From: an uncultured Gemmatimonadales bacterium
Lineage (GTDB): Bacteria > Gemmatimonadota > Gemmatimonadetes > Gemmatimonadales > GWC2-71-9
Length of the DNA stretch: 64,000 nt
NCBI GenBank assembly: GCA_963748815.1
Contig: CAVVKJ010000006.1
Coordinates: forward strand, 32,001-96,000
Direction: 5' to 3'
Below the pieces are notes generated by a model that had not been told where the DNA came from, searched no databases, and saw nothing but the letters and a program-made list of their open reading frames with translations. Both the position numbers and the translations under genes were made by a program. Below are positions 1-64,000 of the stretch, one piece after another (the first letter of the stretch is position 1; each line of letters starts with the position of its first letter).

Positions 1-727
1 CGGCCTCCGGGAGCGGAATGCCGCGCAGTGCCCACGCCTCCGCGAACGACCCCGTCCCCCCGGCGACCAGCTCCGACTCGGCGGTCGATTCCGCGAGGTG
101 CACCGCGATCGGCAGCGCCTCCCGCTCTGCGAACTCCGCCACCGCACGGTAGAGAGCGCCGCTCACGGTGTACGGTGCGTGCGGCGACACGCCGAGCCGC
201 ACCCGCTCCGACGTGAACTGGCGGAGCTCCGCCACCCGCGCTTCGAGTCCCGCCATGCTCTCCGCGACCTGGTCGGGATGGGGCCCGAACACCTCGTGAT
301 AGGCGACGCCGCTTCCCCCGGCCTCCGCCAACGCCTGGATGACGGCGCCGCTGTCGCCGGTGTCGGCGACGGTGGTCACGCCCGCCGCGTGGCAGTCCGC
401 GAGCCCCTGGCGCGCTGCAGCGAGGTAGTCCGCCGCGGGTCGGTCGCCCTTGAGCGCACGAATGCGCCGGATCCAGGCGGAAAAATCCGCTTCGTCCGCC
501 ATGCCGGCGAAGCCGGTGAGTTCGAGATGGGTGTGGGTGTTGACCAAGCCGGGAAGGATGACAGAGTCTGGCCACTCGGCGTGCTGAGCGTCGTCAGGCC
601 GCGGAACGTCGTCACGATGGCCAACGGCGTCGATTCGTCCATCACTCCCGATCAGGACCGCGCCGTCCCGGATCGGCGGCCCGTTCATCGGAATGAGCCA
701 CCCTGCGGTCAGGAACCGGGGGCGCAC
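1..727 (-). CDS. Amidohydrolase-superfamily metalloenzyme (MTA/SAH or aminodeoxyfutalosine deaminase-like), 3' end runs off the window
   Basis: Own translation from GTG at 727: MRPRFLTAGWLIPMNGPPIRDGAVLI...PGLVNTHTHLEL...GVTTVAD...SPHAPYTV...AVHLAES (HxH metal motif). Not in the ORF track because it has no stop inside the window. Confidence 0.85.
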   Translation of the reverse strand, partial: MRPRFLTAGWLIPMNGPPIRDGAVLIGSDGRIDAVGHRDDVPRPDDAQHAEWPDSVILPGLVNTHTHLELTGFAGMADEADFSAWIRRIRALKGDRPAADYLAAARQGLADCHAAGVTTVADTGDSGAVIQALAEAGGSGVAYHEVFGPHPDQVAESMAGLEARVAELRQFTSERVRLGVSPHAPYTVSGALYRAVAEFAEREALPIAVHLAESTAESELVAGGTGSFAEAWALRGIPLPEA

Positions 728-728
728 G

Positions 729-2904
729 CTACTGGCCGTCGGGCGCGGGCTCGACTGGGGCGACTTCGACCTCCGTGGACCGGCCGAACGGCAGGTGCAC
801 CGGGCAGGCCTCGTTCGGCTCGCTGCCGGGCAGGAACCATTCCGTGACCCGCACCGCCGTCGGACAGTACGGCGAGGCCCGGAAACCGGTCGTCTTGTCG
901 ATCTCGGCGCTGACGAGGCCGTCCGGCTGGGCCCAGCCCCCGGGGGTGGGGCGCCGCTCGTAGACCTCCAGCATCATCTGCTGCCACGCCGGTGCCGCGA
1001 GCAGGCCGCCCTGCGCGTTCGGCTTGATCCGCTCCGGCACATCGAGCCCGAACCAGAAGCCGGTGACGAGATCGGAGGTGTAGCCGACGAACCAGACGTC
1101 GTTGCCGTCGTTGGTGGTGCCGGTCTTGCCGCCGACCGGGAAGCGGATGCCGGCCACGGCGCGGGTGCCGGTGCCGCGACGCACCACGTCCTGCAGCGCC
1201 CCGTTCATGATCCAGGCGAGCGGCGGGTCCATGACCGGATCGAGGCGGGGCTTCGGCTGCCAGAGGATGTTGCCCTGGCGGTCCTCCACCCGGAGGATTC
1301 CCATCGGGGTGGCCCGTTCCCCCTGGTTGGCGAAGGCGGTGTACGCCGCAATCAACTCCAGCGGCTTGACTACCGACGAGCCGAGATGGATCGACGGGAC
1401 CGCCAGCATCGGGGAGGCGACGAGGCCGAAGCGCGTCCCCTCGGCGATGACCGCCTCCTCGCCGATTTCCATCCCGAGCTTGATCGCGATGATGTTGACG
1501 GACTTGTAGAGCGCCTGCCGGAGCGGCATCGCGCCGGCGAAGCTGTTGTCGTAGTTCTGCGGCTCCCACGCCTCCTGCGCCCCGGGCATCTGCACGGTGA
1601 TGGGCTCGTCCACCATCACGGTGGAGAGGGGAATCCCGGCCCGGACGCCAGCGGTGTAGACGATCGGCTTGAAGGTGGAGCCGGGCTGCCGCAGCGCCTG
1701 CGTGGCGCGGTTGAACTTGCTGTCCTCGAAGTCACGCCCGCCGACCATGGCCAGGATGTACCCGGTCTTCGCCTCGAGGGTGACGGCCAGTCCCTGCAGG
1801 TACGGCGAAAAGGTGGGCCCGACTTCGTCCTCCGACTCCGCCTTCTGCTCGAGGTAGGCGGCGTAACTCAGGTGCCGGTAGGGGCCGTAGGTGCCCGCCT
1901 CGATGGCGCTCAGCTGCGATCTCGAGGGCCCGCTCCGCCGACTGCTGGACCTCGAGGTCGAGGGTGGTGTAGACCCGGAGCCCGTCGGTGTAGAGCCGCG
2001 GCCCGAAGCGCGCGTCGAGCTGCTGGCGGATGTACTCGACGAAGTACTCGGCCACCGCGCTGAAGTCATCGCGCGAGGAGAGCAGCAGCGGGTAGGCCTT
2101 CCAGCGGTCCGCCTCCTGCCGGGTGATGGCGCCCTGTTCGGCGAGGAGGTTGAGGATGAGGTTGCGCCGCTGGATGGCGCGCGCGGGGTGCCGCCGCGGA
2201 TTGTAGCGGCTCGGCGCCTTCGGCATGGCGGCGAGGGTGGCGGCCTCCGCCACGTTCAGGTCGCGGGACGACTTGCCGAAGTAGCGCTGCGACGCCGCCT
2301 CGACGCCGAACGCCCGGTTGCCGAGGTCGATCTGGTTGAGGTAGAGCTCGAGGATCTTGTCCTTGTCGTACCGGGCCTCGATCTCCAGCGCCACCTTGGC
2401 TTCGCGGATCTTCCGGTCGAGCGAGCGCTCGCGGCGGTTGAGATCCTCGGGAAAGAGGTTGCCGGCCAGCTGCATGGTGATGGTCGAGAACCCCTCGCTG
2501 ACCCCGCCGGCGAGGATGTTCGCCTTGACCGCGCCGAAGAACCGGATCCAGTCGACGCCGTGGTGCTGGTAGAAGCGCTTGTCCTCGGTGGCCAGGAAGG
2601 CGGCCACGATGGCGGGCGACATCTCCTGCAGGCTGACGACCGTCCGCCGCTCCTTGCCGAGGTCGGTGATGAGGCGGCCGTCGGCGGCGTAGACCTTGGA
2701 GGCCTGGTCGGGGTCGTAGCTGTCGAGCCCGGCGATGGAGGGGCACCGGTTGCCGGAGCAGGCGCGCACCCAGATCCCGATGCCCAGGGCGGCGCCGAAG
2801 ACCGTCACCCCGAGGATGGTGAGGAGGACGCCCCGGCGGATTTTGGGGGTGCGCCACCACCGGAGGAGGGTGTCGCGGAGGGTGGCGAGCAGGGAACCGA
2901 GCAT
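729..2904 (-). CDS. mrcA: Class A penicillin-binding protein (PBP1A family), +1 frameshift near 1920
   Basis: ORF 1732..2904 gives TM plus transglycosylase (EDKRFYQHHGVD, STITMQL, RKIRE, YLNQI). ORF 729..2069 gives the transpeptidase (QPGSTFK, SVN, GKTGT). Removing one base at ~1920 (GAG-A-TCG) joins them. Confidence 0.9.
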
Positions 2905-2932
2905 TGAGGGAAAGTAATCGTCCCCCTAGGTT
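2904..2932 (+). promoter_or_regulatory. sigma70-type promoter of tyrS, overlapping a divergent -10 element for mrcA
   Basis: TTGAGG(2904-2909)-17 nt-TAGGTT(2927-2932), 8 nt before the tyrS ATG. On the minus strand TACTTT (2916-2911) lies 6 nt before the mrcA ATG. Confidence 0.55.
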
Positions 2933-2940
2933 TCTCCACC

Positions 2941-4206
2941 ATGCCGACCCTTCTCGAGACCATGACCGCCCGGGGGCTGGTCCACGACGCCACGCCGGGG
3001 CTGCAGGCCCGCCTGGCCAAGGGACCGGTGACCGCCTACATCGGGTTCGACCCGACCTCCGACTCCCTGCATGTGGGGAGCCTCCTCCCGGTCATGGGGC
3101 TGGCCTGGCTCCAGAAGTTCGGGGGACGGCCGATCGCGCTGGTGGGCGGCGGCACCGGCATGGTGGGCGACCCGAGCGGGAAGCGGGACGAGCGCCCGAT
3201 CCTGTCGGTGGACGTGATCGACCGCAACTCGGCCGCCCTCAAGACCCAGCTGGCGCACTTCCTCGACTTCGACGGGCCGGCCGCCGCCCGCGTCATGAAC
3301 AACGCCGACTGGCTCCGCGGACTGGGGCTGATGGAGTTCCTGCGCGACACCGGCAAGCACTTCACCGTCAACTACATGCTGCAGAAGGACTCGGTGCAGA
3401 GCCGGATGGAGACCGGCATCAGCTTCACCGAGTTCAGCTACATGCTGGTGCAGGCGTACGACTTCTGGCACCTCTTCCGCGAGGCCGGGTGCGAGCTGCA
3501 GATGGGCGGCAGCGACCAGTGGGGCAACATCACGGCGGGGATCGAGCTGATCGGGCGGCGGGAACAGGGCAGCGCTCACGGGCTCGTGATGCCGCTCCTC
3601 ACCACGGCGGGCGGCGCCAAGTTCGGGAAGAGCGAGGACGGCAACGTCTGGCTCGACCCGGCGCGCACCAGCCCCTACAAGTTCTACCAGTTCTGGCTCA
3701 ACACCGACGACCGGGACGTGGAACGCCTGCTGAACTTCTTCACTTTCCTGTCGGGTGACGAGATCGCGGCGGCCATGACCGAGCAGACCGCCGATCCGAG
3801 CCGCCGGTCGGCGCAGCGCCTCCTGGCAGGGGACATCACCGCCCGGGTGCACGGCGCGGACACCACCCGGCGCGTCATTGCCGCGAGCGCCATCCTCTTC
3901 GGCGGCACCGATCTTCGCGCCGCCGACGCCGGCGTCTTCGAGGTGCTGAGCGGCGAGATGCCGACCACGGCGCTCCCCGCGGGAATCCTCGACACCGGTC
4001 TCCCGCTGGTCGACGCCCTGGTCACGGCCGGCCTTGCCACCTCGAAGAGCGACGCGCGCCGGGGCATCCAGGGGAAGGGCTTCGCCGTCAACGGCGAGAA
4101 GACCGACGACGTGGAGCGGACCCTGACCTCAGGCGACCTGCTGGCCGGCGGATATGTGATGCTGCAGAAGGGGAAGAAGAATTACGCGTTGCTGAAGGTG
4201 GATTAG
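2941..4206 (+). CDS. tyrS: Tyrosine--tRNA ligase
   Basis: [15 protein letters not shown] (HIGH-like), [17 protein letters not shown]-terminal S4-like domain ending KGKKNY. Confidence 0.97.
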
Positions 4207-4228
4207 GCGGGGAAGCGGGGAAGCGGGG
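4207..4228 (+). repeat. 8-bp tandem repeat (GCGGGGAA)n
   Basis: gcggggaa-gcggggaa-gcgggg directly after the tyrS stop codon. Confidence 0.8.
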
Positions 4229-4234
4229 CAGATT

Positions 4235-4368
4235 GTCATCCCCGCGAAAGCGGGGATCCAGTGACATCTACACTCTGGACCCCCGCTTTCGCGGGGGTGA
4301 CGACGCAATGGACCCCCGCTTTCGCGGGGGTGACGACGCAATGGCCCCCCGCTTCCGCGGGGGTGACG
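4235..4368. repeat. REP-like palindromic repeat cluster: one inverted copy plus three tandem 33-bp units
   Basis: GTCATCCCCGCGAAAGCGGGGATCCA (4235-4260), then TGGACCCCCGCTTTCGCGGGGGTGACGACGCAA at 4276 and 4309 and a variant at 4342. Each unit is a hairpin. Lies between convergent genes. Confidence 0.9.
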
Positions 4369-4384
4369 GCCAACGCCCCGCCAG

Positions 4385-5940
4385 CTACCACCGCGTCGTG
4401 CGCCGCCTGGTCTTCGGCGGCTTGGCTCCGAGCAGCCCGAAGAGGCCGCGTACCATCTCCCGCCCCACCGTCCGTCCCACCGTCGCCGCCAGGCTCCCCA
4501 ACAGCGCACCGCCGAGGACCTTCGAGGTCTTGGACATCGTACCCGGCTTTTCCTGCCTGGCAGGTGCGGCGGGCGCCGCGGGCATTTCGGCGGTCTTCTC
4601 GATGCGTCGCGCCAGCATTTCCCGGGCGCTGTCCCGATCGATCGACTGCCCGTATTCGGCCAGCAGGTCCGAGGTCCCGATGTCGGCCAGCAACTCCTCC
4701 GAAGTGAGCGGCGCCATCCGCGACGTCGGCGGGATCAGGCGGGTGGCCACCACCGGCGTCGGCACGCCGCGCGGGTTGAGCGCGGTCACCACCGCCTCGC
4801 CGATGCCGAGGGTGGTGAGCGTCTCCTCGAGATCGTAGTACGCAGTCTTCGGAAAGGTGCGTACGGTGGCGCGGAGCGCCTTGTCGTCGTCCGGCGTGTG
4901 GGCGCGGAGGGCGTGCTGCACCCGGTGCCCCAGCTGCGCCAGCACATCCGAGGGCACATCCTTGGGCGTCTGCGTCACGAAGTAGACGCCCACACCCTTG
5001 GAGCGGATCAGGCGGACCACCTGTTCCACCTGCTCCAGGAACGCCTTCGGTGCGTCGTTGAAGAGCAGGTGCGCCTCATCGAAGAAGAACACCAGTTTCG
5101 GCTTCGAGAGGTCGCCCGCCTCGGGAAGGTTCTGGTAGAGCTCGGCGAGCAGCCACATCATGAAGGTCGAGAAGAGGCGGGGCTTGTCCTGCACATCGGC
5201 GAGCTCCAGGCAGGTGACGACGCCGCGTCCGTCCGAGGTGCAGGTGAGCAGGTCCCGCACGTCGAATTCCGGCTCGCCGAAGAAGGCCTCCGCCCCCTGC
5301 TCTTCCAGCTCGATCATCTTCCGGAGCAGCACCCCCACCGACGCCGAGGACATCCCGCCGTACTCCTTGAGGGCCGGCTTGCCTTCGTCGCTGTCCAGGT
5401 ACTGCAGCACCGCCCGGAGGTCGGCAAAATCGAGCAACGGCATCCCCTGGTCGTCGCAGAACTTGAAGACGAGCGAGAGCACGCTGGTCTGGGTCTCGTT
5501 GAGCGACAGCACCTTGCCGAGGAGGAGCGGCCCGAACGAACTGACCGTAGCCCGCAGCTGCACCCCCAGCTTCCCCGTCAGGCTCACGAACTCCACCGGC
5601 ACGCCGGCGCCCTGCCAGTCCCACCCGATGCTCGCGGCCCGCTCCGCGATGCGCGTGTTCGTCTCCCCCGGCATGGCCAGGCCGGAGAGATCTCCCTTGA
5701 GGTCGGCCACGAACACCGGCACCCCCTGGGCGGACAGCTGCTCGGCGAGCAATTGCAGCGTCTTGCTCTTGCCGGTACCGGTGGCGCCGGCCACCAGGCC
5801 GTGGCGATTCATCATGGCCAGCGGAATGCAGACCCGGGGAGCGGGATGGACCGTGGCGCCCTCGAGCGCGGCGCCGAGGGTGACGCTGGGGCCGTCGAAG
5901 CCGTAGCCGGCTTGAGAGTGCGTCAGTGGAAGGAAGTCAT
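4385..5940 (-). CDS. DUF853/YjgR-like HerA-FtsK superfamily ATPase; probable start ATG 5940 with a frameshift in the first ~10 codons
   Basis: NRHGLVAGATGTGKSKT (Walker A), LVFFFDEAH (Walker B), IRSKGVG, RVQHALRA. The frame stays open upstream of 5815 (QAGYGFDGPSVTLGAALEG). An ATG with an AAGGA RBS at 5940 is out of frame by 2. Confidence 0.85.
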
Positions 5941-5996
5941 GGATCCTTGCTCAGATTCGGGAAACGAAGCCATCGCTTTTCGATGAGGCCACGGAA

Positions 5997-6131
5997 CAGG
6001 AACTGAAGACGAGGGAATGCCGGAAAACAGCAGAAGGTCGGAAAACTGCCTGGGTGGTCGCGTCCGCACCCCAGCAAGCAGTTCTTCCGTGTTTCCGGCT
6101 TTCTTCCGAGCTTCCCTCGTTTTCTTTCCTT
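5997..6131. other. Long imperfect inverted repeat (purine-rich arm / pyrimidine-rich arm)
   Basis: gaagacgagggaatgccggaa...cggaaaactgc pairs with gcagttcttccg...ttccgagcttccctcgttttc around a loop of about 28 nt. Confidence 0.55.
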
Positions 6132-6134
6132 GAC

Positions 6135-6228
6135 TGGACCCCCGCTTCCGCGGGGGTGACGACGCAATGGACCCCGGCTTTCGCCGGGGTGACGGCGGGA
6201 CCGACCCCCGCTTGCGAGGGGGTGACGA
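6135..6228. repeat. Second REP-like cluster, three 33-bp-period units of the same family as 4276-4368
   Basis: TGGACCCCCGCTTCCGCGGGGGTGACGACGCAA / TGGACCCCGGCTTTCGCCGGGGTGACG / CCGACCCCCGCTTGCGAGGGGGTGACG. The second unit shows a compensatory stem change. Confidence 0.9.
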
Positions 6229-6245
6229 CCACGCCGGCGCGACGT

Positions 6246-7388
6246 TCACACCCGATCCAGCATCCGCGTCACCCGTTCCATCTCATCGATTGTATTGAAC
6301 AGATGCGGGCTCAGCCGGATGGCCCCTTCGCGCACGCTGGCCACCACCCCCTGCGCGCGGATGACCTTGTACGCGTCGGCGGGCGCCGGCACCGCCACGC
6401 AGACGATTCCCGACCCGTGCGCTCCGACCGGCGAGGTGATCTTCACGCCCTTCCGGGCCGCCCACGCCAGGATCGGCGCCTGCACCGCGGCAATCTGCCG
6501 CGCAATGGCCGGAACCCCGACGTCGATCAGCAACTCCAGCGACTTGTTGTACCCGGCAAAGTCCTGGAAGGGGAGGCTGATCATCTCGTAGCGTTTGGCG
6601 TCCTCGCGGAGGCGCGGATCGTAGTCGGTGAGCCGGGTAAAGTCGTCGGTCCCCTCGAACGCCATCCATCCCATCACCACCGGCTCCACGACCGGAATCA
6701 GTTCCTTCCGCACGTAGACGAACCCGCTCCCCCAGGGAGAGAGCAGCCACTTCTGTCCCCCGCAGGCGAGGATGTCCACGGGGGTGGCCTTCAGGTCCAC
6801 CGGCACCGCGCCCAGGCCCTGGATCGCGTCCACCACGAGGAAAGTGCCGGTCTCCCGGGCGCGTTTCGACAGCCGGCCGAGGTCCACCTGGTATCCGTTG
6901 CTGAACTGGACCAGTGACACCGCCAGCACGCGGACCTTCGGGTCGCCCATCCGCTCGACGAGGAAATCCTCGTCGGGCCACCCCTCCGCCGTGACCGGCG
7001 CCAGCTCGAGCGACACGCCGCGATCCGCCAGCCGCATCCAGGGGTAGACATTGGCCGGGAATTCCCGGTCGCTGGCGAGCACCACATCGCCCTGCTCGAG
7101 CGGCAGCCCGCGCGCGGCGAGGTTGAGGCCGTAGCTGGTATTGAAGCAGAGGGCGATCTCGCCGGCCGTCACGTTCAGTAGCCGGGCGGTCAGCGCCCGG
7201 GCCTGGTCGAGCTCCGAGAAGAAATCGTGGTCGTTCATCCGGTGTGGCGCTGTACGCATCGCGCTGTATTCGTCCAGCCGGCGTCGGGTGCGCTCGGGGA
7301 TCGGCCCGATAGAGGCGCTGTTGAGGTAGATCGCCTCGTCGAGCGCGGGGAATTCCTCGCGGCGGAGGGCGGCGAAATCGGCGCTCAT
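6246..7388 (-). CDS. Aminotransferase class V (cysteine desulfurase/selenocysteine lyase-like PLP enzyme)
   Basis: IYLNSAS, VVDAIQG, CGGQKWLLSPWG (PLP lysine), IRLSPHLFN. Confidence 0.9.
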   Translation of the reverse strand: MSADFAALRREEFPALDEAIYLNSASIGPIPERTRRRLDEYSAMRTAPHRMNDHDFFSELDQARALTARLLNVTAGEIALCFNTSYGLNLAARGLPLEQGDVVLASDREFPANVYPWMRLADRGVSLELAPVTAEGWPDEDFLVERMGDPKVRVLAVSLVQFSNGYQVDLGRLSKRARETGTFLVVDAIQGLGAVPVDLKATPVDILACGGQKWLLSPWGSGFVYVRKELIPVVEPVVMGWMAFEGTDDFTRLTDYDPRLREDAKRYEMISLPFQDFAGYNKSLELLIDVGVPAIARQIAAVQAPILAWAARKGVKITSPVGAHGSGIVCVAVPAPADAYKVIRAQGVVASVREGAIRLSPHLFNTIDEMERVTRMLDRV

Positions 7389-7397
7389 GGGACGCTC

Positions 7398-8240
7398 CTA
7401 CCGTTCGGTGCGGAATTTGGGATCGTACGCCTCGCGCAGCGTGTCACCCACCAGGTTGAACCCGAGGACCGCCAGACCGATGGCGATGCCAGGGGCGAAC
7501 GATACCCACGGCGCCACGCGGAGCAGGTCCCGTCCGTCGGCCACCATCGAGCCCCAGCTCGGCGTGGGAGGCTGGGCGCCGAGTCCCACGAACGACAGCG
7601 CCGCCTCCGCCATGATGGCGCCGGCCATGCCGAGCGTCGCGGCGACGATGACCTGGGCGCGGACATTCGGGAGGAGGTGCCGGAAGAGGATCCGGTGATC
7701 GGGCGCGCCGAGCGCCTGCGCGGCGACCACGTACTCGGCGCCCTTGAGCACCAGCACCTGCCCGCGAACCAGCCGGGCCATCGCGGCCCATCCGACGACG
7801 CCGATCACCACGAACACGACCGGAAGCGACGGGTTGACCGCCGCGGCCACCGCGATGAGGAGCAGCAGCGTGGGGAAGGCGAGGGTCACGTCGGCGAGGC
7901 GCATGATGAGCGCGTCCACCCGGCGGCCATAGTACCCCGAGATGAGGCCGAGGGTCACGCCCAGGAGGCTGGCGACGACCTGGCTGATGATGCCGACGGC
8001 GAGCGAGATCCGCGCGCCGTACACGACGCGGGTCAGCACGTCCCTGCCCTGCGTGTCGGTCCCCAGCAGATGCTCGAGGCTCGGCGGCAACAGGTAGGCG
8101 GTGGCAGGGTCGCCGGCATAGGGGCCGCCGGGGGCCACCCACTGGGCCAGCAGCGCGGCGCCCACCACCACGGCCACGAGGAGGAGGCCGAGCTGGAAGA
8201 AGCGGTCGCGGCGGAAGGGGGCGGCGAGGGGGGAGGGCAT
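7398..8240 (-). CDS. Peptide/nickel ABC transporter permease, DppC/OppC type
   Basis: HLLGTDTQGRDVLTRVVYGARISL, EYVVAAQALGA, EAALSFVGLG, PSWGSMV. Start ATG at 8240; the longer ORF-track extension is antisense to the patatin gene. Confidence 0.92.
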   Translation of the reverse strand: MPSPLAAPFRRDRFFQLGLLLVAVVVGAALLAQWVAPGGPYAGDPATAYLLPPSLEHLLGTDTQGRDVLTRVVYGARISLAVGIISQVVASLLGVTLGLISGYYGRRVDALIMRLADVTLAFPTLLLLIAVAAAVNPSLPVVFVVIGVVGWAAMARLVRGQVLVLKGAEYVVAAQALGAPDHRILFRHLLPNVRAQVIVAATLGMAGAIMAEAALSFVGLGAQPPTPSWGSMVADGRDLLRVAPWVSFAPGIAIGLAVLGFNLVGDTLREAYDPKFRTER

Positions 8241-8309
8241 CAATGAAGGTAAGTGAAGGGGAAAAAAGAGAAAGAGGACTTGGGACTTGGTCCATTGTAT
8301 TCTTACCCC

Positions 8310-9419
8310 ATGTCTTCTCCCCGCAACTTCAGCCTTGTCCTGGGTGGTGGCGGCCTCAAGGGGCTGGCGCACATCGGGGTGTTGCAGGCGCTGGAGGAAG
8401 CCGGGCTCCGGCCGAGCGGGGTCGTCGGCTCGAGTATCGGGTCGCTGATTGCCGCGGCGTGGGCCGCGGGGCGCTCGGTCGACTTCATGCGGGAGCGGGC
8501 CCTGCGCCTCAAGCGGCGGGACGTCTTCCAGGTGGCCCACAGCGACATGGCCTTCAAGCGGATGCGGTCGCCAGCCGTCTACCGACACGAGCCGCTCGAC
8601 GATCTCATCCACGAGATGGTGGGCGACAAGACCTTCGACGAACTCAAGCACCCCCTGATCGTCAACACGGTGGACATCAACTCGGGAATGCAGGTGCTCT
8701 GGGGCCTCCCCGGGCTCCGGTACGCCCGGGTGGCCGACGCGGTGTTCGCGTCGTGCGCGCTCCCGGGCATCCTCCCCCCGCGCGAGATCGCCGGACGGTG
8801 GTATGTGGACGGGGCGGTGGCCGACAATCTCCCGGTCAAGGCCGCCACCGTCTGCGGGCCGGGGCCGATCATCGGCGTGGACGTCAGCGCGTCGATGGCG
8901 CTCCGCTCGGAGGTCGAGAAGTCGGGCTTCGCGACGACCTACGCGCGCGGGCTCGAAATCGTCATGCAGACGATGCTGGAGCGGACGCTGCGCCTCTGGC
9001 AGTCGCCGCCGCTGCTGCTGGTGCATCCGCGGGTCGAGGACTACCCGATGTTCGTCTTCGACCGGACGCAGGAATTGATGGCCGAGGGGTACCGCGCCAT
9101 GCGGCAGCTGGTGCCGGAACTGCTGCGCCTGCTGGAATCGTCGGAGGTGGGCATCTTCCCGAAGACGCCGGTCCGCATCCACGTCGACCGGGCCCGCTGC
9201 ATCGGCTGCGGCGCCTGCGCCCTGCGGGCGCCGGGCATCTTCCAGATGGACGGATTGGGAAAGGCGGAGGTCGTGGCGCCGCGCCAGGCGTGGTCGCCGC
9301 TCGACGGCATCTACATCCGGAACTGCCCGACCTGGGCCATCAGCGCCCGGCCGGTGACCGGGGAGTGGAGTGGGCCACTCCCGATAGCGGCGGATCCAGC
9401 TACACGGAAGCCGGAATGA
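8310..9419 (+). CDS. Patatin-like phospholipase with a C-terminal single-cluster ferredoxin domain
   Basis: GGGGLKGLAHIG, GSSIG (GxSxG), YVDGA. C-terminus VDRARCIGCGAC...RNCPTWAIS. Confidence 0.9.
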   Translation: MSSPRNFSLVLGGGGLKGLAHIGVLQALEEAGLRPSGVVGSSIGSLIAAAWAAGRSVDFMRERALRLKRRDVFQVAHSDMAFKRMRSPAVYRHEPLDDLIHEMVGDKTFDELKHPLIVNTVDINSGMQVLWGLPGLRYARVADAVFASCALPGILPPREIAGRWYVDGAVADNLPVKAATVCGPGPIIGVDVSASMALRSEVEKSGFATTYARGLEIVMQTMLERTLRLWQSPPLLLVHPRVEDYPMFVFDRTQELMAEGYRAMRQLVPELLRLLESSEVGIFPKTPVRIHVDRARCIGCGACALRAPGIFQMDGLGKAEVVAPRQAWSPLDGIYIRNCPTWAISARPVTGEWSGPLPIAADPATRKPE

Positions 9420-9474
9420 GGACTGGGGACTGAGGACTGAGGTTGCATCGGAGCCCACTCAGTCCTCAGTCCTC
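9418..9474. repeat. Heptamer (GAGGACT-type) repeats in inverted arrangement between convergent genes; possible bidirectional terminator
   Basis: gaggact-ggggact-gaggact-gag ... ctc-agtcctc-agtcctc. Confidence 0.7.
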
Positions 9475-10224
9475 TGTTCGGTGTTCCCTCTCCCATAGGT
9501 ACGCATACTTCAAGAACCCCGCATACGCATCCAGCCCCGACTGCACGACTCCACGCCGGCCGTCGAGCACGCCACCCGCCAGGAAGTAGGCCTTCAGGAA
9601 TCGTCCGACCGGACGGAGTGCCAGGTCACTCCACCGGGCGCGGTGGCCCGCGTCCCAAAGATCGCCGGCGCCCCATTCCGCGTAGCGATTGAGCTTCTCC
9701 ACGTGGTGGGCCAGCGACCGGTAGGGATGATGGACGAGCGTCTGCTCGAGCTCCCCGACGTCCGCAACCGTTTCCAGCCCCTCGTGGACCCGGCGTTCGA
9801 CGTACCGGCGATGCTTTCCGAAGAGCCGCACGACCCAGTCCCGGGCCCATCCACCGCGCGTCTGCTCCACGCCGAGGTAGAAGTTGCGGCGGCGCACCCG
9901 ATACGCCTCGCGCGCCGGCGCGGTGAGGACCCGCGCCAGTTCGACGGCCAGTTCCGGCGTGACCCGCTCGTCGGCGTCGAGTGTGAAGATCCAGGCGTTC
10001 CGCGCGGCGGCGATGCCGGCGTTTCGCTGCGCGGCGATGGTCGGCCCGGTCCCCTCGAGGACCGTGGCGCCGGCGGCGCGGGCCAGGGCGATGGTGTCGT
10101 CGGTGGAGCCGGCATCGGCCACCAGGACCTGCTCGGCAAAGGCGGCGCTCCCGACACAGGCGGCGATGTTCGCCGCCTCGTTCAGGGTGGGGATGACGAC
10201 GGTCAGCGGGAGCGGTGCCTGCAC
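9466..10224 (-). CDS. Glycosyltransferase family 2 (WaaE/KdtX-like LPS core glycosyltransferase)
   Basis: LTVVIPTLNEA, DAGSTDDT, TLDADERVTPEL, RRVHE, KLNRYAEW. Confidence 0.88.
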   Translation of the reverse strand: MQAPLPLTVVIPTLNEAANIAACVGSAAFAEQVLVADAGSTDDTIALARAAGATVLEGTGPTIAAQRNAGIAAARNAWIFTLDADERVTPELAVELARVLTAPAREAYRVRRRNFYLGVEQTRGGWARDWVVRLFGKHRRYVERRVHEGLETVADVGELEQTLVHHPYRSLAHHVEKLNRYAEWGAGDLWDAGHRARWSDLALRPVGRFLKAYFLAGGVLDGRRGVVQSGLDAYAGFLKYAYLWEREHRTED

Positions 10225-10255
10225 GGGTCCTCGGGCGGCGTCGCCGGTGCGGAGA

Positions 10256-11122
10256 TCAGACGAGGCGATAGTTCCGGTATTCGAAGAGGCGCGCTCCGGT
10301 CAGGCGTTCGATCACGTCGGAGGCGTAGAACCGGAGGTGCTCCAGCTCGAAGTGCGGCGGTTCGACCACGCGCTCCGGATCCTTGGCGCGCTCGGCGACA
10401 TATCCCTGCGCGACCTTCGGATGCGTGCCGGTGAAGGGCCGGAGCCCCGGAAGCCAGGGCAGCAGCGGACGCTTCGCCTCCCGCTCCGCCGACCAGGGAT
10501 AGATGGTGCGGTTGGTGGCGATCTTGGCCCGCAGCGCCGCGGCCGGCCGGGCCCAACCGTAGTGGAACATCTGCGCGTTGGTCAGGCGGGCCCGCGTCTT
10601 CCGGTTGTCGGGCCCGACCCGGAAGCCCTGCGCGCCCTTGTACGGCCGGAGGTCGAGCGCCGGGTCCAGCCGGAGCGCGCGAATTTCGCGCCGGTACCAG
10701 CGCCGGTTGGTGGCGATGGTGTCGAAATCCCCGTAGAAGTGCAGGTACTTCACCAGCAGCGCCTCGACGTTGGGATCGTCGTCGACCGCCGCCATGGCGG
10801 CCACGAGCTCGGGCCCCCCCTGCTCGTGCAGCACCTCGTCGGCCTGGATGTAGATGCCCCAGGGATGGCTGCACGCGCGCATGGCGCGCAGGGTCTCGTC
10901 GCTCAGCATCCAGTTCTTGCGGGAGACGTCCCAGACACCCTCGACGATTTTGATCTTGGGGTCGTCGATGGACTTGATCAGGTCCAGCGTGCCGTCGTCC
11001 GAGGGCCCGACATTGACGACGACCTCGTCGCAGACCGGGAGGATGGACCGGATGCTCGCCTCGACCGGGAAGTCGTGGCTGATCGCGTTCTTGATGATGG
11101 TGAAGCCGGAGACCCTGACCAT
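10256..11122 (-). CDS. GT-A fold glycosyltransferase (family 2-like)
   Basis: VSGFTIIKNA...SILPVCDEVVVNVGPSDDGT, YIQADEV, FHYGWAR. Confidence 0.82.
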   Translation of the reverse strand: MVRVSGFTIIKNAISHDFPVEASIRSILPVCDEVVVNVGPSDDGTLDLIKSIDDPKIKIVEGVWDVSRKNWMLSDETLRAMRACSHPWGIYIQADEVLHEQGGPELVAAMAAVDDDPNVEALLVKYLHFYGDFDTIATNRRWYRREIRALRLDPALDLRPYKGAQGFRVGPDNRKTRARLTNAQMFHYGWARPAAALRAKIATNRTIYPWSAEREAKRPLLPWLPGLRPFTGTHPKVAQGYVAERAKDPERVVEPPHFELEHLRFYASDVIERLTGARLFEYRNYRLV

Positions 11123-11185
11123 GGCACCTGACGCCGTTGCGGGAAGGGAGAAATCTACCCCGCCCCACGGGTGAATTCCACCGCG

Positions 11186-12162
11186 TCAGGCGCGGCGGCT
11201 GCCTGTCCGGACCACATCCAGCAGCTCCTTGAGGCGGTGCATGTAGGTATGCTCGGCCAGAACGCGGGCGCGGCCGGCACGCGCCACCGCATCGGCGGCG
11301 GCCGGATCCTGCAGCGCCGCCTCGACCAGCGCCCGCATCTCCTCGACCGAGCGGTACACCAGCAGTTCCTTCCGGTCGACGAAATGCCGCTCCAGGTCGC
11401 CACGATAGTCGACCACCTGGGGCACGCCGATGGCCCCGATCTCAAACGTGCGCTGGTTTACCCCGCGTTCCGTCACCGCCGGCTCGGCGTCCGCCGAGCG
11501 GTGGATGTTCACGGCGACGGACGCCCCGGCGTAGGCGCGCACGAAGTTTTCCGTGTCGAGCTGCTCCCCGCGGCAGTAGTCCCGCAGCGAGGTGCGCCGC
11601 CACCCCGGTCCCCAGAGCGCCAGCCCGAACTCCACCAGCTCGCCGAGCAACCGTTCCCGCCGCGGCGTGGCGGTGCCAGCAAAGACAACGTTGGCGCGGT
11701 ACTGGTCGCGCGAGCGCATCGGCTTGTAGACCGAGGGGTCGGCGGCCAGCGGCAGGTAGTGCACCGGACGGTCGGTCACGCCCCCCAGCGCCTCGGCGAC
11801 GTCGGTGCCCGAGGCGAACACCATGTCGTAGGCGGGGAGGGCGTGCTGCACGATGGCGAGGCCGTGCAGGTCGTCGGGGACCCAGTTGACCCAGGTGCCG
11901 GGATGGTCGCGCCGCAGCGTGGTCACCGCCTGGGCGGAAAGCGCCTCCCCCCGCACGACGAGCACGATGTCCGGCGCGATCACTTCCAGCTCCCGGTCGA
12001 GGCGGCTCACCAGGTCGCCACCGCGGAGCCGGGTCAGCAGGCCGGGCCGGGCGTTCAGGTCGAACCGGGTGACGGTCTGGCCGTGGCGCTCCAGCGCCCG
12101 CTCGCGCTGCGCGGCGTGGGCGTTCAGCGCCTCGTCGTAGGCCGCGACCACCAGCACCCGCG

Positions 12163-12166
<4 letters not shown>
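11186..12166 (-). CDS. CgeB-like GT-B glycosyltransferase
   Basis: YLPLAADP, VVFAGT, ALWGPGW, VNQRTFEIGAIG, RVLAEHTYMHR. Confidence 0.8.
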
Positions 12167-13983
<1,817 letters not shown>

Positions 13984-13985
13984 GG

Positions 13986-15551
13986 TCAGGACCGCCGCGG
14001 CGTGAGGAGGGTGATCGGCAGCACGACCTCTTCCGGCGAGACCCCGCCGTGCAGGAAGGCGCCGCGGTAGCGGGCCTGGTACTCGCGCAGCTTGGTGGGA
14101 TAGACGAAGAACCGGTCGCCGGTCGCCAGCAGGAGCCGGGTGCCAGGCGTCCGTGGCGGCAGGCCGAACCGTTCGAGGTCGTCGACCACCAGCGCCGCGT
14201 CGGCGTCCTCGGCGCGGAGGTCCTCGCCGAACTTGTACCGGAGGTGGCTGGTGGTGTCGCGCCGGGCGAAGACGGTGGCCGGGGTGTGGCAGTGGATCGA
14301 GCCGTGGTCGGTGGTCAGCAGCACGGGCACGTTGCGGCGGTCCGCCTCGCGGAGCGCGTCCCAGAGCGGCGAGCGCTCGAACCAGGTGCGCGTCAGGTTG
14401 CGGAGCGCCTGGGTGTCGCGGGCCACCTCGAAGAGCGTCGAGTTCTCCGTGCGGCCGTGCGTCAGCTGGTCGATGAAATTGAAGACGAGCGCCGTCACCC
14501 CGTCCTGCGACAGGTGCGCCGGCAGGCGGCGGAGGAGTCCCTCGCCGTCGGCGGCGGTGAACACCTTCTCGTAGCGGACCGGCACCGCCCGGCCGGTGAG
14601 CTGGAGCAGGTGTTCCTCGAGGAGTTCCGCCTCGTGCGCGTTGAGGCCCGCCTCCTCCTCCGTCTTCCACCACTCGGGGTGCCGCGCCGCGAGTTCGTTC
14701 GGGAAGAGCCCGCTGAAGATCGCGTTCCGGGCGTACGGCGTCGCGGTGGGGAGGATGGAGAAGTAGTGCGCGGTCTCGATGTCGAAGCGGGTGGCCACGA
14801 GCGGCCGGATCATGGCCCACTGGTCGAGGCGCAGGCAGTCCACCACCACGAGCAACGCCTTGCCGTGGGCGTCGAGGGTGGGCCGCACGAACTCCGCGAC
14901 GATGTCCACCGAGAGGGCGGGCCGGTCCTCCTCGGACCCGTCGAGCCAGGCCCCGTAGTGCTTGCCGAGAAACTTGGCGAAGTCGGCGCGGAGCGAGTCC
15001 TGCAGGGTGCGCAGCGCGTCCTGCAGCCCCGGCTCGTCGGCGCGGCCGAGCTTGACCTCCCACTCGGCGAGCTCGACGATCAGCTCGATCCACTCGCGCC
15101 ACGCCATCCCCTCGCCGCGCCGGGTGTCGAGCTCCCGGAACCGGGTGGCGAAGTCGCGGGAGAGCCGCTGCTGGCGGATCCGGTCGCCCTCGAGCAGCCG
15201 GGTGACGACCGAGAGGATCTGGCGGGGATTGACCGGCTTGATGAGGTAGTCGCTGATCTCGGCGCCGATGGCGTCCTTGAGCGTCTCCTGTTCCTCGCTC
15301 TTGGTGACCATCACGACCGGCATCGCGTGGTCCATGGCGCGGATGGCCTGGAAGATCTCGAGTCCGCGGCGGCCCGGCATCTGCTCGTCGAGCAGGACCA
15401 CGCCGTAGGGCTGGCGCTGCAGGAGGACGAGGGCGTCGTCGCCGTGGGGCGACCGGTCCACCTTGAACCCATGCTCCTCGAGGAAGAGGATGTGCGACGT
15501 GAGGCTTTCGACCTCGTCGTCGACCCAGAGGATGCTCTTCGGGCGTGGCAT
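13986..15551 (-). CDS. PorX-like response regulator: REC domain plus PglZ/alkaline-phosphatase-superfamily domain
   Basis: ILWVDDE, LLDEQMPG, VTKSEE, YLIKP. PglZ-type motifs VVDCLRLDQW, ILPTATPYARNAIF, TTDHGS, FLHGGVS. Confidence 0.88.
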   Translation of the reverse strand: MPRPKSILWVDDEVESLTSHILFLEEHGFKVDRSPHGDDALVLLQRQPYGVVLLDEQMPGRRGLEIFQAIRAMDHAMPVVMVTKSEEQETLKDAIGAEISDYLIKPVNPRQILSVVTRLLEGDRIRQQRLSRDFATRFRELDTRRGEGMAWREWIELIVELAEWEVKLGRADEPGLQDALRTLQDSLRADFAKFLGKHYGAWLDGSEEDRPALSVDIVAEFVRPTLDAHGKALLVVVDCLRLDQWAMIRPLVATRFDIETAHYFSILPTATPYARNAIFSGLFPNELAARHPEWWKTEEEAGLNAHEAELLEEHLLQLTGRAVPVRYEKVFTAADGEGLLRRLPAHLSQDGVTALVFNFIDQLTHGRTENSTLFEVARDTQALRNLTRTWFERSPLWDALREADRRNVPVLLTTDHGSIHCHTPATVFARRDTTSHLRYKFGEDLRAEDADAALVVDDLERFGLPPRTPGTRLLLATGDRFFVYPTKLREYQARYRGAFLHGGVSPEEVVLPITLLTPRRS

Positions 15552-15627
15552 GACTCAAACCTAACCGCCGCTCGCGGCGCGGCACAACGCGCTGGCGGCT
15601 CCCGGCGGCGCGGCCTACATTCCCGCC

Positions 15628-16662
15628 GTGCCTCATTCCCGCCCCGACGACGCCCCACGCATCCTCCTGGTGCGATTCAGCTCCATCGGCGACATCCTCC
15701 TGACGACGCCGCTGATTCGCGCCCTCCGAGCGCGCCACCCGGGCGCCCGGATCGACGCGCTCACGAAGGCGCGCTTCACGCCGCTCCTGGCCGACAACCC
15801 CCACCTGGACACCGTGCTGAGCCCCGCCGACGGCGAGCCGCTCTCCGCCCTGGCCGCACGGCTCCGACCGACCCGGTACACCCATCGGCTCGACCTCCAC
15901 GGGAGCATCCGGAGCCGTCAGCTTCGCCTCCTCCTCCCGGGCCGCTGGCGGGGATACCGCAAGCACCGCCTGGCCCGGGGGGTCCTGGTCCTGACCCACC
16001 GCAATCACTACCCCGCGGGCACGCCCCCAGTCCCCGAACGCTATTTCGAGGCGGCGGAGGGTCTCGATGTCCAGCCCGACGGCGGCCCACCGGAGTTCGG
16101 CATCGGAGCGGCCGCAACCGCCGAAGTGGACGCCTACCTGTTCGCGAACGGTGTCGACCCTGAACGCGGCCTCGTGGCACTGGCGCCGGGCGCCGCGCAC
16201 GCCACCAAGCGGTGGCCGGTCGAGCGGTGGTCGTCGCTGGCCGCGTCGTTGGCGGCGACGGGACGCCCCGTCGTCGTGGTTGGCGGGCCCGAGGACCTGC
16301 CCACCGCCAGCGCGGTGGCCGCCGCAGCACCGGGGGCGGTCGTGGCCGCCGGCCAGTTCGGCCTCCAGGGCACCGGCGCCCTGCTGGCCCGGGCCGCGGC
16401 CCTCGTCTCCGGCGACACCGGCGTGATGCACATGGCGACCGGCGTCGGGACGCCGGTGGTGGCGCTCTTCGGTCCGACCGTGGAGGCGTTCGGCTTCTTC
16501 CCGTACCGGGCCCGTGCCACCGTCCTCCAGCGCGATCTCCCCTGCCGGCCGTGCAGCCGGATGGGTGGACCCGCGTGCCCGTTGGGGCACCACGCCTGCC
16601 TGCGGGAGATCACTCCAGACGAGGTCGCCTCCGCACTCGCCGCCCTGCGGGAGGCGAAATGA
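15628..16662 (+). CDS. Glycosyltransferase family 9 (ADP-heptose:LPS heptosyltransferase, WaaF-like)
   Basis: RFSSIGDILLTTP, APGAAHATKRWP, GDTGVMHMA, ALFGPT, C-terminal CRPC...C...C. Confidence 0.92.
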   Translation: MPHSRPDDAPRILLVRFSSIGDILLTTPLIRALRARHPGARIDALTKARFTPLLADNPHLDTVLSPADGEPLSALAARLRPTRYTHRLDLHGSIRSRQLRLLLPGRWRGYRKHRLARGVLVLTHRNHYPAGTPPVPERYFEAAEGLDVQPDGGPPEFGIGAAATAEVDAYLFANGVDPERGLVALAPGAAHATKRWPVERWSSLAASLAATGRPVVVVGGPEDLPTASAVAAAAPGAVVAAGQFGLQGTGALLARAAALVSGDTGVMHMATGVGTPVVALFGPTVEAFGFFPYRARATVLQRDLPCRPCSRMGGPACPLGHHACLREITPDEVASALAALREAK

Positions 16663-17057
16663 CCGACGAAGGCACGCTGGCCCGTCCCTGGGAACCGGCC
16701 GCGGTCGCACTCGCCGACCTCCTGCAGCGAACCGCCCGCGGCTCGAAGCGTGACGGGGTGTTCGCGCTCTGGCTCACGGTGCGGGTGGCGCTCGACTTCG
16801 GCCTCACGCCGCCGCTCCCCGACCGCGCCCGCCGGCGCCGAACCGGCGCCCTCGAGCGGCGCCTCGCGAGCCTGACGGTGCCTGCCCCGCTCCGACGCGC
16901 GCTGACCGCCGCACTGGCGCAACTGCAGGCCGGTGATCCACCCGCCGCGGCACTCGCGCTGACCCAGCTGGTGGCCCCGGTCCGCGACACCCTCGGCGCC
17001 GAAGCGGGCGACGCGATTGCGCTGGCAGCCCGTGTGGCGCGAAGTTCCGTCGCATGA
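16659..17057 (+). CDS. Hypothetical helical protein (132 aa)
   Basis: ATGA overlaps with both neighbours; MTDEGTLARPWEP...GVFALWLTVRVALD. Confidence 0.7.
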   Translation: MTDEGTLARPWEPAAVALADLLQRTARGSKRDGVFALWLTVRVALDFGLTPPLPDRARRRRTGALERRLASLTVPAPLRRALTAALAQLQAGDPPAAALALTQLVAPVRDTLGAEAGDAIALAARVARSSVA

Positions 17058-17771
17058 AGGCCATCATCACCGCCGCAGGGCAGAGCAGCCGCCTCTGGGA
17101 GACCACCGGCCGCGAACCCAAGACCCTCCTGCCCTTCGGGGAGCGGATCGATCCTCGCCGCCATTCTCGGCAACTTCGCGCAGGTGGGCATCCGCGAGTT
17201 CCTCATCGTGACGGGGTACCGCGGCGACCTCATTGCCCAGCATCTCCGCGAGCAGGCCAACTTCGGGATGGCGGTGGAGCTGCTCGACAACCCGGAGTGG
17301 CACCGCGGAAACGGACTCTCGGTGCAGAAGGCGCTGGCCCACCTGGCCCCCGAGGAGCCGGTCATCCTCTCCATGGCGGACCACGTGGTCAGCCCGGCCG
17401 CGCTCGCCGCCGTGCGCGACGGCCCCGCCGGCATGAACCTGCTGCTGGTGGACCCCCGCATCGACGAGTGCTTCGATCTCCCCGACGCCACCAAGGTGCG
17501 CCGCGAGGGCGACCGGATCGCGGACATCGGCAAGGACCTCGCCGACTATGACGTGCTCGACTGTGGCGTCTTTCGGCTCAACCAGCAGTTCCGGGTGGCG
17601 CTGGAGACCGCGCTGGCCCAGGGCCGCGAGGGGATCAGCGACGGGGTGCGCGAACTGGTGGAAGGCCCCGGCTTTGGCACCGTGCTGATACCGGCGGGGG
17701 CCGCCTGGCTCGACATCGACACCCCGGAGAGCTACCAGCACGCCCTCGCCCGGCGCGCCACCTTCGCCTGA
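17054..17771 (+). CDS. NTP-transferase (LicC/IPCT-like cytidylyltransferase), +1 frameshift at ~17147
   Basis: MKAIITAAGQSSRL...PKTLLPFGER joins SILAAILGNFAQVGIREFLIVTGY...GNGLSV...MADH...DCGVF...WLDIDTPE after removing one base. Confidence 0.85.
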
Positions 17772-17784
17772 GGAGCGGCGCCCC

Positions 17785-18921
17785 ATGGCCCGGATCCGCC
17801 TGCTGTTCAAGATCGGCTTCGTCTACCACAAGGCGGCGTTCGACCCGGTCATCGAGCAATTCCTGGCCGACGACCGCTACGACGTCTTCTTCGCGCTCGA
17901 CGAGGAGCGGATCCGGCGGTGGGGAATCTTCAACCTTCCCTACCGGCCGCCCATCGTGGATCAATGGGTGCGCGAGGGCTATCGCTTCACCAGCGAGAAA
18001 CGCGGGTTCGACGTGGTCATCGCGGGGGACACGGTCCGCGACGCCGCCGCGTACGGCCGCACCCTGCTCTGCTTCTTGAACCACGGCACCGGCATCAAGA
18101 CGATCCTCTACCGGAATCTTTCCCACCACAAAGACACGCGGTACCAGATCTACGTGGAGGGCCGCTACCGGGAGGAGAAGATCGTCGAGTCGGGGCAGCT
18201 GGGGCGAAGCGAAGTGCGCGTGGTGGGGCTCCCCAAGCTCGACGGCATTTTCCAGGGCCGGTACGCCGATCGGGCGGGGTTCCTCGCCGGCCGCGGTCTC
18301 GATCCGGCCAAGCCGACCGTCCTCTTTGCGCCCACCTACAAACCGACCTGCCTCTACGACGTGAAGGACGCGATTTTCGAGGCGACGAAGGATCGGTGCA
18401 ACCTGGTGGTCAAGCTGCATCACTACAGCTGGATGGGGAAATACGCCCCGCACGAGCAGCACCGGATCTTCGAGCGCCGGGTGCGCCGCTATCCCCACGC
18501 GCTCCTGGTCCCGATGGAGGAGTACAACATCGTCCCCTGGATGGCCGCGGCCGACACCCTCCTCAGCGAGGCCTCCAGCACGGTCTTCGACTTTCTCGCG
18601 CTGGGAAAGACCGGCATCATCTACGACCTGCCGAGCGACCGACTCAAGCACAGCGACGGGATGCCGCTCCTGGGGGAGGACAACCGCGCCTTCCTGAAGG
18701 ACGCCTTCGTGCACGTGGGCCGCCCCGACGACCTCGGCGACGCCATCCGCCGCGCCCTGGCCCCGACCGACGCCATGCGCGCGGCCCAGGACCGGGAGCG
18801 CGACCACCTCTTCTACCAGCTGGACGGGCGTGCCGCCGAGCGGATGAAGGCGTCGATCGAGCTACTGCTGGAGGAGGGGGGGCATGAAAACGCCCCGGAC
18901 GAGCCGGGGCGTCACCAGTAA
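17785..18921 (+). CDS. CDP-glycerol glycerophosphotransferase (TagB/TagF) family protein
   Basis: LNHGTGIK, VGLPKLD, VLFAPTY, VKLHH, ADTLLSEASSTVFDF, DGRAAER. Confidence 0.85.
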   Translation: MARIRLLFKIGFVYHKAAFDPVIEQFLADDRYDVFFALDEERIRRWGIFNLPYRPPIVDQWVREGYRFTSEKRGFDVVIAGDTVRDAAAYGRTLLCFLNHGTGIKTILYRNLSHHKDTRYQIYVEGRYREEKIVESGQLGRSEVRVVGLPKLDGIFQGRYADRAGFLAGRGLDPAKPTVLFAPTYKPTCLYDVKDAIFEATKDRCNLVVKLHHYSWMGKYAPHEQHRIFERRVRRYPHALLVPMEEYNIVPWMAAADTLLSEASSTVFDFLALGKTGIIYDLPSDRLKHSDGMPLLGEDNRAFLKDAFVHVGRPDDLGDAIRRALAPTDAMRAAQDRERDHLFYQLDGRAAERMKASIELLLEEGGHENAPDEPGRHQ

Positions 18922-18944
18922 ATCGGGGGAACTCCGGCCGGTCA

Positions 18945-19379
18945 TTACCTCATGATGCTGTCGATCGGGACTCCCGAATCGGCGGGCACCACCGGCTGGG
19001 CCGGCACCACCACCGCACCACTCACCTCGACGATCGTCCCCGGCATCCCCGGGGCCTGGCTCACCCGGATCCACATCGGATGCCCGTTCTTGAGCAGGTA
19101 CAGCGCCCTCGCCCCCACGGCATCCTCGGTATCGCTCTCGATCGACCAGCCACCCTGGGGCAGCGTGACCCGGTAGTAGTTGAGCACTTCCGACGGCGTG
19201 CTCTTGCTGCTGAAGGTGATCTGGACGGCGTCCTTGGACCCGGTGCGCGAGACGACCGCGGCCTGGGGCGGGAACGGCAGGAAGGGGAGGGCGTCGGCGG
19301 TGGCGGCGACCTTGTTGGCCGCATCGTCCTTGCAGGCGGCCAGGGCGAGCACGATGAGCGCTAAGTGATGGTATCGCAT
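18945..19379 (-). CDS. Predicted lipoprotein, function unknown
   Basis: Signal peptide with lipobox LAAC (MRYHHLALIVLALAAC). Confidence 0.75.
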   Translation of the reverse strand: MRYHHLALIVLALAACKDDAANKVAATADALPFLPFPPQAAVVSRTGSKDAVQITFSSKSTPSEVLNYYRVTLPQGGWSIESDTEDAVGARALYLLKNGHPMWIRVSQAPGMPGTIVEVSGAVVVPAQPVVPADSGVPIDSIMR

Positions 19380-19388
19380 AGGGGAGGG

Positions 19389-19417
19389 AGAGTAGCGGCG
19401 GGCCCGCCCGCGGTCAA
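19389..19417 (-). promoter_or_regulatory. sigma70-type promoter for the lipoprotein gene
   Basis: TTGACC(19417-19412)-17 nt-TACTCT(19394-19389). Confidence 0.6.
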
Positions 19418-19426
19418 GCGGACGCG

Positions 19427-19455
19427 TTGCCGCGCCGCGCGCCTGCCGCTATGCT
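19427..19455 (+). promoter_or_regulatory. sigma70-type promoter for the yebC-ruv operon
   Basis: TTGCCG(19427-19432)-17 nt-TATGCT(19450-19455). Confidence 0.6.
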
Positions 19456-19486
19456 TGGGGTCTGATTTCTCGCGATGGAGCGGGCC

Positions 19487-20233
19487 ATGGCAGGCCATAG
19501 CAAGTGGAAGCAAATCAAGCGGAAAAAGGCGGTCACGGACTCGCGCCGGGCCTCCTCCTGGACCAAGGTGATCCGGGAAATCACCATCGCCGCCAAGGGC
19601 GGCGGGGGTGATCCCGGCGGCAACCCACGCCTGCGGACCGCCATCGACGCCGCCAAGGCGGTGAACATGCCGGCCGAGAACATCGACCGGGCCGTCAAGA
19701 AGGGCACCGGCGAGCTCGAGGGCGGGAACATCGAGGAGGTGGCGTACGAGGGGTACGGCCCAGGCGGCGCCGCGCTCTTCATCGAGGCCACGACCGACAA
19801 CCCGCACCGCACGGTGGCCGATATCCGCCACGCCTTCAGCCGGAACGCCGGCAATCTCGGCGCCACCAATTCGGTCTCCTGGATGTTCGACCGGAAGGGA
19901 CAGCTCTACATCGACGCGACCGCGCACGGCGAGGAGCGCACGCTCGAGGCGGCGCTCGAGGCCGGCGCGGAAGACCTGGTCCGCGAAGGCGACCAGTTCA
20001 TCGTGTCGACGGCGCCGAACGACATTCACGCGGTGCAGGACGCGATTCGCGCCAAGGGGATCAAGGTCGAGGAGGCCGAGCTCGCCATGGTGCCCAAGAA
20101 CACCGTGAAGGTCGAAGGGAAGGACGTCGAAGCGCTGTTCAAGCTGATCGAGGCCCTCGAGGAGCTCGACGACGTCTCGAAGGTCTTCTCGAACTTCGAC
20201 ATCGACTCCGAAATGGCTGAGGCGGCAGGCTGA
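19487..20233 (+). CDS. yebC: YebC/PmpR family protein
   Basis: MAGHSKWKQIKRKK, NPRLR, YEGYGPGG, LEELDDVSKVFSN; GGAG RBS. Confidence 0.96.
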   Translation: MAGHSKWKQIKRKKAVTDSRRASSWTKVIREITIAAKGGGGDPGGNPRLRTAIDAAKAVNMPAENIDRAVKKGTGELEGGNIEEVAYEGYGPGGAALFIEATTDNPHRTVADIRHAFSRNAGNLGATNSVSWMFDRKGQLYIDATAHGEERTLEAALEAGAEDLVREGDQFIVSTAPNDIHAVQDAIRAKGIKVEEAELAMVPKNTVKVEGKDVEALFKLIEALEELDDVSKVFSNFDIDSEMAEAAG

Positions 20234-20243
20234 CCGGCCGCCC

Positions 20244-20753
20244 GTGATCATCCTCGGCATCGACCCCGGTACCGCGGTCACCGGCTACGGCGTCCTCGAC
20301 TCGGGGCCCGGCACCAGGGTCCGGCTCATCGAGTGCGGCGTGGTGCGGACCCCCGCCCGCGACCCCCTCCCCGTGCGGCTCCGCGCCATCCGCGACGGCA
20401 TGGTCGAGCTCATCGAGCGGCACCGGCCCGACGCCGTCGCCGTCGAGGATGTCTTCTACGGCAAGAACATGCGGACCACCGTGGTGCTCTCCCACGCCCG
20501 GGGGGTGATCCTGCTGACCGCGGAGGAGGCCGGCGTGTCCATCGGCGAGTACCCCCCGGCCCTCGTCAAGAAGGCGGTGGTGGGCAGGGGCGGAGCCGCG
20601 AAGCCGCAGGTCGGCTACATGGTGGCCCAGCTCCTCCGGCTCACCGCCCCGCCGAGTCCCGCCGACGCCGCCGACGGCGTGGCGGTCGCGCTGGCCCACC
20701 ACATCCTCGCCGGAGGCGCGATGGCGCGCTCCCGCCGCGGGCAGGTGGCATGA
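20244..20753 (+). CDS. ruvC: Holliday junction resolvase RuvC
   Basis: ILGIDPG, TGYG, AVEDVF, ARGV, GxGxAxKxQV, DAADG. Confidence 0.96.
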   Translation: MIILGIDPGTAVTGYGVLDSGPGTRVRLIECGVVRTPARDPLPVRLRAIRDGMVELIERHRPDAVAVEDVFYGKNMRTTVVLSHARGVILLTAEEAGVSIGEYPPALVKKAVVGRGGAAKPQVGYMVAQLLRLTAPPSPADAADGVAVALAHHILAGGAMARSRRGQVA

Positions 20754-21355
20754 TCGGCGGAGTCCGCGGGAAGGTCGGGCATCTCGACCTCGACGTGGTG
20801 ACCATCGAGACGGCCGGCGGCGTGTCCTACGAGGTGCTGGTGCCGCTCGGCGTCCTCGGACGGCTCCCCGCCCCCGGCGGCGCGGTGCATCTCTACACCG
20901 AACTGGTGGTGCGGGAAGACGACTGGCTCCTCGTCGGGTTCGACACCGCCCACGAGCGGCTGGTCTTCCGGCGGCTCCTCGGGGCGAGCGGCTTCGGACC
21001 GCGGCTGGCGCTGGCGCTGCTCTCGACCCTCGGCCCCGATCGCGCAGTGCGCGCCATCCTGGGGAACGACCTCGCCGCCCTCGGCAGCGTCTCGGGCATC
21101 GGCAAGAAGAAGGCGGAGCGGCTCGTGCTGGAGCTGCGCGACCGCTTCAAGGACTTGCCGGCCGCCTCGGAACCGTCGGCGGCCCGTCCCGACCAGGCCT
21201 CGGTGAGCGCGCTGACCGGCCTGGGCTACTCGGCGGCCGCCGCCGAGGAGGCGGTGCGCGCGGTGCTGGTCGAGGGCGCCGTCGAGGATACGTCACTCAT
21301 CGTGCGGCGAGCGCTCCAGCGCCTGACCGCCGGCAAGGGAGGAAGTTCCACATGA
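20750..21355 (+). CDS. ruvA: Holliday junction branch migration protein RuvA
   Basis: MIGGVRG, GGVSYEV, VVREDD, GFGPRLAL, GIGKKKAERLVLEL, ALTGLGY. Confidence 0.95.
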   Translation: MIGGVRGKVGHLDLDVVTIETAGGVSYEVLVPLGVLGRLPAPGGAVHLYTELVVREDDWLLVGFDTAHERLVFRRLLGASGFGPRLALALLSTLGPDRAVRAILGNDLAALGSVSGIGKKKAERLVLELRDRFKDLPAASEPSAARPDQASVSALTGLGYSAAAAEEAVRAVLVEGAVEDTSLIVRRALQRLTAGKGGSST

Positions 21356-21525
21356 CCGTGACCGCCCGGACCGCCGAGTGGGAATGCACCCGCTGCGGCT
21401 CCACCAATCGCAAGCTCGTCCCCAGCACCCGGGACGAGGCCACCGATCGTTGCGTCACCTGCCGCGCCAGGCACCGGCTCGAGCCGGGCGAGACGACGGT
21501 TCGCTGGCTGGCGCGAGCCAGCTGA
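21352..21525 (+). CDS. Small zinc-ribbon-like protein (57 aa)
   Basis: [61 protein letters not shown] overlap with the ruvA stop, GGAGG RBS, fills the ruvA-ruvB gap. Confidence 0.8.
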
Positions 21526-21541
21526 GGGCCGCCTGAACCCG

Positions 21542-22559
21542 ATGGCCCAGCGCCTCGAAGTCACCACCCCGGACGCGCTCCCCGAGGAAACCGGCGCCGA
21601 AGCCGCCCTCCGCCCGTCCCGGCTCGACGAATTCGTCGGGCAGGAACAGGTCAAGGCGTCGCTGCAGATTGCCATGGACGCGGCGCGCGGACGGGGCGAG
21701 GCGCTCGACCATACCCTCTTCTTCGGCCCCCCCGGCCTCGGCAAGACCACCCTCGCGATGCTGATGGCGCGGGAAATGGGCGTGCAGCTGCGCACCTCGT
21801 CGGGCCCGGTGCTGGAAAAGGCCGGCGACCTGGTCGGCCTGCTGACGACTCTCGGTCCGGGGGACATCCTCTTCATCGACGAAATCCACCGGATGCGCCC
21901 CGCCCTCGAGGAGTTCCTCTACTCGGCGATGGAGGACTTCCGCGTGGATGTGCGCATCGCCGACGGCCCGAACGCGCAGACCATCCCGATGACGCTGGAG
22001 CGGTTCACGCTGGTCGGGGCCACGACGCGATTCGGCCTGCTGACGCCGCCGATGCGGGCGCGGTTCGGGATGGTGGAGCGGCTGAACTTCTACCCGGCGG
22101 AAGACCTCGAGCGGATCGTGACCCGCTCGGCGGCGCTGCTGCAGGTGCCGACCGACGCCGAAGGGGGACTGGAGATCGCGAAGCGCAGCCGGGGCACGCC
22201 GCGGGTGGCCAACCGGTTGCTGCGCCGGGTGCGCGACTTCGCGCAGGTGCGCGCGGAGGGGAAGATCACCGGCCCGGTCGCGCGCGAGGCGCTCTCCCGG
22301 CTCAACGTCGACGAGTTCGGGCTCGACGACATGGACGCGCGCATCCTGACCACGCTCATCGAGAAGTTCTCCGGCGGGCCGGTGGGGCTGAATACGCTGG
22401 CGGTCGCCGTCGGCGAGGACAGCGGGACCCTCGAGGAGGTGTACGAACCGTACCTGATCCAGCAGGGGTTCCTCGAGCGCACGCCGCGCGGCCGCTGCGC
22501 CACCGCCAACGCCTATCGTCGCTTCGGCATCACGCCGCCCCCCGGACAGGCCACGATCT

Positions 22560-22570
<11 letters not shown>
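21542..22570 (+). CDS. ruvB: Holliday junction DNA helicase RuvB
   Basis: [47 protein letters not shown]. Confidence 0.98.
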
Positions 22571-24771
<2,201 letters not shown>

Positions 24772-24772
<1 letters not shown>

Positions 24773-25092
24773 TGCACGCACTGTACCTGATGGCCCCGGC
24801 TGCCGGCTCCGGCGGCGGCATGTCCGTCCTCCTGCTTCAGATCGGCCTGATCGGCGCCGTGTTCTATTTTCTCATCCTCCGGCCCCAGTCGCAGGCGAGG
24901 AAGAAGCACGCATCCATGCTCGAGGCGCTGAAGAAGGGTGACGACGTCATCACCTCCGGCGGCCTCATGGGCAAGGTGAAGGGCATCAAGGACCAGGAAG
25001 TGACCATCGAGACCGGCACCAGCACGGTCGTGGTGCATCGCGCCCGCATCGTCCAGGTCGGCGACACCGCCGCGCCCAACACGCCGGGCTGA
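24772..25092 (+). CDS. yajC: Preprotein translocase subunit YajC
   Basis: FYFLILRPQ, LKKGDDVITSGGLMGKV; follows tgt. Confidence 0.95.
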
Positions 25093-25628
25093 TGTCGCTG
25101 CTGCCCATCCACCTCTATGGCTCCCCGGTGCTCCGGGAACCCTCGGCGCCGGTCGCCGAGGTGACGGCCGAGGTGCGCCGGCTGGTCGAGGACATGTTCG
25201 AGACGATGGACGCCGCCGAAGGAGTCGGGCTGGCGGCCAACCAGATCGGGCAGGCCGTGCGCATTGCCGTCGTGGACGCGGAAGGCTCCCGGATCGCGAT
25301 GATCAATCCGGTCATCGCGGAGGCGTCGGGCAAGGAGCGGGAAGAGGAGGGATGTCTCTCCATTCCCGAGGTGTACGCCGAGGTGACGCGTCCGGAGCGG
25401 ATCGTGCTCGAGGCGATCGGCCAGGACGGTGCGCCCTATCGCCTGGAGGCGGCCGGACTCCTGGCCCGCGCCATCCAGCACGAAATCGACCACCTCGACG
25501 GGATTCTCTTTCTCGACCGGCTGAGTCCGATGAAGCGGCGTCTGCTGGTGGCGAAGTACCGCCGCGAGCACAAGGAGGGGGACAGCCTCCTGCGGGAGGT
25601 GGCGCGGCCCTCCGGCCGTACCCCCTGA
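25092..25628 (+). CDS. def: Peptide deformylase
   Basis: GVGLAANQIG, EGCLS, QHEIDHLDG. Confidence 0.97.
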   Translation: MSLLPIHLYGSPVLREPSAPVAEVTAEVRRLVEDMFETMDAAEGVGLAANQIGQAVRIAVVDAEGSRIAMINPVIAEASGKEREEEGCLSIPEVYAEVTRPERIVLEAIGQDGAPYRLEAAGLLARAIQHEIDHLDGILFLDRLSPMKRRLLVAKYRREHKEGDSLLREVARPSGRTP

Positions 25629-26551
25629 TGCGCATCATCTTCTTCGGGACCCCGGAGTTTGCGGTCCCTTCGCTCGACGCCCTCCGCCGCGGCGGGCACG
25701 ACATCGTCGCCGTCGTCACCCAGCCCGACCGGCCCCACGGCCGCTCCCGCTCGAAGCTCGTTCCACCACCGGTCAAGGTCGCGGCGCTCGCCGCCGGCCT
25801 CGAGGTGCTGCAGCCCGATCGACCGGTGGGCGACCTCTTCGCGGCAACGCTGCGGCATCACCGCGCCGAGCTCGGGGTCGTCGCCGCCTACGGGCACATC
25901 CTGAAGCCCGACATCCTGGCCATCCCGACCCGCGGCATGATCAACGTCCACGCCTCGCTCCTTCCGCGGTGGCGAGGGGCGGCGCCGATCCAGGCCGCCA
26001 TCCTCCACGGCGATCGCGTCACCGGGGTGAGCATCATGCAGATGGAGGCGGGGCTCGACAGCGGTCCGGTCTACTTCCGGAGTACCCTGCCTATCGGGCC
26101 GGAAGACACCGCGGACCTGCTGACGTCCCGGCTGGCGGAGCTGGGTGCCGAGGCGCTGCTCGAGGTGGTGGACGGATTGGAGGCGGGCGCGCTCAAGCCC
26201 GAGCCCCAGGTCGAGGCCGACTCCACATTTGCCCCGAAGGTTTCCAGGCAGGCGGCACGGGTTCCGTGGGACAGGAGCGCGGTGGAAGTCGCGCTGCACA
26301 TCCGTGCGTTCGACCCGTGGCCCGGGGCGTGGACGGAGGGGCCGGCAGGCGAGGTGAAGCTCTTCACGCCGAGGCTCGCCGACGGGGGCGGCACGCCGGG
26401 GCTGGTCCTCGAGGCGGCGGGGGCGCTGATCGTGGCCTGCGGCGACGGAGCGGTCCAGGTCGCCGAGGTGAAGGCGTCGGGAGGCAAACGGATGGCGGCG
26501 GCGGAATGGCTCCGGGGACGCCCCCTGTCGGTCGGGGCTCGGCTGGGGTGA
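25628..26551 (+). CDS. fmt: Methionyl-tRNA formyltransferase
   Basis: MRIIFFGTPEFA, VTQPDRP, NVHASLLPRWRGAAPI, GLDSG. Confidence 0.97.
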   Translation: MRIIFFGTPEFAVPSLDALRRGGHDIVAVVTQPDRPHGRSRSKLVPPPVKVAALAAGLEVLQPDRPVGDLFAATLRHHRAELGVVAAYGHILKPDILAIPTRGMINVHASLLPRWRGAAPIQAAILHGDRVTGVSIMQMEAGLDSGPVYFRSTLPIGPEDTADLLTSRLAELGAEALLEVVDGLEAGALKPEPQVEADSTFAPKVSRQAARVPWDRSAVEVALHIRAFDPWPGAWTEGPAGEVKLFTPRLADGGGTPGLVLEAAGALIVACGDGAVQVAEVKASGGKRMAAAEWLRGRPLSVGARLG

Positions 26552-27171
26552 GGCCACTGCCCCGACTGCACGCGATTACCGACGATGCGATCCTGGCGGA
26601 CGCCGATGTCGGCATCCGCGCCGCGGCGATTGCGGCGGCTGGTCCGGCCGCTGCGCTTCACGTGCGGGGGCGGAACAGCACCGCCGCCTTCCTCACCAAG
26701 TGCGCCGTGCGGTTCGTGTCGCTCGCGTCGCCGGCGGAGGCGGCGGTGATCGTCAACGGGCGACCCGACCTGGCACGCGCGGTCGGCGCCCAGGGGGTGC
26801 AACTCGGCAGCCGGGACCTGACCGTGGCGGACGCCCGCCGCGTTTTTGACACGGGGTGGATCGGTCGCTCGGTGCACAGCGTGGCGGAAGCGGAAGAGGC
26901 CATTGCCGAGGGGGCCGACTACCTGCTCCTCGGCTCGATCTTCGAGACGCCGACGCATCCCGGGCAACCGGGACTCGGACTCGACGCGGTCGGCGCCGTG
27001 GCGGCGCTCGGCACGCCGGTGATCGCCATCGGCGGCATCACCCCGGACCGCGCGGCGGCGGTGAAGGAGGCGGGGGCGTGGGGCGTCGCGGCGATGCGTG
27101 CGCTCTGGCAGGCGCCCGATTCGCATGCGGCGGCCATGAGCATGCTCAATCCCTGGGGCGGCACGCCATGA
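26548..27171 (+). CDS. ThiE/TenI family protein (motifs closer to thiazole tautomerase TenI)
   Basis: LHAITDD, LHVR, VNGR, GVQLG, GRSVHS, ADY, PVIAIGGITP; directly upstream of thiS-thiG. Confidence 0.85.
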   Translation: MRPLPRLHAITDDAILADADVGIRAAAIAAAGPAAALHVRGRNSTAAFLTKCAVRFVSLASPAEAAVIVNGRPDLARAVGAQGVQLGSRDLTVADARRVFDTGWIGRSVHSVAEAEEAIAEGADYLLLGSIFETPTHPGQPGLGLDAVGAVAALGTPVIAIGGITPDRAAAVKEAGAWGVAAMRALWQAPDSHAAAMSMLNPWGGTP

Positions 27172-27377
27172 CCAACTTGTCCATCACCCTGAACGGCGAC
27201 CAGCGAACCGTGCCTTCGCCGCTGACCCTCGCCGGACTCCTCGAGCACCTCGGATTGGACCCCCGCGCCGTGGTGGTCGAGCAGAACCGCGCCATCGTCC
27301 GCCGACCCGACCTCCCGGCCACCTCCGTGGCCGATGGCGACGTGATCGAGCTCGTGCATTTCGTAGGAGGCGGGTAA
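27168..27377 (+). CDS. thiS: Sulfur carrier protein ThiS
   Basis: ITLNG...VVEQNRAIV...IELVHFVGGG (C-terminal GG). Confidence 0.95.
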   Translation: MTNLSITLNGDQRTVPSPLTLAGLLEHLGLDPRAVVVEQNRAIVRRPDLPATSVADGDVIELVHFVGGG

Positions 27378-27401
27378 CCGCCACGCCGTTATCTTTCCCG
27401 C

Positions 27402-28211
27402 ATGACCGACGCATCCCGTACCCCGCCCAGCGACACCCCCGACGCGCCCCTCGAGATCGGCGGCCAGCGCTTCCGCTCCCGCCTCCTCGTCGGCACCGGC
27501 AAGTACCGCGACAACGAGCAGATGGCCCGCGCCATCGAGGCCTCCGGCGCCGACGTCGTGACCGTCGCGGTGCGCCGCGTGGACCTCGACCGCACCAAGG
27601 AGGAGGGGGTGCTGTACCACCTCCCCGCCAACCGGTACTTCCTCCTGGCCAACACCGCCGGCTGCTACACCGCCGATGAGGCCGTCCGCTACGCCCGGCT
27701 CGCGCGCGAGGCCGGCTTCAACGAGTTCATCAAGCTCGAAGTGATCGGCGACAAGGAAACGCTCCTGCCCGACACCGACGGGCTCCTCGTTGCCACACGG
27801 ACCCTCGTCAAGGAAGGATTCAAGGTTCTCGCCTACACCAACGACGACCTGATCACCGCGCTCCGCCTCGAGGAGGCGGGCTGTGCCGCCGTGATGCCCC
27901 TCGCCTCGCCGATCGGTAGCGGACTCGGATTGCTGAACCCCTACTCGATTCGCACCATCAAGAGCCGCCTCTCCGTTCCCGTCATCGTCGATGCCGGCGT
28001 CGGCACCGCCAGCGACGCCTGCCTGACCATGGAGCAGGGAGTGGACGGCATCCTGATGAACACCGCGCTCGCCGAGGCGGCCGATCCGGTGCTGATGGCG
28101 TGGGCCATGCGGAACGCCGTCGAAGCGGGGCGGGCGGCGTGGCGGGCGGGGCGGATGCCCCGTCGCGAAACCGCCGTCCCCTCCAGCCCCACCGCGGGGA
28201 TGCTGCGCTGA
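27402..28211 (+). CDS. thiG: Thiazole synthase
   Basis: SRLLVGTGKY, NTAGCYT, IKLEV, MPLASPIGSGLG, DAGVGTASDA. Confidence 0.97.
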   Translation: MTDASRTPPSDTPDAPLEIGGQRFRSRLLVGTGKYRDNEQMARAIEASGADVVTVAVRRVDLDRTKEEGVLYHLPANRYFLLANTAGCYTADEAVRYARLAREAGFNEFIKLEVIGDKETLLPDTDGLLVATRTLVKEGFKVLAYTNDDLITALRLEEAGCAAVMPLASPIGSGLGLLNPYSIRTIKSRLSVPVIVDAGVGTASDACLTMEQGVDGILMNTALAEAADPVLMAWAMRNAVEAGRAAWRAGRMPRRETAVPSSPTAGMLR

Positions 28212-29515
28212 ACCAGCCCGTCGGCATCGACGCGCGGCGCGCCGCGCTCACCATCCTCCGCGACGTGCGCGACGGCCGTCCCTTCGACGCCGCCCTCGGC
28301 GGAGCCATCGAAGGGCTGACCGATGCCGATCGGCGTCTGGCGCACGAACTGGCCGGCGGCGTGCTGCGCACCCAGGACGCCCTCGACGACCGGCTCGCCC
28401 GGCTGATCCGGCTCGGCTGGGATTCGGTCTCCCCGCCTCTGCGCGACCTCCTCCGCATCGGCGCGTATCAATTGCTCTATCTCGACCGGGTGCCGCCGCA
28501 CGCCGCGGTAAGCACTTCCGTCGACCTGGCCCGCGAGATTGCCGGCAAGGCGCCGGCAGGGTTCGCCAACGCCGTCCTCCGGCGTCTCGGCCGCGAGGCG
28601 ACCCCCGCCCCGACCGTGGAGTCCGCCGATCCCGTGGCACGCCTCGCCCGGGCCCACAGCCATCCGGAATGGCTCGTCGCCGGCTGGGTGGCGCGCTTCG
28701 GTGCCGATGGCACCGACGCCCTGCTCCGCTGGAACAACGGGCGGCCACCACTGGTCCTGCAGGCGGCGCGCGAGGATCTCACCGCGCTGCGCGAGCGACT
28801 GGAGGACGCCGGGGTCACCACCGAGGCCGCCCCTTTCGGCGCCGGACTGGTGGTGGACACGACCCGCCCCGGCGAACTCCCCGGTTACGACGAGGGTGCC
28901 TTCTTCGTGCAGGACGCCGCGCAGGCGCTGGTCGCGCGATATGCCGACTTCCCGCGAGGCGCCACCGTGCTCGACGCCTGCGCGGCCCCAGGTGGGAAGG
29001 CGATTGCGCTCGGCCGCTCCGCCCGGACACTGGTCGCGGCGGAGCGCAATCGGCGCCGCACCCTTCGGTTGGGAGAGAACCTGCGCCGCGCCGGGTCAGG
29101 ACGGGAACTCCTGGTCATCGCCGACGCGGCGGCCCCGCCCACCCGCCCGCTCGATGGCGTCCTGCTCGATGCCCCCTGCCTCGGCACCGGCACCTTTGCA
29201 CGGCACCCCGACGCGCGGCTCCGGGTCACCCCGGAAGCGCTTCGCGAACTGGCCCGGACCCAGGCCACGCTCCTCGAGGGGGCCGCCGCCGCGGTGCGGC
29301 CGGGCGGCCTGTTAGTTTACGCCACGTGTTCGCTCGAACCCGAAGAGAATGAGGAGCAGGTGGCGCGTTTCCTGGAGGCACACCCCGAGTTCCGCCGTGA
29401 ACCCTCGCGCACCGTCCCCGAGGAATGTCTCTCGGAGCTGGGTGACCTGACGCTCGTCCCCCACCGGCACGGCACCGACGGCGCGTTCGCCGCCCGACTG
29501 CGGCGGGCCCCGTGA
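28208..29515 (+). CDS. rsmB: 16S rRNA m5C967 methyltransferase RsmB/Sun (start uncertain; CTG at 28208 overlaps the thiG stop)
   Basis: NusB-like N-terminus (LRIGAYQLLYL, FANAVLR), SHPEWL, VQD, DACAAPGGK, DAPC, VYATCS. Confidence 0.92.
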   Translation: MNQPVGIDARRAALTILRDVRDGRPFDAALGGAIEGLTDADRRLAHELAGGVLRTQDALDDRLARLIRLGWDSVSPPLRDLLRIGAYQLLYLDRVPPHAAVSTSVDLAREIAGKAPAGFANAVLRRLGREATPAPTVESADPVARLARAHSHPEWLVAGWVARFGADGTDALLRWNNGRPPLVLQAAREDLTALRERLEDAGVTTEAAPFGAGLVVDTTRPGELPGYDEGAFFVQDAAQALVARYADFPRGATVLDACAAPGGKAIALGRSARTLVAAERNRRRTLRLGENLRRAGSGRELLVIADAAAPPTRPLDGVLLDAPCLGTGTFARHPDARLRVTPEALRELARTQATLLEGAAAAVRPGGLLVYATCSLEPEENEEQVARFLEAHPEFRREPSRTVPEECLSELGDLTLVPHRHGTDGAFAARLRRAP

Positions 29516-30264
29516 GGTTCCGCCGACACACGCCGGAATCGTCCCCCGTGGTGAGCCGGCGGTTCCTTGTCGGCCTGGCCGTCATCGGCGGAGCCTCCCT
29601 CCTCGGCTACCTGATCGCCGCCGTGGTGCTCTTCCCCGCCCCGAGCTCCGATGGCGGCGGGATGGTGCCCAGCGTGATCGGGCAGCCCTTCAGCTCCGCG
29701 GAAGCGACGCTCCAGGCGGCGGGGTTCCGGGTGCGCCGGGAGGCGGAGGTTCCCCATCCCACCGCGCTCGGGGGTATCGTCGTCTGGCAGGACCCGCCGC
29801 CGGAAATGCGGCTGCCCGCTTCCGCGGTGGTCCGCCTCACGATCAGCACCGGGCAGGAAGCGTCCGTGGTCCCGGACGTGGTGAACCTCGACCTGGAACT
29901 CGCGAAGTCCGTGCTGCGCGAGGCCGGCTTCCGCCTGGGCCCCATCGATTCGGTGGCCTCCCTGACCGTCCCCGGGACGGTCCTCGCCACCCGACCGGGA
30001 CTCGGCGTGGTCCGGCGGCCGGGCGAAGAGGTGACGCTGGTCGTGAGCCGTGGGCCCGCCGATATTCAGGTGCCAGCGCTCCGCGGGCTGACCCGCGACC
30101 AGGCGGCGGACCGCCTGGAGGCGCTCGGGCTGTTGGTAGGTTATGTCCGGCAGGAAGACCGCCCCGGCGCGCGAGCGGGAGTGGTGCTGGAACAGCGACC
30201 CTCCCCCGGTGTGCGTCTCCCCCGGCGGAGCCGAGTGGACCTGACCCTGGCGAGGACCCCGTGA
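29512..30264 (+). CDS. Membrane-anchored protein with three PASTA domains
   Basis: TM helix followed by three VPxV/L...G.V..Q.P repeats. Confidence 0.88.
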   Translation: MRFRRHTPESSPVVSRRFLVGLAVIGGASLLGYLIAAVVLFPAPSSDGGGMVPSVIGQPFSSAEATLQAAGFRVRREAEVPHPTALGGIVVWQDPPPEMRLPASAVVRLTISTGQEASVVPDVVNLDLELAKSVLREAGFRLGPIDSVASLTVPGTVLATRPGLGVVRRPGEEVTLVVSRGPADIQVPALRGLTRDQAADRLEALGLLVGYVRQEDRPGARAGVVLEQRPSPGVRLPRRSRVDLTLARTP

Positions 30265-30926
30265 ACCCGATCATCGCACCGAGCGTCCTGAGCGCCGACC
30301 TCTCCCGCCTCCGCGAGCAGGTGGAGGCCGCATTGGCAGGCGGCGCCGAGTGGATGCACGTGGACGTGATGGACGGACACTTCGTTCCGAATCTCACCTT
30401 TGGCGCCCCAATGATCCGGGCCATCCGACGGATCACCGATTGCCCGATCGATGTGCACCTCATGGTGGAGCGACCGGAGCAGTACATCGACGAGTACGCC
30501 GCCGCAGGCGCGAATGTCTTCACCTTTCACCCCGAGGCGACGGTGCACGTGCAACGCCACCTGGCAGCCGTGCGCGAGCGCGGGATGCTGGCGGGGCTCA
30601 CGCTCAACCCCTCGACTCCGCTCGCCCTGCTCGAGGAGGTCGTGCCCGACCTCGACCTCGTCCTGGTGATGTCCGTCAATCCCGGCTTCGGCGGCCAGTC
30701 GTACCTCCCGGGCGCCAGCGACAAGATTCGCCGGGTGCGCGCCTTGCTCGACGCCCGGAAGTCGGGTGCGCGGCTGGAGGTGGACGGAGGCGTCACCGCC
30801 GCCAACATCGCCCAGGTGCGCGCCAGCGGAGCCGATACCTTCGTGGCGGGCACGGCGGTCTTCGGCGCCGCCGACGTCCGCGCCGCCGTCAGTGAACTCC
30901 ATCGCCTGTGCCAGGCACGGGCCTGA
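30261..30926 (+). CDS. rpe: Ribulose-phosphate 3-epimerase
   Basis: IAPSVLSAD, HVDVMDGHFVPNLTFG, DVHLM, MSVNPGFGGQ, VDGG. Confidence 0.97.
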   Translation: MNPIIAPSVLSADLSRLREQVEAALAGGAEWMHVDVMDGHFVPNLTFGAPMIRAIRRITDCPIDVHLMVERPEQYIDEYAAAGANVFTFHPEATVHVQRHLAAVRERGMLAGLTLNPSTPLALLEEVVPDLDLVLVMSVNPGFGGQSYLPGASDKIRRVRALLDARKSGARLEVDGGVTAANIAQVRASGADTFVAGTAVFGAADVRAAVSELHRLCQARA

Positions 30927-30940
30927 AGGAAGCAGCGACC

Positions 30941-31477
30941 ATGTCCAAGCAGTGGTGGATCGTCGGTACCGTCGTCGCCGCGATGATTCTCGGCGCCGTG
31001 GCGCTCGTGAAGAACAGCCCCGACTCCTACGGCGTCGCCGTCGGGAAGAAGGCGCCCGACTTTCGCGTCGTGGACCTCGCGACCGGCGACACCGTGTCGC
31101 TCCGCGGGCAGTACGCCGGCCAGGTGACGCTGGTGAACATCTGGGCGACCTGGTGCGGGCCGTGCCGGGAGGAAATGCCCTCGATGGAGGCCGCCTACAA
31201 GGAGCTCGCGCCCCGCGGATTCAAGGTCGCGGCCGTCAGCATCGACGAGTCCGACTCGGAGGGCGTCCTCGCCTTTGGCGCCGAGATGGGCGTCACCTTC
31301 GACCTGCTGCAGGACCGGAGCGGGGAGATCCAGCGCGTCTACCAGACGACGGGCGTGCCGGAGAGCTTCCTCCTCGACCGCGACGGCGTCATCGTGAAGC
31401 GGATCATCGGGGCGCACGACTGGAGCTCGAAGGTCAACCGGGAACTGATCGAGCGCCTGCTCGACCAGTCGAGCTGA
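30941..31477 (+). CDS. TlpA/ResA-type thiol-disulfide oxidoreductase
   Basis: N-terminal anchor, APDF, NIWATWCGPCREEMP, GVPESF. Confidence 0.92.
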   Translation: MSKQWWIVGTVVAAMILGAVALVKNSPDSYGVAVGKKAPDFRVVDLATGDTVSLRGQYAGQVTLVNIWATWCGPCREEMPSMEAAYKELAPRGFKVAAVSIDESDSEGVLAFGAEMGVTFDLLQDRSGEIQRVYQTTGVPESFLLDRDGVIVKRIIGAHDWSSKVNRELIERLLDQSS

Positions 31478-31484
31478 ACGGATC

Positions 31485-32525
31485 GTGCGGGTCCTCGGGA
31501 TCGAGTCCTCCTGCGACGAGACCTCCGCGGCGGTGGTCCGTCTCGACGCCGGACGCCCGCACCTCGAAAGCGTCGTCATTCTGTCGCAGGACGTGCACAA
31601 GGTGTTCGGGGGCGTGGTGCCCGAACTCGCGAGCCGCGCCCACCTGACCGCGGTGGGTCCCGTGGTGGATCGCGCGCTCGACGAGGCCGGCGTAGCGCTC
31701 GACGGAATCGACGCGATCGCCGTGACCGCCGGCCCGGGGCTGGTCGGCGCGCTGCTGGTGGGGCTGATGTACGGGAAGACGCTGGCGTGGGCCACCGGGA
31801 AACCGCTGATCGGCGTCCACCACATGGAAGGCCATCTCTTCGCGCCGGCGCTCGAGGACCATGAGTTTGCCCCGCCCTTCGTGGCCCTCCTCGTCAGCGG
31901 CGGGCACACACTCCTCCTCGACGTGCCGGCGTGGGGCGCGTATCGCCTGCTCGGGCAGACGCTGGACGACGCCGCCGGCGAGGCGTTCGACAAGGTGGCC
32001 ACCCTGCTCGGTCTCGGCTATCCGGGCGGCGCGCCGCTCGAGCGGCTCGCCGCCACCGGTCGCCCGGGGAAGTTCGTCTTCCCCCGCCCGCTCCTGCGGG
32101 ACCTGAAGGGCGACGGCCCGAACCGCTGGAATTTCTCCTTCAGCGGACTGAAGACGGCGGTGCTGCGCGCGGTGCGCCAGAGCAGCGACCTCGACGCCGA
32201 GCGCGCCGACATCGCCCACGGCTTTCAGGACGCCGCCCTCGACGTACTGGTCGAGAAGACCGCCGCGGCCGCCGAGGAACTGGGCTACCCGCTCGCGATG
32301 ATCGGCGGGGGCGTGGCCTGCAACCGGGCGCTGGCCGCCCGGCTCCGGGCACGGCTGGGCCCGCGGGTGCGTTTGTCGGTGGCCACGCCGCGGCTCAACA
32401 CCGACAACGCCGCGATGATCGCGGCCGCCGGCGCGTGGCGGCTCGCGCGCGGGGAGCGGAGCGGACCCGGCCTCGAGCCGAGTGACAGCCTGCCGATCCC
32501 CGGACTTCTCACTACCGCCGCCTGA
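31485..32525 (+). CDS. tsaD: tRNA N6-adenosine threonylcarbamoyltransferase
   Basis: LGIESSCDET, GGVVPELASRAH, HHMEGH, SGGHT, DDAAGEAFDK, FSFSGLKT, TDNAAMI. Confidence 0.97.
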   Translation: MRVLGIESSCDETSAAVVRLDAGRPHLESVVILSQDVHKVFGGVVPELASRAHLTAVGPVVDRALDEAGVALDGIDAIAVTAGPGLVGALLVGLMYGKTLAWATGKPLIGVHHMEGHLFAPALEDHEFAPPFVALLVSGGHTLLLDVPAWGAYRLLGQTLDDAAGEAFDKVATLLGLGYPGGAPLERLAATGRPGKFVFPRPLLRDLKGDGPNRWNFSFSGLKTAVLRAVRQSSDLDAERADIAHGFQDAALDVLVEKTAAAAEELGYPLAMIGGGVACNRALAARLRARLGPRVRLSVATPRLNTDNAAMIAAAGAWRLARGERSGPGLEPSDSLPIPGLLTTAA

Positions 32526-32537
32526 ATCGGAGCACCG

Positions 32538-33380
32538 ATGCCGGTCTATCCCCTGAACATCCACCTGGGTCCGATGCAGATCACGGGCTACGGGATCATG
32601 ATGATGGTCGCCTTCCTGACCGGCGGCTGGCTCATCGGCCTCGAGCTCCAGCGCCGGGGGCTCAACCGGGAATACTCCTCCGACATCGTGATGGCGGCGC
32701 TGATCGGCGGGATTCTCGGCGCCAAGCTCTGGTACGCGACGCTCAAGGGGGATCCAGGCGCGCTCTTTTCCTTCGGCGGGCTGGTCTGGTACGGCGGCTT
32801 TCTCGGCGGTGTCGCGGCGGTGCTCGCCAACGGGTGGCGCCTCGGCGTCCCGGCACGATGGACGATGCAACTCACCGCGCCGGCCCTCGCGGCCGCCTAT
32901 GCCATCGGGCGAGTCGGCTGTTTCCTCGTCGGCGACGATTACGGCGGGCCGACCACGCTCCCCTGGGCCGTCTCGTTTCCCGAGGGCCTCCCCCCGTCGA
33001 CCGCCGGCAACCTCGCGGCGTTCGGCGTGGCGATTCCCCCGGGCCTGGACCCGACGACCCTGCTGGCCGTTCACCCGACGCAGTTGTACGAGACCGGCAT
33101 CATGCTCGTCGGGTTCACGGTGCTCTGGAAGCTCCGCACCAACGCCTGGGGCACCGGCGCCCTCCTCGGCGTCTACCTGATGATGGCAGGCGTGGAGCGG
33201 TTCTTCATTGAGATCCTCCGCGCCAAGGACGACCGATTCTTCGGCGGCTTCACGGCGGCGCAGATTACAAGCGTGCTCATCGTCCTGGCCGGTGTGACCC
33301 TCTTTACCCGCCTCCGCGGCGCCGGGGAGGCGCCGGCAGGACAGTATCTTTCCCTGACAGCACCGAACGCCGTCAAATAA
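32538..33380 (+). CDS. lgt: Prolipoprotein diacylglyceryl transferase
   Basis: YGIMM, GLVWYGG, GRVGCFLVGDDYG, HPTQLYE, RFFIEILR. Confidence 0.93.
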   Translation: MPVYPLNIHLGPMQITGYGIMMMVAFLTGGWLIGLELQRRGLNREYSSDIVMAALIGGILGAKLWYATLKGDPGALFSFGGLVWYGGFLGGVAAVLANGWRLGVPARWTMQLTAPALAAAYAIGRVGCFLVGDDYGGPTTLPWAVSFPEGLPPSTAGNLAAFGVAIPPGLDPTTLLAVHPTQLYETGIMLVGFTVLWKLRTNAWGTGALLGVYLMMAGVERFFIEILRAKDDRFFGGFTAAQITSVLIVLAGVTLFTRLRGAGEAPAGQYLSLTAPNAVK

Positions 33381-33427
33381 CGAGACAGCACGATAAGTGA
33401 CTCAGATCACATCGCTTGGGTATCGGC

Positions 33428-33468
33428 GGGCCGAAACTGTCAATTTACTTGACGATTTCGGCCCTTTT
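33428..33468 (+). terminator. Long dyad after lgt: intrinsic terminator and/or enhancer-protein binding site
   Basis: GGGCCGAAA-c-TGTCAA-tttac-TTGACG-a-TTTCGGCCC followed by TTTT. Confidence 0.6.
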
Positions 33469-33488
33469 ACTCAATCAGCCACACAATC

Positions 33489-33515
33489 GTAACTCATTGC
33501 ATTACATTGCGTTAC
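33489..33515. promoter_or_regulatory. IHF-like AT-rich dyad GTAAC-N17-GTTAC
   Basis: Minus strand reads ATGCAAtgagTTA, close to the IHF consensus WATCAANNNNTTR. Same dyad spacing as 58466-58492. Confidence 0.55.
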
Positions 33516-33528
33516 AAAGTTTTCATTG

Positions 33529-33545
33529 TTGGCACGAAGGGTGCT
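33529..33545 (+). promoter_or_regulatory. sigma54 (-24/-12) promoter
   Basis: TTGGCACG-aagg-GTGCT: GG(33531-33532)-N10-GC(33543-33544), matching consensus TGGCACG-N4-TTGCW with one mismatch. Confidence 0.75.
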
Positions 33546-33555
33546 TTAATAGATA

Positions 33556-33707
33556 TCCAGCAAGGGGCGACTTCCTGCCCCCGGAAAAAGTGGTAGGTCG
33601 AAGAAGGGTTGGAGCGGGCACATCCGCCCGTCTCCGTATAACTCAGGGGGCGATCTACCACCTCTCTACGCAAGCGGCCCGCCGGATTCGGCGGGCCGTT
33701 TGCATTT
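33556..33707 (+). ncRNA. Candidate structured small RNA (~150 nt), family not recognised
   Basis: Bounded by the sigma54 promoter and a terminator. 5' hairpin at 33564-33581 and a long interrupted hairpin at 33590-33661. No credible ORF with an RBS. Confidence 0.6.
33670..33707 (+). terminator. Intrinsic terminator hairpin, possibly bidirectional
   Basis: GCAAGCGGCCCGCCG-gatt-CGGCGGGCCGTTTGC followed by ATTT. The convergent FTR1 gene ends at 33733. Confidence 0.8.
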
Positions 33708-33732
33708 CCGTCCGCCGCCCGCTGTCGCGGGA

Positions 33733-35850
33733 TCAGCGCCGCGCGTGAAGCCGGGCCTTGAGGCGTTCGACTTCGGCGCGCAACTCCGCCAGGTCGGCGT
33801 CCATCCGTTCGAGCGAGCGCATCAAGTCCACTTCGAACGGGACGGCCGAGCCCGGTTCCCTGGTCGGGACGTCCACGTGGACCGGCTCGCTGGGTGGCAG
33901 CGGATCGGGAACCAGCTCCTGCGTGACGCGCAGGCGGCGCGGCTCGAGATAGAAGGTCCAGATCAGGGCGCCGACGAACAGCAGCACCAGTATCCCCTGC
34001 GCGCTCAGCGACTCCACGGTCCGGTAGATCCCCAGCCGCTCGATCTGCGGCGCCCACGACACCACCGTGATCGGCACCACCCCGCCCCCCTGCAGCTCGG
34101 CGATGCCCTTCCCGAGGAACACGAACGCCATGTAGTAGAGGAAGGCGCTCGTGACGCCGAAGAACGGCTTGAGCGGCAGCCGGACGCCGAACCGATTGAT
34201 CAGCACGTACACGATCGCCAGCACGACCGAGGCGGCGGCGATCCCGAGCACCACCGGCCAGACCGCGCCCGAGGCCGGCCCGGCGACCAGCAGCGCCTTG
34301 TAGAAGAGGACCGTCTCCACCCCCTCCCGGTACACCGCCAGGAACGCCACCGAGGGCAGCGCGAACATCGACCCGGAGACCAGCGCGTCCTGCACCTTGC
34401 CCTTCACGAACCGATTCCACTTGGCGACTTCCATCTTCGAGAGCAGCCAGTAGCTCACATAGAAGAGGGCGACCGTCGCCACGAGCATCGTGATGCCCTC
34501 GAGCACCTCCTGGCTGGCCGGCGAGAAGCGGAAGATGGTCTCGAACGCCACCGCCGTGAGCAGGCTGACGACGATGGCCGCACCAACGCCGATGTGGATG
34601 TCCCGCCGGCGCTGCGCATTGCCCGTCTTCACGAGGAACGCGATCAGCGCGCCGATGAGCAGGATCGCCTCCAGCCCCTCCCGCAGCAGGATGACGAACG
34701 ACTGGACGAAGAGGTCCGTGGTGGTCATCGGTTTGCCGAGGATCCGCTCGGCGCGGGCGAGCCCGGCGGCCAACTCGGCGCGGAGCGACTCCAGCTCGGC
34801 CGGCGTGGCCCCCCCGCCCGCCCGGCCCCGGAGCGTCGCAAACCCGGCCTCGAGCTGCCCCGCGAGCGACGGGTCGATGGCGCGGAGCCCGGACTCGACC
34901 TGCTCGAAGGTCAGGTAGGCCTCGAAGGCCTCGCCGCTGGCCCGCTCGCTCTGCCCGGCGGCAGCCAGCACCAGCACGGAATCGAGCTTCCGGTTCACGT
35001 CGGCGAAGATCGCCTCGGCCTGCACCCCCGACTCCTGGGACTGGAAGCTCCGGACCGCGGCGATGGCCGGTGCGGCCCGGTCGAGCGGAGCGCCCAACGC
35101 CTCGGCGATTTGCCGGTCGGACATCCGTGCCGTGGTGCCGAAGGGTCGGAGTCCGGCGGGGACGTCACCCGCCGGCGCGGGATACCGCAGGAGGGTGGCA
35201 TATGCAGCGGCGGCCCAGCGGTCCGCGGCGCTCAGCCGAGTCTCGAAGGCGGGCATCGCGGTCCCCGCGACTCCGATCGTGACGCGGCGGTAGAAATCGA
35301 GTGGCGAAACATCCACTAGGCGCACGCCATCGGTCAGCGCGGAAGGTGGCGGGGTCAGCCCGAGGCCGGCCGGGCCATCGCCTCGGCCGGCCGGGCCATG
35401 ACAGTCGGCGCAATGCTGCTGATACACCTGCGCCCCGCGCGCGAGCGGGGGCGCCGTCCCCGGGACCTGGTCGACGTCGACGCGGTAGCGCTCCGCGAGA
35501 CCGCCCGTGACAGTGCGCGCGCCGACGGCCACCGAATCGGGATCCGCCGTCCGGGCGACCGCCGCGATCAGCTGATCAATGGCCTTGATAGTCGATGCCG
35601 AGGACTCTGGCGGGAGTCGCTCGGCGGTCCGGCGGGCCTCGGCGAGGAAGAGGTTGGCCTCCTCGACCTCGGCGGGAGAGATGACCCGCCCCTCCGAGAC
35701 GCCGATCCGGTACTCCTGCGCCGCGAGCTGGACGGTCGTCGCGATCCGTTGCACGATGGGCGCGAGGTCCGCGGCAGGCTGCACCGACTGCACCCCCTGC
35801 TGGGGGGCGGCGGCGAGGAGAACTGAGGCGGCTACAGAGATGAGAATCAT
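33733..35850 (-). CDS. Cytochrome c / FTR1-family iron permease fusion
   Basis: Signal peptide, CADCH haem motif, two RExxE motifs (REGLE, REGVE), multiple TM helices. Confidence 0.93.
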   Translation of the reverse strand: MILISVAASVLLAAAPQQGVQSVQPAADLAPIVQRIATTVQLAAQEYRIGVSEGRVISPAEVEEANLFLAEARRTAERLPPESSASTIKAIDQLIAAVARTADPDSVAVGARTVTGGLAERYRVDVDQVPGTAPPLARGAQVYQQHCADCHGPAGRGDGPAGLGLTPPPSALTDGVRLVDVSPLDFYRRVTIGVAGTAMPAFETRLSAADRWAAAAYATLLRYPAPAGDVPAGLRPFGTTARMSDRQIAEALGAPLDRAAPAIAAVRSFQSQESGVQAEAIFADVNRKLDSVLVLAAAGQSERASGEAFEAYLTFEQVESGLRAIDPSLAGQLEAGFATLRGRAGGGATPAELESLRAELAAGLARAERILGKPMTTTDLFVQSFVILLREGLEAILLIGALIAFLVKTGNAQRRRDIHIGVGAAIVVSLLTAVAFETIFRFSPASQEVLEGITMLVATVALFYVSYWLLSKMEVAKWNRFVKGKVQDALVSGSMFALPSVAFLAVYREGVETVLFYKALLVAGPASGAVWPVVLGIAAASVVLAIVYVLINRFGVRLPLKPFFGVTSAFLYYMAFVFLGKGIAELQGGGVVPITVVSWAPQIERLGIYRTVESLSAQGILVLLFVGALIWTFYLEPRRLRVTQELVPDPLPPSEPVHVDVPTREPGSAVPFEVDLMRSLERMDADLAELRAEVERLKARLHARR

Positions 35851-35855
35851 TATCA
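35841..35855. promoter_or_regulatory. Fur box overlapping the start of the iron permease
   Basis: Minus strand TGATAAT-G-ATTCTCA versus the 7-1-7 consensus TGATAATnATTATCA (one mismatch). Confidence 0.75.
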
Positions 35856-35904
35856 AGTCGTTTAGTCGGCGAAGCTGGAAAGTAGAGTGCGCCGCTCGGA
35901 TTCG

Positions 35905-36288
35905 CTAGGGCTGGTTTCGGGAGAGAACAACCACCGCGCCGGCCACGCCATGCGTGTGGCTCAGCGAGAGCATCAGCTCGTACTCGGCCGGCACCCCGGC
36001 CGCGAGGCCGTGCAGGAGGAGCCGCGGCCTCCCTTCCGGCTCACGGATCACCTCCAGCTCCTGCCAGCCGACCGCCCGCATGCCGGGCAACGATTGCAGC
36101 GCCTTGTACGCCGCCTCCTTCGCCGCCACACGCACCGCGAAGTTGGGCGCGGGGTCGGCTTGCCGCAGGACATACTCCCGCTCACCCTCGGTCAGGAATC
36201 GCGAGAGCGCGCGTTCCCCGAACTTCGAGAGAATGCGGCGTGCCCGCTCCACCTCGACCAGGTCGATGCCGACGCCGATCACGCTCAC
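35905..36288 (-). CDS. acpS: Holo-[acyl-carrier-protein] synthase
   Basis: GVGIDLVE, AAKEAAYKAL, GRP, LSLSH; GTGA overlap at 36288. Confidence 0.93.
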   Translation of the reverse strand: MSVIGVGIDLVEVERARRILSKFGERALSRFLTEGEREYVLRQADPAPNFAVRVAAKEAAYKALQSLPGMRAVGWQELEVIREPEGRPRLLLHGLAAGVPAEYELMLSLSHTHGVAGAVVVLSRNQP

Positions 36289-36977
36289 ATCCGGCCCCAC
36301 AGGAACTCGGCCAGCGGTCGCAACGGGTCCGGCACCGGCAGGTATCCGCCGAGGAGCAGCCCCGCCCAGAGCGCAGCGGCGAGCACCACGCCGGTCAGGG
36401 TCCAGAGTGGCCAGCGAGGGCGACGCCACGCCGCCACTGATGCGATGTCCCCCTCCCATTCCGCCATCTCGTGTTCCGCGGCGGCGGTCAATGCCGCCCA
36501 CGCACTTTCCAACCGCCGCGCGGTGGCCAGCACCTGCGGCCCCCACCGTGCGGCCGGCGCCTGCTCCAGTTCGGTGGCCGCGCGCAGCAGGGCGCCGGCC
36601 CCGGCGCCCAGGCGGGCGTGGATGGCTCGGTGCTCGGAGGGAGTGATGCGGTGTCGCTCCACCCGCCAGGCCGGCATGCGCGCAGCCACCGCGGCCGAGG
36701 TGATCCGCGCCTCCAATTTCTCGATCAGGACCGCGGCCGCCTCCTCAGCGGCGGCGTCCCAGCAACTGGCCCATACCATCGGCGCGAGGGCCTCGCGGGC
36801 CGCCACGTCGTGGCCGGCCGCCAGCGCTGCGCGCGCCTCGCCAGCGGCCTCGAGGAGCCGCGTCACCAGGGAAAGACGCACCGCCGCGAGCAGCGCGTCG
36901 ATGCCGCCCGGCGCGGCAGGATGCACGAGGCGCCCAAGCGCCGGGCCGAGCTCCGGCAGGACAGGTCTGGTGTTCAC
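36285..36977 (-). CDS. Hypothetical protein with a C-terminal membrane anchor
   Basis: GTGA overlaps at both ends; Ala-rich helical body, then WRRPRWPLW plus a TM segment. Confidence 0.7.
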   Translation of the reverse strand: MNTRPVLPELGPALGRLVHPAAPGGIDALLAAVRLSLVTRLLEAAGEARAALAAGHDVAAREALAPMVWASCWDAAAEEAAAVLIEKLEARITSAAVAARMPAWRVERHRITPSEHRAIHARLGAGAGALLRAATELEQAPAARWGPQVLATARRLESAWAALTAAAEHEMAEWEGDIASVAAWRRPRWPLWTLTGVVLAAALWAGLLLGGYLPVPDPLRPLAEFLWGRM

Positions 36978-37591
36978 CGACGTTCCCACTGTGGGCGCCT
37001 CCCCTTGAGATCGGCGACGGCGAGCGCGGCCCGTTCGCCGGATCGCGCCTCGTACCTGCGCACGAACTCCACCAGCGGTTCCGGCTCGAACGCCGCGCGC
37101 GGAAGGCCGGTCACACCCAGCGCTGCCTCGATGGCCGTGGCCGTGCCCTCGACCTCGACCAGCACGTCCATGAGCGGATACCACTCGAGCCGCACCTCCG
37201 CGTCGCGCACGCGATAGACCTCGACGAACCGGTCGACCGACTTGATGACGCCGTAGCCGAGGGCGGCGAGAATGCCGGTGGCCGTCCCGCCGTCTCCCTC
37301 GACGGCGCACTCCATCTCGTCGCGCAGCTTGTATCCCTCCGGCGACCGGCGGGTCGGTCCCTTCCACGCCATGTGGGCGTGGGCCGGCCCTCCCTCAGGA
37401 CGCCAGGTCCGTATGCGGAGGACTTCGTCGCGGTCGCGCAGTGTGCCATCCACGTCGAATATTCGGTCTTCCATCAACCCCTTGAACGTCGCCTCCGCGC
37501 CGGACTCGACGAGGTGCCGCCGCAGCAGCCCCGCGTCGGGGACCACCGCCTTCAGCTCGAGTTCGGGATTGGCGCCGGGCATCCCGCTCAC
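36974..37591 (-). CDS. CYTH-domain protein (class IV adenylate cyclase/triphosphatase family)
   Basis: N-terminal ELELK (ExExK), VLRIR, WKGP, LVEVEG. Confidence 0.82.
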   Translation of the reverse strand: MSGMPGANPELELKAVVPDAGLLRRHLVESGAEATFKGLMEDRIFDVDGTLRDRDEVLRIRTWRPEGGPAHAHMAWKGPTRRSPEGYKLRDEMECAVEGDGGTATGILAALGYGVIKSVDRFVEVYRVRDAEVRLEWYPLMDVLVEVEGTATAIEAALGVTGLPRAAFEPEPLVEFVRRYEARSGERAALAVADLKGRRPQWERR

Positions 37592-38286
37592 GAGAGAATC
37601 GCCTCGAGTACCGCGTCGGTGTCCGACAAATCGTCGAACGCCGCGCGCGCGCCGGCGTCGCGCAACGCCGCCACCGCGTAGCTGCCGGTCGCCACCGCCA
37701 CCGCGCGGGCGCCGATGTCGCGACCGCAGGTCACGTCCGCGGGCGTGTCGCCGACGATGACCACCGTTTCCCCCGCCGGCACCCGGCCGAAGATCGGCGC
37801 GGCGCGTTCCGCGGCGATGGCGGGGAGATCGGGTCGGTGCGAGGAGTCGGACCCGTAGGCCCCGACCCGAAAGCGGGCGGGATCGAGCCCGGCCGATCGC
37901 AGTTTGAGCCCCGCCCCCTGCACGATGTTCCCGGTGAGGAGTCCGAGCACCACGTCGGCCTGCGCCTCCAGCCGGTCGAGCAGCGCCGGCACGCCCGGGA
38001 GGACGCGGGTCCGCGCCGCCGAGCGGGCCAACTCCTCCTCCAGGAGGACCAGGTACCGCTCGAGAATGTCGGCGACCGCAGCGGGGTCACCCGCGGAGGC
38101 GTCGCCCGCGGCCTCGAGCATTTCGCGCACGATCTGCGGATCGGTCTTGCCGTCGAACCGGATTCCCTCCCACACCTTGGCGTCGAGCATTCGGCCGGCC
38201 ATCGCGGTGGTGATGGCCCGCCGGCCGGCGCCGGGGGTGAGGAGGAGTGTGCCGTCGATGTCGAAGAGGACGAGGAGGCGGGTCAT
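37588..38286 (-). CDS. HAD-superfamily hydrolase
   Basis: LFDIDGTLL, GKTD, LLTGN, VGDTPADV, AVATG. Confidence 0.92.
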   Translation of the reverse strand: MTRLLVLFDIDGTLLLTPGAGRRAITTAMAGRMLDAKVWEGIRFDGKTDPQIVREMLEAAGDASAGDPAAVADILERYLVLLEEELARSAARTRVLPGVPALLDRLEAQADVVLGLLTGNIVQGAGLKLRSAGLDPARFRVGAYGSDSSHRPDLPAIAAERAAPIFGRVPAGETVVIVGDTPADVTCGRDIGARAVAVATGSYAVAALRDAGARAAFDDLSDTDAVLEAILS

Positions 38287-39077
38287 CCGGTGGCGGCAGC
38301 TCCCGGAACCCGACGGGCGGTGACGAAGTGCTCGCGGAGGTGCGCGGCGCGATGCCCCGGAGCCCACGACTCGCGCAGGACGCCGCCGCACGACACCGTC
38401 GAATGGACCAGGGTGTCGTCGTGGCCGGCAAACGCCACGTGGGTGACGCTCCGTCCGTTCTCGCTGAAGAAGAGGAGATCCCCCACGCGGACCGCGTCGA
38501 GCGCCACCTCGGCGCCGACCAGCGCCTGCGCCGACGAATCCCGCGGCAGCGACACCCCGCGGGCCGCGAAGGTGGTCTGCACCAGCCCCGAACAGTCCAC
38601 CCCGGCGTCGGTGACTCCGCCCCACTGGTACGGCGCGCCGGAGAACGCCTCCAACGCCCACTGTTCCGCCGGGACGGCGCGCGCCGCGCGCGCGAGTTCA
38701 TCGGCCGGGAGGATGTGCCCCTGGGTGAGCGAGCCGACGGTGCCGTCGGGGAGCCGGACCCGGCCGTGCTCCAGCGCCGCGCGGGCCCGGACGGGAATCC
38801 GCCGGTGCCCGGCCGCCGTCTCGATTTCGGCTCCCGTCGACCACCCCGTCGCCTCCTCCCGCCACCGCGCCGCATCCTCCGCGGTCACGTCGCGGAGGTA
38901 GCCCCGGTGGGCCCACCCCTCGTAGTGATCGACGGCGGTCCGGATCCGATACCAGGTGCCGGTGGTCTCGAGCAGCTCGGCGGTTTCCCCGAGGACCAGC
39001 TGCGTCACCTGTTCGGTCCGCAGCGACGCCTCCCGGAAGAGGGGAACGACCGCGGCATGTGCGATGACGGCATTCAC
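38283..39077 (-). CDS. SH3 plus NlpC/P60 peptidoglycan peptidase (YkfC-like)
   Basis: TQLVLGE...WYRI...YEGW (SH3b); GAPYQWGG, DCSGLVQ, LPRDS, GDLLFF, THVA. Confidence 0.9.
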   Translation of the reverse strand: MNAVIAHAAVVPLFREASLRTEQVTQLVLGETAELLETTGTWYRIRTAVDHYEGWAHRGYLRDVTAEDAARWREEATGWSTGAEIETAAGHRRIPVRARAALEHGRVRLPDGTVGSLTQGHILPADELARAARAVPAEQWALEAFSGAPYQWGGVTDAGVDCSGLVQTTFAARGVSLPRDSSAQALVGAEVALDAVRVGDLLFFSENGRSVTHVAFAGHDDTLVHSTVSCGGVLRESWAPGHRAAHLREHFVTARRVPGAAATG

Positions 39078-39253
39078 GCGGGGCTCGCCTTGGCGTGCTT
39101 GGCCTGGCAGGGCGCGCAGCGCTCGACGCCCCGGAAGGCGCAGATCAGGCAGATGAAGGTGCCGCACTCGATGCAGGGGTACCCCTCGGACGCGCGCTCC
39201 TCCCGGCCGCAGGCGCGGCACTGCATCGCGTCGTGTTCGTGGATGTCCGCCAT
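39074..39253 (-). CDS. Small protein with four CxxC pairs (59 aa)
   Basis: MADIHEHDAMQCRACGREERASEGYPCIECGTFICLICAFRGVERCAPCQAKHAKASPA. GGAGG RBS; GTGA overlap with the NlpC/P60 gene. Confidence 0.85.
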   Translation of the reverse strand: MADIHEHDAMQCRACGREERASEGYPCIECGTFICLICAFRGVERCAPCQAKHAKASPA

Positions 39254-39264
39254 GCGGCCTCCGC

Positions 39265-40611
39265 TCAGATGTCCAGGTTCCAGCGCTTGATCTTGTTGAT
39301 CAGCGTGGCGCGCGAGATGCCCAGCTCCAGCGCCGAGCGGGTGCGATTCCCGCCGTGGTGCCGCAGCGTCCGTTCGATGTGCTGGCGTTCCAGTTCCTCG
39401 AGGGCCAGCGGCGTGTGCCGGCGGTCGCCAGGTCCGGGGCGGGCCCGGAACTCGCCGGGCAGGTGCTCGACGCCGACCGCCGCCTGCCCCCGACCGAGGA
39501 TGAGCGCCCGCTCGAGCACGTTCCGCATTTCGCGCACGTTGCCCGGCCAGCCGTAGCCGAGGAGGCGCTCGAGCGACTCCGCGCCGACTTCCGGCGGTCC
39601 GTCCGGCAACTCGGTGCGCAGGTCGTTGAAGATCCGGGTGATCAGCGCGAGCCGGTCGTCGCGGGAGCGCTCCCGGACCGCCGGCAGCCGCACCGGCATG
39701 ACGCTCAGCCGATAGTACAGGTCCTCGCGAAACCGGCCCGCCTCGACCTCGGCGGCCAGGTCCTTGTTGGTCGCGGCGACCAGTCGCACATCCACCGTGA
39801 TTTCCCGGGTGCCGCCCAGCCGCCGGAAGGTCTTGGTCTCGAGCACCTTCAGGAGCTTCGGCTGGAGCTCCAGCGACAGGTCGCCAATCTCGTCGAGGAA
39901 GATCGTCCCGCGATCGGCGATCTCGAAGAGTCCCTGCTTCCGGTCTTTCGCGTCGGTGAAGGCCCCCTTCTCGTGGCCGAACAGCTCGGAATCGAGGAAG
40001 GTGGCGCTGAGCCCGGCGCAGTTGACCTCCACGAACGGCATCCGCGCACGCGGGCCGAGGTTGTGGATCATCCGCGCGACCCAGCCTTTGCCGCTACCGC
40101 TCTCCCCCAGCAGGAGGACGGTGGTGCGCTCGCTCTGCGCCAGCAGGGAAATCTGGTGGGCGAACGCCTTCATCGTCGCCGAGCCGCCAAGCGAGTCGAG
40201 CCCGTGCCCGGCGCCCCCCTGATTGACCAGCGCCTCGTTGACGCGCCGGAGCCGGGCCTTGTCCGCCACCCGCGCGGCGGCCGCCGACAGGTGCGTCATG
40301 TCCACCGGCTTCGAGAGGAAATTCTCCGCGCCCAGCTGCATGGCCCGCACCGCGGTAGGGACGTCGCTGTTTCCCGTGAGCAGGATGACCCCCGCGTCCC
40401 GTTCACGGAGCTTTTCCAGCACCTCGAGGCCGTCCATGCCGGGGAGGTGCAGGTCGAGCATCACGACGTCGGGGTGCAGCCGGTCGTACGTGGCCAGCCC
40501 GGCCTCCCCGCTGAGTTCGCGGGTGACCTCCCAGCCGAGCTGCTCGAAGTAATTGCCGATCGCGCGGAGGACGTCCGTGTCGTCGTCGATCAGCAGGACG
40601 GAACCGATCAT
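39265..40611 (-). CDS. NtrC/AtoC-family sigma54-dependent response regulator
   Basis: REC (IDDD, LDLHLPG, KP), GESGSGK, GAFTDA, FLDEIG, WPGNVREM, Fis-type HTH. Confidence 0.96.
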   Translation of the reverse strand: MIGSVLLIDDDTDVLRAIGNYFEQLGWEVTRELSGEAGLATYDRLHPDVVMLDLHLPGMDGLEVLEKLRERDAGVILLTGNSDVPTAVRAMQLGAENFLSKPVDMTHLSAAAARVADKARLRRVNEALVNQGGAGHGLDSLGGSATMKAFAHQISLLAQSERTTVLLLGESGSGKGWVARMIHNLGPRARMPFVEVNCAGLSATFLDSELFGHEKGAFTDAKDRKQGLFEIADRGTIFLDEIGDLSLELQPKLLKVLETKTFRRLGGTREITVDVRLVAATNKDLAAEVEAGRFREDLYYRLSVMPVRLPAVRERSRDDRLALITRIFNDLRTELPDGPPEVGAESLERLLGYGWPGNVREMRNVLERALILGRGQAAVGVEHLPGEFRARPGPGDRRHTPLALEELERQHIERTLRHHGGNRTRSALELGISRATLINKIKRWNLDI

Positions 40612-40615
40612 CGTG

Positions 40616-43600
40616 TCACCTCGCGCCGCGGCCGGGGTGCCGCGGGAGTTCGAACCAGAGACGCGCCCCGCCCCCCGGGCGGTTCTCGGCGCGGATGTCG
40701 CCGCCGTGGGCGCGGATGATGCCGTGCGAAATCGAGAGCCCGAGCCCGGTGCCCTCGCCGGCAGGCTTCGTGGAGAAGAACGGTTCGAAGATACGCGCCA
40801 TCACGTCCGGCGGAATACCGGACCCGCCATCGAGCACTTCGAGCACCACCATCGGCCCGTCCCCCCACGCCCGCACGGAGCCGGTCGCCCCGGTCGCGCG
40901 CATCGCGTGGGCCCCGTTCGACAAGAGGTTCAGCACCACCTGCCGGATCTGGTCGGGATCGGCGTGGACCGGGGGCAGGTCCGCGGGAATGTCCACCGTC
41001 CAGCGCCCGAGCCGCTCCCCGCTGGCGCTGACCGCGTCGCGCACCAGCGCACCCAGATCGAGCTCCGTCCGGCGGAGCGGCCGCTGCCGCGCAAAGGTCA
41101 GCAGGTCGGTCACGATTTGCGCCGCCCGGGTCGCCTCGGTCCGGATGCTTTCGACCACCCGCCGGCTTCCTTCGTCCAGCGGCTCATCCAGGATGAGCGC
41201 CTGCGCCAGCGCGCTGATGCCGGCCAGGGGATTGTTGAGTTCGTGCGCCACGCCGCTCACCAGGCGGCCGAGCCCCGCCAGCTTCTCCGTCTGCCCGAGT
41301 TGCTCGCGGAGACGCTGTTCGTCGGTCACGTCGCGCGCAATGGCCAGCACGAGGGGAGCCCCGGCCCCTTCCTCCGCGGCGGGCACCGCCACCACCGACG
41401 CCTCGCGCACCACGCCGTCCGGGCGCCGCAGCCGCATGACGAACTCCCTCGGCTCCCCTCCCCGCACCAGCGTCAGCTGCTTGGCAACATACGCCGCCTC
41501 CGCGGGCACCACGAAATCCGCCAGCCTCGGCTCGGCCTCGCCAAACCCGGCGAGCGCGCGCGCGGCGGGATTGACCGAGCGAAGCACCCCGTCCTCGTCC
41601 AGCGTGAAGATGGCGACCGGAACCGTGTCGAACAATGCCCGGTAGCGAACCTCCGAGCGACGCAATTCTTCCGTCGCGACCCGTTCACGGGTGACATCAC
41701 GCATCAGCGCCACCGACCCCCCGGCGCCCTCCACCGGCCCCAGTGGCGCCAGCGACACGGCGAGGAGCCGCCCCTGCCCGTCGGGGCGCACGATCCGCGA
41801 CTCGAACCGCCGGGAACCGGTCCCCCCGTCCAGATCGCCGGGGAGCAGCTCGGCCAGCGGCCGCCCGTGCAGCGCCTCCTCGGGACTCCCGAACAGCTCG
41901 ACCGCGGCGGCGTTGGCGAAGCGGACGTCGCCGTGCGGGTCCGCCAGCACGATCGCGTCGTGCGCCGCCTCGACCACGAGCCGGAATCGCTGCTCGAGCC
42001 GGAGCACCTGGCTGACATCGTCGACCGCGACCACGTGCCCCCCCTCCGGGAGCGGCGTCGCGGTCACGACCAGCGATCGGCCGTCCACCGCCTCGAGCAG
42101 GGTGGTCACCCCCGAGCCCGCCGCGGTCGACAGGGCCACCGGATCCTCCCGCGTCTCGCCGCCGTCGACAAAGAGGCCATGGAACGGACGCCCGACGATT
42201 TCGGTGACCCCCACCCCCGCCAGGTCGGCGACGAATCGGTTGGCGCGCGCGATCCTGCCGGTCGCATCGAGAATGGCGAGCCCGGTGGCGGCCGCGTCGA
42301 ACGCGGTCTGCCACTCGCGCCGGCTCCGGCTGACAAGGTCGAAGAGACGGCTCTTGCCGATGGCCAGCGCCGCCTGGTCGGCAAACGCCACCGCCAGCCG
42401 GCGCTCCTCCGAGGCGTATTCCCTGGGCCGGTCGTGAAAAAAGGCCAGCACACCAATCGTCTCGTTCGCGAAGACCAGCGGCAGGAAGGCCGCGGACGCG
42501 TACCCTTCGGCGTGCACGGCCGCGGCCATCGGCGAGGCGAACTCCCGCCGCGCGTGCTCCACGAAGACCGGCCGGCCGTCGAGCAGCGAGGCCGCGGCAG
42601 GCAGGGCATGGAACTGACGCTCGAAGGCCCGGGCATACGCCTCGGAGAGCCGAATGCGCGCGAGGCAGGCCGCCGAGCGCGCTGCCCGGTCGAGGAGGAA
42701 GACGCCGGTCCGCTCCGCCCCGAAGACCCGCATCCCCTCCTCGGCGAGGAAGTGCGTCGTGCGATCGGCGTCCTCCACGCCGGTGAGAGCGTGCGCCACC
42801 CGGCCCAGCGCGTCGATCTGGTCGAGCCGGGTCAGCAACTCACCGCGGAGCCGAAGCCCGCTGACGGACGCCGCGACCTGGTCGGCCACCGCCTGGAGCA
42901 TCAGCAGGTTGTCCGCCGACGGGACGGTCCACCCGGCATCCGGACCCGACACCGTGAGGACGCCGGTGATCACCGAGCCGAACCGCATCGGCACCATGGC
43001 ACCGGGCCGATGGGGACGCGGCCGCCGCGGATCGGGCGCCGCTTCCGGCTCCCCCTCCAGGTCCGCGCTCGAGCGCGCCACGCCACTGCGCGACACCGCC
43101 ACCTGCGGATCTCGCTCGCCGAGCACGTCACCCACCCGGTAGAGCCGGGCCTCCCGCCCAAGGGCGCCGAGCACCACCAATCCGGGCAGCTGCTCGCCGG
43201 GCCGCCCGGCGACCATCGCCCCCGCGGCCTGGGCGACGGTCAGCGCCGCCTGTAATCCACGCTCGACCATCGCGTCGATCGTGCCGATCGTCGAGAGGTC
43301 GTGCGCCAGTGCCCGGAGCGCCTCGCTCCCCGCCAGCGTCGCCTCGGCGATCGCCTCGGCGGCCCGCGTCGAGTCGACAGTGCGCGTGGCCTGAATGGCG
43401 ATGGCGGCGTGGGCCGCGATGGCGGAGACGACGCCAACCGCCTCGTCGTCGTAGGCGTTCGCCCGGTACGATTGCGTGGACAGGACCCCGAGCAGCCGGT
43501 CGCCGAGCATCATCGGCGCGTGGATGGCCGACTGGCTCGGCTCCTCGGAACCGAAGGGGTTTCCGCGCTCCGCCTCGGTCGCCTCCGGGCGCCCGAGCGC

Positions 43601-43882
43601 GAGCACGCTCCGGTGGCGCACGACCCAACTGGTCGGTCCCCGGCCCAGCGGCGCCTCGGACGGCGGCAGCCGCGTGCCGCGATCGGTGTGCGCCACAAAG
43701 CGAAGGCGCTCCGTGGCGGGGTCGTACAGGGCCACGTAGAAGGCGTCGCAGTCCACGAGGGACGCCACCTGCGCCCGGAGCACGTCGTAGAGCGCGGCGG
43801 GCTCCATCAGCCGGGCCGTCGCCTCGGCGATGGCGGCGAGCACCTCGACCGGGAGCGAGCCGCCGCGATACGATCGGGTCAC
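40616..43882 (-). CDS. Soluble multi-GAF/PAS sensor histidine kinase
   Basis: About three GAF-like and three PAS-like segments; VAHELNNPL, QVVLNLLSN, DGGSGI, FEPFFSTK, GTGLGLS. GTG start at 43882 overlaps the upstream stop. Confidence 0.92.
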   Translation of the reverse strand: MTRSYRGGSLPVEVLAAIAEATARLMEPAALYDVLRAQVASLVDCDAFYVALYDPATERLRFVAHTDRGTRLPPSEAPLGRGPTSWVVRHRSVLALGRPEATEAERGNPFGSEEPSQSAIHAPMMLGDRLLGVLSTQSYRANAYDDEAVGVVSAIAAHAAIAIQATRTVDSTRAAEAIAEATLAGSEALRALAHDLSTIGTIDAMVERGLQAALTVAQAAGAMVAGRPGEQLPGLVVLGALGREARLYRVGDVLGERDPQVAVSRSGVARSSADLEGEPEAAPDPRRPRPHRPGAMVPMRFGSVITGVLTVSGPDAGWTVPSADNLLMLQAVADQVAASVSGLRLRGELLTRLDQIDALGRVAHALTGVEDADRTTHFLAEEGMRVFGAERTGVFLLDRAARSAACLARIRLSEAYARAFERQFHALPAAASLLDGRPVFVEHARREFASPMAAAVHAEGYASAAFLPLVFANETIGVLAFFHDRPREYASEERRLAVAFADQAALAIGKSRLFDLVSRSRREWQTAFDAAATGLAILDATGRIARANRFVADLAGVGVTEIVGRPFHGLFVDGGETREDPVALSTAAGSGVTTLLEAVDGRSLVVTATPLPEGGHVVAVDDVSQVLRLEQRFRLVVEAAHDAIVLADPHGDVRFANAAAVELFGSPEEALHGRPLAELLPGDLDGGTGSRRFESRIVRPDGQGRLLAVSLAPLGPVEGAGGSVALMRDVTRERVATEELRRSEVRYRALFDTVPVAIFTLDEDGVLRSVNPAARALAGFGEAEPRLADFVVPAEAAYVAKQLTLVRGGEPREFVMRLRRPDGVVREASVVAVPAAEEGAGAPLVLAIARDVTDEQRLREQLGQTEKLAGLGRLVSGVAHELNNPLAGISALAQALILDEPLDEGSRRVVESIRTEATRAAQIVTDLLTFARQRPLRRTELDLGALVRDAVSASGERLGRWTVDIPADLPPVHADPDQIRQVVLNLLSNGAHAMRATGATGSVRAWGDGPMVVLEVLDGGSGIPPDVMARIFEPFFSTKPAGEGTGLGLSISHGIIRAHGGDIRAENRPGGGARLWFELPRHPGRGAR

Positions 43883-44778
43883 GGCGCCTCCGGCACCATC
43901 ACACGGATCGCACCGGGGACCACCGTGGCCGTGAACGGCGTCATCCCGCCGAGGTCGCCGTCCAGTTCCACCGGCACGGAGGCGTCGGTCTCGACGTGAA
44001 TTTCCCGGCCGCGCACATGCCCGATGCGCGAGCCCGGACCTTCGGCGCGCCGCAGGAAATGCCAGATCGCCTGGACGCCGTCGGCCAGCCCGTCGGCGCG
44101 CAACACCACCACGTCGAGCAGCCCGTCGTCCGGCCGGACCCCGTCGCCGAACCGGAGAATCGGCGGCAGGACTTCGGCGCAGTTGGCCACCAGCACGACG
44201 GCCGCGTTCGCTTCGTACTCGACCCCGTCCACCCGGATGTGGTAGAGGCGACTTCGCATCTCGTTGATGAGGCGAAGCGACGTGGCGATGTAGGCGCCCA
44301 CCCCCCAGCGCTGCTTCAGCACGCTCGAGGTTTCGGCCATGATCTGCGCGTCGAACCCCGCCCCGCAGGCCACCGCGAAATAGTGCGGCACCCCCGTGGC
44401 GTCGTCGAGCCGGCCGAGGTCGAGCCGCCGTGACACGCCGCGCACCAGGATCTCGGCGGCGCGCGCCGGCGTGAACGGAATCCGGAGGTTGCCCGCCAGG
44501 AGGTTGCCCGTCCCGCCAGGGATGAGCGCAAGCGCGACATCGGTCCCCACCAGGGCGGAGGCCGCCTGCATCGTGGTTCCGTCGCCGCCGAACACGGCGA
44601 CGGCATCCATCCCCGCCGCCACGGCTTCCGTCGCCAGGCGGCGGGCGTCGCCGGTGCCCCCCGTCGCCACCACTTCCGCCTGCCATCCACCGTGGCGCAG
44701 CACGTCGCGGACCTCCCGGACCGTCTTCGGCTTGGTCCGCGCGGCGGCGGGATTGGTGATGACCAGGGCGCGTGGCAC
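43879..44778 (-). CDS. Diacylglycerol/lipid kinase family protein (YegS/DgkB-like)
   Basis: NPAA, GGDGT, PGGTGN, GFDA, DDGLLD, LDGD. Confidence 0.92.
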   Translation of the reverse strand: MPRALVITNPAAARTKPKTVREVRDVLRHGGWQAEVVATGGTGDARRLATEAVAAGMDAVAVFGGDGTTMQAASALVGTDVALALIPGGTGNLLAGNLRIPFTPARAAEILVRGVSRRLDLGRLDDATGVPHYFAVACGAGFDAQIMAETSSVLKQRWGVGAYIATSLRLINEMRSRLYHIRVDGVEYEANAAVVLVANCAEVLPPILRFGDGVRPDDGLLDVVVLRADGLADGVQAIWHFLRRAEGPGSRIGHVRGREIHVETDASVPVELDGDLGGMTPFTATVVPGAIRVMVPEAP

Positions 44779-44779
44779 G

Positions 44780-47700
44780 CTAGAACTCCTGCTCCCAGAG
44801 GACGTCGAGACCGGCCTGGTACCGGTCGTTGGTGGTCAGGGGCGCCGTCTGCTGGTCGGCGGTGCACGACGCAGACGGTTCGAAGCTCGCGAGGAAGCGG
44901 AATCCCCGCGCGAAGCGATACTCGAAACTCGCCCCGATGTTCTTGTAGCTGGTGGCGCCGCCGGTGGTGCAGATGCCGGCGCTGAAGGTGAGGAACGTCT
45001 TGCGGCCGATCTGCCACCCAGCCGCGAGCTGCGTGGCGGTGGAGGAACCGTACGCCCCACCGGCGGTTCCCGGCCGCAGTTCAATGTAGTCCACCGGCAC
45101 CCGTAGGTCGGTCACCAGCGTACGCTGCAGCTCGCTGGTGACGGCGCTCGACAGGTAGGCCAGCCCGAGGTTGAGCGCCTGCTGCTGGTCCCCGGGGGCG
45201 CCGCCGGTGGTCTGCAGCGTGGAGGCGGGCCGCCGGAACATCAGGTACGACACCAGGTTCGTCTCGGAAATCGGCGGCAGGATGGTGGAGGTCAGCGCCA
45301 GCTTCGGCTCCAGCAGAGTGCCGGTGATGTTGGCGATGACCGGCACGTCCTGACTGCCGTCGAGCGGACGCACCGTGTGCTCGGCGGTGATGTCGAGGTC
45401 GGCGTTCAGGTCTGGGGTGCCCAGGAACCGGACCTGTCCCTTCTGCACCTGGAAGTCCCGCCGCACCGGTCCGATCACCAGCGTGTAGTTCCCCCGGAGG
45501 GCGTCCATCCGCCCGTCCACCCGGTAGTCCCGCCGCAGCTTGTCCACCCGCACCTCACCGCCGAGCTGGATGTTCGCCTCGTTGGACCGGAGCCAGAAGG
45601 CGTCGCCCACCCGGATCGTGAGGTTGTCCACCCGGAGCGAGTCGACGAACCGATTGCGGGTCGTGTACCCGCGCTGGAGCATCCGCTGAAAGCGCTGGTC
45701 GAGGAGGTCGCGGAACTCCGGGTCGTCCAGGTCAACCACATCCTTGGTGACGAGATCGGCAAAGTAGAGCGCCCCGCGATTCGCGGTCATCGAGCCGGTG
45801 AGCGTCGGCGAGTTGAAGGGACCGGTGAGCCGCATCCGGCCGCTGACGTCCAGCGTGAGGAAGCCGCGAACTTCGCTGGCGAGGAAGTCGGCGGCCACCA
45901 GGCGAAGGTTGAGCACCGGGTTGGTGAGGGGGCTGAACCGGATGCTCCCGTTGGTACGCAGGGAGCCGCCGGCCGGCGCGCTGCGCAGGAGCAGCGAGTC
46001 GAGCGCCAGCGAATCGCCCATGAACCGGGCGTGCCCCACGATGCTCGAATACCGCACGCCGAGGCCCGGCACCGACCCACTGCCGTCGCGGATATCCATG
46101 AACCCCTCGAGGCGGGGAGCCTCCCAGCTTCCCGCCACCCGGACGTCGGCGCTCATGACCCCCGACATCCGGCGCACGCGGGAGGTGAACGCCTCGAGGG
46201 TTCCGAGGTCGAGGCTGTCCGCCCGTGCCCGGATCATCAGCGGCCCCTCGATCTGGCGCGTCGGCACCGCGGCCAGCGCCAGGTCGAGGGGAAGCGCCAC
46301 CTCGATGCCGAGAATCCGCTGGCCGGTCTTCCAGATCGAGAGGTTGCCTTCGAGCAGCCGGTCTTCGTAGTGCAGGATGCCCTGGATGAACGGCGAGCGG
46401 AAGTCGCCGAAGACCGCGTCTCCGAGGGAGGCGGTCCCCTCGATGACCGGTGACATGCGCGTCCCGCCGATCTCGAGGTCGGCGCCGATGAATCCCGACA
46501 CCCCACTCGTGTCCCCGCGGAAGAGCCCCGAGACGTCGCGCAGGTCGAGCCCGTACGCGTCGACCCGGAGGCGGCCGGGGCGCGTGCCTGGCAGGGTGCC
46601 GGACATGTTGATCGCCCCGGACCCATCCACCGTTTCGAGCCGGACCGGCGAGAGCACGGTTCCGGAGTCGGTGGTCACGGTGCTTGCCGGTGCCAGGAGC
46701 CTCCAGAGGTGACCGCTCAGCGCCATCGACAGCGAGTCGACTGTCGTCGTCTGCGTCCCGGCGTGCGCGGTATAGCGGCCGCTGGCGCCAAGGGCCGCGC
46801 CCTCGCCGCCCTCGAATGACCCGGACCAGGTCAGCGAATCGGTCCAGCCGAGCGCCCCGATCCGGACGTTGCTGGCCACCACCCGGCCAAAGGCGATCGT
46901 GTCGGCGAGCATCGCCAGGCTCAGCTGCGGGCGGGATCCACCCATCCAGCCGAACGTGGCGGAAAGCGAGTTCAGCCGACCACCGCGGAAGGTGAGCTGA
47001 CTCGCGTCCGCAAACCCCGCCGCCACCAGCGAGTCGAGCGAGCCAGAGAGGGAAAAGTCGAGCCGTCCCCGCCCCGCGAGCGCCGCCTCGGCGGAATCGG
47101 GACCCAGCCCGAGCCGTGCCACGAGCAGGGAGTCGAGTCCGCGCAGGCTGTCGAACTGCGCGGTGAGCTCCAACTGTCCTTCGTACGGCGAGGCCCAGCC
47201 GAGCGTCCCCGTCGTGCCGAGCCGCCCGCCGCGCCAGTCGACGCCCAGGGTATCGATCACCATGATGCTGTCACGCACCGTGATGCGCGCGACCGCCGTG
47301 TCGAGCCGGAAGGCGTCCAGGCGCCCGGGCCCCATCGTCCCGGCGATCGACCCTTCCGGCGCCCGCAGTGTGTCGATGGACCCGATGATGAGGACCTCGC
47401 CGTTCAGGTCCGAGGTCGGGCCGCCGCCGCGGAGCGCCCGAAGATCGAGGTGTTGAAAGTCGATCTGCAGCGAGTCACCGCCCCAGCGCGGCGGCACCAC
47501 GATGGCCGGTCCGCGCACCCGCAGCACCCCGATCTCGCCGTGAACGTCGGCGTCCAGGTCCATGCGCTCCATCGTGCCCGCCAGGCGCACCCGGCCGGTG
47601 AGCGACCCCAGGCTCGGCAGGGTGGGATACCCCGCGCGGATGCCCTCGAACGAGAGCGAGTCGAGTTGGAGGTCGCCGTCGAAGGCCGTGACGAGGCGCC

Positions 47701-49198
47701 GGGTATCCAGGCGCACCCAGCCATCGACGAGGCTCAGGGGTCGAGCGCCGTCGCGGTGCCGCATCGCTCCGGTAAACAGGACGTTTCTCCACGGCCCCTC
47801 GAGGGTGCCGGCCAGGCTGGCGCGCCCCTGCAGCGTGACGGTCGGTGTCAGCAGCTGGACGGTTCGGAGGTCGACATCGGAGGACGCCAGCGCAAATTGC
47901 CGGAAGGTCAGCCCGTCGGCGTTCCCCGTCAGAATCCGGCCCTCCCCCGCGAAGCTGCTGGTCGCGCCGCCGGGCACCCCGATGTCGGTGACCCGGACGT
48001 CCAGCGCGAGCTGCAGGTTGGACAGGAGCCCGCTGCCCGCGACCCGCCCCGTGAGGCTGCCGCGAAGGGGGAGGGTGTCGAGGTACGGTCGCGCCGCCTC
48101 CAGGTCGAGGCGCTCGATCGCGAGGTCCATTCCCCGGACCCCCAGCCCGCGGCGCACGTCGGTGAGCACCACGACCCGGCCGTCGATCCGGGTCGTGTCG
48201 TTCTCGAGATGCAACTCCTGAAGGTCGAAACTGGCGCGGTCGGCGTCCTGCGATTTTCCGACGACCACCACCCGGCCGTGCAACGCGGGAAAATCGGGGG
48301 ACACCCAGCGCAGGTCCACCAGGTCGAGTTCGCTGAACCGCATGCCGAAGTCGAGGAGCAGGGGTCCATCGGGAAACGTCACGACGCCGGCGCCCTGGAA
48401 CCGGGACCCCGGCATGGCCCCACGCGTGATCTCGAAGATGAGACTGTCCTGGTGGATCCGGGCCCGGCCGCGGGCCTGCTGCACCCGCACCCCCGGATCG
48501 CTGACCCGCACCCCGAGGGTGTCGATGACGAGGGAGAGCGGGTCGCGGTTCGGCGTGCTGATCGTGAGGCGGTCGAGCCCGAGGTCGAGGCTGTCGAAGC
48601 GCCGGACGATATCCAGCCCTTCGGCGCCCTCGGTGATGACCCGCCCGGGGAGTGCGCGCTCCGCCGCGAGTGCTGAATCCCGCGCCCCGGGCCGGACGCG
48701 CGCCGGCGGGCTCCAGGGGAGGCGCAGGGTCAGCGTGCCGCCGTGAATCTCGAGGTTGTGGATCTCGATGAGCGGCGGCCGCCCACCGGTGCCGGTCCCC
48801 TCGCCCAGATGCAGCACCTCCTCGTAATTCATCCGGCCGTTGCGATGCCGAACCAGGTCGATCACGGGCGATTCGGCGCGAACAGCCGCTAAGTCAAACC
48901 GGCCGGCCAGGAGATTCGGGAGGTGGTAGCGGACGTCGAGCCTGGGGAAGTCGGCCACCACCGCGCCGCTGCTGTCCCTCAGCACCACGCCGGTCAGCGA
49001 GAGCCGGGTCAGGAAGTTCCCCGACACCTCCCCGATGGTCAGGTGCCCGCGAAACACCCGATCGGAGAGGGTCGTGACGGTGCGCGCCAGGAGCAGACGG
49101 CCGGGAGGGGCCACGGTCAGCGCGGCGAGCAGGCCCACGACCAGCGCGACCGTGCCGAAGCCGGACACAAAGACGATATGCGCGAGGCGGCGGCGCAT
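44780..49198 (-). CDS. tamB: Translocation and assembly module TamB-like protein
   Basis: 1472 aa, N-terminal membrane anchor, long Gly-rich beta-strand repeats, DUF490-like C-terminus; directly after an Omp85 gene. Confidence 0.85.
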   Translation of the reverse strand: MRRRLAHIVFVSGFGTVALVVGLLAALTVAPPGRLLLARTVTTLSDRVFRGHLTIGEVSGNFLTRLSLTGVVLRDSSGAVVADFPRLDVRYHLPNLLAGRFDLAAVRAESPVIDLVRHRNGRMNYEEVLHLGEGTGTGGRPPLIEIHNLEIHGGTLTLRLPWSPPARVRPGARDSALAAERALPGRVITEGAEGLDIVRRFDSLDLGLDRLTISTPNRDPLSLVIDTLGVRVSDPGVRVQQARGRARIHQDSLIFEITRGAMPGSRFQGAGVVTFPDGPLLLDFGMRFSELDLVDLRWVSPDFPALHGRVVVVGKSQDADRASFDLQELHLENDTTRIDGRVVVLTDVRRGLGVRGMDLAIERLDLEAARPYLDTLPLRGSLTGRVAGSGLLSNLQLALDVRVTDIGVPGGATSSFAGEGRILTGNADGLTFRQFALASSDVDLRTVQLLTPTVTLQGRASLAGTLEGPWRNVLFTGAMRHRDGARPLSLVDGWVRLDTRRLVTAFDGDLQLDSLSFEGIRAGYPTLPSLGSLTGRVRLAGTMERMDLDADVHGEIGVLRVRGPAIVVPPRWGGDSLQIDFQHLDLRALRGGGPTSDLNGEVLIIGSIDTLRAPEGSIAGTMGPGRLDAFRLDTAVARITVRDSIMVIDTLGVDWRGGRLGTTGTLGWASPYEGQLELTAQFDSLRGLDSLLVARLGLGPDSAEAALAGRGRLDFSLSGSLDSLVAAGFADASQLTFRGGRLNSLSATFGWMGGSRPQLSLAMLADTIAFGRVVASNVRIGALGWTDSLTWSGSFEGGEGAALGASGRYTAHAGTQTTTVDSLSMALSGHLWRLLAPASTVTTDSGTVLSPVRLETVDGSGAINMSGTLPGTRPGRLRVDAYGLDLRDVSGLFRGDTSGVSGFIGADLEIGGTRMSPVIEGTASLGDAVFGDFRSPFIQGILHYEDRLLEGNLSIWKTGQRILGIEVALPLDLALAAVPTRQIEGPLMIRARADSLDLGTLEAFTSRVRRMSGVMSADVRVAGSWEAPRLEGFMDIRDGSGSVPGLGVRYSSIVGHARFMGDSLALDSLLLRSAPAGGSLRTNGSIRFSPLTNPVLNLRLVAADFLASEVRGFLTLDVSGRMRLTGPFNSPTLTGSMTANRGALYFADLVTKDVVDLDDPEFRDLLDQRFQRMLQRGYTTRNRFVDSLRVDNLTIRVGDAFWLRSNEANIQLGGEVRVDKLRRDYRVDGRMDALRGNYTLVIGPVRRDFQVQKGQVRFLGTPDLNADLDITAEHTVRPLDGSQDVPVIANITGTLLEPKLALTSTILPPISETNLVSYLMFRRPASTLQTTGGAPGDQQQALNLGLAYLSSAVTSELQRTLVTDLRVPVDYIELRPGTAGGAYGSSTATQLAAGWQIGRKTFLTFSAGICTTGGATSYKNIGASFEYRFARGFRFLASFEPSASCTADQQTAPLTTNDRYQAGLDVLWEQEF

Positions 49199-51312
49199 CA
49201 GAACGGCTGCCCGACGGCGAAGTGAAAGACGAAGCGGTCGGGGTCCCCGCTGGGGGTGTAGCTCTCGCGAATCCGGTAGACGGCGTCGTTCTGGCTGAGG
49301 TAGAGGGCGCCCGGCTGCTGCGCATAGCCGTTGTAACCGACGTCGAGCCGGACCGGGCCGAGCGGGGTGACGAGACGGAGGCCGACGCCGGGCGTGACCC
49401 GCACTTCCGGGGTGTTCTGGTAGCGGTCCCAGAGCACGCCGGCATCGACGAACGCCACCACCCGGAAGACCCGGCCCCAGATGGGCGACGGCAGCCGGAG
49501 TTCCACGTTCCCCACCCCGAGCATGTTCCCGCCGATCGGCGAATATCGGACCGCGCCATCGGGAATCGCCATGCTGCCGGGGTCGGTCGTGTCCACGACG
49601 ACCGTGTCGTTGTCGATCAGGTAGTTGATGGGTCCGAGGCCGTTGAGCTGATACCCGCGGACATCGTTCGGCCCGCCGGCGTAGAACCGGTTGGCCGGCG
49701 GGATGTAGTTCGTCGCCTCGACGCTGCTGAACGAGGTGAGCGGCGCCCACATCGCGCCGGCGCGCAGTCGGAAGCTCAGGACCGTCTCGCGGGAGAGCGT
49801 CCGGTACCAGGCCCGGTCGGCGACCAGCTGGATGAACTGCTGCGTCTCGCTGGATCCGAGGATTTGGGCACTGACGGTGCCCTGCAGCGTGGTGCGGTGG
49901 CCGCGCGTCGGATTGAGGGGATTGTTCACCGAGGGGAAGGTCGCCGAGGCACCGAGCGCCCCCAGCCCCTGGTCGGCGCTCAGCCGCGCAATGTCCTCGG
50001 AACTGCAGACCAGGAGGGAGACGCAGAAGCTCGCCGGGCTCGCCTGCGTGCTCCCGTAGGTATAGGCGTAGGTAAGCGCGAGCTTGGCCTGGCGCAGCGT
50101 CTCGCGATTGAGGCTGAGTCCCGCGCCGATTTCCTGCCGCAGGTACACGAGATAGTCGGAACGCCGGTCGGCGAACACCGTGGTGGTGAGCGTGTTGTGG
50201 GGCGAGAGAAACGCCGGGCGGCGGAGCGAGACGGCCAGGCTGTAGTTGACTTCGCTCGAGCCGAGGGTGTCAGGCTTCAACTGGGAACAGAGGAAGCCGT
50301 CCTCCATCCCCCACGCCGTCGGCGCGCCGACGCCGATCTTCGAGAGCCGGCCGCTGATATCCAGCACCCGGCCCCCACCCGCAAAGTTCCGAAAGGTGAT
50401 GCCCGCGCCGACGCGGAGGCAGTCCTCCGTCGCGTAGCCGACACTTCCACGGGCGCGCCGAGGCTTGCTCTCGGCCACCCGCACGGTCAGGGGCACGGCG
50501 TCTGCGGCCGGATCGTAGGTGGCGCTGTCGATGCCGACCGCGGCGAAGCTGAACAGCTCGGAGCGGTAAAGATTGCGCTGGCTCCGGTACAGGTCTTCCT
50601 GCGAGAACAACTGGCCGGGCCGGGCCGACATCAGCGAACGCACCACGTCGGGGGAGATGCGCTTGGTCCCGGTGACCGTCAGCTCGCTCACGTGAGAGAG
50701 CGGCCCCGTCTGGAGGTCGATGGCCGCGTTCGCACTCAAGTCGGTCTTGTCGCGCTCGAAGCTCTGGAACGCGATCGCGTCGGGATAGCCGATATTGCGG
50801 AGACGACGGACGAGGGTGTCGGACGTCGCGTCCAGCTGGATTCGGCTGAAGGGATCGCCCACGCGCAGCGGCAGGTCCCGGGTCACCAGCGCCGGCTTCG
50901 CCACGGAGTCGAGACCGAGCACCTGGAGCGAATCGAGGATGACCGGCGGCCCCTCGTCGATCACGAAGGTGATGTAGATGTCCTTGTCCGTGCGCCGCAC
51001 GGTGGTGTCCACCGCGACGTTCATGTAGCCGCTCTTCCGATAGAGCAGCGTGACACGAAGCACGTCCCGCTCGAACTCCAGCTGGTCGAACGGCCGCTTG
51101 TCCCCGAGGCCAACCCAGCGGACGAGGCCGGAGCGCGCGAACCAGGACGAGTTGGTCGTGGAGATGGCCGCGGAGAGCTGGACCGCGTCCAGCGCGCGGT
51201 TGCCCTTGAAGGACAACCCGCGCACGATCAGCGGCTCGTCTTGCGCGTGAAGCGGCGCAACGGTCAGCAGCGTGGCAAGCACCGCGAGGAGCGCGCCCCG
51301 CGGCACGCTCAC
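49198..51312 (-). CDS. Omp85-family outer membrane protein (TamA/BamA-like)
   Basis: Signal peptide, POTRA repeats, RFYAGGPNDVRGY, TPLGPVRLDVG, terminal GQPF. Confidence 0.92.
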   Translation of the reverse strand: MSVPRGALLAVLATLLTVAPLHAQDEPLIVRGLSFKGNRALDAVQLSAAISTTNSSWFARSGLVRWVGLGDKRPFDQLEFERDVLRVTLLYRKSGYMNVAVDTTVRRTDKDIYITFVIDEGPPVILDSLQVLGLDSVAKPALVTRDLPLRVGDPFSRIQLDATSDTLVRRLRNIGYPDAIAFQSFERDKTDLSANAAIDLQTGPLSHVSELTVTGTKRISPDVVRSLMSARPGQLFSQEDLYRSQRNLYRSELFSFAAVGIDSATYDPAADAVPLTVRVAESKPRRARGSVGYATEDCLRVGAGITFRNFAGGGRVLDISGRLSKIGVGAPTAWGMEDGFLCSQLKPDTLGSSEVNYSLAVSLRRPAFLSPHNTLTTTVFADRRSDYLVYLRQEIGAGLSLNRETLRQAKLALTYAYTYGSTQASPASFCVSLLVCSSEDIARLSADQGLGALGASATFPSVNNPLNPTRGHRTTLQGTVSAQILGSSETQQFIQLVADRAWYRTLSRETVLSFRLRAGAMWAPLTSFSSVEATNYIPPANRFYAGGPNDVRGYQLNGLGPINYLIDNDTVVVDTTDPGSMAIPDGAVRYSPIGGNMLGVGNVELRLPSPIWGRVFRVVAFVDAGVLWDRYQNTPEVRVTPGVGLRLVTPLGPVRLDVGYNGYAQQPGALYLSQNDAVYRIRESYTPSGDPDRFVFHFAVGQPF

Positions 51313-51467
51313 GCGGCGGCCCCCTCGGAGGCGGGGGCGCTCGTGATTGACGGCATGCTGTAAGATGCCTAGTTTCTTCACCTTACGCCACAGCGGCGGG
51401 GCCTTGGACTCCCCCCTCCTCCCGGTGCGCGGACCACCCCTCTCGAACCCGGCCTGGCCACCTGCCA

Positions 51468-53001
51468 ATGACGCGCCTCCTGCTCGCCGCCGTGCTCGTC
51501 CTGACCGCCTGCGGCGGCGAGGGGGGACCCCGTTCGATCACCTACTACTTCACCGCCGATCCGCGCTCGCTGGACCCCGCCTTCTCGACCGACGTGCCGA
51601 GCGGCGAGATGCTGGCGATGCTCTTCGACAACGTGACCCAGTTCGACGCCGCGGGGCGGCTGGTGCCCGGTCTCGCGACGCGCTGGGAGGCGGACACGGG
51701 CGGCGCCGTGTACACCTTTCACCTGCGCACCGACGCCGCCTTTCATGACGGGCGCCCGATCACCGCCCAGACCGTCCAGGCATCGTTCCGGCGCGTCCTC
51801 TCCCTCGCGTCGAAGGGGTCGAGAACCTGGACGCTGACGCCGATCCGGGGCGCGGCGGCCTTCGCGTCGGGCGCCGCCACCGACATCGAGGGGATCGCGG
51901 TGCCGGACGACTCCACGCTCGTCATCACGCTCGAAGAACCGCTGAACGTCTTTCCCAAGCTGCTCGCCATGCCCGCCTCGGCAATCGTCCCCGAGTCGAT
52001 CGGCCCCGACTTCAGCGAGCGGCCGATCGGGAGCGGGCCGTGGCGGTTCGTGGAGTGGTCGCACGACGACGCCCTGCTCCTCGCGGCCAACGAGGCGTAC
52101 TGGGGCGGACGCCCGCGCTCCGACACCCTGCGGGTCCGGATCATCCCTGAACCGCTCACGCAGGCGGCCGAGTTCGAGTTCGGACAGCTCGCCGTGGTGG
52201 AAGTGCCGTTCAGCGAGACCCCCCGCTGGGAGGCGGAACACGCCCAGGAGCTGCAGCGCCGCCCCGCCCTGCGGGCGCTCTACGTGGCCATCAACACGCA
52301 GCGCGGGCCACTCCAGGATGTCCGGGTGCGGCGCGCCCTCAACCTCGGCGTCGACGCCGGCACGATGCTCAGGACCATCATGGCAGGGCGCGGCGTGCGC
52401 GCCGCCGGCGCCATCCCGCCCGGACTCGAAGGGTATGACAGCACCCGCGCCCCGTATGCCTACGATCCCGCCGCCGCGCGGGCGCTCCTGGCCGACGCGG
52501 GCTACCCCGACGGACTCACCCTGAAGCTCTGGCGGACCCAGCGGTCCGAGCTGGCGCGCATCGCGCAGGCCATCCAGCAGAGCCTCGCGCAGGCGGGGGT
52601 GACCATCGAGATCGTCGAGCGCGACGCCTCCAGCGCCCGCGCCGCCTCCTCCAAGGGCGAGGCCGACCTCTTCCTCACCGACTGGTACGCCGACTATCCC
52701 GACCCCGAGAGCTTCAACTATCCGACCTTCTATTCGAAGAACGCCGGCGAGCGGCGGCAATCGCGCCTTCTTCGCCGACCCCTCCATCGACCGCATGATC
52801 CTGCGGGCCCGCGGCACACCCGACCTGGCCCTGAAGGACAGCCTGAGTCGCGTGATCGACCAGCGCATCTTCGAGGCGGCGCCCTGGATCTTCCTCTGGT
52901 TCCCGGTGGACCTCTGGGCGGAGCGCGCCGACGTGACCGGGTGGGAGATTCCCGCGATCTTCAACGGGCAGCGCTGGCGCACCGTGGAGCGGCGCCCGTG
53001 A
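51468..53001 (+). CDS. Peptide ABC transporter substrate-binding lipoprotein (family 5), +1 frameshift at ~52749
   Basis: Lipobox LTAC, SLDP, PGLATRW, YTFHLR, FHDG, PIGSGPW, DVRVRRAL, WYADYPDP. The C-terminus continues in the frame of ORF 52795..53001. Confidence 0.9.
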
Positions 53002-53918
53002 CCCGCTTCCTCGTCTGGCGCCTCCTGGTCGTCCTGCCGACGCTCTTCGGCGTGCTGGTGGTGGCCTTCCTCCTGCTGCACGTCGCCCCGGGCGACCCGG
53101 TCCAGGCGATGGTCGGCGAACGCGCCGACTCCGCCACGATGGTCCGCCTCCGCGCCGAACTGCACCTCGACGAGCCGCTCCCGAAGCGGTTTGTCCTGTA
53201 CACCGCGGGCATCCTCCGGGGCGACCTCGGCAAGAGCTACATCACGGGCCGACCGATCCTCGGCGAATTGCTGCACCGCTTTCCCTACACGCTGCGGCTG
53301 GCGCTCGCCGCCATGCTCTTTGCCGTCAGCACCGGGCTGGTCGTCGGCATCTTCGGCGCCTGGCGCCCCGGCAGCTGGTTCGACCGGGTCATGACCCTCG
53401 GCGCCTACCTCGGCGTGTCGTTTCCGGTCTACTGGGTGGGCCTCCTGCTCATCCTGATCTTCGCCGTGCAGCTCCACTGGCTGCCCCCGTCCGGCTCGGG
53501 GGGGCTCGCCTTTCTCGTCCTCCCCGCCCTCACGCTGGGGATGCGGTCGGTGGCGGTCATCGCCCGGATGACGCGCGCCGCCATGCAGGAGGTCCTGCAG
53601 GCCGACTACATCCGGTCGGCGCGCGCCATCGGCCTCGGCGAGGGCCGCGTGGTCCTCCGCCACGGCCTGCGCAACGCCCTCCTCCCGGTCATCACGGTGA
53701 TCGGCCTCGATTTCGGCAGCTACTTGACGGGCTCCATCCTGACGGAGACCATCTTCTCGTGGCCGGGCGTCGGTCGGTACGTCCTCACCGCCATCAGCAA
53801 GCGGGACTTGCCCGCCGTGCAGGGAAGCATCCTCTTTCTCAGTGTCGTCTTCGTCCTCGTCAACCTCATCACCGATCTCGTCTATGCCAAAGCCGACCCC
53901 CGGGTCTCGTATGACTGA
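52998..53918 (+). CDS. Peptide ABC transporter permease, DppB/OppB type
   Basis: APGDP, GDLGKSY, DYIRSARAIGL, HGLRNA, TETIFSWPGVG; GTGA overlap. Confidence 0.93.
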   Translation: MTRFLVWRLLVVLPTLFGVLVVAFLLLHVAPGDPVQAMVGERADSATMVRLRAELHLDEPLPKRFVLYTAGILRGDLGKSYITGRPILGELLHRFPYTLRLALAAMLFAVSTGLVVGIFGAWRPGSWFDRVMTLGAYLGVSFPVYWVGLLLILIFAVQLHWLPPSGSGGLAFLVLPALTLGMRSVAVIARMTRAAMQEVLQADYIRSARAIGLGEGRVVLRHGLRNALLPVITVIGLDFGSYLTGSILTETIFSWPGVGRYVLTAISKRDLPAVQGSILFLSVVFVLVNLITDLVYAKADPRVSYD

Positions 53919-55398
53919 CGCCATCCGGCGCGTGCTCGTCCTCCTGCTGCTCGGCGCCCTCGCCGGCTCGACTCCCGCGGCCGCACAGGCACTGCAGAAG
54001 CGGATCGACACCCGGCTCGGCGCGCCTCCCCTCGACCGCAGCCTCTGGGGAGTCGTGCTGATGGGCCCCGACGGGAAGCAGCTCTATGCCCGGAATGCCG
54101 ACCGGATGTTCATCCCGGCCAGCAACACCAAGCTGGTGGTGAGCGCCGTGGCCGCTGCGCTGTTTCCGCCCGACTGGACGGTTCAGACCAGCGTCTACGC
54201 CGACGGCCCGATCCGGGAAGGCGTCGTCGAGGGCGATCTGGTCCTCTACGGTCGGGGCGATCCCACGATGGGCGCCCGATGCTACGCCGTGGACACCACC
54301 GCGCCCGGTGCCTGCGACACCGACCCCTTCCAGCGGCTCCGCGAACTCGCGGGGCAACTGCGGAGCCGGGGCGTCACCACCGTCCAGGGCGACCTGATCG
54401 GCGACGGCAGCTGGTTTGACGGCGAAATCGTCAATGGCGACTGGGAGGTCTACGACCTCAACTGGTGGTACGCCGCCCCCGTCTCCGGGCTCGGGTTCAA
54501 CGACAACAGCATCGACTTCACCTACGCGCCCGGCGCCGCGATCGGTGCGCCGGCCACGATCACCTTCACCCCGGATTTCGGGACGGTGGCCTTCGAGAAC
54601 CGCACCCGGACCGTGGCCGCCGGCAGCCCAACCACCATCGACTTCTTCCGCGAGCCCGGCACCCTGCGCGTCTGGGCCGAGGGCGACGTCGCCCTCGGCT
54701 CCCGCGGCGGGAAGGAGTACTTCGCCCTCCCCGACCCCGACCTCTTCACCGCCTGGGCGCTGCGGGCCGTGCTGGCGGACAGCGGCATCGCGGTGCTCGG
54801 GACCACGCGATCGACGACCGACTCGACGGCGTACATGGCGGCGCGGCACGGCGCCGCCCTCGCCGAGGTCGCGTCGCGGCCGGTCAGCGACTGGATCTTC
54901 CCGATCCTCAACACCAGCCAGAACTGGTTTGCCGAAATGCTGCTGAAGCAGCTCGGGCGGCAGTTCGGCGGCGGGGGGTCCTGGAAGGAAGGGCTCGCCC
55001 TCGAACGGCGGTTCCTCATCGACTCGATGCGCGTCGACTCGCTCCAGTTCGCGCTGCGCGACGGCTCCGGCCTCTCCAGTTCCAACCTCGTCTCCCCCCG
55101 CGCCTTCGCGACGCTGCTGGCCTGGATGCTCGACCACCCTCGCTTCAATTCGTTCGCGGCGGGCCTGCCGCAATCGGGCCAGCGCGGGTCGCTCAAGTCA
55201 CGGTTCGTCGGCACGCCGCTCGAGGGCAGGGTGCGGGCCAAGACGGGCAGCATCAGCCGCGTGAACACCCTCTCCGGGTACATCGAGCAGCCGGGGCGCA
55301 CGCTGGTGTTCTCGGTGGAGGCGAACAACCACACCCTCGGCAGCCGGGTGATGATTCCGCAGATCGACAGCCTCGTCGTACAGATGGGCAGGAAGTAG
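53911..55398 (+). CDS. dacB: D-alanyl-D-alanine carboxypeptidase/endopeptidase (PBP4, peptidase S13)
   Basis: PASNTK, GRGDP, SQN, DGSGLS, AKTGS. Confidence 0.93.
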   Translation: MTDAIRRVLVLLLLGALAGSTPAAAQALQKRIDTRLGAPPLDRSLWGVVLMGPDGKQLYARNADRMFIPASNTKLVVSAVAAALFPPDWTVQTSVYADGPIREGVVEGDLVLYGRGDPTMGARCYAVDTTAPGACDTDPFQRLRELAGQLRSRGVTTVQGDLIGDGSWFDGEIVNGDWEVYDLNWWYAAPVSGLGFNDNSIDFTYAPGAAIGAPATITFTPDFGTVAFENRTRTVAAGSPTTIDFFREPGTLRVWAEGDVALGSRGGKEYFALPDPDLFTAWALRAVLADSGIAVLGTTRSTTDSTAYMAARHGAALAEVASRPVSDWIFPILNTSQNWFAEMLLKQLGRQFGGGGSWKEGLALERRFLIDSMRVDSLQFALRDGSGLSSSNLVSPRAFATLLAWMLDHPRFNSFAAGLPQSGQRGSLKSRFVGTPLEGRVRAKTGSISRVNTLSGYIEQPGRTLVFSVEANNHTLGSRVMIPQIDSLVVQMGRK

Positions 55399-55399
55399 C

Positions 55400-56786
55400 G
55401 TGAGCGGCTCGCCGCTGCGGGTGGCCATCGTCGGCGCCGGACCCTCCGGGTTCTACGCCGCGGACCACCTGCTGAAGCAGGAACGGCCGGTGGAAGTGGA
55501 TCTCTTCGACCGGCTGCCGACGCCGTTCGGCCTGGTCCGCGGCGGCGTCGCCCCCGACCACCCGAAGATCAAGTCCGTGACCCGGGTGTACGACAAGGTG
55601 GCCGCGCACCCCGCGTTCCGGTTCTTCGGCAACGTCACGGCGGGCCGCGACGTCACGGCCGAGGAACTTCGGCGCCACTATCACGCCGTCCTCTGGGCGG
55701 TTGGTGCGGAGTCGGACCGGACCCTCGGCATCCCCGGCGAGGAGCTTCCGGGCAGCCACACCGCCACCGAGTTCGTCGGCTGGTACAACGGACACCCCGA
55801 CTTCCAGGACCGGCGGTTCGACCTGACGCAGGAGGCGGCCGCGGTGGTGGGCGTCGGGAACGTGGCCATGGACGTGACGCGCATCCTGGCCAGCGATCCC
55901 GACGACCTCGCCACGACCGACATCACGGCCTCCGCCCTCGCCGCGCTCCGCGCCAGCCAGGTCCGGACGATCTACCTGCTGGGCCGACGCGGCCCGGCAC
56001 AGGCGGCGTTCACCAATCCGGAGCTGAAGGAGCTGGGCGAGTTGCCGCTGGCCGACGTCGTGGTGCGGGCAGCGGACCTCGAACTCGATGCCGCCACCCG
56101 CGCGTCGCTGGAGGCGGCGCCGGATAGGGAGGCCGAGAAGAACCTCAAGACCCTGCGCGAACTCCTGGAGCGCGGCGTCCAGGGTCGCCCGCGCCGGATC
56201 GAGATTCGCTTCTCCACGTCGCCGGTCCGGATCGAGGGCACCGGGCGCGTGGAGCGAATGGTGGTGGGCGCGAACCGGCTCGAGGCGGGGTCCCGCGGCG
56301 TCCAGGCGGTCGCGACAGGCGACGAGACGACGCTGCCGGTCGGGCTCGTCTTTCGTTCCGTCGGGTATCGCGCTCTCCCGGTGCCGGGAGTCCCGTTCGA
56401 CGACCGCCACGCCGTCGTCCCCAACGAGCGGGGGCGCGTGCTGGCGGCCAGCGGTGGCGCCCCGGTCCCCGGCTCCTACGTGGCGGGGTGGATCAAGCGT
56501 GGCCCGAGCGGGGTCATCGGCACCAACAAGCCCGATGCCGTGGAGACCGTGGGCTGCCTCCTCGAGGACGCCGACCGCGGTGCGCTGCCAGAGCCGGCCT
56601 CGCCGGACCGGCAGGCCGTCCTCGCGCTCCTCGAGTCGCGCGGGGTCGACGTCGTGCGGTGGAGCGACTGGCAGGACGCTCGATGCGCACGAGTGCGCGG
56701 GGGGAGCTCCCCGCGGCGCCCCGAGGGAAAAGGTCACCGACACCGGCGAGATGCTCGCCGTCATCCGGCGCGCGAGGCAAGACTGA
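55400..56786 (+). CDS. NADPH-ferredoxin reductase FprA/adrenodoxin reductase-like, +1 frameshift at ~56675
   Basis: GAGPSG, GLVRGGVAPDH, GVGNVAMD, GRRGPAQA, GWIKRGPSGVIG. The family-typical tail W..LD..E...G...PREKV lies in the next frame. Confidence 0.9.
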
Positions 56787-57331
56787 TGAAGATCTACACG
56801 AGGACCGGCGACCAGGGAGACACGGGACTCTTCGGCGGAGGACGCGTGCCGAAGGACCACGAACGCGTCGCGGCCTATGGCGACGTGGACGAACTGAACG
56901 CCGTGCTCGGCGTGGCGCGCGCCGCGGCGCCTGGCGCCGCGTTTGACCCGCTGCTGGAAACAATTCAGCGCGATCTCTTCAGCATCGGCGGCTACCTCGC
57001 GACGCCGGACCCCGCCAAGGTCGCCGCCGCGCTCGCCAAGGCGGAGCTGCCCCCGGCCCGCATCGACGAGTTCGAGCGCGCCATGGACGAGGCCGACGCC
57101 GAGCTGCCGCCGCTGCGCGCCTTCGTGTTGCCGGCCGGGACACCGCAGGCGGCCGCCCTGCACCACGCGCGGACCGTCTGCCGGCGCGCGGAGCGAAGCG
57201 TGGTGCACCTCGCGCACCGCGCGGAGGTACCTCCCCTCCTGATCACCTACCTGAACCGGCTCTCCGACCTCCTCTTCACCTTTGCCCGCCTCGCCAATCA
57301 CCGGGCCGGCGTGGCCGACAAAACCTGGTAG
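56786..57331 (+). CDS. ATP:cob(I)alamin adenosyltransferase, PduO type
   Basis: MKIYTRTGDQGDT, YGDVDELN, ARTVCRRAER, YLNRLSDLLF. Confidence 0.95.
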   Translation: MKIYTRTGDQGDTGLFGGGRVPKDHERVAAYGDVDELNAVLGVARAAAPGAAFDPLLETIQRDLFSIGGYLATPDPAKVAAALAKAELPPARIDEFERAMDEADAELPPLRAFVLPAGTPQAAALHHARTVCRRAERSVVHLAHRAEVPPLLITYLNRLSDLLFTFARLANHRAGVADKTW

Positions 57332-57333
57332 CG

Positions 57334-58425
57334 GTGCCCGACTTCACGATCCGCCACGCCCTCGGCAGCTATGTCGTGACCGTGCGGGCGGGCGTCCTGG
57401 ACGAGCTCCCCGCGCGCGTAGAGGCGCTCTGGCCAGGGCGCCCGGTGGCGGTGATCACCGACGACACCGTCGCCGCACTGCTCGCCGATCGCCTGGCCGA
57501 GGGCCCCTGGTCGCTGGTCCTCTCGGTTCCGGCCGGTGAGTCCTCGAAGAGCCGGGAGCGCTGGGAGGCGCTGACCGATGCCCTCTTCTCGGCGGGACTC
57601 ACCAGGAACGCCGCCATCGTGGCCCTCGGTGGCGGAATGGTCGGCGACCTGGCGGGCTTCGTCGCCGCCACCTACGCCCGCGGCATCCCCTTCCTGCAGG
57701 TGCCCACCACCCTCCTCGCCATGGTCGACTCGTCCGTCGGCGGGAAGACTGGCGTGGACACCCCGCTGGGAAAGAACCTCGTCGGCGCGTTCCACCCTCC
57801 GGCCGCCGTCCTCGCCGATCCGCTGGTGCTGCGCTCCCTCCCGCCACAGCAGCTCCGCTGCGGGCTGGCCGAAATGGCCAAGCACGGCATCATCGGTGAC
57901 CGCGAGTACTGGACCGAGCTGGGCGAGAAGGGGGAGCAACTGCAGGCGCGCGACCCGGAGGTGCTGACCCGGTTCATCGCGCGGAGCGTCGAATTGAAGG
58001 CCTCGGTGGTCATGGAGGATGAGCGAGAGGCCGGCCGGCGCGCCATTCTCAACGCCGGCCACACCGTGGCGCACGCAGTCGAGCATGCCTCGAACTTCGG
58101 CGTCTCCCACGGCGACGCGGTGGCGATGGGGCTGGTGGCCGAAGCACACCTTGCCGAGGCGATCGGGGTGGCGGTGCCGGGGCTGGCGGCACGGATCACG
58201 GCAGGATTGAAGCGCCTCGCGCTCCCGACTCGACTTCCGGTCGAGTTTGACGCCAACGAAATCTTCGATGCGATGCGACTCGACAAGAAGCGCTCGAAGA
58301 ACGAGCTCCGATTCGCACTTCCGCACGACCTCGGCACGATGGCGACCGACGGCGACCGCTGGACGATCGCCGTCCGCGACACGCAGGCGATTGTGCACGC
58401 CCTCCGCGCGGCCGGCGCCGCCTGA
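57334..58425 (+). CDS. aroB: 3-dehydroquinate synthase
   Basis: GESSKS, GGGMVGDLAGF, PTTLLAMVDSSVGGKT, KNLVGAF, LNAGHTVAHA, HGDAV, DKK. Confidence 0.96.
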   Translation: MPDFTIRHALGSYVVTVRAGVLDELPARVEALWPGRPVAVITDDTVAALLADRLAEGPWSLVLSVPAGESSKSRERWEALTDALFSAGLTRNAAIVALGGGMVGDLAGFVAATYARGIPFLQVPTTLLAMVDSSVGGKTGVDTPLGKNLVGAFHPPAAVLADPLVLRSLPPQQLRCGLAEMAKHGIIGDREYWTELGEKGEQLQARDPEVLTRFIARSVELKASVVMEDEREAGRRAILNAGHTVAHAVEHASNFGVSHGDAVAMGLVAEAHLAEAIGVAVPGLAARITAGLKRLALPTRLPVEFDANEIFDAMRLDKKRSKNELRFALPHDLGTMATDGDRWTIAVRDTQAIVHALRAAGAA

Positions 58426-58586
58426 ATCCACATCTGTCCACAATTGATGCACAACGCTGAATTCTGTAACTAATTGATTAACAATTAGTTACAGATACTT
58501 TTCAACTTATGTGTGTATCTCGAATCGGGGAGGAAGTGGACGGAACTCCGAAGTCGTTTCCTGATACTATTTTGTGATGTGGAAAG
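58424..58586. promoter_or_regulatory. AT-rich island with DnaA-box-like 9-mers and a perfect IHF-type palindrome
   Basis: GAATCCACA(58424), CTGTCCACA(58434), TGATGCACA(58445), reverse CTTTCCACA(58586-58578); TCTGTAACTAATTG-attaa-CAATTAGTTACAGA (58463-58495). Confidence 0.6.
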
Positions 58587-58596
58587 AAATTTTCGC

Positions 58597-58625
58597 TTGA
58601 CCAGTTTCTAGGCGTGTCCTATATT
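58597..58625 (+). promoter_or_regulatory. sigma70-type promoter of the sigma factor gene
   Basis: TTGACC-17 nt-TATATT. Confidence 0.75.
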
Positions 58626-58710
58626 CGCACACCTGATGGCTCGCCTCCCGCCGTCGGCTCCACGGACAATTCGCTCGCTCCTGCTCGCGCCACGACCCAC
58701 GGGGATCGCC

Positions 58711-59604
58711 ATGGCTCACGGTAGTGCCACCAAACCCAAAGCCCTCTTTCGCGCTGTACCGACCGGGGCCTTCGATCAATACCTCCACGACATCCAGAAG
58801 CTCCCGATGATCTCCGACCCCGCCGAGGAGAAGCGACTCGCGCGGCTGGCGCAGGGCGGCGATGCGAAGGCAGCCGAGCGGCTGGTGACGGCCAATCTCC
58901 GGTTCGTGATTTCCTACGTGAAGAAGTACCAGGGCCACGGGCTCGATCTCTCCGAACTCGTCGCCATCGGGAATGAGGGGCTGCTGAAGGCGGTCCGGAA
59001 ATTCGATCCCGACCACGGCGTCAAGTTCATCTCGTACGCCGTCTGGTGGGTGCGCCAGGCGGTCCTCAAGGCCCTCGCCGAGCAGACCCGGAGCGTCCGC
59101 ATCCCGCTCAACCAGAACTCCGCCCTCATCAAGATGTCACGCGCGGAGAGCTTTCTCGCCCAGGAGATGGGCCGCGAGCCGACCGACCGCGAGGTGGCCA
59201 CCGCGATGAACGAATCGGTGGAGAATGTCCGGCTGGCGCGCCGGATGAGTTCCGGGGAGATGTCGCTCGACGCCCCGGTGGAGCGGAGCGACCGGGGATC
59301 CAGCACCTTCGGGGACCGGTTCCCCGGCTCCGGAGGCTCCGACATCGAGGAGCACACCGACGCCCGGCTCACCCGCGAATTCATCGACCGCCTCTTTGCC
59401 CAGTATCTCACGCCACGCGAACGCAAGATCCTCTACCTCTACTACGGCCTCGAGGAGGGATCCGACGCCCTCACCCTCGAGCGCATCGGTGAACTCCTCG
59501 GCGTCACCCGCGAACGGATCCGGCAAATTCGCGAGCGCGCCTTCGAGAAGCTGCGCCAGGCCCCGGACGTGAAGGGTCTCAACGGAATGTGGGGCGCCGC
59601 CTAG
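58711..59604 (+). CDS. RNA polymerase sigma factor, RpoD/RpoS/RpoH-like, lacking region 1.1
   Basis: YLHDI, ANLRFVIS, GNEGLLKAVRKFDP, KFISYAVWWVRQ, SLDAP, TLERIG..LGVTRERIRQI. Confidence 0.95.
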   Translation: MAHGSATKPKALFRAVPTGAFDQYLHDIQKLPMISDPAEEKRLARLAQGGDAKAAERLVTANLRFVISYVKKYQGHGLDLSELVAIGNEGLLKAVRKFDPDHGVKFISYAVWWVRQAVLKALAEQTRSVRIPLNQNSALIKMSRAESFLAQEMGREPTDREVATAMNESVENVRLARRMSSGEMSLDAPVERSDRGSSTFGDRFPGSGGSDIEEHTDARLTREFIDRLFAQYLTPRERKILYLYYGLEEGSDALTLERIGELLGVTRERIRQIRERAFEKLRQAPDVKGLNGMWGAA

Positions 59605-59661
59605 CCGGTCGACCTCCCGGGGTCGCTCACCCCTGCCACCTCAATTGCGCTAGATTCCGGC

Positions 59662-60327
59662 ATGCCCTCCCGGCTTCCGCTCTTTCCGCTCGAAGTGGTG
59701 TTGTTTCCGGGAACCCCGCTCCCGCTCCACATCTTTGAGCCACGCTATCGCGCCATGCTCGCCGACTGCCTCGCAGCCGACGAGCGGTTCGGGCTGCTCC
59801 CGCCTGCCCGCGATGGCACCGCCCCGCGTTCCGGCACCGTCGGATGCGTCGCGCGCATCCGCGCCTCCCACCAGCTCCCCGACGGACGGAGCAACATCGT
59901 CGTCGTGGGCGAACGCCGGTTTCTCCTTCGCCAGACCCTCGCGACCGACGCCCCCTATCTGATCGGGCTGGTGGATACCTTCGAGGACCTCCCCGGTCCC
60001 GAGGTGCCGACCGAGGCGCTCGCCGCCCTTCGCGACGCGGCGACGAACTATCTGGGCGCCATGGAAGTGCTCGGGGGCGGGAGCGACCACGCGCCCTGGG
60101 CGGACGAGGCGGACTCGCTCTCCTTCCAGGTGGCCGCGGCGGTGGACTTCGAGGTCGAAGTGAAGCGGAGATTGCTGGAGATGCGCACCGCTTCCGAGCG
60201 CGTCGCCCTGCTGCTCGAGATGCTGCCGCCACTCGCCGCCGAGGCGGCGGTCCGGGCCCGGGTCCATTCCCGCGCCCGGACCAACGGGAAGGGCGGCCCC
60301 CACCCCGATATCGCTGTCGCGCCGTGA
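59662..60327 (+). CDS. LON peptidase substrate-binding-domain protein (stand-alone)
   Basis: LPLFPL.VVLFPG..LPLHIFEPRYRAM, VGC, DGRSNI; no ATPase or protease domain. Confidence 0.9.
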   Translation: MPSRLPLFPLEVVLFPGTPLPLHIFEPRYRAMLADCLAADERFGLLPPARDGTAPRSGTVGCVARIRASHQLPDGRSNIVVVGERRFLLRQTLATDAPYLIGLVDTFEDLPGPEVPTEALAALRDAATNYLGAMEVLGGGSDHAPWADEADSLSFQVAAAVDFEVEVKRRLLEMRTASERVALLLEMLPPLAAEAAVRARVHSRARTNGKGGPHPDIAVAP

Positions 60328-61739
60328 GCCAGGCGCTCGCCGCGGAGCTGGGGCGCATCGTGGGCGCGCGATGGGTTCGCGCCCGCCCTGCGGAACTCGC
60401 CACCTACGAAGCCGACGGCCTCCCGACCCACGCCTCCCGTCCCGCCCTCGCCGTTCTCCCCGGATCCAGACGCGAACTGATCGAGGTGATTCGCCTGCTC
60501 CACCTGGCCAGCGTGCCGTTCGTGGCGCGCGGCGCCGGCACCGGGCTGTCGGGAGGAGCGCTGGCGGGTGGCGACGCCGTCCTCGTCATCCTGACGCGCC
60601 TGAATCGCATCCTCCGCGTCGACCCGGCCCGACGCCGGGCCGTCGTCGAACCCGGCGTCGTGAACGCGCGGCTCTCCGAGGCCGCCCTGCCCCTCGGTCT
60701 CCACTACGCCCCGGATCCGTCGAGCCAGAGCGCCTGCACGCTTGGCGGGAACGTGGCCGAGAACGCCGGGGGACCGCACTGCCTCAAGTACGGCGTCACC
60801 ACCAACCACGTCGTGGCGCTCGAGGTGCTCCTCCCGGACGCCAGCGTGGTGCGGGTCGGCTCGGAGAGCGGCGAGGCCTGGGGCCCCGACCTGGTGGGCC
60901 TGTTCGTGGGCAGCGAAGGAATGTTCGGCATCGCCACCGAGATCACCCTCCGCCTCCAGCCGCTGCCGGCCTCGGTCCAGACCCTCCTCGCGGCCTTTCC
61001 CGCCATCCGCGCCGCCAGCGAGGCGGTGAGCGGCATCATCGCCGCCGGCATCGTGCCCGCCGCCATGGAGATGATGGACCAGGCGTGCGTGCGCGCGGTG
61101 GAGGCGTCCATCTACGCCGCGGGCTACCCGGTGGATGCCGCCGCCGTCCTGCTGGTCGAGCTCGACGGGTCGGCCGAGGCCGTTCGCGGGGAGGCGGCGC
61201 TGGTCGAGGCCCTGCTCCGGCGCCATCGGGCGACCGAAGTCCGCACCGCCTCCACCGAGGCCGAACGGGTGAAGCTCTGGCAGGGCCGCAAGAAGGCCTT
61301 CGGGGCGATGGGCCGGATCTCGCCCGACCTCGCGGTGCAGGACGCCGTGGTGCCCCGAAGCACCCTGCCCGACATCCTCGACCAGGTCGCGGCGATCGCC
61401 GCGCACTACCGGCTCGACGTCGCGAACGTCTTCCACGCGGGGGATGGCAACCTGCATCCGAACATCAGCTTCGACGGCGGCGACCCCGAAATGGTGGCCC
61501 GGGTGCGCGCCGCCAACCACGACATCATGCACGCCTGTCTCGCCGTCGGCGGGAGCATCACCGGCGAACACGGCGTGGGCTCCGACAAGCTGGCGTACAT
61601 GCCCGACGCATTCGACGCCGACACGCTCGGCGCCATGCGCGCCGTGCGGCAGGTCTTCGATCCAACCGCCCGGGCGAATCCGGGCAAGGTCATTCCCTAT
61701 CACGCCTGTCGCGAGTGGCGTCGGGGAGGTGCCGTATGA
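60324..61739 (+). CDS. glcD: Glycolate oxidase subunit GlcD-like FAD-linked oxidase
   Basis: RGAGTGLSGG, PDPSSQ, ENAGGPHCLKYG, GSEG, HAGDGNLHP, GEHGVG. Confidence 0.9.
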   Translation: MSQALAAELGRIVGARWVRARPAELATYEADGLPTHASRPALAVLPGSRRELIEVIRLLHLASVPFVARGAGTGLSGGALAGGDAVLVILTRLNRILRVDPARRRAVVEPGVVNARLSEAALPLGLHYAPDPSSQSACTLGGNVAENAGGPHCLKYGVTTNHVVALEVLLPDASVVRVGSESGEAWGPDLVGLFVGSEGMFGIATEITLRLQPLPASVQTLLAAFPAIRAASEAVSGIIAAGIVPAAMEMMDQACVRAVEASIYAAGYPVDAAAVLLVELDGSAEAVRGEAALVEALLRRHRATEVRTASTEAERVKLWQGRKKAFGAMGRISPDLAVQDAVVPRSTLPDILDQVAAIAAHYRLDVANVFHAGDGNLHPNISFDGGDPEMVARVRAANHDIMHACLAVGGSITGEHGVGSDKLAYMPDAFDADTLGAMRAVRQVFDPTARANPGKVIPYHACREWRRGGAV

Positions 61740-62950
61740 GTCACGACGTGTTGGATCGCCTCCGGGCGCTGCTCGGTCCCGCGGCGGTCAGCCGCGACCC
61801 CGACGGCATGCCGCGGGCGGTCCCCGACTCCACCGACGCGGTCGCCGAGACGCTCCGGCTCGCCGACGAGTCGGGGTGGCGGGTCCGCCTCGAGGGACAC
61901 GGGAGCTGGGTGCCAACCGACGCCCCGGCCGATCTCGCCCTCACGACGCGCGGCCTCGATCGCATCGTGGCGGTGCATCCCGCCGACCTCGTGGCGACGG
62001 TCGAGGCCGGGGTGGCGCTGGATGTTCTCCAGCGGCGGCTCGCCGGCGAGGGCATGTGGCTCGCGCTCGACGTTCCCGGCCGCCCCGAGCGGACCATCGG
62101 CTCGATCGTCGCCACCGGCACCGCAGGCGCGTTGCGCGCCGGGTTCGGCCCGGTGCGTGATCATGTCCTGGGCTGCACCGCCGTCACCGGCGACGGCCGA
62201 GTGGTCCGTCCCGGCGGCACCGTGGTCAAGAATGTGGCGGGATACGACCTCACCAAGCTGCAGGTGGGCGGCTTCGGTGCGTTCGGCGTGCTGACCACGC
62301 TGCACCTGCGACTCCGCGCCCGCCCGACCGCGGACGTCACGCTCGTGGCCCGCGCCCCGCGCGACCACCTGACCAGCGCGGCGCGCGACCTCTCGGACGC
62401 CGGCGTCGAACCGCAGGCGCTCGAACTGCTCTCGCCGGCCGTCTGCGCCGATTCCGAATGGATGCTCGCGGCGCGGTGCGTCGGCTCCGAGGGCGGCGTC
62501 GCTGGGGACGTCGCGCGGATCCTCGACACCGCCGACCTGGCGTGGAGCCAGCTGGACGCCGAGCGCGCGCACGCCTTCTGGCACCTGGTGACCCACGCGG
62601 GCAGCGGCGCGGCCATCACGCTCCGACTTGGCGCGCTCGCCCCCGGACTCGACGAACTGCTCGACCTCGTCAGCCAGCATCTCGACGAGGGACTCGTCTG
62701 GGCCGGCGCGGCGCAGGGGGGCATGCGCTGGGCGGGGGACGCAACCGCCGACCGGGTGCGCACGCTGCGGCACCTCGCCGCGGAGCGGGAAGTCCCCCTC
62801 ACGCTCGAGCGCGCGCCCTGGCCCCTCCGCCAGGCGGTGGGGCATTTCGGGGCGTACCGGGAAGGGGTCGGACCGCTGGTGGCGCAGCTCCGCGAGGTCT
62901 TCGATCCGACCGGCCGGCTGGTCGTCGCCATGGACGGCCTCGACCCGTGA
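61736..62950 (+). CDS. glcE: Glycolate oxidase FAD-binding subunit GlcE-like
   Basis: TIGSIVATG, VVKNVAGYDL, terminal FDP.G; sits between glcD and glcF. Confidence 0.85.
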   Translation: MSHDVLDRLRALLGPAAVSRDPDGMPRAVPDSTDAVAETLRLADESGWRVRLEGHGSWVPTDAPADLALTTRGLDRIVAVHPADLVATVEAGVALDVLQRRLAGEGMWLALDVPGRPERTIGSIVATGTAGALRAGFGPVRDHVLGCTAVTGDGRVVRPGGTVVKNVAGYDLTKLQVGGFGAFGVLTTLHLRLRARPTADVTLVARAPRDHLTSAARDLSDAGVEPQALELLSPAVCADSEWMLAARCVGSEGGVAGDVARILDTADLAWSQLDAERAHAFWHLVTHAGSGAAITLRLGALAPGLDELLDLVSQHLDEGLVWAGAAQGGMRWAGDATADRVRTLRHLAAEREVPLTLERAPWPLRQAVGHFGAYREGVGPLVAQLREVFDPTGRLVVAMDGLDP

Positions 62951-64000
62951 GCGACCATGGCCGAGCCGCGATTCTCGATCCGCTCGCGCCGTGCGTGCAC
63001 TGCGGCTTCTGCCTTCCGGCCTGCCCGACCTACCTCGCCACCGGCGACGAGAACGACAGCCCGCGCGGCCGCATCGTCCTCATGCGGGCCATGGCCACCG
63101 GCGCAGTCGCTCCGACCGATGCCGCGCTCGGCAATCACCTGGATCGCTGCCTGGGCTGCCGCGGCTGCGAGCCCGCCTGCCCATCAGGAGTGTCCTACGG
63201 CGCGGGTCTCGCCGCCGCACGCCACGCGCTCGTGGAAGCCCGGGGACTCCCCTGGGCGGCCCGGATGATCCTAGCCATCTTCTCGACCCCGATGCTCTGG
63301 CGTCCGCTGCTCACCCTCGCCCGCTGGTTCCGCTCCACCGGCATCCCCCGCGCCCTCGCGGGGAATGGCCGCATCGGCTTCTCGATGGGCATGCTCGCTG
63401 CATCTGCCCCCGTGCCCCGCAGCCCCGCGGCCCCGCTGACTGGCCCCGCGGCCCCGCGGCCCCGCCCCACGGTGGCCCTCTTCACCGGCTGCGTGATGGA
63501 CACCCTCTTCCCGCATGTGCACGGCGCCGCCCGGCGAACGCTTGAAGCCAACGGCTATCGAGTCGTCGAGGTGCGGGGCCAGGAATGCTGCGGGGCGCTG
63601 CACGAGCACGCGGGGGACCACATTGGGGCGACGACGCTCGCGTTCCGGAACGTCGCAGCGTTTGCGGGTGCCGCGGATTTCATCGCCGTGGACAGCGCCG
63701 GCTGCGGCGCCCTCCTGAAGGAATACGGCCGCCTCCTCGGCACCGAGGCCGCAGCCGAATTTGCGGACCGGGTCAAGGATGTCACCGAACTGCTCGCGGC
63801 GAAGGGACCTCGGGCCGCCGGGCCGCTCGCCGGCGAGGTCGTCTATGACGCCCCCTGTCACCTCCAGCACGCCCAGGGAGTCCAGACCGCACCACTGGCG
63901 GTGCTCGAGGCCATCGAGGGCATCCGCCTCCGCCAGCTGCCGGGTGCGGATCGCTGTTGCGGCAGCGCCGGCATCTATTCGATCCTCGAGCCCGCCCTCT
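62947..64000 (+). CDS. glcF: Glycolate oxidase iron-sulfur subunit GlcF-like, runs off the window
   Basis: Own translation from GTG 62947: CVHCGFCLPACPTY...SPRGRI...CLGCRGCEPACPSGV...CCGALH...HLQHAQG...CCGSAGIY. Confidence 0.9.
   Translation, partial: MSDHGRAAILDPLAPCVHCGFCLPACPTYLATGDENDSPRGRIVLMRAMATGAVAPTDAALGNHLDRCLGCRGCEPACPSGVSYGAGLAAARHALVEARGLPWAARMILAIFSTPMLWRPLLTLARWFRSTGIPRALAGNGRIGFSMGMLAASAPVPRSPAAPLTGPAAPRPRPTVALFTGCVMDTLFPHVHGAARRTLEANGYRVVEVRGQECCGALHEHAGDHIGATTLAFRNVAAFAGAADFIAVDSAGCGALLKEYGRLLGTEAAAEFADRVKDVTELLAAKGPRAAGPLAGEVVYDAPCHLQHAQGVQTAPLAVLEAIEGIRLRQLPGADRCCGSAGIYSILEPAL
63407..63465 (-). repeat. Intragenic CCCCGCNN 8-bp-period repeats in the glcF linker
   Basis: ccccgc at 63415, 63423, 63431 and again at 63444, 63452, 63460. 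Confidence 0.7.

What the first reader, a model, noticed from the sequence alone, without database searches (positions are those of the whole stretch)
33428..33707. Candidate sigma54-dependent structured small RNA with its own promoter architecture, between two converging operons
Seen: the 350-bp gap between lgt and the iron permease carries, in order, a dyad (33428-33464), an IHF-like site (33489-33515), a near-consensus -24/-12 promoter (33529-33545), about 110 nt with no RBS or credible ORF, and a strong terminator hairpin (33670-33707). The transcript would fold: GGGGC/GCCCC hairpin (33564-33581); GTGGTAGGTCG(33590-33600) with CGATCTACCAC(33651-33661); inner GGGTT/AACTC; and GGAGCGGGC/GCCCGTCTCC closing an ACATCC loop. 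GCCCCC(33577-33582) could instead pair with GGGGGC(33646-33651), giving an alternative fold. Established: enhancer, IHF site, then -24/-12 is the classic sigma54 layout, and sigma54 sRNAs exist in Proteobacteria (Qrr, CrcZ, GlmY). Inference: this is an sRNA gene whose family I do not recognise, and the best candidate here for an undescribed system.
Basis: partly seen in the sequence, partly recalled or inferred. Interest (0 to 1): 0.85.

Follow-up and report, generated by a model that had tools for sequence, protein, structure and literature searches.

The report
Sigma54-driven small RNA in Gemmatimonadales
A roughly 150-letter RNA gene that matches no catalogued RNA family sits behind the lgt gene in one branch of Gemmatimonadales bacteria, carries the same on-switch as a set of cell-surface protein genes, and probably regulates other genes through an exposed run of G letters whose targets are still unknown.

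Summary
In detail: this is a conserved structured small-RNA gene (about 33556-33707, + strand) with no Rfam match. This scan found the same RNA earlier in another genome (e1-2417366). The -24/-12 promoter is present in 114 of 115 homologues. On 22 diverse homologues all 527 paired cells pair and 13 of 24 pairs show compensatory changes. The motif occurs in 67 of 166 genomes of the own family and 0 of 234 others. Added here: there are two enhancer sites (YGTC-N9-GACR), one overlapping the lgt stop; the same enhancer precedes a DUF4402 surface-protein operon (22 of 27 promoters); divergent forms keep only the single-stranded G-run; Hfq was not found in 20 near-complete carriers. Transcription is not shown (inconclusive), and five target tests found no conserved mRNA target. 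Best guess: an Hfq-independent RNA that pairs through its G-run with C-rich mRNA leaders (0.45); rival: protein decoy (0.33).

The parts
32538..33380 (+). lgt, prolipoprotein diacylglyceryl transferase; fixed upstream neighbour
   Evidence: Pfam PF01790 E 4e-49; upstream of the RNA in 71 of 71 loci with enough flank
33371..33387 (.).
   Evidence: Site at about -160 in 106 of 128 homologous promoters; control window 0 of 128; sixth-best site in the own genome (matrix trained on these promoters)
33397..33410 (.). GTGA-N6-TCAC palindrome, CRP/FNR-like (resemblance recalled), essentially genus-specific
   Evidence: 13 of 16 sequences of the own genus; 14 of 128 promoters family-wide
33428..33464 (.). 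Dyad holding the proximal enhancer site (core 33438-33454)
   Evidence: Site at about -93 in 95 of 128 promoters, shuffles mean 0.4; best-scoring site in the own genome
33489..33515 (.). AT-rich IHF/HU-like bending region
   Evidence: CAR-N4-TTR at -32..-20 in 55 of 128 (shuffles 2.1) and YAA-N4-TTG at -46..-34 in 28 of 128 (shuffles 0.65); full IHF consensus in only 10 of 128; two IHF/HU-like proteins seen by a motif look in the own genome
33530..33545 (+). sigma54 -24/-12 promoter; predicted start about 33556
   Evidence: 114 of 115 homologues; RpoN present in the genome; start site inferred from spacing, not measured
33564..33581 (+). 5' hairpin P1, variable in sequence, dispensable
   Evidence: Hairpin of -3 kcal/mol or better in 97 of 109 homologues; sequence differs freely; absent where the promoter abuts the core (L125, L208)
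33590..33661 (+). Conserved core: 11-bp outer stem, purine-only internal loop (AAGAA opposite AGGGGG), 4-bp helix, bulge, 9-bp apical stem-loop
   Evidence: 527 of 527 cells paired, 13 of 24 pairs with changes on both sides, 0 of 500 shuffles, slid controls 32-49% paired
33643..33652 (+). G-run element UCAGGGGGCG, the only part kept in all forms; likely functional seed
   Evidence: Mean unpaired probability of AGGGGG 0.98 over 109 homologues; kept in divergent forms L379, L380 and, as UGAGGGGGGCG, in the short form of family f3
33670..33707 (+). Terminator-like hairpin with a weak U-tract
   Evidence: Hairpin of -12 kcal/mol or better in 109 of 109; compensatory changes; not called by the consensus scan
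33733..35856 (-). FTR1 iron permease fused to a cytochrome c domain; convergent downstream neighbour
   Evidence: PF03239 and PF13442

Best explanation
An independent trans-acting small RNA of about 150 nt. Step 1 (strongly supported by conservation, not measured): sigma54 RNA polymerase transcribes it when an NtrC-family enhancer-binding protein occupies two YGTC-N9-GACR sites and DNA is bent at the IHF-like region. Step 2 (supported by a shared motif): the same activator drives a DUF4402 operon of secreted, probably fibre-forming proteins, so the RNA is the post-transcriptional arm of a surface-remodelling or attachment programme. Step 3 (structure supported by covariation): the stems hold a G-run single-stranded, the AAGAA strand opposite it cannot pair with G and keeps it open. 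Step 4 (inferred only): the G-run pairs, without Hfq, with short C-rich tracts near ribosome-binding sites of several, partly lineage-specific mRNAs and changes their translation, a mirror image of Xanthomonas sX13.
For: Promoter 114 of 115; enhancer sites 106 and 95 of 128; same enhancer at 22 of 27 sigma54 promoters of the DUF4402 operon, shuffles 9 of 540, an independent test of the matrix; covariation with many G-U pairs on the + strand; G-run unpaired and the sole common element of long, divergent and short forms; CCCCCT is 2.2-fold enriched in the 45 bases before called starts of the own genome; Hfq not found in 20 of 20 near-complete carriers, CsrA not in 5 of 5, RapZ and RRM proteins not in the own 86%-complete genome.
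Against: No conserved target was found: the best duplex in the own genome is kept only in the closest relative; 6 of 30 carriers have no perfect 11-base complement other than the gene itself; seed plus Shine-Dalgarno is no commoner in carrier genera (14 of 58) than in others (28 of 142); murJ, pilA and DUF4402 leaders show no carrier-specific site; lipoprotein or secreted-protein leaders are not enriched. AAGAA is invariant in 22 of 22 typical members, which pairing does not explain. No transcript shown. The activator was not identified.
Confidence: 0.45

Rival explanations
1. Protein decoy: the same sigma54 transcript titrates an unknown RNA-binding protein that recognises the purine-only internal loop or the G-run, as CsrB, CrcZ or GlmY do for their partners.
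For: Both strands of the loop are invariant while all flanking stems vary; tandem cores in one transcript in 7 of 12 carriers of genus g25 and 2-3 separate copies in 4 of 15 of genus g28 fit dosage logic; repeated failure to find an mRNA target.
Against: The AAGAA strand is lost in L379 and absent from the short f3 form; the known decoy partners CsrA, Hfq and RapZ were not found; no candidate protein was identified.
Confidence: 0.33
2. RNA sponge: the G-run captures a C-rich loop of another small RNA rather than an mRNA.
For: G-run is the complement of C-rich anti-Shine-Dalgarno loops known from sX13 (abstract); would explain the lack of mRNA targets.
Against: A look at intergenic complements in the own genome showed repeats, leaders and terminator arms, no evident partner RNA (output partly cut; conservation of these not tested).
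Confidence: 0.1
3. Cis element: a structured 3' end of the lgt operon message, or a shared terminator region between converging operons, with the promoter incidental.
For: Always behind lgt on the same strand; in G348 a remnant lies directly behind the lgt stop with no promoter.
Against: A dedicated promoter with two enhancers is conserved; g28 copies each carry their own sigma70-like promoter (read by eye) and one has moved next to grpE-dnaJ; 10 of 10 genomes from genera without the motif have lgt but no cassette.
Confidence: 0.07
4. Small protein gene starting at the GTG at 33590, or the 110-codon ORF 33416-33748.
For: An open frame exists in the own genome and a few changes in close relatives fall on third positions.
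Against: Core length modulo 3 is 87/15/7 over 109 homologues and the ORF length scatters from 11 codons upward; in-frame stop in L021; no Pfam match.
Confidence: 0.02

Closest known systems
GlmY/GlmZ of Enterobacteriaceae (GlrK/GlrR)
   Same: sigma54 promoter, several activator sites, two IHF sites, occasional switch to sigma70 (PMC3045617, passages); hairpins plus terminator
   Different: Activator site TGTC-N10-GACA there, YGTC-N9-GACR here; no Rfam match; RapZ and Hfq not found; different neighbours
Pxr of myxobacteria (PxrK/PxrR)
   Same: Clade-restricted sRNA needing a sigma54 response regulator (PMC10217877, passages); three predicted stem-loops (PMC5684412, abstract); tied to a lifestyle switch
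   Different: No Rfam match; in Pxr the first stem-loop is conserved and needed, here it is variable and dispensable; regulator gene not adjacent here
sX13 of Xanthomonas
   Same: Hfq-independent, highly structured, short homopolymer loop motif acting on complementary motifs near start codons (PMC3771888, abstract)
   Different: sX13 uses C-rich apical loops against G-rich mRNA motifs; here one G-run in an internal loop; no sequence similarity detected; targets not shown here
Qrr and CrcZ/CrcY
   Same: Enhancer-controlled sigma54 sRNAs, sometimes multi-copy (recalled; Qrr paper seen only in the listing)
   Different: Both depend on Hfq (recalled), which was not found in 20 carriers; no Rfam match

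Membership tests
Any Rfam 15 family | Covariance-model score at or above the gathering threshold | tested here: not met
   Best 20.6 bits against a cut-off of 80, E 0.39; 0 matches in 5 loci of divergent and short forms
sigma54/enhancer-controlled sRNA genes (class) | Conserved -24/-12 box at the right distance before the RNA | tested here: met
   114 of 115
sigma54/enhancer-controlled sRNA genes (class) | Upstream activator sites, and RpoN and activators encoded | tested here: met
   (nine full-score activators)
sigma54/enhancer-controlled sRNA genes (class) | Discrete RpoN-dependent transcript | tested here: inconclusive
   Only assembled contigs of 4 RNA libraries, some reaching beyond the promoter
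GlmY/GlmZ | GlrR site TGTC-N10-GACA | tested here: not met
   Spacer is N9 in the derived matrix
GlmY/GlmZ | Partner RapZ and Hfq encoded | tested here: not met
   RapZ not found in the own genome, 86% complete; Hfq 0 of 20
CsrB/Rsm decoys | Many GGA hairpin loops and CsrA encoded | tested here: not met
   No GGA loops in the fold; CsrA 0 of 1 and 0 of 5
Small SRP RNA | RF00169 match; one housekeeping copy | tested here: not met
   The genome's SRP RNA lies elsewhere, C10:797826-797923
6S RNA | About 180-nt rod with central bubble; RF00013 match | tested here: not met
   Core is 72 nt; no RF00013 match here or elsewhere in the own genome
Base-pairing trans sRNA | Conserved complementary site in target mRNAs | tested here: inconclusive
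   No conserved site of 9-13 bases found; shorter or wobble seeds could not be tested genome-wide across relatives
Pxr | Needs PxrK/PxrR; blocks development | not testable with these tools
   No Rfam match; function needs genetics

The most novel reading that the evidence does not exclude
The RNA founds a class of chaperone-free G-run regulators in a phylum-level lineage lacking Hfq and CsrA: an open purine loop presents a G-run either to the C-rich tracts that precede ribosome-binding sites in these bacteria or to an undescribed RNA-binding protein, and it is wired to a sigma54 activator that also turns on an uncharacterised DUF4402 fibre, together forming an attachment switch. Two differently shaped RNAs (long in family f1, short in f3) occupy the same locus under the same enhancer.
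Probability: 0.25. Interest if true: 0.8.

Novelty: new variant of a known kind. Interest (0 to 1): 0.58.

Why it matters
I found no described regulatory RNA for Gemmatimonadota in the library. This one comes with a defined promoter, an enhancer motif, a co-regulated operon of unknown-function surface proteins (DUF4402 has 0 papers in the library) and natural variants that point to ten bases as the working part. That makes three things directly testable: how sRNAs act without Hfq or CsrA in this abundant soil and sediment group, which activator reads YGTC-N9-GACR, and what the DUF4402 operon builds.

Tried and rejected
Alternative fold: rejected. Small ORF: rejected. Top predicted target, a 125-aa lipoprotein gene on contig C7 (-31.7 kcal/mol, best of 2854 leaders): site kept only in the closest relative G001, absent from the other homologous leaders fetched; rejected. 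murJ: the apparent site is the upstream gene's stop-codon context and mean energies are -16.0 (20 carriers) against -15.5 (10 others); rejected. pilA: weak site in 3-4 genomes of the own genus only; pilA was located in just 11 of 30 loci. DUF4402 leaders: no common site. Lipoprotein or signal-peptide enrichment: p = 0.40 and 0.35. PilR as activator: the own pilA promoter scores 0.1 on the enhancer matrix; unlikely. Activator by adjacency: no consistent sigma54 activator within about 9 kb of the DUF4402 operon in 14 regions. Strict enhancer-plus-promoter pattern: 22 of 251 genomes, many of them chance hits in coding DNA; useful only for finding the DUF4402 link. Phage copy: 1 match in viral contigs, an AT-rich chance hit without stems. 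Expression: 20 runs hold only 5-9% of sampled words; in 4 laid RNA libraries contigs of relatives cover the core, but some run upstream past the promoter or span the whole locus, so DNA carry-over is not excluded; no evidence either way. AlphaFold of the 202-aa operon protein: pLDDT 41, unusable. Resemblance of the core to the 16S rRNA 5' helix and to the SRP loop (recalled): not pursued, too short. Supplement of PMC11109978 could not be read.

Full report
1. Observation. The region lies between lgt (PF01790) and a convergent FTR1 permease. 33556-33715 folds at -87.5 kcal/mol, z = -6.0. Rfam gives nothing near a cut-off. No sigma70 promoter was called, and the terminator hairpin was not called because its U-tract is short.

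2. Conservation and range. All 15 relatives of the own genus in which lgt was found carry the cassette behind it. An exact 19+21-base pattern finds 118 stretches among GTDB representatives; 79 of the 80 with shown titles are Gemmatimonadota. Because that pattern selects invariant sequences, I built a covariance model and searched 151 genomes of the family: 33 match, including forms whose outer stem is rewritten. A loop-only pattern matches 67 of 166 family genomes and 0 of 234 genomes of other families, nearly all-or-none by genus. In 10 genomes from genera without it, lgt has no cassette, and in 6 of them the FTR1 match ends within 85 bases of the lgt stop. The tallies include G099 and G220, flagged as unpublished; each adds one genome to a count and no claim depends on them.

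3. Structure. On 22 diverse cores all 527 cells pair, 13 of 24 pairs change on both sides, 0 of 500 shuffles reach this, and slid registers pair at 32-49% (related sequences inflate the shuffle test, the structure was set by me). Frequent G-U pairs place the RNA on the + strand. The 5' hairpin forms in 97 of 109 homologues but varies freely; the terminator hairpin forms in 109 of 109; the G-run is unpaired with mean probability 0.98 (9 of 118 hits lacked flank or promoter and were dropped).

4. Promoter. GGCAY-N7-GC precedes 114 of 115 homologues. RpoN and nine activators are encoded. Motif discovery on 128 promoters gave YGTC-N9-GACR at two positions, about -160 (106 of 128) and -93 (95 of 128), against 0 of 128 in a control window and 0.4 in shuffles. 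The distal site overlaps the lgt stop. IHF-like half sites are enriched between enhancer and promoter (55 and 28 of 128 against 2.1 and 0.65), but the full consensus is rare (10 of 128). Genus g28 has replaced the cassette by sigma70-like promoters (read by eye), as some glmZ genes have (PMC3045617, passages).

5. Regulon. In the own genome the only other strong enhancer joined to a sigma54-like box in the expected arrangement precedes a DUF4402 operon. Across 30 best loci of that operon, 27 have a -24/-12 box and 22 of these an enhancer scoring above 10 bits, against 9 of 540 shuffles, in carriers (9 of 11) and non-carriers (13 of 16) alike. The matrix was not trained on these promoters. So the activator and the operon are older and wider than the RNA, which joined the regulon in one branch (inference). 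That the operon builds an adhesive fibre is inferred from secreted paralogues and gene order; the fold attempt failed. The activator is unknown: PilR is unlikely and none is linked to the operon.

6. What part works. Typical members keep both loop strands invariant. G328 keeps promoter, outer stem and G-run but has lost AAGAA; G348 keeps only the G-run half and the terminator directly behind lgt and may be a deletion relic. Genus g11 of family f3 has a short RNA at the same locus under the same enhancer with a loop ending in six G (12 of 27 f3 genomes); its homology rests on position, promoter and G-run, the model score being weak. The G-run is thus the common denominator. Tandem and multiple copies occur in g25 and g28.

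7. Mechanism. Hfq was not found in 20 near-complete carriers nor the own genome, CsrA not in 6 genomes, RapZ and RRM proteins not in the own genome. Leaders in the own genome are C-rich (CCCCCT 2.2-fold, my own gene calls), which gives a G-run many potential partners, the reverse of sX13 (abstract). Against this, five tests found no conserved target; the 14 of 58 and 28 of 142 and the 31 self-matches among 95 were counted by hand from the tables. Invariant AAGAA and tandem cores favour a protein decoy. I put pairing at 0.45, decoy at 0.33, sponge at 0.10. That it is a real sRNA gene I put at about 0.9; transcription was not shown.

8. Relation to known systems. It works like GlmY, Pxr and Qrr at the level of transcriptional wiring and is a member of none (membership table). 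Papers: PMC3045617 and PMC10217877 passages; PMC5684412 and PMC3771888 abstracts; PMC11109978 main-text term search with no Gemmatimonas mention, supplement unreadable and possibly relevant; PMC8632094 one supplement without mention; all others listing only. Searches found no description of this RNA. Qrr, CrcZ, CRP, SRP-loop and PilR details not tied to a call are recalled. The scan's earlier finding e1-2417366 describes the same RNA in another genome; it was seen after my own tests and agrees.

9. Verdict. Real, undescribed in Rfam and in the library searched, a new family within a known kind, with an unusual chaperone-free setting and a testable regulon link. Interest 0.58.

Noticed in passing
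G000:C10:798568-803919 (locus L344): Operon of three DUF4402 proteins, a 202-aa protein of no family and an 823-aa protein with beta-sandwich domains, divergent from the SRP RNA gene; conserved as a unit in 14 of 14 regions checked; looks like a chaperone-usher-type fibre system (inference, fold not shown); shares the enhancer with the RNA.
   Followed up: partly
window 39265-43882 (-): sigma54 response regulator and GAF/PAS histidine kinase at the far end of the converging operon; similar regulators lie about 6-9 kb from lgt in several carriers and in at least one non-carrier. Candidate activator, untested.
   Followed up: partly
L170-L182 (family f3, genus g11): A shorter sigma54 RNA at the same place behind lgt with tandem enhancer sites, one stem, a 16-base conserved loop ending in six G and a terminator; 12 of 27 f3 genomes, 0 of 137 f2; only 18-25 bits with the model.
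   Followed up: partly
L376-L378, L382 (genus g28): sigma54 cassette replaced by sigma70-like promoters (read by eye); 2-3 copies each with its own terminator; one copy in G110 sits upstream of grpE-dnaJ.
   Followed up: partly
G000:C10:145102-147012 (L345): DUF11 surface-protein genes behind a sigma54-like box with an enhancer-like site just downstream of it.
   Followed up: no
own genome: No 6S RNA match although tmRNA and SRP RNA are present; genome is 86% complete.
   Followed up: no
L106: One of 80 titled exact-core hits is labelled an Actinomycetes assembly; possibly a misplaced contig.
   Followed up: no
own genome, several intergenic sites: A dispersed hairpin repeat carries an 8-base complement of the G-run in its unpaired 5' flank; probably coincidence.
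   Followed up: no
G000:C7:21487 and paralogues: Family of about 110-125-aa lipoproteins in tandem arrays, found in 13 of 16 genomes of the genus.
   Followed up: no
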